Positions 1-64,000 of a stretch of DNA of 64,000 nucleotides are shown here, one piece after another. Source of the stretch: an uncultured Acidobacteriota bacterium (lineage in GTDB: Bacteria > Acidobacteriota > Vicinamibacteria > Vicinamibacterales > UBA2999); assembly GCA_963742105.1 (NCBI GenBank), contig CAVUKN010000007.1, positions 777,979 to 841,978 of the forward strand. The letters run 5' to 3'. Position numbers and translations under genes: made by a program. The notes below the pieces were generated by a model, which saw only the letters and a list, made by a program, of their open reading frames with translations, had not been told where the DNA came from and searched no databases. How positions within the stretch are numbered: the stretch's first letter is position 1; each line of letters opens with the position of its first letter.

Positions 1-54
1 GCTGCCGCCGCTGCGGTCGCGCCGATCGTGCCGCCGTCAGCGGCAGCCATTTAG
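1..54 (+). CDS. possible 3' end of an upstream gene (partial)
   Basis: Frame 1 is open from the window start (AAAAAVAPIVPPSAAAI) to TAG at 52-54. Too short to identify. Confidence 0.35.
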   Translation, partial: AAAAAVAPIVPPSAAAI

Positions 55-167
55 AAGTCAAAAGTTGAAAGTCAAAAGTTGAAAGTAAGTTCGAAGTTAC
101 TTTGGACTTCGAACTTTTAACTTTTAACTTTCAACTTTCAGCTTCTGAGTTCTGACTTTCCACTTTC
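55..167. repeat. AT-rich degenerate heptamer tandem repeat with inverted halves
   Basis: AAAGTCA/AAAGTTG units followed by reverse-complement-like units AACTTTT/AACTTTC/GACTTTC, ending directly at the HIT ATG. Confidence 0.85.
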
Positions 168-676
168 ATGGATCGCTTATGGTCCCCCTGGCGCCTCGCC
201 TACATCGACGGGCCCCAAGGACAAGAGCACCTGCGTCTTCTGCCGGCACGCACAGGAGGCGCGCGCCAATCCCGATGATCCTGATTCGCTGGTCCTCACA
301 ACCGGCGCACACGCGTACGTCGTCCTCAATCGGTATCCGTACAACAACGGTCACGTGATGGTGGTGCCCTACCAGCACACGTCGACGTTGACCACGCTGT
401 CGACCGAGGAACTCGACGAGATGATGCGCCTTCACTGCGCGCTGTGAACAGGCGCTGCGTGAAGCCTATCCGCTCGAGGGGCTCAACGTCGGGATCAATC
501 TCGGGAAGGCGGCGGGCGCCGGCATCGAGGAGCACCTCCACATCCACCTGGTCCCGCGCTGGCACGGCGACACCAACTTCATGACGGTGGTCGGGGAGAC
601 CCGCGTGCTGCCGGAAGACCTGCCGTCGACCGCCGCGCGCCTGCGCGGCGTCTTCGACCGACTGCTGCAGTCGTAG
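168..676 (+). CDS. HIT-family protein (Ap4A phosphorylase/ATP adenylyltransferase-like), two apparent frameshifts; absent from ORF track
   Basis: Manual translation: [13 protein letters not shown], then CVFC...[15 protein letters not shown], then [31 protein letters not shown] (HxHxH triad), TAG at 674-676. Shifts near 215 and 435. Confidence 0.9.
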
Positions 677-947
677 CCACGCTCCCGCCGTCGCAGGTCT
701 TCCTCAGCACTCCGCTCGTCGACCAGCGCTGCGGCGGCCTCGTGAATTGCGGCGTGGGAATTTCCTTGGGGTGTCGGCGAAATCACGCATTCGCGCCCTC
801 GCTCGCCTCACAACCCTGCTGATCCCCTTCATCCGCGCGTTGGCGGCATGGCACGAACGGAGCTTACGTGACCTTCAAACCATCCGCGTGATACCGCGCT
901 TCTGACGCTCTAGAGGCGGCTGCATCGCGCAGGCAGGAGCGACGGTC

Positions 948-2873
948 ATGCAGCGACGTCACGTTCGTCCATGTATGCCGCGGTCGGCCTCTCATGGGGC
1001 CTGGCTTGCCGCGATACTGCTCTCCCTGGCCAGTCTGCTCGCCGGTACGCCGAGTGAGGCAGCGCATTTCCGCTGTGCGTCTGCCGACGTGCCATGCCTG
1101 AAAACGGCGATCAGCCAGGCAAACGCCAATGGCCAGGACAACACCATCCTGCTGGCCGAAGGCGTCTTCGCGCTGGATGGTGTCGACAACTACACCGATG
1201 GTGCGAACGGGCTGCCATCGGTGACGGGCGTGCTGACAATCAGGGGCGCCGGCGCCGATCTGACGACGATCACGCGTCTGACCCCCGTCGTCTCGCCAGG
1301 CCAACCGCCGCCGCCGCGATTTCGGCTGCTTCACGTCGCAGCGGGCGGCGCGCTCACCGTCGAAGGTCTGACGCTGACGAAGGGCGCGAAGCCCTCTCAA
1401 CCGGACGGCGGGACGGGAGCGGGAATTCTGGCGCTCGGGTCGGTGACGATTCGTGACAGCGTCGTTTCGAACAATGGGTTCGATGCGAGCAATGGCGACA
1501 TCGGCACCGTCACCTTCGGGGGCGGCGTTGCCGGCGGGACGGTGGTGATCACGCATAGCACCATCACCGGCAATTACGCGCACGCGGGTGGCGGTGGCAT
1601 TTACATCGTCACGGGCGGAACCCTCACGATCACGGACAGCGTGATTTCGAAGAACAGCTGCTACTACGGCGGGGGAGGCATACGGTTCGACTCGTCCGGC
1701 GCGCTCACCATCAGCGACACGCTCGTGCTGGACAATACGACACCGCTGGCTCAATCACCGAGTGCCGGTGGTCTTGTGATCGGCGTAGGAGCGGGGAACA
1801 CCACGACCATTACCCGCACCACGATTGCGGGTAATTCGGGAGTCGAGGCCGGAGGGATCTATTACTTCTCTCCCGAAGGGCACCTCACGATTTCCCGCAG
1901 CGCCATCGTCGCCAACCAGGGAGCGTACCGGGGTGGCGGGATCGCGTTCACGTTTGGCACCTTGACCGTCACGGAGAGCACCATTGCCAACAACTCGACA
2001 GGATTGATTGGCTTTGGCGCGGCGGGCATAGCTGGTCTGTCGCCGGGCACCGGTACGGTCACGAACAGCTCCATCGTCGGCAACAACTTTTCCCGGATAA
2101 GTTCGTCCGCGGTTGGCGGTGTTGCTGGCGCGCTTCGTCTCCAGAACTCGATTGTGGCCGGAAATACGGTGGCCGGCGTCACCGGAAGCCGGTCGTCGGA
2201 TTGCGGGGAGTCGATCGAGTCGCTCGGGAACAACTTGTTCGGCGATCCGACCGGCTGCGGAGCAGTGGTCAGTGATCGTCTCGGCGAGCCCGGCCTCGGC
2301 GCCCTGCTCGATCCAGGACGCGCCGGCGGCGCGCATTTTCCTCTGTTGCCCGGCAGTCAGGCGATCGACGCCGGTGACAACGCTGTCTGCGGAGCCACCG
2401 ATCAGCAGGGGCTGGCCAGGCCGATCGATGGCAACGGCGATGGCGTGCGCACCTGCGACATCGGTGCCGTGGAGTTCTATCCTGTCGTCAACGACCTCGT
2501 GGTGCTCGACTCGCTGCGCTCGACCTACGTCCCCCCTTCTGCCCGTGAGCGGTCGAATCCGTTGACGGCCGGCGGGACGTTCGAGATTGCCGCCGTGTTC
2601 ACCACTGCGGGAGCGCAGCACATCTGCCATGTGGGCTTCCAGGTGACGACATTGCGCGGCGAGGGCGGCGGCTCGCCGACCCTGCTGACTCGACGCGGCG
2701 CGCTGATTGGTGGCGAAGGGGTGATCGTTCCGGCGCGGATCGCGGACGGGAAAGCGAACCTGCGAGCCGATCGCCACGACCAGTACCGATTCACCATCGG
2801 TCTCACCCAGAAGGAACCGGTCACGTTCCTGGTGAACGTCGTCGGGGAGGCGGGCGACGGATGCCGGCAGTAG
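948..2873 (+). CDS. secreted parallel beta-helix repeat protein with choice-of-anchor-Q-like domain
   Basis: Signal peptide; GGGI..TITxSxIxxN repeats; SLGNNLFGD...LLPGSQAIDAG...DQQGLARP...CDIGAVE motif. Confidence 0.8.
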   Translation: MQRRHVRPCMPRSASHGAWLAAILLSLASLLAGTPSEAAHFRCASADVPCLKTAISQANANGQDNTILLAEGVFALDGVDNYTDGANGLPSVTGVLTIRGAGADLTTITRLTPVVSPGQPPPPRFRLLHVAAGGALTVEGLTLTKGAKPSQPDGGTGAGILALGSVTIRDSVVSNNGFDASNGDIGTVTFGGGVAGGTVVITHSTITGNYAHAGGGGIYIVTGGTLTITDSVISKNSCYYGGGGIRFDSSGALTISDTLVLDNTTPLAQSPSAGGLVIGVGAGNTTTITRTTIAGNSGVEAGGIYYFSPEGHLTISRSAIVANQGAYRGGGIAFTFGTLTVTESTIANNSTGLIGFGAAGIAGLSPGTGTVTNSSIVGNNFSRISSSAVGGVAGALRLQNSIVAGNTVAGVTGSRSSDCGESIESLGNNLFGDPTGCGAVVSDRLGEPGLGALLDPGRAGGAHFPLLPGSQAIDAGDNAVCGATDQQGLARPIDGNGDGVRTCDIGAVEFYPVVNDLVVLDSLRSTYVPPSARERSNPLTAGGTFEIAAVFTTAGAQHICHVGFQVTTLRGEGGGSPTLLTRRGALIGGEGVIVPARIADGKANLRADRHDQYRFTIGLTQKEPVTFLVNVVGEAGDGCRQ

Positions 2874-2945
2874 CTCCGCCGCGCCAGGGACGCGGGTCTT
2901 AGCCCGTCGTTATACGCGGCAGTAGAATCGGATCGGCAGAGAACC

Positions 2946-3794
2946 GTGACCGATCTCCGGGACGTCGTCCTCGATAAAGAGCCGGGCCCCAGGCCGCCAG
3001 TGCCGTCGGCGCCGCGCGGTACGGCGTGGGCGTTCGCGGCGCTCGTTCTCGTCGCGGGTGCTGCGGCTCTCTACTGGTACGGCAGTAGGCAGAACTCATC
3101 CGCGGATGAACCAAAGCAGCCGGCAAGGGGAGACGTGCAGATCTCCGCTCCCCCGCGTACACCGCTCGGGGTCCAGACGACGCCGGTGGATCTGCCGCCG
3201 CTCGATCAGAGTGACGCGTTCGTGCGCGAGCTGGTGCGCGGTCTGTCGTCGCAGGCGTCGGTGACCGCGTGGCTGGCGACGACCGGCCTGATCCGCAACT
3301 TCGTGGTGGTGGTCGACAACATCGCCATGGGAGTGACGCCGGCGCGCCACCTGCGCGCGCTTGCGCCGCGCGGCCCGTTTCGCGTCATCGAAAGTAGCAG
3401 CCACATCATCATCGATCCGGCCGCATATGGTCGCTATGACGCACTCGCCGCGGCGGCCAGCGGCATCGATCCCGATGGCGCCGCCCGCGTGTACTCGACG
3501 CTGAAACCGCGCATCGAAGAGGCCTACCGCGATCTCGGCGGCGATGTCTCCTTCGACGCGAGGCTCGAAGGGGCGATCGTGTCGCTGCTGCGCGTGCCGA
3601 TCGTCGACAGCCCCGCCCTGGCCCCGCGCGGAGCGAACTATCTTTTCGCCGACCCGCGCCTGGAGACGTTAAGCGGCGCGCAGAAACAGCTTCTCAGGAT
3701 GGGTCCCGAACACGTCCGCGTCGTGCAATTGACCTTGCGACGAATCGCCGTGGCACTCGGGATTCCGCCGGAGCGTCTGCCGGCTGCCCGGTGA
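2946..3794 (+). CDS. DUF3014-like membrane-anchored protein
   Basis: N-terminal TM helix; LPPLDQSD, LIRNFVVVVDN, YLFADPRLETLSGAQKQLLRMGP motifs. Confidence 0.8.
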   Translation: MTDLRDVVLDKEPGPRPPVPSAPRGTAWAFAALVLVAGAAALYWYGSRQNSSADEPKQPARGDVQISAPPRTPLGVQTTPVDLPPLDQSDAFVRELVRGLSSQASVTAWLATTGLIRNFVVVVDNIAMGVTPARHLRALAPRGPFRVIESSSHIIIDPAAYGRYDALAAAASGIDPDGAARVYSTLKPRIEEAYRDLGGDVSFDARLEGAIVSLLRVPIVDSPALAPRGANYLFADPRLETLSGAQKQLLRMGPEHVRVVQLTLRRIAVALGIPPERLPAAR

Positions 3795-3858
3795 TCATCG
3801 AGGTCATCGACGTCGTGGTGTTCCGACATCGTGGAAGCCTGCCGCCCGCAGGCCATGG

Positions 3859-4890
3859 TCAGCCGCGAACCATCCCTTCCACGAGTTGATACGCCATCTG
3901 CCGCTGCTGCTCGCGCATCCGCTCAGGTGTCATCTGCGGCTGCGTTGGTGAAGACGCACGGTCCTTCTCAACCTGCGCTGCCGCCCGCGCCATCGCCTCG
4001 GCCAGCACCTGAGCGCCGACCTGGGTGCCGTCGGCTCTTGTGAGATAGCGGGCGATGGAGTCGGGTCCGCCGATGGCCATGGCTTCGCGTACGTCCATGC
4101 CGAATTCGCCGAGCAGTTCGCCCTCAGTGCCAAGCGGGATACCGAAGACCCAGGGTTCATCCCTCGTCAGATCGAGGAATCGCTGCACGAATGGTCTGGC
4201 CGAGGGCGGGATGTTGTTCACGTCGATCTTCGCGATCATGTCGACCATCGCCCGTGGCACGAAGTCGAGGACGATGCCGCTGCCGGGAGGATGCTGGCCG
4301 ACGAACTCCAGGGTACGGCGGACGCCCTCCTCCGGCACGTACATGGTGACCCCTTCCATGATGAAGAACGTGCGCTGCGACCGGTCGTAGCCGTTCCGCT
4401 TCAGAACTTCGGCAAGGTCCTCGTGCTGAAAGTCGATCGGTACGTAGGTCAGGTTGGGCGGCACCGCGCCAAGTGCCGCGAGCACTCGCTCGCGCTTCAG
4501 GGCCTGAGTCGCGGCACGGTCGACTTCGAACACCCGGAGGTCCTTCAACAGTTCGCGACAGCGATAGGCGTGGGTGTCGAACCCGGCGCCGAGCACCACC
4601 AACTGGCGAGCGCCTGCGGCCACTGCCCGTTCGAGTGCCGCATCGATGAAGCGCGTACGGATCATCATCATCCGCACGGTGTTCACCACCTCGGGGTTCG
4701 ACATCGCTTCGTCGTATGGCTTGCCCAGCGCTCGTACTGTCGGGTGATCGACCTCGAAGAGGCTCGCATCGCCGAGCAGACGCTCGGCGAGATCGTCCGG
4801 GTTGCGGACCATCGGGTCGGGCTCGCGCGCGCCGATGGCGCGTCCAGCCGCTACGTAGATGCATGTTCTGGAAACGCCCGGGATTGTCAT
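3859..4890 (-). CDS. SAM-dependent methyltransferase, leucine-carboxyl-methyltransferase (LCM)-like family
   Basis: RTRFID, QLVVLGAGFDTHAYR, FEVD, FIMEGVTMY motifs. Confidence 0.88.
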   Translation of the reverse strand: MTIPGVSRTCIYVAAGRAIGAREPDPMVRNPDDLAERLLGDASLFEVDHPTVRALGKPYDEAMSNPEVVNTVRMMMIRTRFIDAALERAVAAGARQLVVLGAGFDTHAYRCRELLKDLRVFEVDRAATQALKRERVLAALGAVPPNLTYVPIDFQHEDLAEVLKRNGYDRSQRTFFIMEGVTMYVPEEGVRRTLEFVGQHPPGSGIVLDFVPRAMVDMIAKIDVNNIPPSARPFVQRFLDLTRDEPWVFGIPLGTEGELLGEFGMDVREAMAIGGPDSIARYLTRADGTQVGAQVLAEAMARAAAQVEKDRASSPTQPQMTPERMREQQRQMAYQLVEGMVRG

Positions 4891-4957
4891 GTCATGCGCA
4901 CCTTGCGGCGGTCGCGGTCAGCGGCGTTGGTGATTTGTCGATGCGGTCAACAACAGA

Positions 4958-5941
4958 TCATGGCTTCCGCTCGCTCGGCGCGAGATAGCTCTTGCGCGCA
5001 CGCGGCTTGAGCCCCTTGGTGGCGACTTGCACCTCGATCTTGTGGACCTTGCCGTCTCGTTTCGGTGGGGCGAAGCCGATGAGATACTGGCTGTGGAGTT
5101 CATCAGCCACGTCAGCGAATGCCGCGGCGAGGTCCTCCCCAAACCGGATCTCGATGTAACCGCCGCCCGTTTCTTCGGCCACACGCGCAAGGCCCGGATC
5201 GGGGAAGTCCGCCATCAACGCCGCCTGCAGACCGCCCGGACCGATCCCCGGCACCTGCGGTCGCGCCCCGCGGCTGCGCATGCCGACGCCATAGAGCATC
5301 ACTCCCTGCCGTCGCGCGCGGTCGATCACTTGACTCTGACTGGCGACGGGTTGACGAAAACTGGCGGGACCCACCGGGCCGCTGTCCTTGCCATCGCTGA
5401 GGACGAGGATGACTGGGCGCTCGTCCGCGCCGCCTTCCGACGCGCTTTCCTGGAACGCGTCGAGCGCCTGGTCGATGGCCCGCCACAGCGGTGTGGGCGC
5501 GTCCGGGTCGATAGCACGAGGGAGGGCTCGTTCGATCTCGCGCGCATCGCGGGTGAACGTCGGGCTGATCTCCACGTCGTTTCCGAAGGTGCCCAGCCGC
5601 ACGCCGTCGTCATCGCGCAGGTGCCGGAGAAGTTCCGAGGTGCCCTCGCGCAAGATCGGCAGGTTGCCCTGCATGCTTCCTGACACGTCGAGCAGGACGA
5701 TCAGGCGGATTGGCTGCGGACGGTTGTCGAAAGTCGTGATCGGCTGCGGCGATCCTTCGTCGCGAATGGCGAAGTCCTTCTGTTCGAGCGTCGTGACGAT
5801 ACGACCATCCTTATCGGTGACAGTAGTGAACACCCGAACGTTGTCGGCGGTGCCGCGAAACGTCGGCTGCTGTGCGGCGATGACCGCTGCGGCGACGCCG
5901 AGAAGAGACAGCAGGAGAGCGAATAGGAAACGCCGATTCAT
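4958..5941 (-). CDS. secreted VWA-domain protein (Acidobacterial VWFA-related type)
   Basis: Signal peptide, PTFR, MIDAS DVSGS, LSDGKD, AEETGG, ELHSQYLIGF, RARKSY. Confidence 0.88.
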   Translation of the reverse strand: MNRRFLFALLLSLLGVAAAVIAAQQPTFRGTADNVRVFTTVTDKDGRIVTTLEQKDFAIRDEGSPQPITTFDNRPQPIRLIVLLDVSGSMQGNLPILREGTSELLRHLRDDDGVRLGTFGNDVEISPTFTRDAREIERALPRAIDPDAPTPLWRAIDQALDAFQESASEGGADERPVILVLSDGKDSGPVGPASFRQPVASQSQVIDRARRQGVMLYGVGMRSRGARPQVPGIGPGGLQAALMADFPDPGLARVAEETGGGYIEIRFGEDLAAAFADVADELHSQYLIGFAPPKRDGKVHKIEVQVATKGLKPRARKSYLAPSERKP

Positions 5942-6073
5942 GGGCAGGAACTCCGTCGGCAGGCCGGCCTTCCAGTCATATCACACCGAGAGCCCCGGAA
6001 ACCGTCGCAATCCGGGCCTCAGGCCTGCCAGCGCAGAGACACAGAAGCACCGTGTTCTCACGGCGGGCCTACA

Positions 6074-7399
6074 ATGCTCCCCATGCGATGTCAGCGCGCG
6101 GCCGTGCTCGCGTTCGTCGCGCTGTTCATGCGCGTGGCGCCGGTCGCCGCGCAGGACACCACGCACCCGCTCGCCGTCGTGGCGGAATTCGACGGCATCA
6201 TCCATCCGATTTCGGCGGAGTATGTCACAGGCGTGATCGACCAGGCCGACACGTCAGCGGCCACCGTCATCATCATCGTGCTGCGCACCCCAGGCGGATT
6301 GCTCGATTCGACGAATGCGATCGTCTCCAGACTGATCACGTCGCGCGCGCCGGTGGTGGTGTTTGTCGGTCCAGCCGGGGCCCGCGCTGCATCAGCGGGG
6401 TTCCTCATCACGCTGGCCGCCGATATCGCGGTAATGGCAGCGGGGACGCACATCGGCGCCGCCCATCCAGTCGCGGGGAACGGCGCGCCGATGGACCAGA
6501 CAATGGCCGCCAAAGTCGCATCGGACAGCGCCGCGTATGCGCGGGCGCTGGCTGAGGCGCGCGGCCGCAACACCATGCTCGCGGCCGCGGCGGTCACCGA
6601 GAGCCGGGCCTTCACCGATCGCGAGGCGCTCGAGGCGATGCCGCCGCTGATTGATTTCATCGCGTCGGACATCAACGATGTCCTCCGCCAGCTCGATGGC
6701 CGGAGCGTGCGCCGATTCGACGGCCGCACGCAAGTGCTGAAGACCCGGGGCGCGGTCGTCCGCCGCATCGACATGACGCGCCGGCAGCAGTTCCTCAGCG
6801 CGATCGCGCACCCGGAGATCGCCTATTGGCTGCTCACGCTCGGGATGCTCGGCCTGACGGTGGAGCTCTGGAATCCGGGTGCCGTGTTGCCGGGCGTGGC
6901 GGGCGGCGTGTGCCTGTTGCTGGCGATCTTCGCGCTGCAGATCCTGCCGGTGAGCACGACGGGACTGCTGCTCGTCCTGTTCGGCCTCGCGCTGCTGGTG
7001 CTCGAACTGAAGATGCCGAGTTTCGGCGTGCTCGGCGTCGGCGGCACGATCAGTCTCGTCCTCGGTTCGGTCATGATGGCGCGTGCGGTTCCGGACCTGC
7101 AGGTCAGCCTCGGAGCGATCGTACCGCCGGCACTCGCGCTTGCGGCGATCATGCTCGTATTGGGACGGTTGGCCCTGCAGGCACGGCGTCGACCAGCGGT
7201 CACCGGTGCGGAAGGAATGATCGGAGCCGAGGGGCGCGCACGCACACCGGTGACGGCAGACACGCCCGGGCAGATCGACGTGCACGGAGAGATCTGGCGG
7301 GCGGTGAGCCGCGCCCCGGTCGCTCCAGGCCGGCCGGTGCGTGTTATCGAAATGAACGGGCTGACGCTGGTGGTGGAGCCGGCCGACCGGGCGAACTGA
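6074..7399 (+). CDS. nfeD: NfeD-family membrane-bound serine protease
   Basis: [22 protein letters not shown] bundle, C-terminal OB fold ([12 protein letters not shown]); upstream of a slipin gene. Confidence 0.92.
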
Positions 7400-7422
7400 T
7401 TCGTAACGCGAGGAGCGTGTTC

Positions 7423-8190
7423 ATGCAAGGCTTGGCGATATCTCCGGTTCTGATCGCGGCGGTGGTGGTCGTGCTGTACCTCGTGAGCTCGATCCAGATC
7501 CTCCGCGAGTACGAGCGCGGCGTGATCTTCCGCCTCGGCAAGCTCCTGCCGGAGCCGAAAGGGCCCGGCGTCATCTTCGTCTTCCGCCCCATCGACCACA
7601 TCGTCCGCGTCAGTCTTCGGACCGTGGTGCACGACGTGCCGCCGCAGGACATCATCAGCCGCGACAACGTGTCGGTGAAGGTCAACGCGGTGGTCTACTA
7701 TCGCGTTGTCGATCCACGCCGTGCCGTGGTGGAAGTCGAAAACTACCAATATGCGACGTCACAGCTCGCGCAGACGACCCTGCGCAGTGTGCTGGGGCAA
7801 GCGGAGCTGGACGATCTGCTGTCCGAACGCGATCGCCTCAATCAGCAGTTGCAGCAGATTCTCGACAACCAGACCGACCCGTGGGGGATCAAGGTGTCGG
7901 CGGTGGAGGTGAAGCACGTCGATTTGCCGCAGGACATGCAGCGGGCGATGGCACGGCAAGCGGAGGCGGAGCGTGAAAAGAGGGCCAAGATCATCCACGC
8001 CGAAGGCGAGCTGATTGCGTCGGAGAAGCTGGCGCAGGCAGCGGAGATCCTCGATCGGCAGCCCTCGGCGATTACGCTGCGCTACCTGCAGACGCTGACC
8101 GACATCGCCGCGGAACAGAACTCGACGATCGTGTTTCCGCTGCCGATCGAACTGATGCGGATGCTCGGCGTCGGCACCGCGCGGCCGTAA
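7423..8190 (+). CDS. slipin/SPFH (stomatin-like) protein
   Basis: RBS AGGAG then ATG at 7423; [47 protein letters not shown]. Confidence 0.93.
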
Positions 8191-8252
8191 TCAGGGGCCG
8201 CAATCCGTAACGGCGAGGCACGACACAGCTCAACCCGCGCATCACACGGCTC

Positions 8253-8755
8253 TCATTCCAGTCCGCCGCGGACCGATGTGATGCGATGCGTGTTGAAGCC
8301 GAGCCAGTGCATCCGCCCGGCAAACCGCGCATGTTCGACTTTCAGGCAGCGGTCCATGATGACGGTGAGGCCACCGGCTTCAGCGATCCGAGCACCTTCC
8401 GCGTTGATGACGCCGAATTGACACCAGAGCGCGCCGGCCCGGATCGCAACCGCGTCCCTGGCGATCGCCGGCAATGCGTCGGGCGCGCGGAAGACGTTGA
8501 CGATATCGATCGGCACGGGCACGTCGGCAAGGCTCGCGAAACTCTTCTCCCCGAGGATTTCCGTCTCGCGAGGGTTGACCGGGATGACGCGATAGCCATG
8601 ACGCTTGAGGTAATAGCCGACGAAGTGACTGGCCCGCAGCTCGTTCGGCGACAGTCCGACCATCGCGATATTCCGGGCGCCGAACATCACGCGCTGAATC
8701 GTCAGGGCGTCCTGGTAGCGGGCGAGATCGAACTGCGGCGAATCGATCTGGCCGG

Positions 8756-8759
<4 letters not shown>
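8253..8759 (-). CDS. CoA-binding protein (YccU-like)
   Basis: IAMVGLS, GYRVIPVNP, DIVNVFR, LWCQFG, MDRCLKVEH; 4-nt overlap with the metY stop. Confidence 0.9.
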
Positions 8760-10125
<1,366 letters not shown>

Positions 10126-11335
10126 CTAGGTTGGCTGGCGCGCGAGAAACTGCTGGATCATCGGCGTCTGTCGCGCCTCCTCCAGCAGGAAGCAGTCGTG
10201 GCCGTAGGGAGCGTCGATGACGTGGTATTCGACCTCCTTGCCGAGGGCGCCGAGCGCGTCGGCCAGGGTTTGCGAGCCGGCAGGCGGATACAGCCAGTCC
10301 GAGCTGAAGGCGATGAGCAGGGTTCGGGCCGACACGCCGCGTAGTGCCTCTCGCAGCGAACCGCGCCCGTACTGCCGGGCGAGATCGAAGTAGGTGAGGG
10401 CGCGCGAAGTGTAGAGATACGTGTTCGCGTCGAAGCGCCTGACGAACGAGTCTGCCTGATGACGCAGGTAACTCTCGATCTCGAACTCCGGCTCGGTCAG
10501 GGTGTAGCGGATGCCCTCACCGCCTTGCAGACGACGGCCGAATTTGTCGCCGACGGATTGCGCCGACAGGTACGTCATGTGGCCGACCATCCGGGCGATG
10601 CCCATGCCGGCATCGGGTTTCCGTCCGGTGCCGTAGTAGTGGCCGCCCTGCCAGGCTGGGTCTCTCATGATGGCGCTGCGCGCGATGGCGTTCCAGGCGA
10701 CACCCTGCGGCTGGAGCGCGTGCGTGCTGGCGATGGCCACGATGGCGTCCACCTGGCCGGGATAGAGGATGGCCCACTCGAACCCCTGCATCCCGCCGAG
10801 CGAGCCGCCGGCGACGGCCGCGAGCCGCTCGATCCCGAGCTCGTCGAGGAACGCGCGCTGGGTCCGCACCATGTCGGCGACGGTGATGACCGGGAAGTCC
10901 GATCCGTACGGCCTCCCGGTCGTCGGATTCAGTGACGATGGTCCGGTTGTGCCGCGACAGCCACCGAGGAGGTTCGTCGAGACCACGAAGAAGCGGTCGG
11001 TGTCGAACGCTTTGCCTGGACCGATCATGCCGTCCCACCAGCCGAGGCCCTTGCGGCCCGCCCGGTCGCGCTCGGCGGCACCGAATCCATCACGCGTGCT
11101 TTCCTCGGGCGGGGTGCGGGCGATGCCGGCGGCATGCGCGTCGCCGCTCAACGCGTGGCACACGAGGATGACGTTGTCGCGCTCAGGCGCGAGCGTGCCG
11201 TAGGTTTCGTAGGCAATCCGTATCGGGTGCAGGGCCAGGCCGCAGTCGAGCTGCACCGGGGCCGGCAACGACGAGGAACTGCGTGTCAACCGTGCCGACC
11301 GAACCTTCAGCCATCTTCGGCGCTGGCGTCGCCAT
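10126..11335 (-). CDS. metX: homoserine O-acetyltransferase, apparent frameshift near the 5' end
   Basis: YETYG, CHALSGDAH, GGSLGGMQ nucleophile motif, RFDANTY, YGHDCFL; N-terminus (GSVGTVDTQF) is in another frame (shift near 11270). Start could be 11314. Confidence 0.92.
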
Positions 11336-11439
11336 GAGCGAAATCATAGCGCCGCTCGCATCGCCGTCGTCCATACGGCACTCGCGGCGTTGTATCATTC
11401 GAGACTTTCCCCGAGTTCTTCACCAACGGAGAGGTTGCG

Positions 11440-11994
11440 ATGGCTATGGCGACGGTCAACAACGGAGTCAACGTCCAGGCGCTCCTCGATGCGCGCGACG
11501 CGTTGAGAGGTGCACCAGAGGCGACGCAATTCACCTGGCGGGCGTCCTGCAAATGGCAGAACGGCACCTACAGCACTACGAACGTCCAGGGCTTCTTCGG
11601 GCTCGGACAGGAACAGCAGCACAAGACCGAGACGTCGTTCGCCGCCGATCATCCTGAGATTTTTGCCTCCGAGGATCGCGGCATCACACCGATCGAGTAC
11701 GTCCTGGTCGGCCTGGCGAGTTGTCTTACCGCCGGCGTCGCTTCGGTTGCGCAGAATCGCGGCATCCAGCTGCGATCGGTCGAGTCGAAGCTGGAAGGCA
11801 AGATGGACATCCGCGGCATCCTCGGGATGGACGGCGACGTGCGCAACGGCTACGACGACATCAAGGTCACCTTCACGATCGACGCGGATGCGTCGAAGTC
11901 GGAGATCGAGGCGATCGTCGCGCAGTCGCAGAAGCGCTCGGCCGTCTACGACGTCATCACCAACCCGGTGAACGTCACCGTCGAAGTGGCCTGA
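11440..11994 (+). CDS. OsmC-family protein (single-Cys type)
   Basis: RBS GGAGAGG; NNGVNV, DHP..F...D.G.TP.EY.L..LASCL, SQKRSAVYD. Confidence 0.88.
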   Translation: MAMATVNNGVNVQALLDARDALRGAPEATQFTWRASCKWQNGTYSTTNVQGFFGLGQEQQHKTETSFAADHPEIFASEDRGITPIEYVLVGLASCLTAGVASVAQNRGIQLRSVESKLEGKMDIRGILGMDGDVRNGYDDIKVTFTIDADASKSEIEAIVAQSQKRSAVYDVITNPVNVTVEVA

Positions 11995-13266
11995 CGTCGC
12001 ACCGCGATCAGCCGAGAGCCGGTCCCATCGAACGCGTCACCACAGTCGTCATCGGCGCCGGTCATGCCGGCCTTGCGGCGAGCCGGTTCCTGACCGACCG
12101 GTCGATCGAACACGTCCTGCTCGAGCGCGGCGAGGTGGCGAACTCGTGGCGGCGCGAGCGGTGGGATTCGCTCCGGCTGCTCACGCCGAACTGGCAGACC
12201 CGTTTGCCGGGTCATCACTACGACGGCCCTGAGCCCGACGGCTACATGACCATGGGCGAGATCGTCGAGTTCATCTCCCGCTTCGCCCAACTGTCGCAGG
12301 CGCCGGTTCGCACCGCCACTGCAGTTACGTCTGTCACCCGGACCGATAGTGGCTACCGCATCGCAACGAGCGCGGGTGACATCCAGTGCCGCACGGTGGT
12401 GATCGCCAGCGGCGCGTGCAACCGGCCGGTCGTGCCGGCCGTTCGTGACGCCATGCCGGCCTCGATCGCCCACATCACGCCGTTCGATTACCGCAACCCC
12501 GGCACCCTGCCCGACGGCGGCGTCCTCGTCGTCGGCGCGTCGGCGACCGGTGTGCAGCTGGCGGCGGAAATCGTCCACTCCGGCCGGCCGGTGACGCTCT
12601 CCGTCGGCGAGCACGTCCGGCTGCCGCGGACGTATCGCGGACGCGACATCCTGTGGTGGATGGAGAAGTCGGGCATTTGGAATCAGCGCTACGACGAAGT
12701 CGATGACCTCGCACGGGCGAGACGGCTGCCCTCGCCGCAACTCGTGGGCACGCCCGACCGCGCGACGCTGGACCTCAACGCCCTGATGGCGATGGGTGTC
12801 GACGCTCGTCGGACGATTGTCGACTGTGCGCGACGGGAACGCGCTGTTCTCGGGTGGGCTTCGCAACCAGTTCTCGCTCGCCGACCTCAAGCTGGCGCGG
12901 CTCCTGGAGACGTTCGACGATTGGGCCCGCCGTCATCCGCGACGGCCGGACGTGAGCGCCCCCGAACGCTTCGAGCCGACGCGCGCGCCAGACCCCGCGC
13001 GGCTGAAGCTGGATCTGCGGAACGGCGAGATCCGCAGTGTGGTGTGGGCCACCGGATTCCGGCCAGACTACAGCTGGTTGCATGTGCCGGTCATCGATGA
13101 GAAAGGCTACCTGCGGCACGACGGCGGAGTCGTTGACAGCCCGGGCATGTACGCACTGGGCTTGCCGATGCTGCGGCGGCGGAAGTCGACGTTCATCCAC
13201 GGTGCCGAGGACGACGCCCGCGACATCGTCGACCACCTGGCCGGCTATCTCGCACGAAACGTTTAG
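11991..13266 (+). CDS. FAD/NAD(P)-binding flavoprotein (flavin monooxygenase-like), one apparent frameshift; start uncertain
   Basis: VIGAGHAG, RWDSLRLLTPNW, VVGASATG, VWATGF; frames join near 12800. Confidence 0.85.
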
Positions 13267-13310
13267 AAACGCAGCCAGTGGGGCGACGACGGCAGACGGG
13301 GTAGGCGGCC

Positions 13311-13403
13311 GGTGGGGTCAGGTCTTGAATCGCCACTTTTTTCACGATCGGGGCCAGAGGGCCAGAGCGTGAAAAAACTGTGGATTCAAGACCTGACCCC
13401 ACC
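13311..13403. repeat. long inverted repeat (REP/REPIN-like doublet; possible bidirectional terminator)
   Basis: Perfect 21-bp arms GGTGGGGTCAGGTCTTGAATC (13311-13331) and GATTCAAGACCTGACCCCACC (13383-13403), plus inner TTTTTTCACG/CGTGAAAAAA, between convergent genes. Confidence 0.85.
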
Positions 13404-13465
13404 CGCCGATCACGCACGCCGTGCAAACAGCGCCAGGCGTTGGATGACGACTTGTGCGCGTCTGG

Positions 13466-15401
13466 TCAGGCCGAAACGATCTGTTGACGACCGGCGAACT
13501 GGCTCTGGTAAAGCGCCGCGTAGCGGCCGGCGGCGGCGAGCAGATCGTGATGCGTGCCGCGTTCGACGATGCGGCCGGCTTCCACCATGAGGATGGTGTC
13601 GGCATTCCGAATCGTGGACAGTCGATGTGCGATCACGAAGGTCGTGCGGCCGCGCATCAGTTCGGCCATGGCCCGCTGAATCAACACCTCGGTGCGGCTG
13701 TCGACGCTGCTGGTCGCCTCGTCGAGGATCAGGACCGCGGGGTCGGCCAGAAAGGCGCGGGCGATCGTGAGCAGCTGCTTCTGGCCCTGTGACAGGTTGC
13801 TCGCCTCCTCGTTGATCATCGTGTCGTAGCTGTCGGGCAGGGTCCGGATGAAGTGGTCCGCCTGTGCCATCTGCGCGGCGTGAACGATCTGCGCTTCGCT
13901 CGCGCCGTCACGGCCGTAGGCGATGTTCTCGCGAATCGTGCCCGAGAACAGCCACGTATCCTGAAGCACCATGCCGAACATGCGCCGGAGTGCGCCCCGC
14001 TCGAAGTCGCGGACATCGACGCCGTCGACACGGATCGCACCCGTATCGACGTCGTAGAACCGCATCAGCAGGTTGACCAGGGTCGTCTTGCCGGCGCCGG
14101 TCGGACCGACGATGGCAATCGTTTTCCCCGGGGCGACATCAAGCGACAGGTCCTCGATGACGGGGACGTCCGGCTTGTAGCGGAACCCGACGTGCTCGAA
14201 CTGCACGGCACCGCGCGGTGCCGTGATGACCCTCGCGTCGGGTGCGTCCGGCGACTCCTCGGGTTCGTCGAGCAGCTCGAAGACGCGTTCAGCCGCCACC
14301 ACCGTCAGCTGAATCATGTTGGCGATGCCACTGAGCTGCGTGATCGGCATCGAGAACTGGCGGCCGTACTGGATGAACGCCTGGACGTCGCCGATGACGA
14401 GGCGCTGTCGCGTCACCAGCAGCCCGCCGATCACCGCGATCAACACGAACCCGAGGTTGCCCACGAACATCATGGTGGGAAAGATAATGCCGCTGACGAA
14501 CTGAGCCCGCCAGGCGCCGTCGTAGTACTCGGTATTGAGGGCGTCGAAGGTCGCAATCGACTTCTCCTCGTGACCGAACGCCGTCACGATCGTGTGACCG
14601 GCATACATCTCGGCGACATGACCGTTGAGCGCGCCAAGGGCCTTCTGCTGCTGCATGAAGAATTTCTGCGACCGCTTGGCGATGCGCGCCACGATCACGA
14701 TGCTCAACGGCAGCGTCAGCACGATGGTGAGGGTGAGGATCCAGCTGATGGTCAGCATCATCACCACGACGCCGATGAGCGTCAGCGCCGAGGTGAGAAG
14801 CTGCGTGAGGTTCTGCTGAAGCGTGCCGCTGATGCTGTCGAGGTCGTTCACCGCACGGCTCATCAACTCACCGCGGGTGCGGGAATCAAAGAACTGCAGT
14901 GGCAGTCGATCGAATTTGGCCTCGACTTCACGCCGCAAGGTATACACGGTCTTCTGCGCAATCCCCGCCATCAGGGTACTGCATCAGATACGTGAACGCG
15001 TTGCCAACCACATACAGGCCGATCAAGCCTGCCAGGAGCCGGCCGATGTACGCGAAGTCGATCCCGGCCCCTGGTGCTCCCGAGGAACGCGCGACCGCAC
15101 CTTCGTAGATCTTCGTTGTCGCCAGACCGAGAAGCTTCGGACCGAGGACGCTGAACACGGTTCCGACCGCGCCAGCGGCGATCACCACGACCAGCGCGTT
15201 GCGATGCGGACGTAGATAACCGGACAGACGCCGGAGCGTGCCCTTGAAATCCTTGGCCTTCTGCGTCGGCAGTCCGATCCCGCCAATCGGCCGGTTGCCG
15301 AACAACGGCGGCGGCGTGCGCGGTGCGGTGCCGCCCGGAGAGAGGCCGGCGCCGCCGTGCGCCTGTCCTGACGGTGCCGGCGGTCGCGGTGGGGTGCTCA
15401 T
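13466..15401 (-). CDS. ABC exporter, fused TMD-NBD (heterodimer subunit 2), one apparent frameshift
   Basis: GPTGAGKTT, LSQGQKQ, ILDEATSS, IAHRLST; N-terminal piece 14928-15401 joins near 14972. Confidence 0.92.
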
Positions 15402-17131
15402 GCGACCTCCTCGAGCGACATCTGCGACGCGACGATATCGCGATAGACCGCGCTCGAGTCGAGCAGTTCCCTGTGCGTGCCGATTCCAGCCACGCGGCCG
15501 TTGTCGAGAACGACGATGCGATCGGCGTTGACGACGGTGCTGATGCGCTGCGCGACGATGAACACCGTGGCGTGCGCGGTTTCGGGCCTGAGCGCGGCGC
15601 GCAGGCGGGCATCGGTGACGAAGTCGAGTGCCGAGAAGCTGTCGTCGAAGACGTACACGTCAGGCTGACGCACGAGGGCGCGGGCGATGGCCAGCCGCTG
15701 CTTCTGGCCGCCGGAGAGGTTGATGCCGCCCTGCGCGATCATCGAGCCAAACGCGTCGGGCATGGCGTCGATGAACTCGATGGCCTGCGCGACCGTCGCC
15801 GCGTGCCGGACCTGCTCGTCGGTGGCGTCCTGGCGCCCGTAGCGGATGTTGGCCGCTACGGTCCCGGTGAAGAGGACCGCCGTCTGAGGGACGAAGCCGA
15901 TGCGCTCGCGCAGCGCCGCCTGGGGCAGATCGCGAACGTCAACGCCATCCAGCAAAACCCGCCCGGCGTTGACGTCGTAGAAGCGGGGGATGAGGCCGGC
16001 CAGGGTCGACTTTCCCGATCCGGTCCCGCCGATGATCGCGGTGACCTCGCCGGGTTGTGCCGAGAACGATATGCCGGACAGCGCCGGTTCTTCGGCGCCG
16101 GGATACTGAAACGTCACCTGATCGAATTCCACTCGACCGCGAGACGCGGGCGGAAGCGGCGCCGCAGCGACGTTGCGGTCGCCGACCTCCGGTACAAGAT
16201 CCAGCACCTCGTTGATCCGTGTTGCCGCCGCCGCCGCGCGTGGCAGCATGACGAAGACGGCCGTCACCATGAACACGGCGAAGAGGATCTGCATCGCGTA
16301 CTGCAGCGACGAAATCATCACACCCACCGGCATCAGCCCCTGGTCGATCCGATGGCTGGCCACCCAGACGATGGCGAGGTTCGTGAAATTCAGCATCAGG
16401 AAGAGCGCCGGCATCAGAATAGCCATCAGTCGATTGACCGTCACCGCCGTGTTCGTGGCATCCAGGTTCGCGGCGTCGAATCGCGCGCGCTGACGGTCGC
16501 CCCGATCGAAGGCGCGGATCACACGTACGCCGCTCAGCCCCTCACCGAGCACCAGGTTCAGCCGATCGATCTTCGACTGCATGGCGGTGGAGAGCGGCAC
16601 CGCGCGTCGCAGGATGACGATGAAGATGACGGCCATCACCGGGATCACCGACACCAGCACCCAGGCGAGCTGCGGGTCCTGCGACAGCGCCAGGATGACG
16701 CCGCCAACCGCCATCATCGGCGCGGCGATCACCATGGTGAGCATCATGATCAGCATCTGCTGCACCTGGGTCGTGTCGTTGGTCGTCCGCGTCATCAGCG
16801 ACGCGGAGCCGATCTGGTTGAACTGATGGATCGACAGGCGCGACGCCCGGGCGAAGATGGCTCCCCGCAGCGCCCGGCCGAAACCGGTAGCGACCCGGGC
16901 CGAGAAGAAGCTGCCGGCGACGGCACAGAGGGTTGCGACGATCGACAGCGCCAGCATCAACCCGCCGATTTTCAGGATGACGCCTTGATCGCCGTGGACG
17001 ATGCCGCGGTCGACGATGTCAGCCATCAGTCGCGGGGGCAGCAGCGCGCCGACCGACTGCGCGAGCGCCAGGACGAGTACCAGCGCGACATACCGTCGAA
17101 AGGGGGCGAGAAACCGCGAGAGCTTCAACAT
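15398..17131 (-). CDS. ABC exporter, fused TMD-NBD (heterodimer subunit 1, degenerate site)
   Basis: GGTGSGKST, LSGGQKQR, Walker B FDDSFSALD (Asp for Glu), VAQR (Gln for His), as in TM287/288-type heterodimers. Confidence 0.93.
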   Translation of the reverse strand: MLKLSRFLAPFRRYVALVLVLALAQSVGALLPPRLMADIVDRGIVHGDQGVILKIGGLMLALSIVATLCAVAGSFFSARVATGFGRALRGAIFARASRLSIHQFNQIGSASLMTRTTNDTTQVQQMLIMMLTMVIAAPMMAVGGVILALSQDPQLAWVLVSVIPVMAVIFIVILRRAVPLSTAMQSKIDRLNLVLGEGLSGVRVIRAFDRGDRQRARFDAANLDATNTAVTVNRLMAILMPALFLMLNFTNLAIVWVASHRIDQGLMPVGVMISSLQYAMQILFAVFMVTAVFVMLPRAAAAATRINEVLDLVPEVGDRNVAAAPLPPASRGRVEFDQVTFQYPGAEEPALSGISFSAQPGEVTAIIGGTGSGKSTLAGLIPRFYDVNAGRVLLDGVDVRDLPQAALRERIGFVPQTAVLFTGTVAANIRYGRQDATDEQVRHAATVAQAIEFIDAMPDAFGSMIAQGGINLSGGQKQRLAIARALVRQPDVYVFDDSFSALDFVTDARLRAALRPETAHATVFIVAQRISTVVNADRIVVLDNGRVAGIGTHRELLDSSAVYRDIVASQMSLEEVA

Positions 17132-17405
17132 CGATGCTTCACCAAACCGTCAACTGACAAGGCCGTCCACGGTGCGCAGGCATCGCGTCGCGGAACGGGC
17201 ACACCTCGAGATCACACAGACTATCGCACGCCCGGTGTGGGTCACAGGAATCGGGGTTGGGTCAGGCGAGGCAGCGGCCGCCAGGACCAGCAGGAACGCA
17301 TCCCGAGCGCACATCACCAATAATCGGACTCAATCTCGAAATAGCGCGACCCTGGGTCACGATCGGCAGGTGCACTACTATCTGCTCATCATTCCAGGAG
17401 TTGCC

Positions 17406-18767
17406 ATGAATCGTCGAGACTTCCTCCTTACGACGGGTGTGCTCACACTTGCCCCCGCCTCAAGTTCGTTGCGGGCCTTTTCCCGAGGTGCTGCGTCGAA
17501 ACCAGACCACACAATCCGCATTACCACGGCATCGCTCGAAGTGGCGAAGGGGCGTGTCGTGCAGACGACCGGCTACAACGGCGGTGTCCCCGGTCCGCTG
17601 ATCCGCCTGAAGCAGGGTGTTCCGGTCACGATGGATCTGATCAACGAAACCAGCCAACCGGAGTTCATCCACTTCCACGGCCTGGCGACGTCGATCATCG
17701 TCGACGGCGCCGAAGAGGAGGGGAGTCCCGTCCTCGCCGCGGGTGCCACACGACGCATCACGTTTACGCCCATGCAGCCGGGCAACCGCTGGTATCACAC
17801 GCACACGATGGCGATGGACGACGTGAGCAAGGGTGCCTATTCGGGGCAGTACGGCTTTCTCTACGTCGAACCGAAAGCGGACCCCGGGCGTTTCGATCAG
17901 GAAGTGTTTCTCGCCGCCCGTCACTGGGAGCCGAAGATCGTCCATCGTCCCGAGCCGCCCAACATGGATTGGACCGTGACCTACGGCATCTCGTCGCTCG
18001 GCGAAAAGGCGCTTGGACATGGCGAGCCGGTGCGCGTGAAGGAAGGGCAGCGCGTGCTGTTCCACCTGTTGAATGCGTCGGCGACCCGGCAGGTGACGCT
18101 GGCGCTGCCGGGACACCGTATGGAGGTGGTCGCGCTCGACGGCAACCCGGTGCCACGACCGCAGATGGTGGATGGCGTGCAACTGGCCGTGGCCGAACGC
18201 GCCGACGTCATCGTCGAGATGAACAATCCCGGCGTGTGGATCCTGGGGGCGCCGCGCGATCAGGATCGGACCGACGGAATGGGCGTAGTGATTGAGTACG
18301 CCGGTCGAAGCGGCGACCCGCAATGGAAGGCGATCACGCTGCCGCCGTGGGACTACACGCAGTTCATGGACGCGACGCCGCGCAGCCTCGCCGCGCCGGA
18401 CGGGACGTTCGAGATCGAGTTCCACATGATGCCGGACGAGGGCAAGCCGTTCAACCGGTGGGTGATGAACGGCAAGGACTTCCCGCACACCGACCCGATC
18501 AAGGTGAAGAAGGGAAAACGCTATCGTCTCCTGCTGCACAACGGTCACGAAGACGGCCATCCGATGCACCTGCATCGCCACCTGTTCGAAGTAGTGAAGT
18601 TCGGCGACAAGCCCGTGTCGGGCATGTTCAAGGACACGGTCAACGTACCGCGGGATCAGGTCGTGGAAGTGGAGTTCGTGGCCGACAACCCTGGTCCATC
18701 GCTGCTGCACTGCCATATGCAGCAGCACATGGACTACGGGCTGAAGACGTTGATCACTTATGCGTAG
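17406..18767 (+). CDS. Tat-exported three-domain multicopper oxidase
   Basis: RBS AGGAG; MNRRDFL Tat motif; copper motifs HFHG, WYHTH, HPMHLH, HCHMQQH. Confidence 0.92.
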   Translation: MNRRDFLLTTGVLTLAPASSSLRAFSRGAASKPDHTIRITTASLEVAKGRVVQTTGYNGGVPGPLIRLKQGVPVTMDLINETSQPEFIHFHGLATSIIVDGAEEEGSPVLAAGATRRITFTPMQPGNRWYHTHTMAMDDVSKGAYSGQYGFLYVEPKADPGRFDQEVFLAARHWEPKIVHRPEPPNMDWTVTYGISSLGEKALGHGEPVRVKEGQRVLFHLLNASATRQVTLALPGHRMEVVALDGNPVPRPQMVDGVQLAVAERADVIVEMNNPGVWILGAPRDQDRTDGMGVVIEYAGRSGDPQWKAITLPPWDYTQFMDATPRSLAAPDGTFEIEFHMMPDEGKPFNRWVMNGKDFPHTDPIKVKKGKRYRLLLHNGHEDGHPMHLHRHLFEVVKFGDKPVSGMFKDTVNVPRDQVVEVEFVADNPGPSLLHCHMQQHMDYGLKTLITYA

Positions 18768-18920
18768 GTAAGACTGACGCCAGAACTTCCAGACTTCCCA
18801 ACGTATTAACCATCGGGTCTCCGAGTGCGTCGCCCACGCTCGTGAGTGGAATCGCACGGTGAGGGCAGCCGCTCTCACGTTTTTATTCGCTGATCAGATC
18901 TTGACAGGTGGTTAGCGGTG

Positions 18921-19619
18921 TCACACCACTGTGCCGAACAACCTGCCGACTGTGGCGGTGATGCCCATCGCGAGGGCTCCCCAGAAGGCCACGCGCCCAG
19001 ACGCCCTGAGCACCGGCGCTCCACCGGTCTGTGCCGCGACGGCGCCGAGTGCGGTGAGAAACACCAGCGACGTGCCGGCTACGACGACGCCAACAGATGA
19101 TGCCGGGGCGACGAGCGCAGCCAGCAGAGGCAATGCCGCACCCGCTGCGAATGTGGACGCGGATGTCAGCGCCGCCTGGACAGGGCGCGCACTGACACCT
19201 TCGGACATGCCAAGTTCATCTCTTGCATGGGCTGCCAAGGCGTTGTGAGCCATCAACTGCTCCGCGACTTCTGCCGCGAGTGTCGCCGTCAGCCCGCGCT
19301 TGACGTAGATCGCCGCCAACTCCCGTCGCTCGAATTCCGGCTGATCGGTCAACTCTTTACGCTCGCGGGTGAGGTCTGCTTGTTCCGTGTCGGCCTGCGA
19401 GCTGACCGACACGAACTCGCCGGCGGCCATTGACATCGCGCCTGCCACCAGCCCGGCGATTCCGGCGACGAGCATCTCGCCCCGCCCGGTACTAGCAGCT
19501 GCGACGCCAACGATCAGACTCGCGGTAGACACGATCCCATCGTTTGCTCCGAGGACCGCCGCCCGGAGCCAACCAATGCGTTCGGTTCGATGTCGTTCGA
19601 GATGAACACTTCGAAGCAT
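18921..19619 (-). CDS. VIT1/CCC1-family Fe/Mn transporter
   Basis: WLRAAVLGANDGIVS, AGAMSMAAGEFVSVSSQ, HARDELG. Confidence 0.92.
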   Translation of the reverse strand: MLRSVHLERHRTERIGWLRAAVLGANDGIVSTASLIVGVAAASTGRGEMLVAGIAGLVAGAMSMAAGEFVSVSSQADTEQADLTRERKELTDQPEFERRELAAIYVKRGLTATLAAEVAEQLMAHNALAAHARDELGMSEGVSARPVQAALTSASTFAAGAALPLLAALVAPASSVGVVVAGTSLVFLTALGAVAAQTGGAPVLRASGRVAFWGALAMGITATVGRLFGTVV

Positions 19620-19814
19620 AACGGCAGTGTAGACCAGGCGTCGCAGAGGAGTTGACGGCCCGACACGGGTAGAGGAACCCGCATCTCGAATCGTACAGAG
19701 ACAGTGCAGGGCTGGGTGCTCGCCGATCGTCTCTCATATGGAATGTCAGGTGCCGCGCGGTCGCAGCTCCGTCCACCGACCGTCGCGTACACCTGGGAAG
19801 CACACCGCGGATTA

Positions 19815-19931
19815 TTCGGCGGGTGGTTACCACCGGTCGCCGGCGCGGTCTTCCCGGAGGTTGTCGATTTGGCGGCAGTCCTCAACGCGCTCCGCGCCGC
19901 CGTCCCGGGCGGTGAACTGAGCGGCTACTAG
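19815..19931 (+). pseudogene. remnant C-terminus of a heavy-metal P1B-type ATPase
   Basis: [26 protein letters not shown] matches the final helix motif (P..GA..QE..D....LNALR); no upstream ATPase domains. Confidence 0.6.
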
Positions 19932-20251
19932 ACCGGCGAGCGTGCGCGTGCCGCCCGTCCCTGAACGCCGAACATGATGTGCACCGACAAGGGATCCAGT
20001 ACTCCTTCGGTGCACGGATCACCGCGCCCACGAGATAACGCACGTTCGCGTGCCTTCCCCTCCGGCGCGTCTTAAATACAAGCGACCACCCGACCACTCG
20101 ATGCTGTAACGGCAGAGTAGTGGACCACCAGTTCCCGTGAACATCTGACACCCGCGAGCGTGGTGTGATGAATCACTGCGAGGTCTGAAAGAAATTCCGC
20201 CGTCCAGAGACTATTGATCTGACCCGAACGAATTGTGCGTAGCACGATCCG

Positions 20252-20764
20252 ATGACGACAAAAGAGGTATTCGAGCAGGTTGTGCGCGACCACCACGCCA
20301 TGATCCATCGCATCGCTGCGAGCTACGAAGCGAGGACGGCGTTGGTCGACGACCTCGTGCAGGACGTGTATATCGCCATCTGGCAGGCGCTGCCTGCGTT
20401 CCGTGGGGAATCGTCGATCCGCACGTTCGTGGCACGGATCGCGACCAATCGGGCCATCACGCACGTCGCGCGTGCCAGCCGGCGCCCCATCAACGTGGAG
20501 TTGAGCGAACAGCTGCCGGCGCGCGACGCCGATCCGGAGCGTCAGGCGATCGCACAGGACCGGCGCGCCAGACTCTCCTCGGCCATCCGCGCCATGCCGT
20601 TGACTTATCGGCACGTCGCCCTGCTCGCGCTGGAGGGGCTGACGGCCAGAGAAATTGCCGACGTGCTGGGCATTTCATCCAATGCCGTCGCCATTCGACT
20701 GTCGCGGGCGAAGGACTGGCTCCGCGCGCATATGGAGACACGCTGTGACCGCACCTCACGATGA
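20252..20764 (+). CDS. ECF RNA polymerase sigma factor
   Basis: DDLVQDVYIAIW, FRGESSIRTFVARIATN, LEGLTAREIADVLG...RLSRAK. Confidence 0.92.
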   Translation: MTTKEVFEQVVRDHHAMIHRIAASYEARTALVDDLVQDVYIAIWQALPAFRGESSIRTFVARIATNRAITHVARASRRPINVELSEQLPARDADPERQAIAQDRRARLSSAIRAMPLTYRHVALLALEGLTAREIADVLGISSNAVAIRLSRAKDWLRAHMETRCDRTSR

Positions 20765-21335
20765 TTATTGGGACGACCTCGGTGTGGTGTGGCGCGCCAT
20801 CGATCCGGACGTCTCGGCGATTGCGCCGCGGATCGAGGCGCGCGTACGGCGCCAGTCGGTGCAAATCGTCGCGACGCTCGTGGTCGGACTGCCGCTCAGC
20901 GCGATCGGCGTCTCCCTGGGCGTGCTCACGATCTGGCGTGGCTGGACGGCGGGATCCGTGCACTTCGTCACCCGTGGCCTCGCCATCGTGACGATTGCGG
21001 GCCTGATGGGTCTCGCGATGCTGTCGCTGCTCCGCGTCAGGGCCGGTCGCGCGGTAGCGGTATCTGACATGTTGGAGCTGTCGATCGCCCGCGCCCAACG
21101 TGTGGTGATCGGCATCCGCCTGGGAATGGCTGCGTGCATGGTCGGTGCCGTCATGGGGTTGGTGGGGACCGCCATCAGAACTCGCGTCAGCGGCCCCCCG
21201 CTGATGTCACCAATCGTCGACCTCGTGTTGCTCGCCCTGAGCGCAGCCGGGTTGTTCGCGTGGGGACGCAACGTACGGGTTCAACTCGGGCGGTTGCAGG
21301 CGGTGAAGCGCGCCCTACGCGATGGTCGTGATTGA
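20745..21335 (+). CDS. 4-TM membrane protein, putative anti-sigma factor
   Basis: GTG at 20745 with GGAG RBS overlapping the sigma 3' end; WDDL..VW N-terminus; four hydrophobic helices. Confidence 0.65.
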   Translation: MTAPHDDYWDDLGVVWRAIDPDVSAIAPRIEARVRRQSVQIVATLVVGLPLSAIGVSLGVLTIWRGWTAGSVHFVTRGLAIVTIAGLMGLAMLSLLRVRAGRAVAVSDMLELSIARAQRVVIGIRLGMAACMVGAVMGLVGTAIRTRVSGPPLMSPIVDLVLLALSAAGLFAWGRNVRVQLGRLQAVKRALRDGRD

Positions 21336-22240
21336 TGCTCGTTGAGGCTGAAGGTTTGTGGAAGCGGTTCAAGGGGGTTGCGGTGTTACAGGGACTGAGC
21401 CTGGCCGTCCCTGAGGGCAGCACCCTTGCCCTGATCGGCGCGAACGGCGCGGGTAAGACGACGACGATGAGGGTGCTGATGAACCTGCTTGAACCGACCG
21501 CAGGCAAGGCCACCGTGCTCGGCGTCGATACGCGCCGGCTCTCTACCCGCCAGTTGGCGCAGATCGGATACGTCTCCGAACACCAGGAACTGCCCGCACG
21601 CATGACGGTTTCCGGTTACATGGATTATCTACGCACCTTCTATCCGGCGTGGGACCGGAGCCTCGAAGACGAGATCGTCGGCCAGTTCCGCCTGCCGCCA
21701 GACCGAAGAATTGGCCACTTGTCTCATGGCATGCGGATCAAGACGGCGCTTGCGTGTGCGTTGCCGTTTCGGCCAAGACTGTTGATGCTGGATGAGCCGC
21801 TCACCGGCCTCGATCCGCTCGTCCGCGACGAATTCATTGACCGCCTGCAACGGCAGGCCGGCGGAACAACGATTCTCATCTCCTCGCACGAGCTCGCCGA
21901 GATTGAAGAGGTGACGACGCACGTCGCCTTCGTGGATCGTGGTCAGGTCAGGTTTCAAGAAGCACTCAGTGATCTGACGGCGCGCGTGCGCCGAGTCACT
22001 GTGCTGCTCGCCGAGGATGTGCCCACCCCCGCCCGGTTGCCAAGCGAATGGCTCGACGTGCGGCGCACGGGAAGAACCGTGAGCTTCATCGACAGGCAGT
22101 ACTCCGCGACCAATCTGCCGGCGAAGGTGGCGTCGGTCCTCGGCACTGTCAATCGGATCGAGACAGACACGATCGCTCTGCGGACGATTTACACATCGTT
22201 GGCCCGCGCGGCGCGCGATGAGCAGGAGGCGTCCGCATGA
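21335..22240 (+). CDS. ABC transporter ATP-binding protein
   Basis: GANGAGKTT, LSHGM, MLDEP, SSH. Confidence 0.92.
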   Translation: MLVEAEGLWKRFKGVAVLQGLSLAVPEGSTLALIGANGAGKTTTMRVLMNLLEPTAGKATVLGVDTRRLSTRQLAQIGYVSEHQELPARMTVSGYMDYLRTFYPAWDRSLEDEIVGQFRLPPDRRIGHLSHGMRIKTALACALPFRPRLLMLDEPLTGLDPLVRDEFIDRLQRQAGGTTILISSHELAEIEEVTTHVAFVDRGQVRFQEALSDLTARVRRVTVLLAEDVPTPARLPSEWLDVRRTGRTVSFIDRQYSATNLPAKVASVLGTVNRIETDTIALRTIYTSLARAARDEQEASA

Positions 22241-23760
22241 TGTGGCGAATCTTCCGGAAGGACTGCCGCCAGCTCTGGCGGCTGGCGGCAATCGTCGCGT
22301 GCGCCCAGATGACGAACGCGGCGCTGCGGCTGGTGTTGGGCCCGTTCAACCAGCCACGGGGCCTCGTGACGTTCGCCGAAGTGTTTTCTGCCGCGACACT
22401 TCTCGGGACGTGCGCCTTGATTGTGGCTGCCGTTCACGAGGACGTGGTGCCGGGCGCGTCGCAGGACTGGCTGGTCCGGCCCATCCGCCGCCGCGACCTG
22501 CTGGCCGCCAAGCTCCTGTTCGTGGTCGTCATCGCCCAGGGCCCGGCGTGCCTCGCCGACATGGCGCATGGAATTCTGGCGGGCCTCTCGGTTAGCGAAT
22601 CGGTGGGCGCTGCCCTCTCACGCAGCACGGTGATGCTGCTGGTGTTCGACGTGCCGGTGCTCGGGCTGGCGTCGATCACCAGCACGCTCGTCCAGGTCAT
22701 GGGCAGCGTGATTGGTATCTGGCTGGCCGTCATGGTTGGCGTGTTCGCCGGGATCATCGCGCGAGGTGGCGCGCCCCCTCCGTTCGCCAGCAGTGGCATT
22801 CAGTGGATGACGCCGGCGTACTGGGCGATCCTCGCGTGTTCGACGGCCGCCGTGATCATCCCGCTGCAGTACTTCCGCCGGGCGACGAGCCAGTCCAGAC
22901 GAATCGTGGTTGGCGCGGTCATCCTGGCGCCGGTGCTGAGCCTGTCGACGTGGATGCCCGCATTCTCCGTCCAGCAACGCCTGTCGCCCCAGGGGTCCCT
23001 CGCGAAGCCTATACGCCTGGCGTTCGCCGAAGGCGGCACCGCGTCGTGGAGCACGGGAGGCACCTCCAGCCGCACGCTGCTGGTTCCTCTCCGCGTGTCC
23101 GGCCTGCCCGGCGATTCGGTTCTGATGAATGATCGGGCCGACGTCCGTCTGGCTGGACCTGACGGTGGCACGCTCTATCGCGGAAAGACGACGCGCACTC
23201 TCGGATACGGCAACGACTTCGTCGTCAGGACGACGGACGGGGGCGACGTGAGCACGCGTCAACAAGTTGTGTTGCCGGAACAGGTCTATCAGCGCCTACG
23301 CGACCGGTCCGTTCGCATGGAAATCGACTACTCCCTGACCGTTTTCCGTCTGACGGCGGCAGCGACCATCGGTGCACGGGATGGAGACCAGCGGATGGAC
23401 GGGTTCGGCCGCTGCAGGACCCAGATTGACGCTGACGGCGACGAGATCGAGCTCGGCTGCCTGCAGGGCGGGCGGGCGCCGAGCTGCGTCAGCGCGACGC
23501 TCGAATCGGTCACGCCGGGACGGCAACACTCGACGCAGTGGTCGTGTGCTCCAGATTACTCGCCGTATCACCTCCAGCTCTATCCGGATGCCACCAGCCG
23601 TTTCACGGTGCGGGTGAAGTTGCCCGACGACGCGCAAATGAGCGGCCCTGGTGGAGAGCGCTCAGAAGTCGCTGGCGCGTACGTGAGGGTCAAGTCCTAT
23701 CAGCCGGCAGCACACTTCACCCGCCGGCTGGTGGTCCCGGAAATCCGCGTCCTCTGGTAG
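22237..23760 (+). CDS. ABC-2-like permease with C-terminal extracytoplasmic domain
   Basis: IFRKD, WLVRP...LLAAK motif, about 7 TM helices, soluble Cys-containing C-terminal domain. Confidence 0.75.
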   Translation: MMWRIFRKDCRQLWRLAAIVACAQMTNAALRLVLGPFNQPRGLVTFAEVFSAATLLGTCALIVAAVHEDVVPGASQDWLVRPIRRRDLLAAKLLFVVVIAQGPACLADMAHGILAGLSVSESVGAALSRSTVMLLVFDVPVLGLASITSTLVQVMGSVIGIWLAVMVGVFAGIIARGGAPPPFASSGIQWMTPAYWAILACSTAAVIIPLQYFRRATSQSRRIVVGAVILAPVLSLSTWMPAFSVQQRLSPQGSLAKPIRLAFAEGGTASWSTGGTSSRTLLVPLRVSGLPGDSVLMNDRADVRLAGPDGGTLYRGKTTRTLGYGNDFVVRTTDGGDVSTRQQVVLPEQVYQRLRDRSVRMEIDYSLTVFRLTAAATIGARDGDQRMDGFGRCRTQIDADGDEIELGCLQGGRAPSCVSATLESVTPGRQHSTQWSCAPDYSPYHLQLYPDATSRFTVRVKLPDDAQMSGPGGERSEVAGAYVRVKSYQPAAHFTRRLVVPEIRVLW

Positions 23761-23827
23761 GGACTGCCGGATCCAGAGTTTGCCGGGGCGGGCATCGATG
23801 GGATCGATGCCCGCCAGAGGTGTGTGA

Positions 23828-25178
23828 TTAATGGTCGTGCTCGTCGCCCGCACCTTGAGCAACGGGGCTGGTCAACCAGGGATTGGTGAGCACCCCGCTT
23901 CCCTCGACGCTCGAACAGCCCGGTGCGTTCGGACCCTTGGAGCACTTCCACCAGTTCAACGTGGCGTCGATCGTGCCAGCAGCCATGTTGTCGATACCGG
24001 TCTTCGCTGTCAGCGAGTTCAGGTGCGCCGCAATCGATGAACCCGGGACGACGTTGATGGCGATATTGATATCCTCGCGATTGAACACGTTATCGGTGAT
24101 CACGATTCCGGTGATCGGCATAACGGGTGCGAAGATCGAAATTCCCATCGATGGAAGCTTCTTCGGTTGATCGTTTTCGGGGAACAGGTCGCCGTCGCCA
24201 GCATCGCCGGAAATCACGTTGCCGACAATCACGTGATCGTTGAGGCTCTGAAATGGCGCGTGCATGTGCATGGCGACGCCCGGGAGTCCGTTGTCGGTCA
24301 GGGTGTTATTCGCGACGACGTTCGCGTTGTTCTGCGCCCCGGGAGGTCCAGCGAAGATTCCCACGCCGGCACCTTCGCCGGCAGCCAGACCGTTGCGGCG
24401 GGAAATATTGCCAACCACGCTGATGTGATAGATGCCGACGGACGGATCTGTGGGGGCGAGCGCAAAATGATGTGAGGCGAGAGTGATGCCGCAGTCGTAC
24501 GGGTTCTCTTCCACGAGATTGGCGGTGATGAGGTTGTCGTGGTTGGGATCGGTATCGTCACTGATCAGAATCCCGCCGGCGTTGTGATGGACGTGGTTCC
24601 CCGACACCACGGAATGATTGACGCCGCTCAGGTGAATTCCTTCGCCGCAGTCGAAGCCCTCGCCCATCACAAAATATGGAGGCAGGCCTGGGCAGATGGG
24701 GTTGTCTGGATCGGACCGGTCGAGCGCGCGATCATTTCGTGTCACCTCGTTGTCGTTGATGGTGACGTAGGACGCGTTGGTCACGAGGATCCCCTGGGCG
24801 TTGGCGTTGCGCACGGTGAATCCCGTGACCGCAACATGCGCCAACCCCGGTTGGTTGACGCCGTCGACGTTGACACCGTTGAGGAAACCGGTCGCGTCGA
24901 TGATGGCGCCGCCCGATTGCGCGCCGACGAGCGACAGCGGCTTCGTGATCACGACGCTCTCGTGATACGTGCCGGCGTGCACGCGAACGACGTCAAACGG
25001 GTTGGCCGCTGCGACGGCGGCCGAAATCGTCGCGGCGCATCCTTTGGCGCCGGGATCGACGCAAAGATCCGCTGCGCGTGCGGTGATGCTGCCCGCGAAC
25101 AGGACGGTCGCCGCGAGGAACGCGACGCGCCTGCTGCTGCGACCGAGTGCATAGCTTTCAGATTCGTGTTGGATCACG
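23828..25178 (-). CDS. secreted right-handed parallel beta-helix (NosD/pectin-lyase-like) protein
   Basis: TISAAVAAA...GTYHESVVITKPLSL, Asn-rich repeats, DATLNWW. Start uncertain (ORF extends to 25360). Confidence 0.8.
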
Positions 25179-25614
25179 TGCGCCTCCGCACAGAAAGCAG
25201 CCTCCAAAGATCGGCGGCCGCGGAGTTCGAGGAGTAATCGATCGTGCCCGCCTGGGCTCGACGGAGCACGCATATTACATGAGGGGCTGACGCACCGATC
25301 CGGGTTATCGACGCACCAGTCGAGACAAGTCGATGTCAGCATCCCCGCTCGGCAACGCACACTAACCGCGCCGATGACGAAGTCTGCTCATTAGCGGACA
25401 TTGCGGAGGTCATAAGGAATGCAAGAAGTGAAGTGATGCCGAGGGAGGCGTGATCGACAAGGTGCAATAGGCTCGATCCACCTCGGTGTGGTCGGACACC
25501 GGTGCTACAATCGCCGCCCGCAGGAGACGACGATGAGGAAGAGCTGCATCGTCACAACCCTGTCCGCCACGGCCTTTCTCATGCTGACACCAGGCGGCTA
25601 CTTGCGGGGAGTCC

Positions 25615-25956
25615 ATGAACGAGCACTACTCCGACCGTCGCCGCTGGCCGCGTCACTCGGTGCTGGTCCCGTGCCGGATCGAGGGAATCTCCAATCGGAC
25701 CTCTGTGCGATTGACCGAGTTGAGCATCGGCGGCGGCTATGTAGATGCGAATACACCGCTTCAGGTGGGAGATCCGATCGGACTGGTGATGGATCTGGAC
25801 GGAAGAGAACTGGCCGTGCCGGGACGGGTGCTTTACCTCATCCCGCGGACAGGGTTCGGGTTCGCCTTTGAATGGGACGACATGCCACTGGAGGCGCGAG
25901 AGGCGATCGAACAGTTTCTGAAGAGTCGCGAAGCGGGTGTGGGTCAATCGTCCTGA
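25615..25956 (+). CDS. stand-alone PilZ-domain protein (c-di-GMP receptor candidate)
   Basis: RRWPR (RxxxR) and ELSIGG ([D/N]xSxxG-like), GFGFAF. Confidence 0.85.
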   Translation: MNEHYSDRRRWPRHSVLVPCRIEGISNRTSVRLTELSIGGGYVDANTPLQVGDPIGLVMDLDGRELAVPGRVLYLIPRTGFGFAFEWDDMPLEAREAIEQFLKSREAGVGQSS

Positions 25957-25987
25957 ACGGTGAGTGGACGCGCGCTGCCCCGGGGTC

Positions 25988-27907
25988 TCATGAATGTGCG
26001 TGCTGTGCTCCGGCCTTTCCGAGGTGATCCGGTTTCGCTCCGCTGACGAGCGCTGACGGACTTTCCGGCGACGCTGCCACGTCCGACGAAACGGAGGCCG
26101 ATCGCTGACGTTCGTGCAGCGCCAGCGTCCGCAGATGGTCTCGCGTTTCGATGAGGGTTGTGGCGACATGGTTCGCGCCAGCCTCTATCAACGCCGATGG
26201 GTCGTCGTCAGCCAGGTCGGCGGGAGCCCACCGACCGACCAGTATCCTGACGTCCGGCAGAGCGGCACGCAGCTTCCGCACGACGTAGCGTGTTTTCGAC
26301 GGCGGACTCGGCGGAAGGTCTGCGATGCAGACGAGATTGGCCTGCCGCGTCTGCACGAGGTCAACGATCTCCGCCGTCAGCAGGCGCGCGGACGCGACGT
26401 GGAGGTGGATCGCCTCGTCCCCGGCCAGTTGCGCCAGCATTTTGAGAGCGGTCGCATCGGCTTGTCCGTTGGCAGCGTACCCGATCACCGCTACCGGCGC
26501 CGCGGCGGAAACCATTGGCTGACCGTCTGCGCCGCGGTTGTCGACGCCGGCGGCCTCGGACGACGGACGCAGCGCTTGCGTCAGATCGTGGACGTCGTTC
26601 AGCAACTCGCTGGTTTCTTCGATCACTGTCTGTTCTTCCGCGTCCGATAGGCGTCCCTCCAGGCGATCGCGCTCCGCGTAGTTCAACGCCGGCAGCATCA
26701 GTGCGTCATAGACCGTGGCGGCAGGTTGCGTGGCGAGGTGTCGTTGAACGATCTCGGCCGCTTCGCTTTGATCGCCAGCGAGAAGGCGCTGGTAGTAGCT
26801 GACGTCAGGTGCCAGCACCGGCGAATCGGCCATGAGCGTAGACAGGAAGTCCAGTCCGGGCACGTGCTTTCCGAGTACCACGAGACACACCGTCAGTGGC
26901 GTTGCGAGTAGCAGGCCCATCGACCCCCACAACCATGTCCACGCCGCAACGGCAATCAACAGGGCGACCTGCGACACGCCGGCGGCACCCGCATAGAGGA
27001 CGGTTTCGAGAACGAGGTTGGTGAAGAGCTCGACTGCGACGAACAGCGCCATGACTTCAAGCGGTCGCGTCCACCCCGAAAGCGCGGCGAGGCTGACCAG
27101 AATCGGCCCGGCTGCCGCCGCGATCGGCCCCAGGTAGGGGACGAAACGCAGTGCCGCGCCCAACGCGGCCCAGAGGAGCGGGTATGGCGTGCCGAGCGCC
27201 CACAAGCCTACGCCGATCGCGACGCCATAGATCGCGTTCACCAGCGTCTGCATCAGGAGCTGCCGGCTGACGCGCTTCGCCGCTTCGTCGAAGGCCTTGG
27301 TGGTGACGGCGAGGTGGCCATGGCCGATCAGACCGATGACGCGACCGCGCAGCTCCTCGCGCTCCAACAGCATGAAGAACACGAGCGTGAGTACGAATCC
27401 TGCCGTCGCCAGCGGTCCCACCGCCGGACCGATCCAGGACGGAAAATCGGTCAGACTGGACACCTGCTGCGACTGGACGATCACAGGTTCGCGCGCATTG
27501 CCACGAGGGGTGTCAGCGCCTGCGGCCTCCTTCTGGATCTCATTGACCGTTTCCTGGACCTGCTGCATGGAGCCGCCGCGGGTCGCGCCGCGGATATCAT
27601 CAATCTTCTGTCGGATGTTCGCGCGATATCGCGGCAGCTCGCCGGCGAGTTTCGATATCTGCGTCGCCACGCCCCATCCGGCGAGGCCAAGAACGGTGAA
27701 GACGAGCACGACGGTCACGAGGACCGCCAGACCGCGCCCGATTCGCCGCTGGAGAAATGTCACCGGCGGCGTGAGTACGAACGTAATGAGCACCGCGAGG
27801 GCGACGGGCACCAGGACGGCCTGCGCCAGATACAGCACCGCGATGACGAGCACGAACCCGGCGAACCGGATCCACGCCGCGACCGATTGTTCCAACGCCT
27901 CAGTCAT
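25988..27907 (-). CDS. AI-2E family transporter with long cytoplasmic C-terminal extension
   Basis: PVALAVLITFVLTP, LRFVPYLGP, WTWLWG..GLLLATPLT; YYQRLLAGD and a receiver-like C-terminus. Confidence 0.88.
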   Translation of the reverse strand: MTEALEQSVAAWIRFAGFVLVIAVLYLAQAVLVPVALAVLITFVLTPPVTFLQRRIGRGLAVLVTVVLVFTVLGLAGWGVATQISKLAGELPRYRANIRQKIDDIRGATRGGSMQQVQETVNEIQKEAAGADTPRGNAREPVIVQSQQVSSLTDFPSWIGPAVGPLATAGFVLTLVFFMLLEREELRGRVIGLIGHGHLAVTTKAFDEAAKRVSRQLLMQTLVNAIYGVAIGVGLWALGTPYPLLWAALGAALRFVPYLGPIAAAAGPILVSLAALSGWTRPLEVMALFVAVELFTNLVLETVLYAGAAGVSQVALLIAVAAWTWLWGSMGLLLATPLTVCLVVLGKHVPGLDFLSTLMADSPVLAPDVSYYQRLLAGDQSEAAEIVQRHLATQPAATVYDALMLPALNYAERDRLEGRLSDAEEQTVIEETSELLNDVHDLTQALRPSSEAAGVDNRGADGQPMVSAAAPVAVIGYAANGQADATALKMLAQLAGDEAIHLHVASARLLTAEIVDLVQTRQANLVCIADLPPSPPSKTRYVVRKLRAALPDVRILVGRWAPADLADDDPSALIEAGANHVATTLIETRDHLRTLALHERQRSASVSSDVAASPESPSALVSGAKPDHLGKAGAQHAHS

Positions 27908-28204
27908 GCCGTCACCTGCGAGCCAACCGGGCCACGCGGTGGCCAAGCGGGTGCGAATAGAAAAGCGCTCGTCCGAAAGGCGTTCGCTCGAGTGCAGCTC
28001 GGAGTCTATCGCACCACTCCGATCGCTACCGGAGCGGCGGGGCGACTGTCGGGTTGGAGATCGGCGTCAGCATGACTCGAGCACTGAGGTGCGCGCCGTC
28101 GCAGGGGTCAGCAGCGCGAGGACGTCAGCTCCGTGACGAAGTCGCGTTCACTATCGCAACCCGATCAACCGCGCCACGACTGGTGTTCTCGCGTCACGGA
28201 CCCA

Positions 28205-28420
28205 TCAGTGTCCGCGCTCATTGTCCGGACACTCCCGGTATTCGTAGCCCCGACACCCTGTCACCGGCAGTGCCGGATATCGGGGGAAACGGGTATCCGT
28301 GCTCGACCGCTGACACAGCACGAACGTTGATCCCCGCGAAGACGTCACGAGACGGCCGTGGCGACAGCTCGCGCACAGTCCAGCGGTCGGCGGGGGGGTG
28401 TTCGTGTCGGATCCTGGCAT
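28205..28420 (-). CDS. small Cys-rich hypothetical protein
   Basis: GLCASCRH...FVLC...FPRYPALPVTGCRGY, a metal-binding-like Cys pattern. Confidence 0.65.
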   Translation of the reverse strand: MPGSDTNTPPPTAGLCASCRHGRLVTSSRGSTFVLCQRSSTDTRFPRYPALPVTGCRGYEYRECPDNERGH

Positions 28421-28600
28421 CGGCATGTAGCGGACGTTCAGGCCCGCCACTGAATCAAGCATACCCGCCGGTACGCGGCAGCGTTCGACGCCGCTGCCAC
28501 TCCTGTAATGGCGCCGCCAGACGTCGCGTGACGCAGACGGGTGGTCACGGCGAGTGGTGGGCCAATCCGTGCAGGCTCGCTTATTGCGGGCACGAACACG

Positions 28601-29617
28601 ATGACGCCGGCACGCGTGTGTGCGTTGGTCCTGCTGTCCACAGCGCTAGGCGCGACTGCTGCCTGCGGCGGCGGCGAGATGACCGCACCGTCGCCCGCCA
28701 CAAGCACCAGCACCACCGGTAGCGCCAGCGGGGGAGTCGTCCGGCTCGCTGACGATCTGAGTGGCCGGCGACTGTTGCCGCCCGACAACTGGTGGAACCA
28801 GAACATCAGCAGCGCCCCCCTCGATCCTCAGTCCGACGCCTATATCAGCTTCATCGGCCGCACGCGCCAGGCGCATCCCGACTTCGGTCCCCCGCCGTAC
28901 GGCATCCCCTACGTTGGCGTCTCCTCGTCCCAGCCGCGCGTCCCGGTGAGCTTCGTCAGCTACGGCAGCGAGAGCGATCAAGGATTCGGCGGTGAGATCG
29001 GGTATCCGATCCCCGAGGAGGCGAAGACACAGCCGAACTACATCGAAGGCGGCGTTCCCGGCGGAGGGAGTGGCGGCGATCGCCACCTCCTGATCGTCGA
29101 TCGCGATCGCTGGGTGCTGTTCGAACTCTTTGCGGCACGCTGGACGGGACAGCGCTGGGAGGCTGGCTCGGGTGCCATCTTCGACCTCTCGATCAATGGC
29201 CGCCGACCGGAGGGATGGACGTCTGCCGATGCCGCAGGGCTGGCGATCCTCCCGGGCCTGGTGCGCTACGACGAAGCCGTGAGCGGACCGATTCGACACG
29301 CGCTGCGGGTCACCGTGCGGTCGACCAACGGCTACGTGTGGCCCGCGTCGCACCGCGCCGGCAGCACCGGCGGTGCGCTGCCAATGGGAGCCAGGCTGCG
29401 CCTGAAGGGATCAAAGGATCTTTCCGGCTACCCGCCGATCGTCCAGAACATCTTTCGAGGGATGCAGACGTACGGGTTGATCGTGGCGGACAACGGCAGC
29501 GATCTGTACGTGACCGGTGCGATGGATTCGCGCTGGGACAACGGTGTCCTCAATCCGGCATTCCACGGCCTGACCGCATCCGACTTCGAAGTCGTTCAGC
29601 TCGGCTGGGGCTCGTAG
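28601..29617 (+). CDS. lipoprotein of unknown function
   Basis: Lipobox TAAC, Ser/Thr linker, GDRHLLIVD, WTSADAAGL.ILPGLVRYDE, IRHALR, YGLIVADNG. Confidence 0.8.
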   Translation: MTPARVCALVLLSTALGATAACGGGEMTAPSPATSTSTTGSASGGVVRLADDLSGRRLLPPDNWWNQNISSAPLDPQSDAYISFIGRTRQAHPDFGPPPYGIPYVGVSSSQPRVPVSFVSYGSESDQGFGGEIGYPIPEEAKTQPNYIEGGVPGGGSGGDRHLLIVDRDRWVLFELFAARWTGQRWEAGSGAIFDLSINGRRPEGWTSADAAGLAILPGLVRYDEAVSGPIRHALRVTVRSTNGYVWPASHRAGSTGGALPMGARLRLKGSKDLSGYPPIVQNIFRGMQTYGLIVADNGSDLYVTGAMDSRWDNGVLNPAFHGLTASDFEVVQLGWGS

Positions 29618-29656
29618 CGTCGTGCCCGGCAGTGCGTCGCGAGAGAACGCGACGTC

Positions 29657-30473
29657 TCAGTGATGGTCCAGGGTCATGATGTGACTCGAGTCCTGCTCGA
29701 TGCACGGCGGCGCTTCGACCAGCGCGTCGGCAGGGTTCGTCGACAGCTTCAGGTCCCGCGGGGTGATCACCCACGGCTTGGCCAACACGGACGGATCTTC
29801 CACCGTCACCGCGTATGTCAGGGTGTCGCCATTCCGCGTGAATCGTTCGATGACATGCATGTTCTCGGTGTGAAAGTAGCCGTCGCTGCCGAGCCACGTG
29901 TCTTCGACGAAGTTGGTCACGTCGACGATGAGCGTATTGGCGTCGAAGCGGCCCACCGAATCGCCCATGTAAGACGGATCCGCGTCGGCGCGGTGCGGAC
30001 GCCCGTCGGTGGGAATCACCCGGAACAGGTTTGACGCGCCATACAGAAACACCACCTGCCCAGGTGTCTGGACAATCTGGCTCGGTGGGCCCATCCGCGG
30101 AACGCCCTGCGGCCGGCAGTGGAAAGCGGGATCGAGCACGCCTTGCCGATCGGAGAGGTACTTCACGCGCGCGAGATGCTCGGGTTTGTATTCCGGTTTG
30201 TTCGGTGCTGCAGCTCGCGCTTCGACCTGGCGGTTATCGAAACCGTGAAACACGTCCTTGCTCTCCGGGTTCACCCCGGGAACCGGGAACAGGAACTTGA
30301 TGGAATCGGTCGGCTTGACCGGAGGCGGCAGCGCCGGCGCGCCCCAGACGCCGTTGAGATCGACGTGTCCGTCAGCGGCGTGGGGCGTGGCGGCCGGCTC
30401 CTGCGCCAATGTCGAACAGGCGAGGAGTCGCAAGCACGATGACGAGCGCCGGGAACGAGCGAGGAACAGACAT
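29657..30473 (-). CDS. exported hypothetical protein (DUF6152 partner), frameshift in signal region
   Basis: DLNGVW, DP...C.P.GVPR, YMGDSVGRF...TL.VD, HVIERFTR, EDP.....PW, E..C; RBS AGGAGG before ATG at 30473. Confidence 0.8.
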
Positions 30474-30481
30474 GCGACCTC

Positions 30482-30883
30482 CTACGGGGCCTTCGCGTTC
30501 TCGTCGCCAATCCAGAGCTCGACGGTGTGCCCATCGGCAAACGTCATGCGTCTCAGGAACGCCAGGTTGGACCCGTCCTTCGCGTGGTAGGCCAGCACGG
30601 TGACCGCCTGCCCCTGACCGAAGTTCGCACGAGTGGCGCCGATGCGTCGCAGCGCGGCAGGGCTGTAGGTTGTCAGCGCCCATGAGGTGACCTGCCCGGT
30701 GGGATCCTTCACGTCCAGGTGCAGGTAGACGTGCGGGTTGATCCAGTCGACTTTGGTGACCGTTCCCTTCAGCGTGACCGGTTTGTTGATGTCGTATTCT
30801 GCGGCGAACGAGTGATGCGCTCCCGCTCGCGCTGACAGGACGGTCACCAGCAGCGCCGCAGCCGCGATCAGACTCTTCTTCAT
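30482..30883 (-). CDS. DUF6152-family exported protein
   Basis: Signal peptide, then AHHSFAAEYD, GTVTKVDWINPH. Confidence 0.85.
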   Translation of the reverse strand: MKKSLIAAAALLVTVLSARAGAHHSFAAEYDINKPVTLKGTVTKVDWINPHVYLHLDVKDPTGQVTSWALTTYSPAALRRIGATRANFGQGQAVTVLAYHAKDGSNLAFLRRMTFADGHTVELWIGDENAKAP

Positions 30884-30976
30884 GACGTCCTCATCGACGC
30901 GTGAATCCTACATCATCGCCGGTGGGCGTGCTGGCGACGCGCGCCGGTGCGTGCGCCCGATTGTTAAGATTCGGTT

Positions 30977-33075
30977 ATGGACATTTCGCCTTACCGCATT
31001 TGCCGCCTCGCTTTCATATCGTTGACGCTGGCCGTCGCAGCCGTGGCTTGCAGGAGCGCCGGCTCGAAATCCGAACCGGCCGCATCTGCGTCAGAGCTCG
31101 GCATCGTCCCGGCCTCGATGGACACGTCGGCGCAACCGGGAGACGACTTCTTCGCCTACGCCAATGGCACCTGGGTGAAGAACACGCCGATTCCCGAAGA
31201 TCGCTCGAGCATCGGTGGCTTCTACATCGCCGACAAGGAACGTGAGCGGCAGACGCGCGAACTGCTCGATGCGATTCTGAAATCCAATCCCGCGCCGGGC
31301 AACGAATGACGCGAAGATCGCGAACTACTACCATGCCTATCTCGACACCGACGCGATCGACCGCGCGGGGCTCGCTCCTGCCCGGGCAGACCTGGAGGCG
31401 ATTTCGCGCCATCGCCGACAAGCACCAGTTGAGCGCCGCGATCGGCAGGACCCTGCGCGCCGATACCGATCCGCTCAACGCCACGAACTTCCAGACGGAA
31501 AACCTGTTCGGCGTCTTCGTCACACAGGGCCTCAGCGCGCCTGGCGCGGCGATCCCGTATCTGATGCAGGGCGGCATCGGCCTTCCGGAACGCGAGTACT
31601 ACCTCTCCACGGACGCGGAGATGGTGCGGCTGCGCACCGAATACCGCGCCTATGTGCAGCAGATCCTGGAGCTCGCCGAATATCCCGACCCGCACGGCTG
31701 CCGCCGATCGCATCGTCGATCTGGAGACGAAGATCGCCCGGGCGCATGAGACACGCGAGGAGAGCGACGACTTCGCCGCCGGCGCGACGGTATGGACCCG
31801 CGCCGAGCTCGAGCGACACGCGCCCGGGCATCGACTGGTCCGCGCTGCTGACCGCGGCGCAGCTCGGCGGCGCGCAGACGTTCCAGGCCTATCATTCGAA
31901 GTCGATTCCCAAGCTGGCCGCGCTCGTCGCGGCGGAGCCGCTGAACGCGTGGAAGGACTGGCTGGCGTTCCACACGCTGAATCAACAGGCGAACGTGCTG
32001 CCGCAGGCGTTCCGCGATGCCAGCTTCGCCTTCAACGGGACCACGCTGCAGGGGACGCCCAAGCAGCGGCCACGCGATCAGCGGGCGATGAACGCGGTCA
32101 GCGGCGCGCTGCAGGACGCCGTCGGCAAGGCCTACGTCGACAAGTATTTCCCGGCCTCGGCGAAGGCGAGGATTCAGGCCATGGTCGACAACATCAAGGC
32201 TGCGTTTGCCCGTCGCGTCGAGGCGATCGACTGGCTGGCGCCGTCGACCAGGCAGGAGGCGCTGAAGAAGGTCGAAACCATCGTGGTCGGCGTCGGCTAT
32301 CCCGAGCGACTGGCGCGACTATTCGTCGCTCGACATCGGCAACGACGCCTACGCCAACCAGAAGAACGCGGGGCTGTTCGAGTACGGCTATCAGATCGCC
32401 AAGATCGGCAAGCCGATGGAGCGGGGCGAGTGGTGGATGCCGCCGCAGCTGGTGAACGCCGTCAACCTGCCGGTGCAGAACGCGCTCAATTTTCCGGCGG
32501 CCATTCTTCAGCGGCCGTTCTTCGACCCGCAGGCCGATGCCGCGTTCAACTATGGCGCGATCGGCGCGACCATCGGTCACGAGATCAGCCACAGCTTCGA
32601 CAACAACGGCGCGCTGTTCGATTCGTCCGGCCGCCTGCGCAACTGGTGGACGCCGGGCGATTTCCAGCGGTTCGAGCAGGCGGGGCAGGCGCTGGCGGCG
32701 CAGTTCGACGCCTACGAGGCGCTGCCCGGTCTTCACGTCAACGGCAAGCTGACGCTGGGCGAGAACATCGCCGACGTCGCCGGACTCGCGGCAGCCTACG
32801 ACGCCTACCGGCGATCACTCGGTGGAACACGGAGGCGCCGGTCATCCAGGGCTTCAGCGGCGACCAGCGCTTCTTTCTCGCGTACGCGCAGTCGTGGGCG
32901 TCGAAGATGCGCGATGCCACGCTGCGCCAGCGAATTGCCACCGACGGTCATGCGCCGGACCGGTTCCGCGCGCTTGACCGTGCGCAACCTCGACGCGTGG
33001 TACGCCGCCTTCAACGTGCAGCCGGGCCAGAAACTGTACCTGCCGCCCGACCAGCGCGTGCGCATCTGGTTCTGA
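30977..33075 (+). CDS. M13-family zinc metallopeptidase (lipoprotein), about 6 apparent frameshifts
   Basis: PGDDFFAYANG, VNA, FPAAILQ.PFF, NYGAIG..IGHEISHSFD, LTLGENIAD spread over frames. Confidence 0.92.
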
Positions 33076-33345
33076 GGCGATCACGTCAGATGGCGGTGCC
33101 GGTTTGATCGTAGACGAACCCGACCTAGTGCCCCGACCGAGGCGTTCTGATCCGCTTGTATGCGCCAGCGCACCAGCGCGAATCCGTATGGCACTCCGGA
33201 AAACCGCCTTGATCCGCGCCCCTCAGCTCCGCCGCCGGACAGGGCGGCTATGCCAACACACTTGCCACGGTTTTCCTCCGGCCATACGGACTCGCACTGG
33301 CGCCGTGTGGCGCCGGCCGCGGGGCACCACGCCACGGCCACAACA

Positions 33346-34401
33346 CTAGCTCCTACGCGCCGGGAGAATACGGCGCGGTAGGAACGTCTCACGTTCATCT
33401 GTGGATCGTGAGTGACGGGTCAGCGAGTAGCCGATCACGGCTGCGACAATTGCCACGGTGAACCCGGCGAGCACATCCGCGGCGTGATGATATCGCGTGT
33501 ACACGCACGCGACGCTGAGGCCCGTGGCCAGCAGCGCCCACCAGCGGGCGACTGTCGGATGTCCGCGATACAGCCCGAATGTCAGCGCCCACGCCCCCGA
33601 CACGTGGGCGCTCGGGAAGCAGGCCCCGGAGACGGCGGCGCCGGCGATAATCAACTTGATCGCCGCGGTGAATACCGCCCCGCCAAACGGCCTCAGCCCT
33701 GCCATCAACTGCGGGTTCTCCCACGGCCCCCGTGCCGGGAGGAATGGGTACCAGACGAACGACAGGAAGAAGCCAAGCATCACGCAGGTCATCGCCGTGT
33801 GGAAACCGGGACCCGGCGTGCCGCGGCCGCGGCGGCCGCCGCTCCACGCAATGACGATTCCACCAATGATCAATGGGTAGTACGAGAAATAAAAGGCGTG
33901 CATGATCTCGTCGAGCAACGGACCGCCAACCTGCGACAGCGCCACCGCGGGCACGGTACCGAACACGGCGCGATCGATCGCGTAGAGATGGGGCTCGAAC
34001 CAGTAGGGGGCCTGTGGGCTCGTGGCGTTGATTGTCAGCCACACTTCTTCGAAGAAGGGTGTCAGCAGCAGCGCAGGATACGTGTATCGCAGGAACCGTA
34101 ACACGGCTCGCGACCAGGCGACGACGCGAGAGTCTGCCGGGCGGGGCCGCTCCCACGACGCCCCGCGGGGTGGCAAGGAGACGAGTGCCGCGAGGATGGC
34201 CCCGTGTCCCACGACGATGTACGGCCACTGGGGGATCGTGCCCGCCCAGATCGCCGCGACGAGCGCGACAAAGCCCACATAGAGCGCCAACGTCCAGTCG
34301 ACCGCGTTCCACGCGGCGAGCCGACTCGCGATCGGGCCGGCGCCGCTGGTTCTCACATGGTTCCGAGTTTCGGTCTGCATGAGCACTCTTTTCACAGACA
34401 A
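33346..34401 (-). CDS. PAP2-superfamily membrane protein (Aur1/IPC-synthase-like)
   Basis: Multiple TM helices; YFSYY, PARGP, FPSAH, RYHHAAD. Confidence 0.82.
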   Translation of the reverse strand: MSVKRVLMQTETRNHVRTSGAGPIASRLAAWNAVDWTLALYVGFVALVAAIWAGTIPQWPYIVVGHGAILAALVSLPPRGASWERPRPADSRVVAWSRAVLRFLRYTYPALLLTPFFEEVWLTINATSPQAPYWFEPHLYAIDRAVFGTVPAVALSQVGGPLLDEIMHAFYFSYYPLIIGGIVIAWSGGRRGRGTPGPGFHTAMTCVMLGFFLSFVWYPFLPARGPWENPQLMAGLRPFGGAVFTAAIKLIIAGAAVSGACFPSAHVSGAWALTFGLYRGHPTVARWWALLATGLSVACVYTRYHHAADVLAGFTVAIVAAVIGYSLTRHSRSTDERETFLPRRILPARRS

Positions 34402-34619
34402 GTGTGCAACAGTAAACCGGATCGGCTCACGTGATCATCGAGGACCGTTGTCGCGTCACCGAGGCGCCGCCGCGGAAGACTCGGCGACGTGCATCGCACA
34501 CGGTATGAGTGTCGGTGAGACGACCTCCCGACCGGCCGGCCGTCTCTGGTGGACAATCGTTGTCGCGGTTGGCAGGCGCAAAGTGCCGGGCGTCGCCTCC
34601 CCGGAACGTCAGGCAATCC

Positions 34620-34635
34620 GGGAACGGCGTTTGCT
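34620..34635 (+). promoter_or_regulatory. candidate sigma54 (-24/-12) promoter
   Basis: GGGAACG-GCGT-TTGCT with GG-N10-GC spacing, ending about 15 nt before GTG 34650. Confidence 0.45.
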
Positions 34636-34649
34636 CTGCCGTGTTCCCC

Positions 34650-36723
34650 GTGCCTCGCCCTCTGACCGTCCAGTTCTATGTGTTCCGCAACGTTCACTGG
34701 CCGATGTTCGAGGAGCTGTTTCATTACCTCGGCACGCGACCGGAGGTCGGACAGCGTGTCATCTGCCTGCCGTCGCTGACGCGGCTCCGCATCGGGCAGT
34801 CGCACGCACTCGCCGAGAAGCTTCTGCGCCTGGACGTCCCGATCACGACGCGACCGAACGCCCGACCGGTCGACGCGACCTTCGTCGCCGACGCCGTGGG
34901 CGGGCTCGTGCGCGATTGCGGCGCCATCGTCAACGTCGGGCACGGCACGATCTCGAAGGGCTACTACTTTACCGACGGCATCTGGACGGAGCGGGAGAAC
35001 TGGGTCGACCTGCTGTGCGTCCCGGGCGAGTATGCCGCCGATCGCTTGATGCCGCTCCTGCGCACGCGCGTCGTGGCGACCGGTATGCCGAAGCTCGATC
35101 CGGTGTTCGCCGGCCGGCATTCACGCGCGGCGCTCTGCGAAAAGCACGGCGTCGATCCGGCCCGTCAGCTCGTGCTGTATGCGCCGACGTTCAACGAGGA
35201 TCTGAGCTCCGTCTACCTGTTCGCGGATCGGTTCGCGGAACTTGCGCGTCAGGATCGCGTGCTGTTCGTGAAGCTGCACGGCTCGACCCGCGTTGACACG
35301 ATCGCCACCTACCGTGGCATCGCGGCGAACACGCGCGGCGTGATCTTCGTGGACGAGCCGAACATCGCACCATATCTCGGTGGCGCGGACGTCCTGATCT
35401 CTGACGTATCGTCGGTGGTGATGGAGTTCATGGCGCTCGACAAGCCGGTGATCCTGTTCGATCACCCGCAGATGACGCGCTATCACGGCTACAACCCGAA
35501 CGACATCGAGCACGCCTGGCGTGATCTCGGCACTCGCATCGGCAGCATCGACGAGGCGAAGCGCGCCCTCGACGAGGTGATGGCGCAGGGGGACGAGCGG
35601 GGCCCGAAACGGCGCGAATACGCAAGACAACTGTTCTCCGACCGCGAGGGCCGCGCATCAGCCCGGGTCTGGGGGGCCACTCTCGAGACGCTGGCCGCGA
35701 AGGCCAGGCAACCGTCGGCGTCGCCGCTCATGCCGCGGTGGTCGTTGGCGCTCCAGATTACGCCCGACAATCTGTTCCTGATCCGATCGCTGCTCGACCA
35801 CGTGCAGTTCGTGGCGGTGATGCCGATCGAGTTGCGCCTCGCGCAACTCGGGACGTCGGCGGAACTGGAGCGCTACCTCGCGATGCTGCGGCAGCATGGC
35901 GCCTTTACCTCCGTCAGCGTCACTGTCGCGCCGGACGCGGCTTCGTTCGAAAGAACGCTGACCGAGGTGGTCCGATCGGCGGCAGGCGACTACCTGCTGT
36001 TCCTGCGGCCGAACGTCCGCGTGCACCGCGGGTTCGACTACTTCCTGCACGAGACCTTCCGCCATCATCCCGGCGCAGCGGCGCTCACGCCGGTGTTCAC
36101 GTCGGGCGCCGAGCCGAAGCGTGCGCCATTCGCGAGGGGACCTCTCGACGGTCTGACGCCCGAGCGCGCCGCATACGAGTTCATCAACTGGCATCGTGGC
36201 ACGTCGATCGCCGATTTCAAGTCGCCGACGGCACCGCCGGCGATTGCCATGCGTCGGCAGCTGCTCAAGCGGCTGCCAGCGGCGTTCTTCACCGGCGTCG
36301 CCGGTCTGGCGAACAGCGGCCATCTGAAGATCGCGCCGTCGGTGGCGTGTGCCGTGATGCCGGGCGCGGCCGTCGAAGACGCCGCCGCGTATCTACACGC
36401 GCCACCTGCGGCTCGCCATGCCATGTCTCCGGGCCTGCTGAAGAGCGGAGTGGCCGTGTTCTTTCCGGAGGTCGCCGCGCAGCTCCTGCACGACCTCGAG
36501 AGCGCCGGCGCGAGCGACGCCGACATCCGTCCGGTTCTCGACATCGCGACACACGAGCGGCTGCTCGACCTGCCAGCGCTGAAGGCCTGTCACGCGGCCT
36601 TGCGCCGTCGTCGAGGCCTGACGCGCGTCGCTCGATCACGACATCGCCCTGGCCGAACGCCTCCTGAAGGCGGTTGCTGCCAGCCACAACGATGTCGGTT
36701 CGCCGACGCTCGTGGCCGGCTGA
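34650..36723 (+). CDS. CDP-glycerol glycerophosphotransferase (TagB/TagF-like) domain plus degenerate GT-A-like C-terminal domain; frameshift near 3' end
   Basis: GHGTISKG, TGMPKLD, YAPTFN, KLHG, SDVSS..MEF..LDKPV; GDYLLFL segment. Likely true stop TGA 36721-36723 after a shift near 36610-36630. Confidence 0.8.
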
Positions 36724-36790
36724 CCGGCCGCACATTCCGCATTTCCACGTCGTGGTCGCGCGAAACAGGTGAATTCGACAACTGGCGTGG

Positions 36791-36806
36791 CGGTACGGCC
36801 GTTGCC
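36791..36806 (+). promoter_or_regulatory. candidate sigma54 (-24/-12) promoter
   Basis: CGGTACG-GCCG-TTGCC with GG-N10-GC spacing; ATG 13 nt after the -12 C, no SD. Confidence 0.45.
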
Positions 36807-36817
36807 CCGGTGGCGGC

Positions 36818-37265
36818 ATGCCCGTGGTCCAGCCCACGCCGCCGGCGTCGAATCCTGAAGGCCGCCGCATCATCACGTTCGGGACGTTCGACTCTGTTTC
36901 ACGTCGGCCACGTCAACGTCCTGCGCCGTGCCCGCGGCCTCGGCGACTGGCTGATCGTTGGTATCTCGAGCGACGAGCTCAATGCGAGGAAGAAGGGCCG
37001 CCGGCCCTACTTCAGCATCGACGAGCGCCTGGTGATTGTGGGCGACCACCGCTGCGTCGACGAGGTGTTCGTCGAGGAGTCGCTCGAGCAGAAGGCCGAC
37101 TATCTCCGTCAGTATCGTGCCGACGTCCTCGTCATGGGCGACGACTGGCAGGGTCGGTTCGATCACTATCGCTCGATCTGCGAGGTGGTCTACCTCCCAC
37201 GGACGCCGGAGATTTCCTCGACGGCCATCATCTGCGTCGTCCGCGGCGACGTTCACGTCGCCTGA
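36818..37265 (+). CDS. tagD: glycerol-3-phosphate cytidylyltransferase-like, one frameshift
   Basis: IITFGTFD / LFHVGH, GISSDELN, VMGDDW.GRFD, YLPRTPEISST; extra base near 36893. Confidence 0.88.
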
Positions 37266-37276
37266 GCTCCACGCCT

Positions 37277-40200
37277 GTGCCGCTCCGTCGCATCGTGTTC
37301 TTCGCGCTTCGCGACCTGCACATGGACGTGCTGCGTCCGGTGCTGCGGGCCGTCGCGGCGCAGCGGCCGCTACGACGTGGGGGTGGTGGCGCCGCCATTC
37401 GTGGCGAGCGGGCATGGACGCGTGCAGGAGGGATTGTCGGAGCCAACACGCGCTGCGGCTCGACGCCGACGGCTATTCCGTTCTGGGGCCATTCCCGGGA
37501 TGGCGACTATGCCTGCGTGGTTGTTGCCGACGCCTGCTACGACCGCGTCGATGGTTGGGGACCCGTCGTCTGCGTCGGCCACGGCACCATCAGCAAGGGC
37601 CTGTATTTCAGCGATGTCCCGTACACGCGGCGGGAGAACTTCGCACGGGTTCTTTGCGTACCGGGACCGGCCTACGTGAAGGCATTCGGACGCCAACTCT
37701 TCACGCGCGTCGTGGCAACGGGATTCTCGAAGATGGATGAACTGGCGCATCCGTCGCCGTCGGTTCAAAAGGACGTGCTCGCGACCCTGGGGCTCGATCC
37801 ATCGAAGCGCACGGTGCTCTTTGCGCCGACCTACAACTCCGAGCTCACTGCCCTGGACGGGCTCGCTTCTGCCTGGCCGAGATTGGATGCCGATCGCGAC
37901 CAGGTGATTTTCAAGCTGCACGGCGTCACCGAGCCGGCGCAGGTGGCCCGATACCGCGCGATCGCTGCGTCGCTGCCACACGCGTGTCTCGTTGACGGCT
38001 CCCTCGCCAGGTACATGCTGGCGAGCGACGTCATCGTCTCCGACGTGTCGTCCGCCTATGTCGAAGGGCTCGTCACCGGTAAGCCGCTCGTCGTGTACGA
38101 CAACCCAGCGATGGAGGGGTATCCGCTGTTCAACCGCAAGGACATCGAATACCGCGTACGGGACGCCGCGTATCGCGTCGCCTCTGCCGACGAGTTCCTC
38201 GAGTGCCTCGAACGACTCCGTGATCACGATCCCCTCGCCAGCCCTCAGGCAGCAGTACGCCGCGCAACTATTCCCGCCTGTCGACGGCCGGAACTCCGAA
38301 CGCATCGCGGCCGAGATCACCGCCGTCGCAGATGGAGAGATATCGCAGCAGTTTCCGGACAATGACGGGTCCATCACCGTCTATGTCCCGGACGATTGCG
38401 TCGATACGGCTCGCGTCGAGGCGAACATCGGTCGCGCGGCCTCACGCGTCAAGGTCCAGCGCGGCGGCCCCGCGCCGGTGCCGCCGTTCGTGGTGCTGAC
38501 CGGTGCTTTCGATCTGCCGCACGGGTGGGATCTCGTATGGGCGATGGCGCGGCATTTCAACTCGCCGTCCAAGAAGCACGCGATCGCCGGCCTGTTCGGC
38601 CCGATGCTGCCCGACGCGGGTCCGTACGGGAAGCAGCGACTGTCGGCATGTTTCACCGGCGCACCACTGGCGACGGAAGCGGCGCGCCAGATTCGCTACA
38701 AGCATCACGCCTACTCGCAGATCGCGGCCACCGACACGCTCGAGGCAGACGGCTCGATCGTGTCCGCCGGTGTGCCGCGGGAGATCGCCGCCGCCTGGGT
38801 GGAGCAGCTGGCGAGCGTCAAGGGTCGCGCCGCGGTCCTGGCGCTGGCAGCCCGGCGTGGCCTGGCCGTCGGCGTTCTCGCCGGCCTCTACGCGACACGC
38901 CTCGACGTGCCGGTGGAAGTGGCACGACCTGATTTCCTTTTCTTCTGCTTCAAGAACGTGCACCTGTCGCTGTTCGCACCGGTGATTACCGCCCTTCGGG
39001 CGCGGCGCCCCGACGCGACGATCGCGTTCTCAGCGCCTGTGTATGACCCGACGGCGCGCGAGGGTCTGACGCTCGAAGAGCGCGATGCATTCGCCGTGGC
39101 CACCGGCGCGGAGTGGGTGGGTGATGCAGTCACAGCACGCCCGGGAGTGACGGTCATAGCGGACTGCGTCGCCGACCGCCTGCGCGGTCATCGTCGCATC
39201 GTGAATCTCGGTCATGGCCTCATCAGCAAAGGCCAGTACTACGGTGACTATCCGCTGATCGGTCGCGAGAACCTGTCGCATGAGATCTGTGTGCCCGGTC
39301 CGTGGCACGCCAGCCAGCTTCGCCCGCACCTCTACATTCCGATTCACGTCACCGGCATGTCGAAGCTCGACGGTCTGTTCACCTCGTTCGACGAAGCCGC
39401 GTTTCGCAACGCTCACGGGTTCACCACAGACGAGCGCCTCCTGCTGTGGTGTCCGACCTTCAATCCGGAGCTGAGCGGCCTGACCGTGATTGGCGCCGGC
39501 ATCCGCCATCTGACATCGTTCGGCACCGTCGTGATCAAGATGCACGGCACGACCGATGCGGCAGTTGCAGCGGCGCTACGGACACAACTGGCCGGCGAAC
39601 CAGCGCATCCGGTTCGTGGATCCTGCTGCAGACGCGACGCCGTATATGCGGTGCGCGAGCGTGATGATTACCGACGTCTCCAGCGTCATGTTCGAATTCG
39701 CCGCACTGGACCGTCCTGTCGTGCTCGTCGACAACCCGCGACAGTCCACGTATGTGAACTACCGGCCTGACGACGTCGAGTACAGGATGCGCAACGTCGG
39801 CCCGCGCGTGACCAGCGTGGAGGAACTGATCGTGGCGGTGCGCGACGAACTCGCGCAGCCGATGCGATTCAGTGCCGCCCGACGCGCGATGACGGCGGCG
39901 CTGTTTGCAGCGACTGATGGAGGGAACGCCGCACGTATCGCCGGCGTGCTGTGCCAGGACACGCCTCAGCCGCCCTGGCTGGACCGCTTCGACGTCGTGC
40001 TCGACGAGCGCCTGACCGCGGACGATCTGCAGTTTGTCGCGCCTGGACTGACAACCGCCGCAAGTGTCATCGGTCCGGCCGCCGCGACCGGTGGTGCCGG
40101 CCGCCTGCCGTATCGTCCCTTCAGCAACGCCGCGGCGCGTGAAGCGCTGGTTGCCGGCAGCGCATCACCCAATCTCGTGTTCGTGCGCCGGCGTGCCCGG

Positions 40201-40521
40201 CTGATTGGCGACTGGCGCGCGCCGCTGTTCGGTCCGCTGTATCTGGGGCATGGCGCGCCGTCACTGACGTCACCGCTCACGACCGAAAAGGCGTGCCTCG
40301 CGAGTTTCGTCGGACGCCATCTCAAGCGCGATCGGGTCACGCTGCCGAAGCACGTGGATGCCGAGGTGCTCGCTCACGTGATCCGAATCACCAATCCTGG
40401 AGAGCGAATATCCGACGCGGAGCCGGATCCGCCGGTGGTTGCCATACGGCGCGAATCAGTTGGCGCGCTGGCATCCGGCCGCCGCTCCACGGTCGTACTT
40501 GACGCGCTGGTAGCGAGCTAA
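37277..40521 (+). CDS. large protein with two tandem TagF-like glycerophosphotransferase domains, several apparent frameshifts
   Basis: Domain 1: GHGTISKG, TGFSKMD, FAPTYN, KLHG, SDVSS. Domain 2: GHGLISKG, TGMSKLD, WCPTFN, KMHG, TDVSS..FEF..LDRPV. Shifts near 37370, 37450, 38245, 39600. Confidence 0.75.
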
Positions 40522-40547
40522 ATGAGGAATCAGGTAACAGGTATCAG

Positions 40548-40624
40548 GAATCGTGAATCGTGAATCGTGAATCACGAATCGTGAATCACGAATCATGAAT
40601 CGCGAATCATGAATCACGAATCGT
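40548..40624. repeat. heptamer tandem array (GAATCRY)x11
   Basis: Units GAATCGT/GAATCAC/GAATCAT/GAATCGC counted directly; degenerate units precede it from about 40520. Confidence 0.95.
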
Positions 40625-40633
40625 GAATGGCGA

Positions 40634-40663
40634 GTAGGCCGGGATCCGCGAAGCGGTCCCGGC
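40634..40663 (+). repeat. GTAG-type REP-like hairpin
   Basis: GTAG followed by GCCGGGA-T-CCGC-GAA-GCGG-TCCCGGC. Confidence 0.6.
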
Positions 40664-40678
40664 GCTGTGAGGTCTGAA

Positions 40679-41309
40679 ATGGCGATTGTGTTACTGAACG
40701 GGGATGTTACCGGCATTTCGTATCCCGCGCGCACGTGGGCGGAACTGCTCGCCGTGCTGGACGAACAATGCGCCTCGACCGGCGATGTGGTCGCCGGCGT
40801 CCGCATCGGCGACGCCGACGTTCCGGCCTTCCGCACGCCGGAGAACCTCTCGCGAGTGCTGGATGCTGACGCGCCGGTATTGATCGAAACCGCCCGCCCG
40901 GCCGACCTGATTCTCCAGACGCTCGACGAAGCCGAGGCGGCCACCCGATCGATCGTCGACGCAGCCCTGGCGCTTGGCGGCTCGTATCGGGCGGCGGGAC
41001 GTATCGGCGGCCAACCGCTCTCTGCCCGCATTCGCCGAAAGTCTCGGCACCTTGATCATCGTCACGGACACGTTGGCGCAGGGCGCCGGTGTGGATCTGG
41101 CCGCAATCGGCGACGGCGACGCGTCGGCCCTGCAGATGATCGACGACCTGATTGGACACACGAATGTGCTTCTCGCGGCGCAACGCGCCGGCAATTGGAC
41201 GCAGGTCGCCGATGTCATCCAGTCCGACATCGCGAACGCCGTCCGGCGCTGGCCGCTAGTACTGGAGGCCATTCGCCACTCGGCTCCGTTGCTGCGAGAC
41301 GTGGCGTAG
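40679..41309 (+). CDS. hypothetical helical protein, one frameshift
   Basis: RBS GAGGT; MAIVLLNG... joins ...NWTQVADVIQSDI..RW near 40995; stop abuts the next ATG. Confidence 0.7.
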
Positions 41310-42510
41310 ATGACGCTCGTCCCGGCACCCTCGTCGCGGTCGCCGCGCGTCCTGGTCGTCGGTCCGATTTATGGCGGGTCGCTCGAGACCGCGCGCTCGA
41401 CGGCGCGCGCATCCGAGGCGCTCGGGGCCGAGACGCGGCTGCTCGATTTCGACCCGTTCGGTGCCGGGTGGCATTCGCTGTCGGCGCTGTCGATGGCGGC
41501 CGCGCACAAGACCCGGCTGCGTGTGGAGTTCGCCAAGGTGCTCGGGGAGGCGGTCGTCGCGTCGGCGCTGGAGTTCCGTCCCGATCTGGTCATCGCGCTG
41601 GCTCAGGCCCCATTGAACGCGTCGGTGTGCGAGCGGCTGCGAACGGCCGGCAGCAAGGTCGCGTTCTGGTTCGTCGAAAACCACCGGGTACTCCCGTACT
41701 GGAAGCAGGTGGCGAAGGACTATGACGCGTTCTTCGCCATTCAGGACGAACCCTTCCTGTCGATGGTGCGCGAGGCTGGCGCAACCACGGCGATCTATCT
41801 GCCGACAGCTGCGGATCCCGAGCGACATCGTTCCGGTCGAGTTGACCGAGGCCGAGCGCCGCCGCTTCGGCGCGGACGTGAGTTTTGCCGGCGCGCCCTA
41901 TCTCAATCGCCAGCGGATGCTGCTGGGCCTCATCGACCTCGCCCCGAAGATCTGGGGCGAGGGCTGGGCCACCACCGAGGTGGCGAAGCTTGCCGCCGAA
42001 CGGGGCGCGCGGTTCGATCTGTTCGAGATGATCCGCATCTTCGCGGCCACACGGATCAACCTCAACATCCATTCGGCCAATCACGTCGCCGGCCTCGATC
42101 CGGACGCCGACTACGTCAATCCGCGCACCTTCGAACTGGCAGCATGCAGCGCGTTTCAGCTCGTCGACGCCCGGACGCCGCTGCCGGCGATGTTCCGCGA
42201 CGACGAGGTCGTCACGTTCCGGTCGGTGGCGGAGCTGCGCCGGCAGATCACGCATTACCTCGCCCACCCCGAGGAGCGAGCGGCGATTGCCGCTCGCGCT
42301 CGCGCCCGCGTGCTTGCCGAGCACACGTTCGTCCATCGCGTCAGCCGCATCTTCACGGAGCTGCTGCCGGCTGAACTGCAGCCGGGCCGCAGCGGGGCAG
42401 GACGCGGCCTGGACGAGGCGATCGACGCGCTCGAGCGTACCGCAGCGCGGATGACGCCGGACGAAGCCATGATGCGCGTGCTGCAGCACGTGCAGCGAGG
42501 AAAATTTTGA
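41310..42510 (+). CDS. CgeB-like glycosyltransferase, one frameshift
   Basis: VLVVGPIYGGSL, FWFVEN, YLPTAADP, SFAGA.Y.NR, INLNIHS, VNPRTFELAAC, HTF.HR; shift near 41828. Confidence 0.85.
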
Positions 42511-44123
42511 AGAAGATTCTGGTCGTCCAACTCTGCCGGGTCGGCGACATCCTCATGACCGGCCCGTTGCTGCGCGGCCTGCGTCGCGAGCACCCGTCGG
42601 CGGAGATCTCGCTGCTCGTCATGGACGCCTTCGCAGCGACGCCGCTGCCCGGGCATCTCTATGATCGGCTGCTGGTGTTTCCGGTCGGCAGTTTGGCGCT
42701 CACGCTGGCAAAGAAGGACGTGGGGTGGGAACCCGCGCTCGACGAGTTGCGCCGCTTCGTGAAGGATCTCGGTCCGGCGCCGTTCGACCTCGTCGTCAAC
42801 CTGACCCACACCGACATGTCGGGCCTGATGACGTCGCTGGTGCCGGCACGCAAACGCGTCGGCCTCGTCGCGCGAGCCGATCGGCGGAAGGGTATCGACA
42901 GCCCCTGGATGACGTACCTGCGCGCGACGGCACGCTCGCGCGAGTTCGCGTGCTTCCATCTGGTCGACCTGTTCTCCTGGACCGCCGGCATCGGCCGTGA
43001 CGCCGCTGGCCTCGAAATCGACGTCGCGGCCGACGACCATGTGTGGGCAGAGACGTTGCTCGCGACGCATGGGCTCACCGGGAAGCCGATCATCGCCATG
43101 CAGCTCGGGGCCAGCCAGGAATCGAAGCAGTGGCCCACCGATCGATTTGCTGCACTCGCCGATGCGCTCGATCCGTCGCTGGGGGAGGTCGTGCTCGTGG
43201 GCAGCCCGGGCGAGCGTCCGTTGGGCGAGGCCTTCATGGCACGGGTCAACCGCCACGTGACGAACAATGTCGGCGACTCGTCGCTGCGTCAGCTCGCCGC
43301 GTTGCTGCAGCGCTGCCGCGTCCTGGTGACGAACGACACGGGCCCCATGCACATCGCCACGGCGGTCGGCACACGCGTCATCGACATGTCATCCGGCCGC
43401 GTCTGTGCGCACGAAACCGGACCTTACGGTGAGGGCAACGTTGTCGTCGAGCCCGAGATGGCGTGCTATCCCTGTTCCCTGGATTCGGAATGCCACCACT
43501 TCGCGTGCCGAACAGTCGTGAACCCTCGCGACGCCGCCGCGGTCGTACGGTACGTCCTGGGGCAGGGTCCGGTGCCGATGATGACCGGCGCACGTGTGCT
43601 GCAAGGGCGGCGGGTGGGACCGACCGGCCGACTCGAATTCCAACCGGTCGGAACAGCGCCGACCATCCGTGATGCCGTGCGCACCGCCGCCGCAGAGGTG
43701 TGGGAAGCGTCGCTGCACGCGCCGTCGCGGGTGGGTGACGGCTGGCGTGACGATGTCGACACGGCGCGCGAGGCCGCTGGCGGTCAGCCCGGCGAGCGTG
43801 AGGACATCCGGTGTCAGTTGCAGGCAGTGGCGCTGGAGGCGGAGGTCACCGTCACGCGTGCGCGCGCGCTTCCGAAGGCGTCTCCGGCGAAGCTGCAGAC
43901 ATTAGCGACGGAGGTGCACGCCTCTCTCGAGAAACTGCTCGCCATCGGGGAGTCGACGCGCGCGACCCACACGCTCGTGACTCACCTGCGCCACGAGATC
44001 GATTCCATCGTGGCTGCTGACCTCAACGCCATGGCGCGCGCGCAGGCATCGGCGTACGCGGCCACCGCCGTACGAGCCCGTGAACTCGCCGGCCGGCTCG
44101 CCGTCCTTGTGACCGAAGGCTGA
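42507..44123 (+). CDS. GT9-family (heptosyltransferase-like) glycosyltransferase with helical C-terminal extension
   Basis: ILVVQL.R.GDI, QLGAS...KQWP, VTNDTGPMHIA, C.PC.....C. Confidence 0.88.
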   Translation: MKKILVVQLCRVGDILMTGPLLRGLRREHPSAEISLLVMDAFAATPLPGHLYDRLLVFPVGSLALTLAKKDVGWEPALDELRRFVKDLGPAPFDLVVNLTHTDMSGLMTSLVPARKRVGLVARADRRKGIDSPWMTYLRATARSREFACFHLVDLFSWTAGIGRDAAGLEIDVAADDHVWAETLLATHGLTGKPIIAMQLGASQESKQWPTDRFAALADALDPSLGEVVLVGSPGERPLGEAFMARVNRHVTNNVGDSSLRQLAALLQRCRVLVTNDTGPMHIATAVGTRVIDMSSGRVCAHETGPYGEGNVVVEPEMACYPCSLDSECHHFACRTVVNPRDAAAVVRYVLGQGPVPMMTGARVLQGRRVGPTGRLEFQPVGTAPTIRDAVRTAAAEVWEASLHAPSRVGDGWRDDVDTAREAAGGQPGEREDIRCQLQAVALEAEVTVTRARALPKASPAKLQTLATEVHASLEKLLAIGESTRATHTLVTHLRHEIDSIVAADLNAMARAQASAYAATAVRARELAGRLAVLVTEG

Positions 44124-44252
44124 CCGTCAACTCGGCTCTTAACCAGCCTTTCCTTCGCTGCTGGCATGAGTTGCCTCTTCAAGATTCCGATTGTCACGCA
44201 GTGTCCGCTGGCGAACGCATGTCCCACGTTCGGATGAGTCGAGGTGGCGTCT

Positions 44253-45299
44253 TCACCCCTCGAGACGGCGACCGTCGGCGGCGAAGAGGTGCTCGCGATC
44301 GGGAACGAAGCGCACGCCAACCATATCGCCAGAACGCGCGTCACAGCGACCTGTATCCGTGACCGCGAGCCGCGTGGTGTCGTTGCACCGGACGTGAACC
44401 ACCGTCGTGTGACCGAGTGGCTCGACGACCTCCACGGTTCCGACGAGCGCACCGTCGGCAGGGGACACGAGCGTTACGTCCTGCGGACGAATGCCAACGC
44501 ACAGGCGCTCGTTGGCGAGCCGTTCGCCGAATGCGCCGGCGAAGGCGGCGCGAGCCGTGTCCCCCTCTAACAGGTTCATTGGCGGCGATCCGATGAACGT
44601 CGCCACGAATCGGTTCGCCGGGCGGTCGTAGAGTTCCTGCGGCGTGGCGACCTGTTCGAGGTGCCCCTCACGCAATACGGCGATCCGCTGGCCCAGCGTC
44701 ATGGCCTCCTCCTGGTCATGGGTGACGTAGATCATCGTGGCGGCCAGTCGATGGTGCAGCGCGACTAGTTCGGTGCGGGTCCTGCCGCGTAGTTGCGGGT
44801 CCAAGTTGGAGAGCGGTTCGTCGAACAGGAACGCCCGAGGATGGCGGACGATGGCGCGGCCGAGCGCCACGCGCTGGCGCTCGCCGCCCGACAATACCGC
44901 CGGCTTGCGGTCCAGGTGGGGGCGTAAGCCAAGCGAGTCGGCCACTCGCTGCACGCGGGCGTCGATCTCATCGCCGTCGATGCCACGCATGCGCAAACCG
45001 AAGCTGAGATTGGCGCGAACCGTCATGTGCGGATACAGGGCATAGCTCTGGAACACCATGGCGAGATCACGAGACTCGGGAGGCATGTCCGTGACATCCA
45101 CGTCGCCGATGCGCACGCGTCCGCCCGTGGGCACGTCGAGGCCGGCAATGAGCCGGAGCACCGTGCTCTTGCCGCTGCCGGACGGCCCGACGATCGCGAG
45201 CCGCTCGCCGTCGGCGATTTCAATGGACAGACCAGCCAGTGCGGCACGTGCCGCCCCGGCATGGACCTTCCGCAGGTCTTCGAGCGCGATCGCCGCCAC
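44253..45299 (-). CDS. sugar ABC importer ATPase (MalK-like)
   Basis: GPSGSGKST, VFQSYALYPHM, LSGGERQR, FDEPLSNLD, FIGSPPMN. Confidence 0.95.
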   Translation of the reverse strand: MAAIALEDLRKVHAGAARAALAGLSIEIADGERLAIVGPSGSGKSTVLRLIAGLDVPTGGRVRIGDVDVTDMPPESRDLAMVFQSYALYPHMTVRANLSFGLRMRGIDGDEIDARVQRVADSLGLRPHLDRKPAVLSGGERQRVALGRAIVRHPRAFLFDEPLSNLDPQLRGRTRTELVALHHRLAATMIYVTHDQEEAMTLGQRIAVLREGHLEQVATPQELYDRPANRFVATFIGSPPMNLLEGDTARAAFAGAFGERLANERLCVGIRPQDVTLVSPADGALVGTVEVVEPLGHTTVVHVRCNDTTRLAVTDTGRCDARSGDMVGVRFVPDREHLFAADGRRLEG

Positions 45300-45302
45300 G
45301 TT

Positions 45303-46115
45303 CTATCCCTTCACCGCGCCTGTCGTGAGCCCTTTCACGATTCGTCGTTGGAACGTAAGTACGACGACAGCGACAGGCACGGAGGCAACGACGGCCGCAG
45401 CGAGAATCTGTCCCCATGGCACCTGATACCGCCCCTGCAGCAACACAATCGCGACGGGGACCGTTTGCCGATTCGGACTGACCGTGAATGACAGCGCGAA
45501 CAGGAACTCGTTCCAGGCGTACAGAAACGTCAGGATGGCCGTGGTTGCAATCGCGGGCGCGGCGAGGGGTACGGCGACTTCCAACGCTGCGCGTAATCGG
45601 CTGGCGCCATCCAGCCGCGCCGCCTCCTCGAGATCGGCCGGCAGTTGCCGGAAGAAGCCGGTCATGAGCCACACCGCCAGCGGCATGGCAAAGGTGAGAT
45701 ACGGCAGCACGAGGCCTGGGATCGTGTCGATCAGGCCGAGCGAGCGCAGGATCAGGAACAATGACGGAACGATCGACACCTGCGGAAAAGTCGATATTGC
45801 CAGCACCGCGGCCATCAGTGCTCGCTTGAACCGAAAGTGCAACCGGGCCATCGCATATGCGCAAGGTACCGCGACCAACAGCGCCAGCAGCGTTGTAGTG
45901 CTGGCGACCACGATCGAGGTGACCACCGGCTGCCAGAATCGACGTTCGGCGAAGAGCGCGCCGTAGTGATCCCAGTTGAAGCCGGTCGAAGCGGTCGCGG
46001 TCGCGTCGTAGAGCGCAGACTCCGGCCGTAGCGACGCGAGCACCATCCAGCACAGCGGCAGCGACCAGAGCGCGAGGACCCCGATCATCGCCACGCGTCT
46101 GATCAGTGCCATCAT
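45303..46115 (-). CDS. carbohydrate ABC permease (MalG-like)
   Basis: LEEAARLDGAS, AWNEFLFA, VPWGQI.AA. Confidence 0.93.
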   Translation of the reverse strand: MMALIRRVAMIGVLALWSLPLCWMVLASLRPESALYDATATASTGFNWDHYGALFAERRFWQPVVTSIVVASTTTLLALLVAVPCAYAMARLHFRFKRALMAAVLAISTFPQVSIVPSLFLILRSLGLIDTIPGLVLPYLTFAMPLAVWLMTGFFRQLPADLEEAARLDGASRLRAALEVAVPLAAPAIATTAILTFLYAWNEFLFALSFTVSPNRQTVPVAIVLLQGRYQVPWGQILAAAVVASVPVAVVVLTFQRRIVKGLTTGAVKG

Positions 46116-47023
46116 CTCGCCGCCCTCGCCGGAGCTCCGAGCATGCGCACGTAGACCAGCGCCAGGCAGAACCCGATCGCGAAGACGATCACCGACAGCG
46201 CCGAGCCGTACCCGAATCGCAGGTTCTGCAGGAGTGACGTGAAGGCATACATCGAGACGACTTCCGTCGACGTGCCCGGACCGCCGCCGGTAAGCACGAA
46301 GACGAGATCGAAGACGCGGAACGCATCCAGCGTTCGGAAGACGAGCGCAACCACGATTGCCGGCTTCAGGAGCGGGAGCGTGATGTGAAAGAAACGCTGT
46401 ACGGCCGACGCTCCGTCGAGCCTTGCGGCTTCGTCGACCGCGCGGTCGATGGCCTGCAGGCCCGCCAGCAGTACCAGCGCGACGAATGGCGTCGTCTTCC
46501 ACACTTCGGCAAGTGCGATCGGCACCCAGGCGGAACGCGAGCCAGCAAGCCAGTCCGTATTCGAGGATCCCTGCACCATCCACGCGAGGAGCCGGGCCGC
46601 GGGTCCGGCCTGGTCGGTGAACATCAACCTCCAGATCAGCGCGCTCACGACCGTCGGCAGCGCCCAGGGCAGCAGGACGACGACTCGCGCAATCCCGCGG
46701 AATCGAAGAAGAGAGTCGAGTGTCAGCGCCAGCAGGAGTCCGAACACAAGCTCGATCGCGACGGTGACCATCGTGAAGCCGGCCGTGTGCGCCAGCGCCT
46801 GCCGAAAGCGCACATCCGAAGCGGCTTCCCTGTAGTTGTCCAGCCCGATGAACGTCTGGCCCAACCACGGAAGACGCAAATCGTGGCTGAAGAGCGATTC
46901 CCAGACGGTTGCGAGGAGTGGACCCAATGCCATGAGTGCGAGCAGCGAGAGTGCCGGCGTCATCAGCAGCCAGGCCAACCGCCTCTCGGGAAACTCGAGG
47001 GTCCGCCGCGCCGATCGGCTCAA
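46112..47023 (-). CDS. carbohydrate ABC permease (MalF-like)
   Basis: FIGLDNY, WKTTPF, EAARLDGAS, GGGPG.ST; TTG start overlapping the binding-protein stop. Confidence 0.92.
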   Translation of the reverse strand: MSRSARRTLEFPERRLAWLLMTPALSLLALMALGPLLATVWESLFSHDLRLPWLGQTFIGLDNYREAASDVRFRQALAHTAGFTMVTVAIELVFGLLLALTLDSLLRFRGIARVVVLLPWALPTVVSALIWRLMFTDQAGPAARLLAWMVQGSSNTDWLAGSRSAWVPIALAEVWKTTPFVALVLLAGLQAIDRAVDEAARLDGASAVQRFFHITLPLLKPAIVVALVFRTLDAFRVFDLVFVLTGGGPGTSTEVVSMYAFTSLLQNLRFGYGSALSVIVFAIGFCLALVYVRMLGAPARAAR

Positions 47024-48300
47024 TGAGAGTCCCCGTCGAGTCCGGCACGCCGAAGAATCACTCGGAGGCGATCGGCGGCGAGGGCGAGGGCCTCGCCCGG
47101 TCGCTCCTGATCGGTGAGCGCGCGATGCAGGTGAACCTGCAATTCGCTGGAGAGCTCCGTATAGACAGGCGTTACCGGTCTCGGAACAGCCGCGTCGATG
47201 ATCCGCCGGGCATCTTCCGGCGGCACGGGCAGCGCGTCCGCCAGCGTGCCCCCGGTGTACAGGGTGGGTCGTGCCGGAAACTGACCGGTAGCCTGCGCGC
47301 GCTCGATCAGCTGTCCCGGCGCGGTCAGGTAGTCGATCAGCCGCCACGCTGACGCGGCGTGCCGGCTGCGTGCGTTGATCGCCAGTTGGGCGCCTCCGAG
47401 CGCGGCTGCTCGCCGCCCGCCCGCCGTCGGCATTGGCACGACGGCGAAGCGGTGCCGCACAGTGGCGTCTGTTCCGTTCATGAGCGAGGCGGCATACGGC
47501 CAGTTGCGCAGGAACAGCGCGGTGCCGTTCTGAAATGCGAAACGCGTCTGCTCCTCCTGCCAGGTGAGCACCGAGCGCGGAACGACACCGTCGGCGATAG
47601 ACTGTCGCATGAACGTCAACGCGCGCACGGCTTCGCGAGAGTCCACGACCACGGCACCAGCATCATCAAGAATCCGGCCTCCGAAGGCTGTGAGGTACTC
47701 GAGGAACACGCAGACCAGCCCCTCGTAGCGTGCGCCCTGCCAGACGAAGCCTTGCGAGACGGCTCCCAGGGCCAGTTGGCCACGGACGGACGCAGCGAGC
47801 TCGTCGAAGGTCGCTGGTGGGCGCGCCAGCAGGTCGGTTCGCCAGTACAACATACCGACGTCGACGAACCAGGGCACCGCAAACAGTCGGCCCTGCCACC
47901 GATTAGCCGCGATGGTCGCTGGAAAGAAGTCGGTGGTATCCGGCGCGAATCGATCGAGCGGAAGAATCCAACCTGCCGCCGCGAACTCGGGCGTCCAGAT
48001 GACGTCGAGCTGCAACACATCCGGTTGCGGGGACCACGCGTTCAGCCACTGCACGTACAGCTGGTGACGCGCGTCGGCCGAGTCCGGTGTGACGCGAACA
48101 TCGACCGGCAACTCGGGATGAAGCTTCGCGAACCGCTCGATCTGACGGCGAACGATCGCACCCTCGGCGCCGAGCACGCTTCCGGAAAACGTCAGGACGT
48201 CTGGTTCTGCCCGGCAAGCCGACACGGACACGGCAATGGCCGTGAGCAGCACCCAGCACCGGCGCTGCAGTGCCACGTGATGTCTTCGACTCGACCTCAC
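47020..48300 (-). CDS. sugar ABC substrate-binding lipoprotein (trehalose/maltose-binding-like)
   Basis: Lipobox VSAC, DVIWTPEFA, YEGLVC, FLRNWPY, LGG.QLAIN, PRPVTP.Y. Start may be downstream of 48300. Confidence 0.88.
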   Translation of the reverse strand: MRSSRRHHVALQRRCWVLLTAIAVSVSACRAEPDVLTFSGSVLGAEGAIVRRQIERFAKLHPELPVDVRVTPDSADARHQLYVQWLNAWSPQPDVLQLDVIWTPEFAAAGWILPLDRFAPDTTDFFPATIAANRWQGRLFAVPWFVDVGMLYWRTDLLARPPATFDELAASVRGQLALGAVSQGFVWQGARYEGLVCVFLEYLTAFGGRILDDAGAVVVDSREAVRALTFMRQSIADGVVPRSVLTWQEEQTRFAFQNGTALFLRNWPYAASLMNGTDATVRHRFAVVPMPTAGGRRAAALGGAQLAINARSRHAASAWRLIDYLTAPGQLIERAQATGQFPARPTLYTGGTLADALPVPPEDARRIIDAAVPRPVTPVYTELSSELQVHLHRALTDQERPGEALALAADRLRVILRRAGLDGDSH

Positions 48301-48348
48301 TGGACCTTCACGATAACCTCAGTCGCGGAATTCAAGGATGCTTCAGCC

Positions 48349-48864
48349 ATGACGCCACCGCCGTCACTGCGAATCGAACCGATTCCCGGGTATTCGCCAA
48401 CGATTGGACGACTCGTCGGCATGCTGACCTACAGCAGGTCGACGACGCTCGCGGCCGTGCAGGGATTGACGATGGCGCAGCTCGATCACCTGCACGACGA
48501 CCGCAGCAATTCGATCGCCGCACTCCTCGCGCACATCTGCGTCGTCGAGCAGTCGTATCAGGTCCTGACGTTCGAACATCGGCCGCTGTCGACGGAGGAG
48601 AACGAGCGCTGGGCGACGGCGTTGAAACTCGGTGAGAGCGGCCGGCTCACGCTGCGGGAACGCCCGCTGGAGCACTACGTCGAACAGTTGACCGCCGTGC
48701 GGCAGAAGACGCTGGACGGCCTGGCGGCGCGCGACGATGCATGGTTGGAGCAGGCCGTGAGTCCGGCGCCACGGATCAACGCGCACTGGGCCTGGTTTCA
48801 CGTGGCCGAAGACGAGATCAACCATCGCGGGCAGATCCGCTGGCTGCGCTCGCGGCTGCCGTGA
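48349..48864 (+). CDS. DinB-family protein
   Basis: IGRLVGML, NSIAALLAH, WFHVAEDEINHRGQI. Confidence 0.88.
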   Translation: MTPPPSLRIEPIPGYSPTIGRLVGMLTYSRSTTLAAVQGLTMAQLDHLHDDRSNSIAALLAHICVVEQSYQVLTFEHRPLSTEENERWATALKLGESGRLTLRERPLEHYVEQLTAVRQKTLDGLAARDDAWLEQAVSPAPRINAHWAWFHVAEDEINHRGQIRWLRSRLP

Positions 48865-48888
48865 GGAGGAGAACGGGGAGAACGGGGA

Positions 48889-49254
48889 GACGGAGCAAAC
48901 GGTTTCACAAACGGAGGAACGAAGGAACGGGGACGAACGGGGGCGGAGCGAAGCGCGACATGCCCAGGGGCAGCGCTGCTGACGGCCCGCATCGCGGGCC
49001 GTCGATCGCACGACGACACGCGGAACAAACCGTCACATGAATCACCAAGACGGCTGTTTCCGCGTGTCGTCGTGCGATCGGAGCCGCCTTCGGCGGCCAG
49101 CAGCGCTCGGTGAGTGCTGTCGCAAGATTCCCAAGCCCGTCACGCTCAGGCGAGTGGAACTTGCGGGAGGTGAGCGGCATGCGCGTAGCCATGTGGCCCG
49201 TTCCGTTCGTCCCCGTTTCCCCGTTGCTCCGTTTGTGATCCCGTTCTCTCCGTC
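48889..49254. repeat. composite palindromic intergenic element (MITE/REPIN-like or structured RNA)
   Basis: 52-bp outer inverted repeats (44/52 match) enclosing a four-way arrangement of perfect stems; see findings. Confidence 0.85.
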
Positions 49255-49287
49255 ACCCTCCGTCTGTGTCAGAGCACGACCCAGGAT

Positions 49288-50409
49288 ATGGATACCTACG
49301 ACTGCATCGTGCTCGGGGTTGGCGGCTTCGGCAGTGCCGCGGCGTATCACGCGTCTCATCGCGGCGCGAAGGTGCTCGGGCTCGAGCAGTTCGGCCCGGT
49401 CCACGATCGCGGCAGCTCGCACGGTGAGTCGCGGATCATCCGGCGGGCGTACTTCGAGCATCCCGACTACGTCCCGCTGGTGGATGCGGCGTACCGGATG
49501 TGGACGGAACTCGAGGAGGTTGCTGGCCGCACGCTCTTCAACCGGTCCGGGCTCCTGCTGTCGGGGCCCGCGGCCGGTGGCGTTATCAGCGGTACGCGTC
49601 GCGCGGTGAGAGCGCATCGGCTCGATATTCGTGAGCTGACGGCGGCGGAAGCCCGCCGCCGCTTCCCGGTGTTTCGATTCGCGGAGGATCATGAGGTCCT
49701 CTACGAACCGGACGCCGGTTATCTGCGCGTGGAAGCCTGCGTCCAGGCGCACATCGAGCAGGCAACGCGCGCCGGTGCGCACCTCAGGTTCGGCGAGACG
49801 TGCCTGGCGTGGCAATCGGACGGCAACACGGTCCAGGTGACGACCGAGCGAGGAAGGTACGAAGCTGCAGGTTTGATCGTCACCGCTGGCGCGTGGGCGG
49901 CGCGGGTGTTGGCCGACCTCGACCTTCCGCTCACCGTATTGCGGAAAGTGCAGTTCTGGCATGCGGTGAATCCGCCCTCCCTGGCCGCGCATGAAGCCTC
50001 ACCGGCATTCCTGTTCGATCTACCGGGCGGGACGTTCTACGGCTTTCCCTGTATCGATGGCGACACGGTCAAGGTTGCCGAACACTCAGGCGGAACGCCC
50101 GTCGAGGATCCGGCCGGCGTCGATCGCGCGTGCCACGAGGATGACATCTCGCCGGTCCAGCAGTTCGTTCGCATGGTAACGCCTAACCTTGCGCCACGAC
50201 CGCAATCGCACGCCGTGTGCCTGTACACCATGGCTCCGCGCGAGCGCTTCATCGTCGATCGCCACCCCAGATTCCGGAACGTCATCGTGGCGGCGGGATT
50301 TTCCGGACACGGATTCAAGTTCACCTCCGCCATCGGACGTGCGCTTGCCGACCTGGCGCTGGGCGACACCACTTCGCTCCCGATTGGGTTTCTGTCGATG
50401 GGGGAGTAG
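49288..50409 (+). CDS. solA: N-methyl-L-tryptophan oxidase / monomeric sarcosine oxidase family
   Basis: GVGGFG, GSSHGESRIIR.AYFE, CLYT (FAD-linked Cys position), GFSGHGFKF. Confidence 0.88.
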   Translation: MDTYDCIVLGVGGFGSAAAYHASHRGAKVLGLEQFGPVHDRGSSHGESRIIRRAYFEHPDYVPLVDAAYRMWTELEEVAGRTLFNRSGLLLSGPAAGGVISGTRRAVRAHRLDIRELTAAEARRRFPVFRFAEDHEVLYEPDAGYLRVEACVQAHIEQATRAGAHLRFGETCLAWQSDGNTVQVTTERGRYEAAGLIVTAGAWAARVLADLDLPLTVLRKVQFWHAVNPPSLAAHEASPAFLFDLPGGTFYGFPCIDGDTVKVAEHSGGTPVEDPAGVDRACHEDDISPVQQFVRMVTPNLAPRPQSHAVCLYTMAPRERFIVDRHPRFRNVIVAAGFSGHGFKFTSAIGRALADLALGDTTSLPIGFLSMGE

Positions 50410-50597
50410 CTGCTTAAGGCCTCGTCGGGCGCCAGTGCAGTCTAAGAACATCGACGGCATCTGCGGCAATAACGAGGGCCGCTGGCCGCGAAGCATCCGG
50501 CACAACTCGGGATGCGGTTGACGGCAAGCTATGGGACCGGCGGTGATGGCCGGCCCGCGGCGCAGGTCGAGCTTGGTCGCGATGCGACACTGAAGGC

Positions 50598-51188
50598 ATG
50601 GCGCAGCTCACGCTGTTCGAGGCGCCTGAAGGCGTGTTGGCCGACGATCATCGGGGTCGAATCACCTACGCGCGCGATTTCGTGAGCGCAGCTGTCGCGG
50701 CGGCCTGGTTCACCGAACTGCGGGATGCGGTGAGCTGGCGCGCGATTCGGCGGCAGATGTACGAGCGCGAGGTGGACGTGCCCCGACTGGTGGCGTCGTA
50801 TCGCCTCGACGCGCCAGTCGAGTCCATTCCCGCCCCGATCCTCGACGCTGCGGGACAGGTGACGCAGCGAATTGGTGCACCGTTCAACACCGTTGGACTG
50901 AATCGCTACCGTGACGGGCGCGACAGCGTGGCGCCTCACAACGACCATCTCTATGAGCTGCGCGCGGGCTTCCCCATTGCGCTGCTCTCACTGGGGGCGA
51001 CACGCCGCATGACCATCCGCGCGAAGTCGGCGCCACGGAGGGTGCTGCCCATCGATTTGGAGGCGGGCAGTCTGCTGGTGATGGACTACGCGACGCAGCA
51101 GCATTACGACCACGGTGTCCCGAAAACGCGCGACCCGGTGGGCGAGCGCATCAGCCTTGCGTTTCGCGTCAGGCCGGAGGCGACGTAG
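50598..51188 (+). CDS. AlkB-family 2OG-Fe(II) dioxygenase
   Basis: VPRL, NRYRDGRDSVAPHND (HxD), LSLGATR, HGVPK, RISLAFR. Confidence 0.9.
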   Translation: MAQLTLFEAPEGVLADDHRGRITYARDFVSAAVAAAWFTELRDAVSWRAIRRQMYEREVDVPRLVASYRLDAPVESIPAPILDAAGQVTQRIGAPFNTVGLNRYRDGRDSVAPHNDHLYELRAGFPIALLSLGATRRMTIRAKSAPRRVLPIDLEAGSLLVMDYATQQHYDHGVPKTRDPVGERISLAFRVRPEAT

Positions 51189-51285
51189 GCGGTGCGTGGT
51201 AGGTGGTCGGTGGTCGTCGGGCGAGCCTTCAGGCCCGTCGCTTCAGGCCCGCTGGCGCAACGGTCCTTGTGTAGACTTGCGCATC

Positions 51286-52347
51286 ATGAGGATACGGACC
51301 ACGGCTTTTCTGGCGGCCTTTGCCACGGCTGTTATTGCCATCGGCTCGCTCCACGCTCAGGTCCCTGCTGCGGTGCCGGCGTCATCGCCGGCAGGAACGG
51401 TCGAGCAGATCACGGTTCACGGCAAGTCGCTCGAGGGCAATTTGAACGGCGACAGCGCCGACCGCACGGTGATCGTGTACCTGCCGCCCGGCTACCAGAC
51501 CGACACCTCGCGGCGCTATCCGGTCGTGTACCTGCTGCACGGCTATGGTCTGCAGGTATCGGGGTGGATGCGGATCTTCCGCATCGAGAACGGCCTGAAC
51601 CGGGCGATGACCGGCGCGGGTACCGGTGAGCGCGCCCGCGACATGATCGTCGTCAATCCCGACGCCTATTCGTTCTTCGACGGCAGCTTCTACTCGAAAT
51701 CAGCGACGGCGGGCGACTGGGAGACGTTCATCGCCGATGAACTCGTGACCTACATCGACAGCCATTACCGCACCGTTGCCCGGCGCGAGAGCCGCGGGCT
51801 CGGGGGCCATTCAATGGGCGGCTACGGCACGATGCGGATCGCCATGAAGCGTCCCGACGTGTTCGGGGCGATGTACGCCCTCTCGGCCTGCTGCGCGCTC
51901 GACAAAGGCGAACCGGGCGAGCAGATGACGACGGCCGGCACCTATACGACCCGCGAGCAGGTGGCCGCCCTGCGCTATCCGAACAAGGGCACGCTGGCGC
52001 GCGCGGCCGCCTGGTCGCCCAATCCGACGAATCCTCCATTCTTCCTCGACCTTCCCGTCAAGGCTGGTGTCGCGCGTCCGGACATTCAGGCGAAATGGCT
52101 GGAGAACTCCGTGATACCGATGCTCGAGAAGTCGGGCAGCAACCTCAAGCGCTACCGCGCGGTGAAGTTCGACGTGGGCACGATGGACAACCTGCTCGCC
52201 ACCAATCAGCAGATCGACGCGGCGATGACGAAGCTCGGCATCCCGCACGTGTTCGAAACCTACGAAGGTGATCACAACGGCAAGATTGCCGAGCGGCTCG
52301 AAACCAAAGTAATGCCGTTCTTCTCGGCCAATCTCGCATCCCAGTAG
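51286..52347 (+). CDS. secreted esterase (alpha/beta hydrolase, CE1-like)
   Basis: Signal peptide, VYLPPGY, YPVVYLLHG, GHSMGGYG, DVGTMD, YEGDH. Confidence 0.88.
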   Translation: MRIRTTAFLAAFATAVIAIGSLHAQVPAAVPASSPAGTVEQITVHGKSLEGNLNGDSADRTVIVYLPPGYQTDTSRRYPVVYLLHGYGLQVSGWMRIFRIENGLNRAMTGAGTGERARDMIVVNPDAYSFFDGSFYSKSATAGDWETFIADELVTYIDSHYRTVARRESRGLGGHSMGGYGTMRIAMKRPDVFGAMYALSACCALDKGEPGEQMTTAGTYTTREQVAALRYPNKGTLARAAAWSPNPTNPPFFLDLPVKAGVARPDIQAKWLENSVIPMLEKSGSNLKRYRAVKFDVGTMDNLLATNQQIDAAMTKLGIPHVFETYEGDHNGKIAERLETKVMPFFSANLASQ

Positions 52348-52395
52348 GGCCGGGCCTCAGCCCCGCCGTGCAGTAGCGCGGGGCTTCAGCCCGCG
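52344..52395 (+). repeat. tandem GTAG-type REP-like hairpins
   Basis: GTAGGGCCGGGCCTCAGCCCCGCC (overlaps the esterase TAG) and GTAGCGCGGGGCTTCAGCCCGCG. Confidence 0.7.
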
Positions 52396-52432
52396 TCAGG
52401 GCTCCGACATGGACCTGACAAGGTCCGCACCG

Positions 52433-53876
52433 CTACGACGCGGGCGGGAAGCGCAGCTCGAATATCGATCCCCGACCTGGCGTGCTCTCGACGTGCACCG
52501 TCGCCTTTGGCCTCCTCGACCACGGCCAGCACGACGGCCAGCCCGAGTCCCGTTCCCTGTCCGGGCGCTTTCGTCGTGAAGAACGGTTCGAAGAGTCGCG
52601 CCTTCGTCTGTTCGTCGAAACCGCTGCCGGCGTCTTTAACGGCGATGGTCACACGCCGGTCCGGTGCGATGCCTGTCGTGATGGTGATGACGCCCTTGTC
52701 GGCCATCGCGTCCCGTGCGTTCACCACCAGGTTGACGATCGCCTGTTCGAGCTGTCGTTCGTCTACCCGTATGCGCCCGACGGCAGGGGAAAGCTGCAGA
52801 TGCAGCTGGTGAGCCCCCGCGAGTGGACGCATGAACGCCTCGAGTCGTTTCAGCGTGTCGTTCGGGTCCAGGCGGCGCGGCTCGGTGCGTCCTTTGCGGC
52901 TGAAGGTGAGCAGCTGTCGCGTCAGGTGGGCGGCGCGTTCAGCCGCGCCCGAGATCTCGACGAGACCTTGCCGCAACGCGTCGGGCGTCGGATCGGCCAT
53001 CTGCAGCACATCGCAGTGACCCATGATCACCATGAGCGCATTGTTGAAATCGTGCGCGATGCCGCTGGCACACAATCCTATCGTTTCCATCTTCTGCGCG
53101 TGCAGGAACTGCTGCTGCAGCACCTGCCGGTGGGTGATGTCGATCAGCGCGCCGAGAACCCGCAACGCGTTGCCGTCCGCGTTGCGGAAGACATGCGCCT
53201 TGGCCAGGAACCACCGTTCGGTCCCGTCGGGACGGATGACCCGGAACTCGCAGTCAAGGACGTGCTGGGTGGGATTGGTGATGGCTTCATGCACGGTCCT
53301 GGCGACCATCAGCATGTCCTCGGGATGAATGAGATCGAAGTGGGTTCCGAAGCGATGGCCCGCCGGCGTGATGTCGAGGCCGCACAGACGTGCCATTTCC
53401 TCCGACCAGAGCATCTGGTCCGCGACGACGTCCCATTCCCAGAAACCCATCTCGACGGACGCCAGCGCAACACCAAGTTGCTCCCGGCTGCGGCGCAGCT
53501 GATCCTGCGCTGCCCACTCCGACGTCACGTCGCGGACGACACTGACGGCGACGCCATTTGGCAGGCGGGTCGCGGTCAGGTGCACGTAAACGACGCGTCC
53601 GTCGCGATGGAGATAGCGCTTCGCCATCTCGTACGAGGCACGTGCACCCTCGAGGAGCTGACCCAGCAGGATCGCATGGGCACCAATGTCGCCCTGATGG
53701 GTGAACTCAGTGAACGGATGCCCGATCAGGTCCGCCTCGTCGTAGCCGAGCATCGCGCAGAAGGCGGCGTTGCACCGGACGAACCGGCCGTCCCGATCCA
53801 TCAAGGCGATACCGATGGCCGCCGCCTCGAACACGGCGTCGAAAGAGATATCACGCGCACCTGACTCAGAAATCAT
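52433..53876 (-). CDS. cytoplasmic PAS-PAS histidine kinase, frameshift near the 3' end
   Basis: Two PAS domains, HAQKME...GIAHDFNN, NLVVNARDA, DAGSG, FEPFFTTK, GTGLGL. True C-terminus VESTPGRGSIFELRFP ends at TAG 52433 after a shift near 52500. Confidence 0.9.
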
Positions 53877-54010
53877 CGAATGCCTCGGGATTGTCCGGGA
53901 TCAACACCAGGGAGGTTCTGCGGATTGCCGGCCGGGAAACGACACCACGGTGTCGCTCCGGTCACTATGCACAAGCGGAACAGGTTGGCGGCGGTCATAT
54001 AATCCGCCCA

Positions 54011-54788
54011 ATGGGCCGTTGTTCGGGTCGATGGACGATATTCTGCCTCGTGGCGCTGGCGATGGCCAATGCCTGCAGCGCGCCGCCGGCTGCGCCAGCC
54101 CGCTCCTCGCATGCATCGCAAGTACGGCCTGACCGGCGTCTGGGTGGCCGTCGGCACGTTCGGCGACCCCGCAGGTCCGCCGCCCTGGTCGAACACGCCG
54201 TGGCCTGCCAGTCCGCCGTTCACCGACTTCGGGCGCAGTGAATCCGCGCGCCTCTCGGACATCAAGAACGTCGTGCCGTGCCAGCCGGGTGGACCGATCT
54301 TCGCCATGTGGAACCTCGGGCTGTTCCCGATCGAGATCCTCGAAGCGCCCGATCGGATTGTCATCAAGCCCGAGAACAGCGCCCTGCCCCGTCGCATCCA
54401 CCTCGATCGCACGGCTCACCCCGATGACCTCGAACCGTCGTGGATGGGAGATTCCATCGGGCGATGGGACGGCGATGTCCTCGTCGTCGACACCGTCGGC
54501 ACCAATGGGAAGACGCGCGCGATCAACGGCGTCGGCTCGAACGCGCTGGTCAGCGAAGACGATACGGCGCCGCGCCTGCCGGTCAGCGACCAGCTTCACC
54601 TGGTCGAACGGCTGCGGCTCGTGGCCAACGGTGAAGTGCTCGAGGACGAGATGACGATCACCGATCCCAGGAACTACACCGAGCCGATTGTCGTGAAGCA
54701 CTACTGGCAACGGCGACCGGACATCGACGTGCTCGAATATGTGTGCGGCGAGCGGCCGCGTTCGGAAGACGAGGTCAACACGAAATGA
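54011..54788 (+). CDS. exported lipoprotein (DUF6152 partner), frameshift near 5' end
   Basis: Lipobox ANAC; LTGVW, CQPGGP, RRIHLD, WMGDSIGRWDGD.LVVDT, LVERL, DP..YTEP, EYVC.E. Confidence 0.8.
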
Positions 54789-55196
54789 GTGGGCCCAGGA
54801 CTCTGGCCGGTATGTTCGTGCCGCTGGCTATCGTGCTGCTGACCGCCGTGCCGCTGAGTGCGCATCACTCTTTCGCCGCCTTCGATCGCAAGAAGGAGAT
54901 CACGGTGACCGGGGTCGTGAAGGAGGTGCAGTGGAACAATCCGCACGCCTGGATTCAGGTGATCGTGACCGATCCCAAGGGGAAGCCGACCGAGTGGGGA
55001 TTCGAGTGCGGCAGTCCCGAACATGATGGCGCGAACCGGCTGGAAGCGGACGACGGTGAAAACGGGGGACAAGGTGACCGTGGTGGGGAATCCTTTGAAA
55101 GACGGGCGGCCGAATGCGGCGCTCGTCCGGATCACGCTGCCGGACGGCCGGGTGCTCGGCCCTGGCGATGCGCCGCCGCCCAAACCTCTCAAGTAG
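54785..55196 (+). CDS. DUF6152-family exported protein, one frameshift
   Basis: AHHSFAAFD, GVVKEVQWNNPH; after a shift near 55018, GDKVTV.GNPLKDG...ITLPDGR to TAG 55196. Confidence 0.85.
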
Positions 55197-55266
55197 GTGG
55201 ATGCTGCGGAGCGCGCGAGGAGTCTCAGCCAATGCTGCGCAGCGATCTCGCCGAGGTGCAACCGCG

Positions 55267-56441
55267 ATGAGACTTGCACGCATCGTCGTCATGATCGCCA
55301 CGGCTTTCGCGCTTGCCCTGCTGGTCGCGCCAATTGGCGCCATGCAGTCGGGGAAGACTCCTGGGTCGCCGATGGCACCCGCCTTCGAGGTGGATCCGTT
55401 CTGGCCCAAGCCGCTGCCGAATCACTGGGTGCTCGGGTCCACGATCGGCGTGTCGGTCGACGCGCAGGATCATGTCTGGATTCTCCATCGGCCGCAGACC
55501 GTGGACGACAACTTCAAGGCCGCGGAGGCGACGCCGCCGATCGGCGTCTGCTGCAAGGTCGCGCCGCCGGTGCTCGAGTTCGATGCTGCGGGCAACCTGC
55601 TGGCGTCCTGGGGTGGGCCGGGTCCCGGCTATGAGTGGCCCATGAGCAATCACGGGATCACGGTGGACTCGCAGGGGAACGTCTGGATCGGCGGCAACGA
55701 CGCGACGGATACGCAGATCCTGAAGTTCACCGGCGCCGGAAAGTTTCTGCTGCAGATCGGGAAGCACGGGGTGCACGAGGGCAGCAACGACACCCGGAAC
55801 TTCTGGCGGGCGGCGAAGTTGTTCGAGGACGTCGCGGCCGGAGGAAATGTACGTGGCCGACGGCTACGGCAACCGCCGCGTGATCGTCATCGATCGGGAT
55901 AGCGGTACATACAAACGGCACTGGGGCGCGTACGGAGTCAAGCCGGACGACACGGAAGTGCCGGCGTACACCCCGGCGGCGCCGCCGTCGAAGCACTTCA
56001 ACACCGTGCACTGCGCCAACGTCTCGAGCGACGGTTTCGTGTATGTGTGCGATCGCGCCAACGATCGGGTGCAGGTGTTCCGCAAGGACGGCACGTTCGT
56101 AAAAGAGGCGTTCTTCGACACCGCAGACGCTGCGATCGGGTTCCGTCTGGGACATTGCGTTCTCGCGCGATCCGCAGCAGGCCTACCTCTACATCGCGAA
56201 CGGAGTGGATGAGAAGATCAGCATCGTCGATCGCAGCACGCTGACGGTGCTGACCAGTTTCGGCGACGGCGGCCGGCAGCCCGGCCAGTTCTATGGCGTC
56301 CACAACCTGGCGACCGATTCGCGCGGCAACCTGTACGCGACCGAGACCTACAACGGCGCGCGCATCCAGCGATTCGTCTACAAGGGCCTCGCGCCGGTGA
56401 CGCGAGCGGTGCAAGGCGTGCCCTGGCCGGTGAAGCGCTGA
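55267..56441 (+). CDS. secreted NHL-repeat beta-propeller protein (PAL-like), two frameshifts
   Basis: FEVDPFWPKPLP, HGITVD, YVADGYGNRR, YVCDRANDRVQVF, HNLATDSRGNLY. Confidence 0.85.
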
Positions 56442-56443
56442 TC

Positions 56444-56512
56444 GTAGGGCGGGGCTTCAGCCCGGCCTAACGGGCTACAGTGGCGCTAGCGGGCCGCCTT
56501 GTCAGGCCCGCG
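56444..56512 (+). repeat. GTAG-type REP-like hairpins
   Basis: GTAGGGCGGGGCTTCAGCCCGGCC plus a degenerate second copy. Confidence 0.65.
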
Positions 56513-56550
56513 TCTCGAGGCTGATAAGTGGCTCCACATGCGGAGGAGAC

Positions 56551-57171
56551 ATGCGCAATTTTGTCCTGGTGCTGGCGGGTGTCGTGGCCGGTATCGCGGT
56601 CTCGATGGCCCAGAGCCGTATCAATCCGACCGATCCACAGCCGACCTGCTCGATGTGCCCGGGCTACTACGTCCCGTTGTCAGAGCTCGAGGCGTACACC
56701 AAGAAGGCTGTCGCCGAGAAGCTGACGGATCAGCAGGTCCGCGACATCGATATCGGCAAATCGCACATCGGCATCGGGATGGTTCACCGTGGGCGGTTGA
56801 CGGCACCGGCCGCGAACTCGGTTGCGGAGCATGATCAGGTCAGCGAGGTCTACCACATCGTCGACGGGGCGGCGACGCTGGTCCTGGGGCCCGACATCAC
56901 CAATCGCCAGCGGCGACCATCCACACTGCTGACCGTGCGCGAATTCAACGGTCCCGGGAACAACGGTTCCGAGATTCGCAACGGCGTGACCTACAACCTG
57001 AAGCCCGGCGATGTGGTGGTCATTCCCGCCGGAACCGGCCACTGGTTCACCAAGATCGACGATCACATCGACTACCTGATGGTGCGGATCGACCCGGATA
57101 AGGTGACGCCACTCAAGAGCGAGGCGCAGTCGAAGGAATACCTGACGAAACCAGCCCCGCGCGACCCGTAG
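56551..57171 (+). CDS. exported cupin-domain protein
   Basis: RBS GGAGG; signal peptide; CSMC; EHDQVSEVYHI..G; LKPGDVVVIPAGTGHWF. Confidence 0.85.
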   Translation: MRNFVLVLAGVVAGIAVSMAQSRINPTDPQPTCSMCPGYYVPLSELEAYTKKAVAEKLTDQQVRDIDIGKSHIGIGMVHRGRLTAPAANSVAEHDQVSEVYHIVDGAATLVLGPDITNRQRRPSTLLTVREFNGPGNNGSEIRNGVTYNLKPGDVVVIPAGTGHWFTKIDDHIDYLMVRIDPDKVTPLKSEAQSKEYLTKPAPRDP

Positions 57172-57227
57172 GCCACACGAGTTCGAACTGTCCACGTCGA
57201 CGTTCGAACCGGCGGGTTCAGTCTGCG

Positions 57228-57338
57228 ATGCCGTGGTTCCTGACCACCCAGCCGATCGACATACCCGGCACCGCTGCTGCCAGCAATACGATCACCGTCG
57301 TGATGAACTGGCAGGAACGGCTCACGCTCAAGAAGTGA
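57228..57338 (+). pseudogene. remnant C-terminus of a Ser/Thr-kinase/TolB-propeller type protein
   Basis: WFL...ITVVMNWQERL resembles the recurrent terminal motif (RFL...ITVVLNW.E.L) of these proteins, recognised from memory. Confidence 0.5.
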
Positions 57339-57355
57339 GAGGCGAGAAGTAGCGA

Positions 57356-57385
57356 AGGGGCGACGCGGTTGCCCGTGTCGCCCCT
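57356..57385. terminator. GC-rich hairpin between convergent genes
   Basis: AGGGGCGACGCGG-TTGC-CCGTGTCGCCCCT; no clear U-tract. Confidence 0.5.
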
Positions 57386-57393
57386 CAGGTACG

Positions 57394-59048
<1,655 letters not shown>

Positions 59049-60971
59049 CTACATTGCCTCAACGACCTGCATCGCCAGGTCCGCACGGCCGAATGGCGCC
59101 GAGACCTGGATGCCCTGCACGGTACCGCGGAGTGCAATCACCATCTCGCGCGCGATCGCCACGCCCTCTGCGATCGCGTGCTCCTTGGACTGCTCATTGG
59201 CGCGCCGCATACGCGCAATCACCTGATCGGGCACGACGACGCCCGGAACCTCGTTGGCGAGAAACTCGGCGTTGCGTACCGAGGTCAGCGGCCAGACGCC
59301 AGCCACGATTGGAATGTGCACATGCGCGGTCCGCGACAGGAACGTTTCGAGTTGCGCCAGGTCGAAAACCGGCTGCGTGATGGCGTACTCAGCGCCGGCC
59401 TCGACCTTGTATTCGAAGCGCTTCAGCTCGTAGTCGGCGTCTGGCGCGGTCGGGTTGACTCCGACACCAATCGCGAACTGCGTCGGCTTGCCAATCGAGT
59501 TCCCGCTGGGATCGAGCCCTCGATTCAACTGGTGGACGAGGTTGGTCAGACCGATGGAATCAATGTCGAACACCGCGGTCGCATCGGGAAAGGGGCCCAT
59601 CTTTGGCGGGTCGCCGGTGATCACCAGGATGTTCCGCAGCCCGACGGCCGCCGCGCCGAGCAGGTCGCTGAGCATGCCGAGAAGATTGCGGTCGCGGCAG
59701 CAGTAGTGCGTGACGGCTTCGATGCCGACGCGCTGCTCGACGAGGAGGCTCGTGAGGACCGCCGCCATTCGGCTCTGCGCACGCGGGCCGTCAGGAATGT
59801 TGACGGCGTCGACACCGGCTGCCTTCAGCACGGCGACGTCGCGCAGCATCTTCTCGGCATCGACGCCACGTGGCGGCACGATCTCGACTGAGGCGACCAT
59901 CTCGCCCCGGGCCAGCTTCGCCGCCCACTTCGACCGCGCTGCGAACGGTACGGGCTCGACTCCCGATCGACGCAGATCCGCTTGCATCGGCGCAGACGAC
60001 GCGTCGTCGCGATGTGCCTCACCCGGCTGTGAGCGGCCGGTCGCGGTCGTCCCGGACGTCGGTAGCCGGGCCGCCTGCCTGGGCACCAGTGGGCGCACCC
60101 CGTGCGCGATTGCGCGGATGTGCTCCGGTGTCGTCCCGCAGCACCCGCCCAGCACACGTGCGCCCGCCTGCAACAAGTGCCGGGCGTACGAGGCCATGTA
60201 TTCCGGGCTGGCCATGTACATCGTCCGGCCGCCGACGTCGCGCGGCATGCCGGCGTTCGGCTGCGCACTGAGTTTCCGCGTCGTCACCACCGCCATCTTC
60301 TCGATCGCGCCGAGGATTCCCTGCGGTCCCACTGAACAGTTCAGGCCGATGACGTCGGCGCCGAAGCCGTCGAGCGCGCGCGCCACCTGTTCCGGCGCCG
60401 CGCCGTACGCCGTGCGCCCATCTTCATCGACCGCCATCTGGGCGATCACGGGCATGGCCGGGTCGACCTCGCGTGCCGCCCGGATCGCCTGCTCGATCTC
60501 GAGGAGGTCGCCGAACGTCTCGAGGACGAAGCAGTCGGCCCCGCCCAACTTCAGGGCCTCCATCTGTTCGATGAACAACCCGCGCGCGCCCTCGATCGAG
60601 GTCGGTCCGTACGGCTCGAGCCTCACGCCGAGGGGCCCAATCGCGCCGGCGACGAGCAGGTCGTCGCCGGCTACCTCACGGGCGATCTGCGCGGCGGCGC
60701 GGTTGATCTCGCCCGCCTGCTGCTCGAGGCCATAGCCGGCCAGCTTCACGCGGTTTGCACCGAAGGTGTTCGTCTCGAGGACCTCGGCGCCGCTCTCCCG
60801 GTAGGCACGATGAATGTCCCGCACCAGATGGGGACTACGCAGATTCAGTTCGTCGTAGCACTGGTTGATGAAGATGCCCTTGGCATAGAGCATCGTTCCA
60901 ATCGCCCCGTCGAACAGGACGAACGTGGCGGGGTCGGCCAGGCGAGCGCGGCGCGTGTCGCGTGCGCTCAT
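59049..60971 (-). CDS. yitJ: bifunctional homocysteine S-methyltransferase / methylenetetrahydrofolate reductase
   Basis: DGAIGT, ETNTFGAN, GLNCS.GP, PNAG, GGCCGTT; then VEIVPP, NIPDGP, CRDRN, ITGDPP, ITQPVF. Confidence 0.92.
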   Translation of the reverse strand: MSARDTRRARLADPATFVLFDGAIGTMLYAKGIFINQCYDELNLRSPHLVRDIHRAYRESGAEVLETNTFGANRVKLAGYGLEQQAGEINRAAAQIAREVAGDDLLVAGAIGPLGVRLEPYGPTSIEGARGLFIEQMEALKLGGADCFVLETFGDLLEIEQAIRAAREVDPAMPVIAQMAVDEDGRTAYGAAPEQVARALDGFGADVIGLNCSVGPQGILGAIEKMAVVTTRKLSAQPNAGMPRDVGGRTMYMASPEYMASYARHLLQAGARVLGGCCGTTPEHIRAIAHGVRPLVPRQAARLPTSGTTATGRSQPGEAHRDDASSAPMQADLRRSGVEPVPFAARSKWAAKLARGEMVASVEIVPPRGVDAEKMLRDVAVLKAAGVDAVNIPDGPRAQSRMAAVLTSLLVEQRVGIEAVTHYCCRDRNLLGMLSDLLGAAAVGLRNILVITGDPPKMGPFPDATAVFDIDSIGLTNLVHQLNRGLDPSGNSIGKPTQFAIGVGVNPTAPDADYELKRFEYKVEAGAEYAITQPVFDLAQLETFLSRTAHVHIPIVAGVWPLTSVRNAEFLANEVPGVVVPDQVIARMRRANEQSKEHAIAEGVAIAREMVIALRGTVQGIQVSAPFGRADLAMQVVEAM

Positions 60972-61206
60972 GCCGCCACCCCCGGGCGCCGACGCCGTTG
61001 CCGGGAGGTGCCGTCGACACCGCGAGGCGCGACCGTCGGCAGGGCACGAGCGTCGAGGGATGGAGCCATTCAATATTGTGTGCAGTGGCAACGACAGGAA
61101 TCCAGTGAGAATCGCCGCGCGGAGGCGGAACGGGCAGCGCCACGAGCGGCAAACAGGATGCCCGTACCGTTTGCTATCCCACATCGCTATAGGTAGATTG
61201 ATTGAT

Positions 61207-62181
61207 GTGAGGAGCGCCTCCGCCCACTTCCGGCTCCTCGGCGACGAGGCGCGCCTGCGCCTGCTGCGCCTGCTGAGTCGAGAGCGGCTCAATGTCACGG
61301 AGCTGACGGCGGTACTCGGACTGGCCCAGTCCGGTGTCTCCCGGCACCTCAAGCTGTTGAAGGAAGCCGGGTTCATCGACGAGCAGCGCTCGGCGGGATT
61401 CACCTACTACGCGCTGGTCGACCTACGGCAGCGGGGGTTGGGATCGTTGTGGGACGCGCTGGTGGACCATTTCGCACAGGCCAGCCGCGATCCTGCGGTC
61501 AAGGCGGACCATACGAGGCTGCAGGAGGTGCTCCGCCTGCGAAAGGAGAATTTTCGCGAGCACGCCGCCGACCCGCGCGAAGGCCGGCAGCTCGTCCCCG
61601 GTCGCAGCTGGATGGCCTGGTCGCGTGCCCTCGGGTTGCTGCTGCCGCCGCTGCGGGTCGCCGATCTGGGATGTGGCGACGGCTATCTCACCATCGAATC
61701 GTCACGGTGGGCGGGCCGGGTCGTCGGCGTGGATCGGTCGCCCATCGTGCTCGCGCGCGCGCGACTGCTGGCGCAACGCCGGCGCGCCACCAATGTCACG
61801 TGGAAACGCGGGGAGCTGGAAAAACTGCCCCTCGACACGGCGAGCTTCGATCTGGCGCTGTTGTCACAGGCCCTTCATCACGCGGTGAATCCCAGCCGCG
61901 CACTGGCGGAGGCAGTCCGCATCCTGGTTCCCGGCGGCCGGTTGCTGATCCTCGAATTGCGGGAGCACAAGGAAGAGTGGGTCCGCGACAAGCTCGGCGA
62001 TCACGTGCTCGGCTTCAGCGAGACGGGGCTCCGGCACCTGTTATCGGAGGCTGGGTTGGTGGACGTTCGGACGAGTGCCGGCGCCAGCAAGGTGGGCGAC
62101 CCGTTCGCTGTGCTGCTGGCGCTCGCCCACAAGCCTGCGGCCACTCGCGGATCGAGCCGCCGTGCACGAAAGGATTCATGA
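61207..62181 (+). CDS. ArsR-HTH + SAM-methyltransferase-domain regulator (SahR/SamR-like)
   Basis: RLRLLRLL...QSGVSRHLKLL; ADLGCGDG, ALHH, L.PGGRL; 4-nt overlap with the metH start. Confidence 0.9.
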   Translation: MRSASAHFRLLGDEARLRLLRLLSRERLNVTELTAVLGLAQSGVSRHLKLLKEAGFIDEQRSAGFTYYALVDLRQRGLGSLWDALVDHFAQASRDPAVKADHTRLQEVLRLRKENFREHAADPREGRQLVPGRSWMAWSRALGLLLPPLRVADLGCGDGYLTIESSRWAGRVVGVDRSPIVLARARLLAQRRRATNVTWKRGELEKLPLDTASFDLALLSQALHHAVNPSRALAEAVRILVPGGRLLILELREHKEEWVRDKLGDHVLGFSETGLRHLLSEAGLVDVRTSAGASKVGDPFAVLLALAHKPAATRGSSRRARKDS

Positions 62182-64000
62182 CTTTCCCTGTCACCGGTCG
62201 GTCCCCCGACGCCAACGCCGCATCGACATCGGCCGTCCGACATCCGCTGGAAGCAGTTCTGGCGGAGCGTGTCGCCATCATGGACGGCGCCATGGGGACC
62301 ACCATTCGCGCGTACGGCATGACCGAGGCCGACATCCGCGGGGATCGGTTTCGCGACGCCGCCACGGATCTGCTCAACAACGGCGACCTGTTCTCGCTCA
62401 CGCAGCCGGCGATGATCTGCGACGTCCATCGCCGCTTTCTCGTCGCCGGCGCCGACATCATCGAGACCAACACGTTTGGCGCCACCACGATCAGCCAGAG
62501 CGAGTTCTTCGTCGACGATCCACGCGCGCGGGGCGGGCGGAAGGACCCGGCGTTCTACCAACACGTCATCGAAGATCCCTTCCTGCGTAGCCTCGCCTGG
62601 GAGATCAACGAACAATCGGCGCGGCAGTGCCGCGAGTGGGCCGATCGGGTCGCCGATGCTACCGGCCGGCCCCGATTCGTGGCCGGAGCGATCGGGCCGC
62701 TGACGGTGTCACTGTCCAGCTCGCCCGATGCCGACGACCCGGGCTTTCGTGTCGTCACGTTCGACCAGGTGCGGACCGCCTATGCCGAGCAGGTGCGCGC
62801 CCTCCTCGCGGGCGGCGTCGACCTCCTGCTCGTGGAGACAATTTTCGACTCTCTGAACGGGAAGGCCGCCCTCGTCGCCATTCAAGACGTGTTCGCCGAG
62901 GATCGTGTCTCCCTTCCCATCATGATTTCGGCCGCCGTCGGGCGCGGCGGCGAGACGATGATCTCGGCGCAGACGGTCGAAGCGTTCTGGACGGCAGTGG
63001 CGCACGTCAACCCGCTGTCGGTCGGGCTCAACTGTTCGCTTGGGCCGGACGGTATGTATCCCTTCCTCGAGCAACTGGCCGCCAAGTCGACGGCCGCGAT
63101 CTCCTGCTACCCGAACGCGGGCCTGCCCAATCCGCTCTCGCCGACCGGCTTCGATCTCACGCCGGCGGACATGGCTGCGTATCTGGGCCGCTTTGCGAAA
63201 GACGGGCTGATCAACATCGCCGGCGGTTGCTGCGGCAACACCCCGGAGCACATTGCCGCAATCGCCCGAGCCCTGGACGCGGAGCCCGGCCGCATGGTTC
63301 CGGAGCATCCGGTCGCCGGACCGGAGGTCCGCCGGCGCTCCGTCACCGTCCCGAGGCCGCTGCAACTCTGCGGTTCGCAACCGTTCGTGCAGCAGCCCGG
63401 CATCTTCATGCTCATCGGCGAAAGGACCAACGTTGCCGGCTCGCCGAAGTTTGCCAGGCTGATCAAGGAGGGCAAGTACGAGGAGGCCGTCAGCATTGCC
63501 CGTCAGCAGGTCGAAAACGGCGCCGATGTCGTCGACATCTGCATGGACGAAGGGATGATCGACGGCGTCGCGGCGATGAGCCGCTTTCTCCAGTTGCTCG
63601 CCAGCGAACCGGAAGTCGCCAAGGTCCCCTTCATGATCGACTCCTCCAAGTGGGAGGTGATTGAAGCCGGGCTCAAGTGTCTGCAGGGCAAGGGCATCGT
63701 CAACTCGATCTCCCTGAAGGAGGGCGAAGACCTGTTCCGCCAGCGCGCGCGCACCATCCGCGCGTATGGGGCAGCGGTGGTGGTGATGGCGTTCGACGAG
63801 CGGGGGCAGGCGGCCACGTACGCCGACAAGATCGCCGTCTGCGAACGCGCCTACCGCATCCTCGTCGATGACCTCGCGTTCCCACCAGAGGACGTCATCT
63901 TTGATCCCAACATCCTGACGGTGGCCACCGGGATGGAGGAGCACAACAACTACGCCGTCGATTTCATCGAGGCGACACGATGGATCAAGATCCACCTGCC
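62178..64000 (+). CDS. metH: cobalamin-dependent methionine synthase, truncated by window end; absent from ORF track
   Basis: Manual translation: MDGAMGT, ETNTF, VETIFD.LN, GLNCSLG, PNAGLP, GGCCG; pterin domain IGERTNVAGS, MIDSSKW, NSISLKEG, FDPNILT. Confidence 0.95.
   Translation, partial: MTFPVTGRSPDANAASTSAVRHPLEAVLAERVAIMDGAMGTTIRAYGMTEADIRGDRFRDAATDLLNNGDLFSLTQPAMICDVHRRFLVAGADIIETNTFGATTISQSEFFVDDPRARGGRKDPAFYQHVIEDPFLRSLAWEINEQSARQCREWADRVADATGRPRFVAGAIGPLTVSLSSSPDADDPGFRVVTFDQVRTAYAEQVRALLAGGVDLLLVETIFDSLNGKAALVAIQDVFAEDRVSLPIMISAAVGRGGETMISAQTVEAFWTAVAHVNPLSVGLNCSLGPDGMYPFLEQLAAKSTAAISCYPNAGLPNPLSPTGFDLTPADMAAYLGRFAKDGLINIAGGCCGNTPEHIAAIARALDAEPGRMVPEHPVAGPEVRRRSVTVPRPLQLCGSQPFVQQPGIFMLIGERTNVAGSPKFARLIKEGKYEEAVSIARQQVENGADVVDICMDEGMIDGVAAMSRFLQLLASEPEVAKVPFMIDSSKWEVIEAGLKCLQGKGIVNSISLKEGEDLFRQRARTIRAYGAAVVVMAFDERGQAATYADKIAVCERAYRILVDDLAFPPEDVIFDPNILTVATGMEEHNNYAVDFIEATRWIKIHL

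Follow-up and report, generated by a model that had tools for sequence, protein, structure and literature searches.

A branched intergenic palindrome in an acidobacterial genome suggests a little-described kind of selfish DNA linked to GxxExxY nucleases

Architecture of the element

The window (the whole 64,000-nt stretch of DNA that was analysed) contains a multi-branched palindromic element between a DinB-family gene, whose stop codon directly precedes the left arm, and solA (Table 1). DNA polymerase IV was rejected as the product of the upstream gene, which encodes a DinB-superfamily / mycothiol-transferase-like protein. The outer inverted repeat covers 56 nt (48885-48940 / 49203-49258, 84% complementary), includes the 52-nt pair of the initial annotation and is the longest among those listed for the 64-kb window; its 9-nt units reach further out, to about 48865 and 49263. 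The 9-nt period first ascribed to the arms holds outside the TCACA core, whereas inside the core, which reads TCACAAACGG-(8-nt units)-GACGAACGG in the left arm, the period is 8.

Table 1. Features of the element and its flanking genes, in window positions.
Feature	Position	Strand	Remarks
DinB-superfamily / mycothiol-transferase-like gene	48349..48864	+	flanking host gene, outside element
Left arm	48865..48940	+	ragged 9-nt ACGG units, then conserved core at 48905-48940
Spacer, left arm to junction	48941..48971	.	
Four-way junction module	48972..49107	.	closing stem 48972-48981 / 49098-49107; covariance model 91.5 bits
Short hairpin A	48981..49003	.	loop ATC; most other copies have GNA or its complement TNC
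Long arm	49003..49080	.	variable covarying stem, CAA[G/A]CC motif (kept mismatch, from 49026) and variable loop
Short hairpin B	49083..49097	-	C-(GAA)-G triloop on minus strand
GxxExxY gene relic: last codons and post-gene spacer	49111..49187	-	aligns with G000 C7:873426-873485
Right arm	49203..49263	-	inverted copy of left-arm consensus; core 49203-49238
N-methyl-L-tryptophan oxidase gene (solA)	49288..50409	+	flanking host gene, outside element

Between the arms, the four-way junction has the form originally described: a closing stem, hairpin A (GACGGCCCGC-ATC-GCGGGCCGTC), a perfect 23-bp stem (49003-49025 / 49058-49080) and hairpin B (GCCGCC-TTC-GGCGGC). The element folds with a z-score of -13.1 both as DNA and as RNA, and none of 100 shuffles was equally stable in either case. 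No Rfam family matches it near a gathering score, the best score being 36 bits against 137, in line with the initial annotation, which recognised no RNA family in it. Extra bases appear within the element in a short-read contig of one soil run, among them a T behind 49054 and an A behind 49023; the former is found in two of four runs and the latter in one of four. The additions bring the element back to the family consensus. The true length of the long stem is therefore probably some 33 bp, with a single mismatch, and the window copy probably has assembly indels or is a strain variant.

A dispersed family in the source genome

Judging from a named homologue and from the titles of records that contain the same motif, the source is a Vicinamibacterales acidobacterium. 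Its genome (G000; 6.2 Mb, 84% complete) contains 75 arms in a profile search, 70 of which make up 35 convergent pairs of 135-1033 nt, numbered here with the prefix E. The window element is one of these 35, which settles the question of copy number raised at the outset. By our own gene calls, in which a few called ORFs overlap element edges and the window's dinB gene was missed by the caller, all 35 paired copies are intergenic, between protein-coding ORFs, with all four gene orientations represented. This location, together with arms that do not covary, sets the element apart from a 23S rRNA intervening sequence.

A covariance model of the junction, which matches both strands, finds 29 loci: 26 full junctions in paired elements, one that is truncated and two beside unpaired arms. 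A structural scan that makes light use of sequence recovers 18 junctions, each at most 170 nt from an arm. The full junction is absent from 9 of the 35 paired copies, and also from the gene-bearing copies L048, L077 and L078; the junction is dispensable for the element.

Three elements contain broken transposase fragments between their ACGG arms (G000 C5:607045-608077 and C5:1593677-1594339; L271 in the relative G044). We take these fragments to be IS256-like, and ACGG-arm elements may be insertion targets of such transposases.

Covariation and strand symmetry of the junction

In a sequence-only alignment, both sides of the stems change in 26 of 28 pairs, a number reached by none of 500 shuffles, and slid controls of the alignment are only 27-44% paired. 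Across 62 cores, the long stem is 92% Watson-Crick paired within G000 copies against 42% between copies, with an anchor chosen to maximise pairing, which biases the figure upward. The loops of the short hairpins are GNA or TNC in 93 of 124 cases and are closed by C-G in 89 of 91; C-(GNA)-G is described as a DNA triloop of very high stability (PMC3201870). All 33 classifiable cores combine one GNA loop with one TNC loop, so that each strand receives one GNA triloop; these junction counts, in which four loop calls and three orientation calls were set by eye, leave out 2 of 76 rows, 11 of 74 with weak or shifted anchoring (the window copy included) and one that was ambiguous. Both strands fold alike, and the junction looks like a DNA-level, strand-symmetric module.

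The outer repeats behave differently from a selected pairing stem: identity between arms is 0.876 within an element and 0.884 between elements. An arm thus resembles its partner no better than it resembles arms elsewhere, and the arms have the look of protein sites, putatively held under a family consensus.

Flip and flop of the long arm

Relative to the two short hairpins, the kept mismatch of the CAA[G/A]CC motif is G-T in 23 cores and A-C in 21. Related loops are found in 69 of 513 within-group pairs (null 0.8), 37 in direct and 32 in reverse-complement orientation, the pairs not being independent of each other. The mismatch flips together with the loop in 48 of 51 informative pairs, and two loci of one genome, L193 and L194, carry nearly identical loops in opposite orientation. 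Across copies, the long arm is present in flip and flop orientations about equally often. The pattern suggests that the hairpin is often cut and copied through its tip, or else that the host often switches template there.

A role of the loop as a guide finds no echo in the genome, where its longest matches are 12-15 nt, within the shuffle range (at least 12 nt in 21 of 22 loops against 87 of 110 shuffles). No gene lies inside the long arm in G000 or in the other loci examined.

A GxxExxY nuclease gene between the same arms

An intact GxxExxY gene between the same outer repeats, one of the things that the initial annotation had proposed to look for, is present in E28 (C7:872860-873736). Here, arms like those of the window copy enclose a 135-aa GxxExxY gene (C7:873039-873446), followed by the junction. 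The protein is a full GxxExxY / PDDEXK_3 member (TIGR04256 137 bits against a cut-off of 35; PF13366 1.8e-38) with intact PD-(D/E)XK residues, and a GIY-YIG domain match was not found in it. Its structural model is a confident PD-(D/E)XK fold (pLDDT 92.9). Among 98 homologues the catalytic residues E31, D71, E81, K83 and Y99 are invariant and Q95 is nearly so; its QxxxY is presumably a RecB/Cas4-type motif. The best Foldseek match is Cas4 SSO0001 (E 3e-4). Wider structural matches are weak and tied between a type IIG restriction enzyme (Z 7.4), Cas4 (7.3) and Hjc (6.6; rmsd 3.3 over 87 aligned residues). A sequence search of the PDB gave 0 matches, and the ESM Atlas, minus PF13366 clusters, gave no usable one. 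Against five homologues the gene shows a dN/dS of about 0.06-0.18, the most distant pairs being near saturation, and no indel is listed in short-read contigs that cover it wholly (two runs) or partly (two runs).

The stretch 49110-49185, where weaker pairings had been proposed, is instead a relic of the 3' end of the nuclease gene. On the minus strand, 49111-49187 aligns with the last codons of the E28 gene and its post-gene spacer, collinear with the junction, at a score of 49 compared with maxima of 46 in 2000 shuffles and 47 in 2000 genomic windows. Among 25 copies tested, only the window copy has so clear a relic; its left-hand spacer shows no significant homology with the same side of the gene-bearing copy. 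Because it keeps the end of the gene, the window copy is best seen as a deletion derivative of the gene-bearing form.

G000 has four more GxxExxY loci, with different flanks; two of them seed small repeat sets of about 21 matches and two do not. At C5:897600-899400, a GxxExxY gene lies within a tandem array in which 133-nt hairpins are interspersed with fragments of GxxExxY genes. The gene at C5:161710-162130 is frameshifted, and its counterpart in G008 (L200) is split too, by assembly error or decay.

Gain, loss and persistence of copies

Empty sites, another check proposed at the outset, exist at a gene junction upstream of a conserved gene that, from its sequence, we take to be ribF: 26 of the 28 genomes carrying both flanking genes lack the element, and in 15 of these 26 the stop and start codons touch. 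A 310-nt copy is present there in G000 and in its nearest relative G044, each with its own genome's arm type, and no target-site duplication is visible at this site. Synteny with G000 extends to both sides for 10 of the 21 paired elements of G044; two of these sites are filled in both genomes and eight lack these arms in G000. Copies have thus been gained or lost, yet some persist long. Several of the G000 sites without these arms carry other inverted repeats. Of 29 relatives, only 2 allowed a judgement at the E14 site, and neither has the element there. The E14 counterpart in G044 (L240, downstream of a phoU-like gene) holds a GTAG-tagged palindrome, and several other gene junctions carry different repeats in G000 and G044.

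The nuclease gene is preceded by the same upstream gene in G000, L077 and G044; it stays long at one locus, and hence the gene itself moves rarely. A target-site duplication was not detected across copies, the longest common flank word being 4.03 nt against 4.02 in controls, with noisy end calls. Neither at the window copy nor at E28 did reads reveal an empty site or an excision joint that could be trusted; the joints seen there are explained by other repeat copies or have short sides. An orthologous dinB-solA junction was found in none of 40 relatives, which leaves the window site with no empty-site control.

Arms and nuclease genes in relatives and metagenomes

Of 36 genus genomes, 7 have an expanded arm core (13-62 matches); none of the other 29 has more than 3 matches. 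A GxxExxY gene adjoins such arms in six of the seven, a genome-level association that is not independent, as the compared genomes are kin. G008 has 25 arm matches, yet a GxxExxY gene with these arms was not found in it, which counts against a GxxExxY explanation. Arms are specific to genome groups (226 of 263 in a leave-one-out assignment). Those flanking a GxxExxY gene score best with their own genome group in 11 of 12 cases (10 of 12 going by the best hits as listed) and with their own genome in 7 of 12; an arm of G015 ties with G044, and G044 and G047 each lack one arm in this set.

In 80 metagenome loci, an inverted repeat brackets the GxxExxY gene in 43 of the 56 with enough flank, compared with 1 of 19 displaced controls; by a strict test, a long arm lies beside only 11 of 99 GxxExxY loci. 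A quick tree of 101 proteins places 29 of the 31 with ACGG-type flanks in one 41-row clade (SH-aLRT 89), a pattern that demonstrates clustering rather than co-evolution, because kin share labels.

A strict junction pattern matches 65 stretches in GTDB, 62 of which are titled Vicinamibacterales or uncultured Acidobacteriota, and gives 0 matches in viral contigs. ACGG arms flank 41 of the 65 on both sides and 7 on one side; of the remaining 17, judged by eye, 16 are enclosed by short-unit arms of other types and one comes after a C-terminal remnant of GxxExxY. The junction model found no match among the 26 candidates scored per genome in 120 other genomes of the class. The junction is a passenger module that is confined to the lineage, passes between GxxExxY arm families and is not required.

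Several nested elements (L029, L036, L190-L194 and L293, from G008, G009 and others) carry a CACGAAG-family arm inside ACGG arms beside the junction, suggesting exchange between arm families. At L098:2230-3100, a GxxExxY gene has a junction copy on each side, in direct orientation, inside CAGAG-type arms.

Comparison with known systems

REPIN/RAYT systems share with the element extragenic, non-autonomous palindromes, compensatory hairpin changes, lineage-specific repeat families and a rare, long-resident enzyme gene flanked by its cognate repeat (PMC3116915, PMC3733652). The GxxExxY gene is resident at one locus like a domesticated RAYT. It encodes a PD-(D/E)XK nuclease, in contrast to the HUH tyrosine transposase of those descriptions, and here the element ends are arrays of 8/9-nt units around an internal 136-nt junction with flip/flop isomers. 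An HUH/RAYT gene flanked by the same repeats, which the initial annotation had suggested seeking, did not emerge: both Y1_Tnp loci of the 84%-complete genome carry other repeats, and none of the 35 arm pairs encloses a Y1_Tnp gene. The unpaired GTAG or CGTC tag that lies beside REPIN palindromes is absent from the consensus of the 62 cores; one subfamily does have CGTC, but solely at the end of a stem, where it is paired.

The Ssn/SRM system likewise joins a small single-domain nuclease gene to flanking repeats that are also dispersed in the genome, and hairpin DNA has been proposed as its substrate (PMC11893778). The nuclease described there is GIY-YIG instead of PD-(D/E)XK, and SRMs are directional hairpins of 20-50 nt, whereas the element here is about 290-400 nt long and strand-symmetric (PMC11893778). 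The element works like REPIN/RAYT or Ssn/SRM and is a member of neither, since its enzyme differs from theirs. Like MITEs and TIRtrons/TIRYT, it has lost internal sequence and retained the inverted ends of the gene-bearing form (PMC3733652). It differs from them in having neither a DDE nor a tyrosine transposase; its outer ends look ragged, and, with noisy end calls, no target-site duplication above controls was found.

A more distant likeness is to parvovirus terminal hairpins, which have flip/flop isomers and which we cite only as an analogy for how isomers arise. Common to both are a branched hairpin, short triloop arms and two inverted-complement isomers that are about equally frequent. 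In contrast, the element is an internal chromosomal palindrome in a bacterium, with no HUH Rep protein.

Proposed mechanism and alternatives

We think it probable, from comparison of sequences, that the element is a gene-less derivative of a cassette, non-autonomous and mobilised in trans by GxxExxY acting on folded DNA. The initial proposal of a non-autonomous REPIN-like unit folded as ssDNA draws support from the gene relic, the empty sites, the strand symmetry and the E28 nuclease gene. The full cassette would consist of an arm, the GxxExxY nuclease gene, the four-way junction and a second arm. The GxxExxY protein would bind the iterated CGG units of the arms and cut the element once it is extruded as an ssDNA hairpin or as a cruciform, as might happen at a replication fork. 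After the cut, the hairpin might be copied through its tip or rejoined, giving flip/flop isomers and compensatory stem changes, and host repair would join the copy into a new site. Host repair is invoked because we know of no strand-joining activity of a lone PD-(D/E)XK domain. More tentatively, and with less than even confidence, we picture a nick-and-hairpin-transfer or cruciform-resolution element resembling parvovirus ends, driven by a minimal Cas4/RecB-type GxxExxY nuclease that reads the arm sites. The isomers could in that case be the footprint of copying rounds, and GxxExxY a third class of repeat-spreading enzyme beside RAYT and Ssn.

Host template switching at long palindromes can also yield compensatory stems and loop inversion. 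GxxExxY might be a host-kept, Ssn-like, arm-recognising nuclease that, for example, restricts incoming ssDNA, with copies arising and inverting through host recombination and template switching. We regard this as unlikely: dispersed insertions in unrelated gene junctions, with a separate arm type per genome group, speak against it, as do the opposite loops of L193/L194, which imply that inversion is about as frequent as point change. It would account for a gene long resident at one locus under purifying selection, for arms without the gene in G008 and for copies that are plain segmental duplicates (E6 with its neighbour; E24 and E30, which have common flanks). The Ssn precedent also favours it, cleavage being shown and mobility only hypothesised in that report (PMC11893778).

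Improbable, in our judgement, is a role as RNA, be it as an mRNA stabiliser, an RNase III-processed intervening sequence or the nuclease's non-coding RNA partner. The element does fold well as RNA, in several gene-bearing copies the nuclease stop codon is closely followed by the junction, and 20 of the 35 copies, counting that of the window, lie between co-directional genes; six, on the other hand, lie between divergent genes. The similar folding of both strands, the covariance model's hits on both and the flipping of the long arm all weigh against the large structured RNA first envisaged, as does the lack of G-U bias: on the mRNA strand of 13 copies G-T is not favoured (8 against 18 A-C), and either orientation occurs on mRNA. 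Further points against such a role are arms that do not covary, a loop that matches the genome no better than shuffles do, and the lack of a terminator or promoter pattern. We give very little credence to the idea that GxxExxY is a passenger and that the element owes its movement to another enzyme, whether a RAYT/TIRYT, an IS256 transposase or a GIY-YIG protein. The genome has two Y1_Tnp and three GIY-YIG matches, and IS256-like fragments lie between arms in E19, E22 and G044 L271; yet each Y1_Tnp gene carries its own, different repeats, the two small GIY-YIG loci examined have neither arms nor junction, and the GxxExxY genes with ACGG-type flanks concentrate in one clade.

Implications for the GxxExxY family

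GxxExxY is a very large family (7994 matches among 7999 scored candidates), and the PDDEXK_3 / GxxExxY entry (PF13366, TIGR04256) is given the function 'Unknown' (PMC3424549). A link between GxxExxY and such arms, or a DNA partner, was not found in the literature searched, mostly non-subscription papers; MITE catalogues may list these arms. New at the locus are the gene relic, the covarying strand-symmetric junction, the flip/flop isomers and arms without pair-covariation. The element offers the GxxExxY family a cognate protein, candidate binding sites in the arms, a candidate structured substrate in the junction, whose mismatch is conserved, and flip/flop as a genomic read-out, and so makes its activity directly testable. 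Should the enzyme move DNA with host help, it would give intergenic palindromes a further way of spreading that needs no classical transposase; should it only cut, it would be a new source of small sequence- or structure-specific DNA nucleases. As far as sequence evidence reaches, the locus points to selfish DNA of a little-described kind, which the GxxExxY nuclease probably cuts and copies in its folded state.

Other repeats in the window

At 13306-13408, the window contains a gene-less doublet of the inverted repeat (GGGGTCAGGTCTTGAA...) that flanks a Y1_Tnp gene at G000 C2:256970; this repeat, of the TIRYT/TIR family, has relatives at about ten loci of the genome. A separate repeat class is formed by arrays of 7-nt units at 53-165, 40513-40647 and 57395-57467, one of which is an inverted pair.
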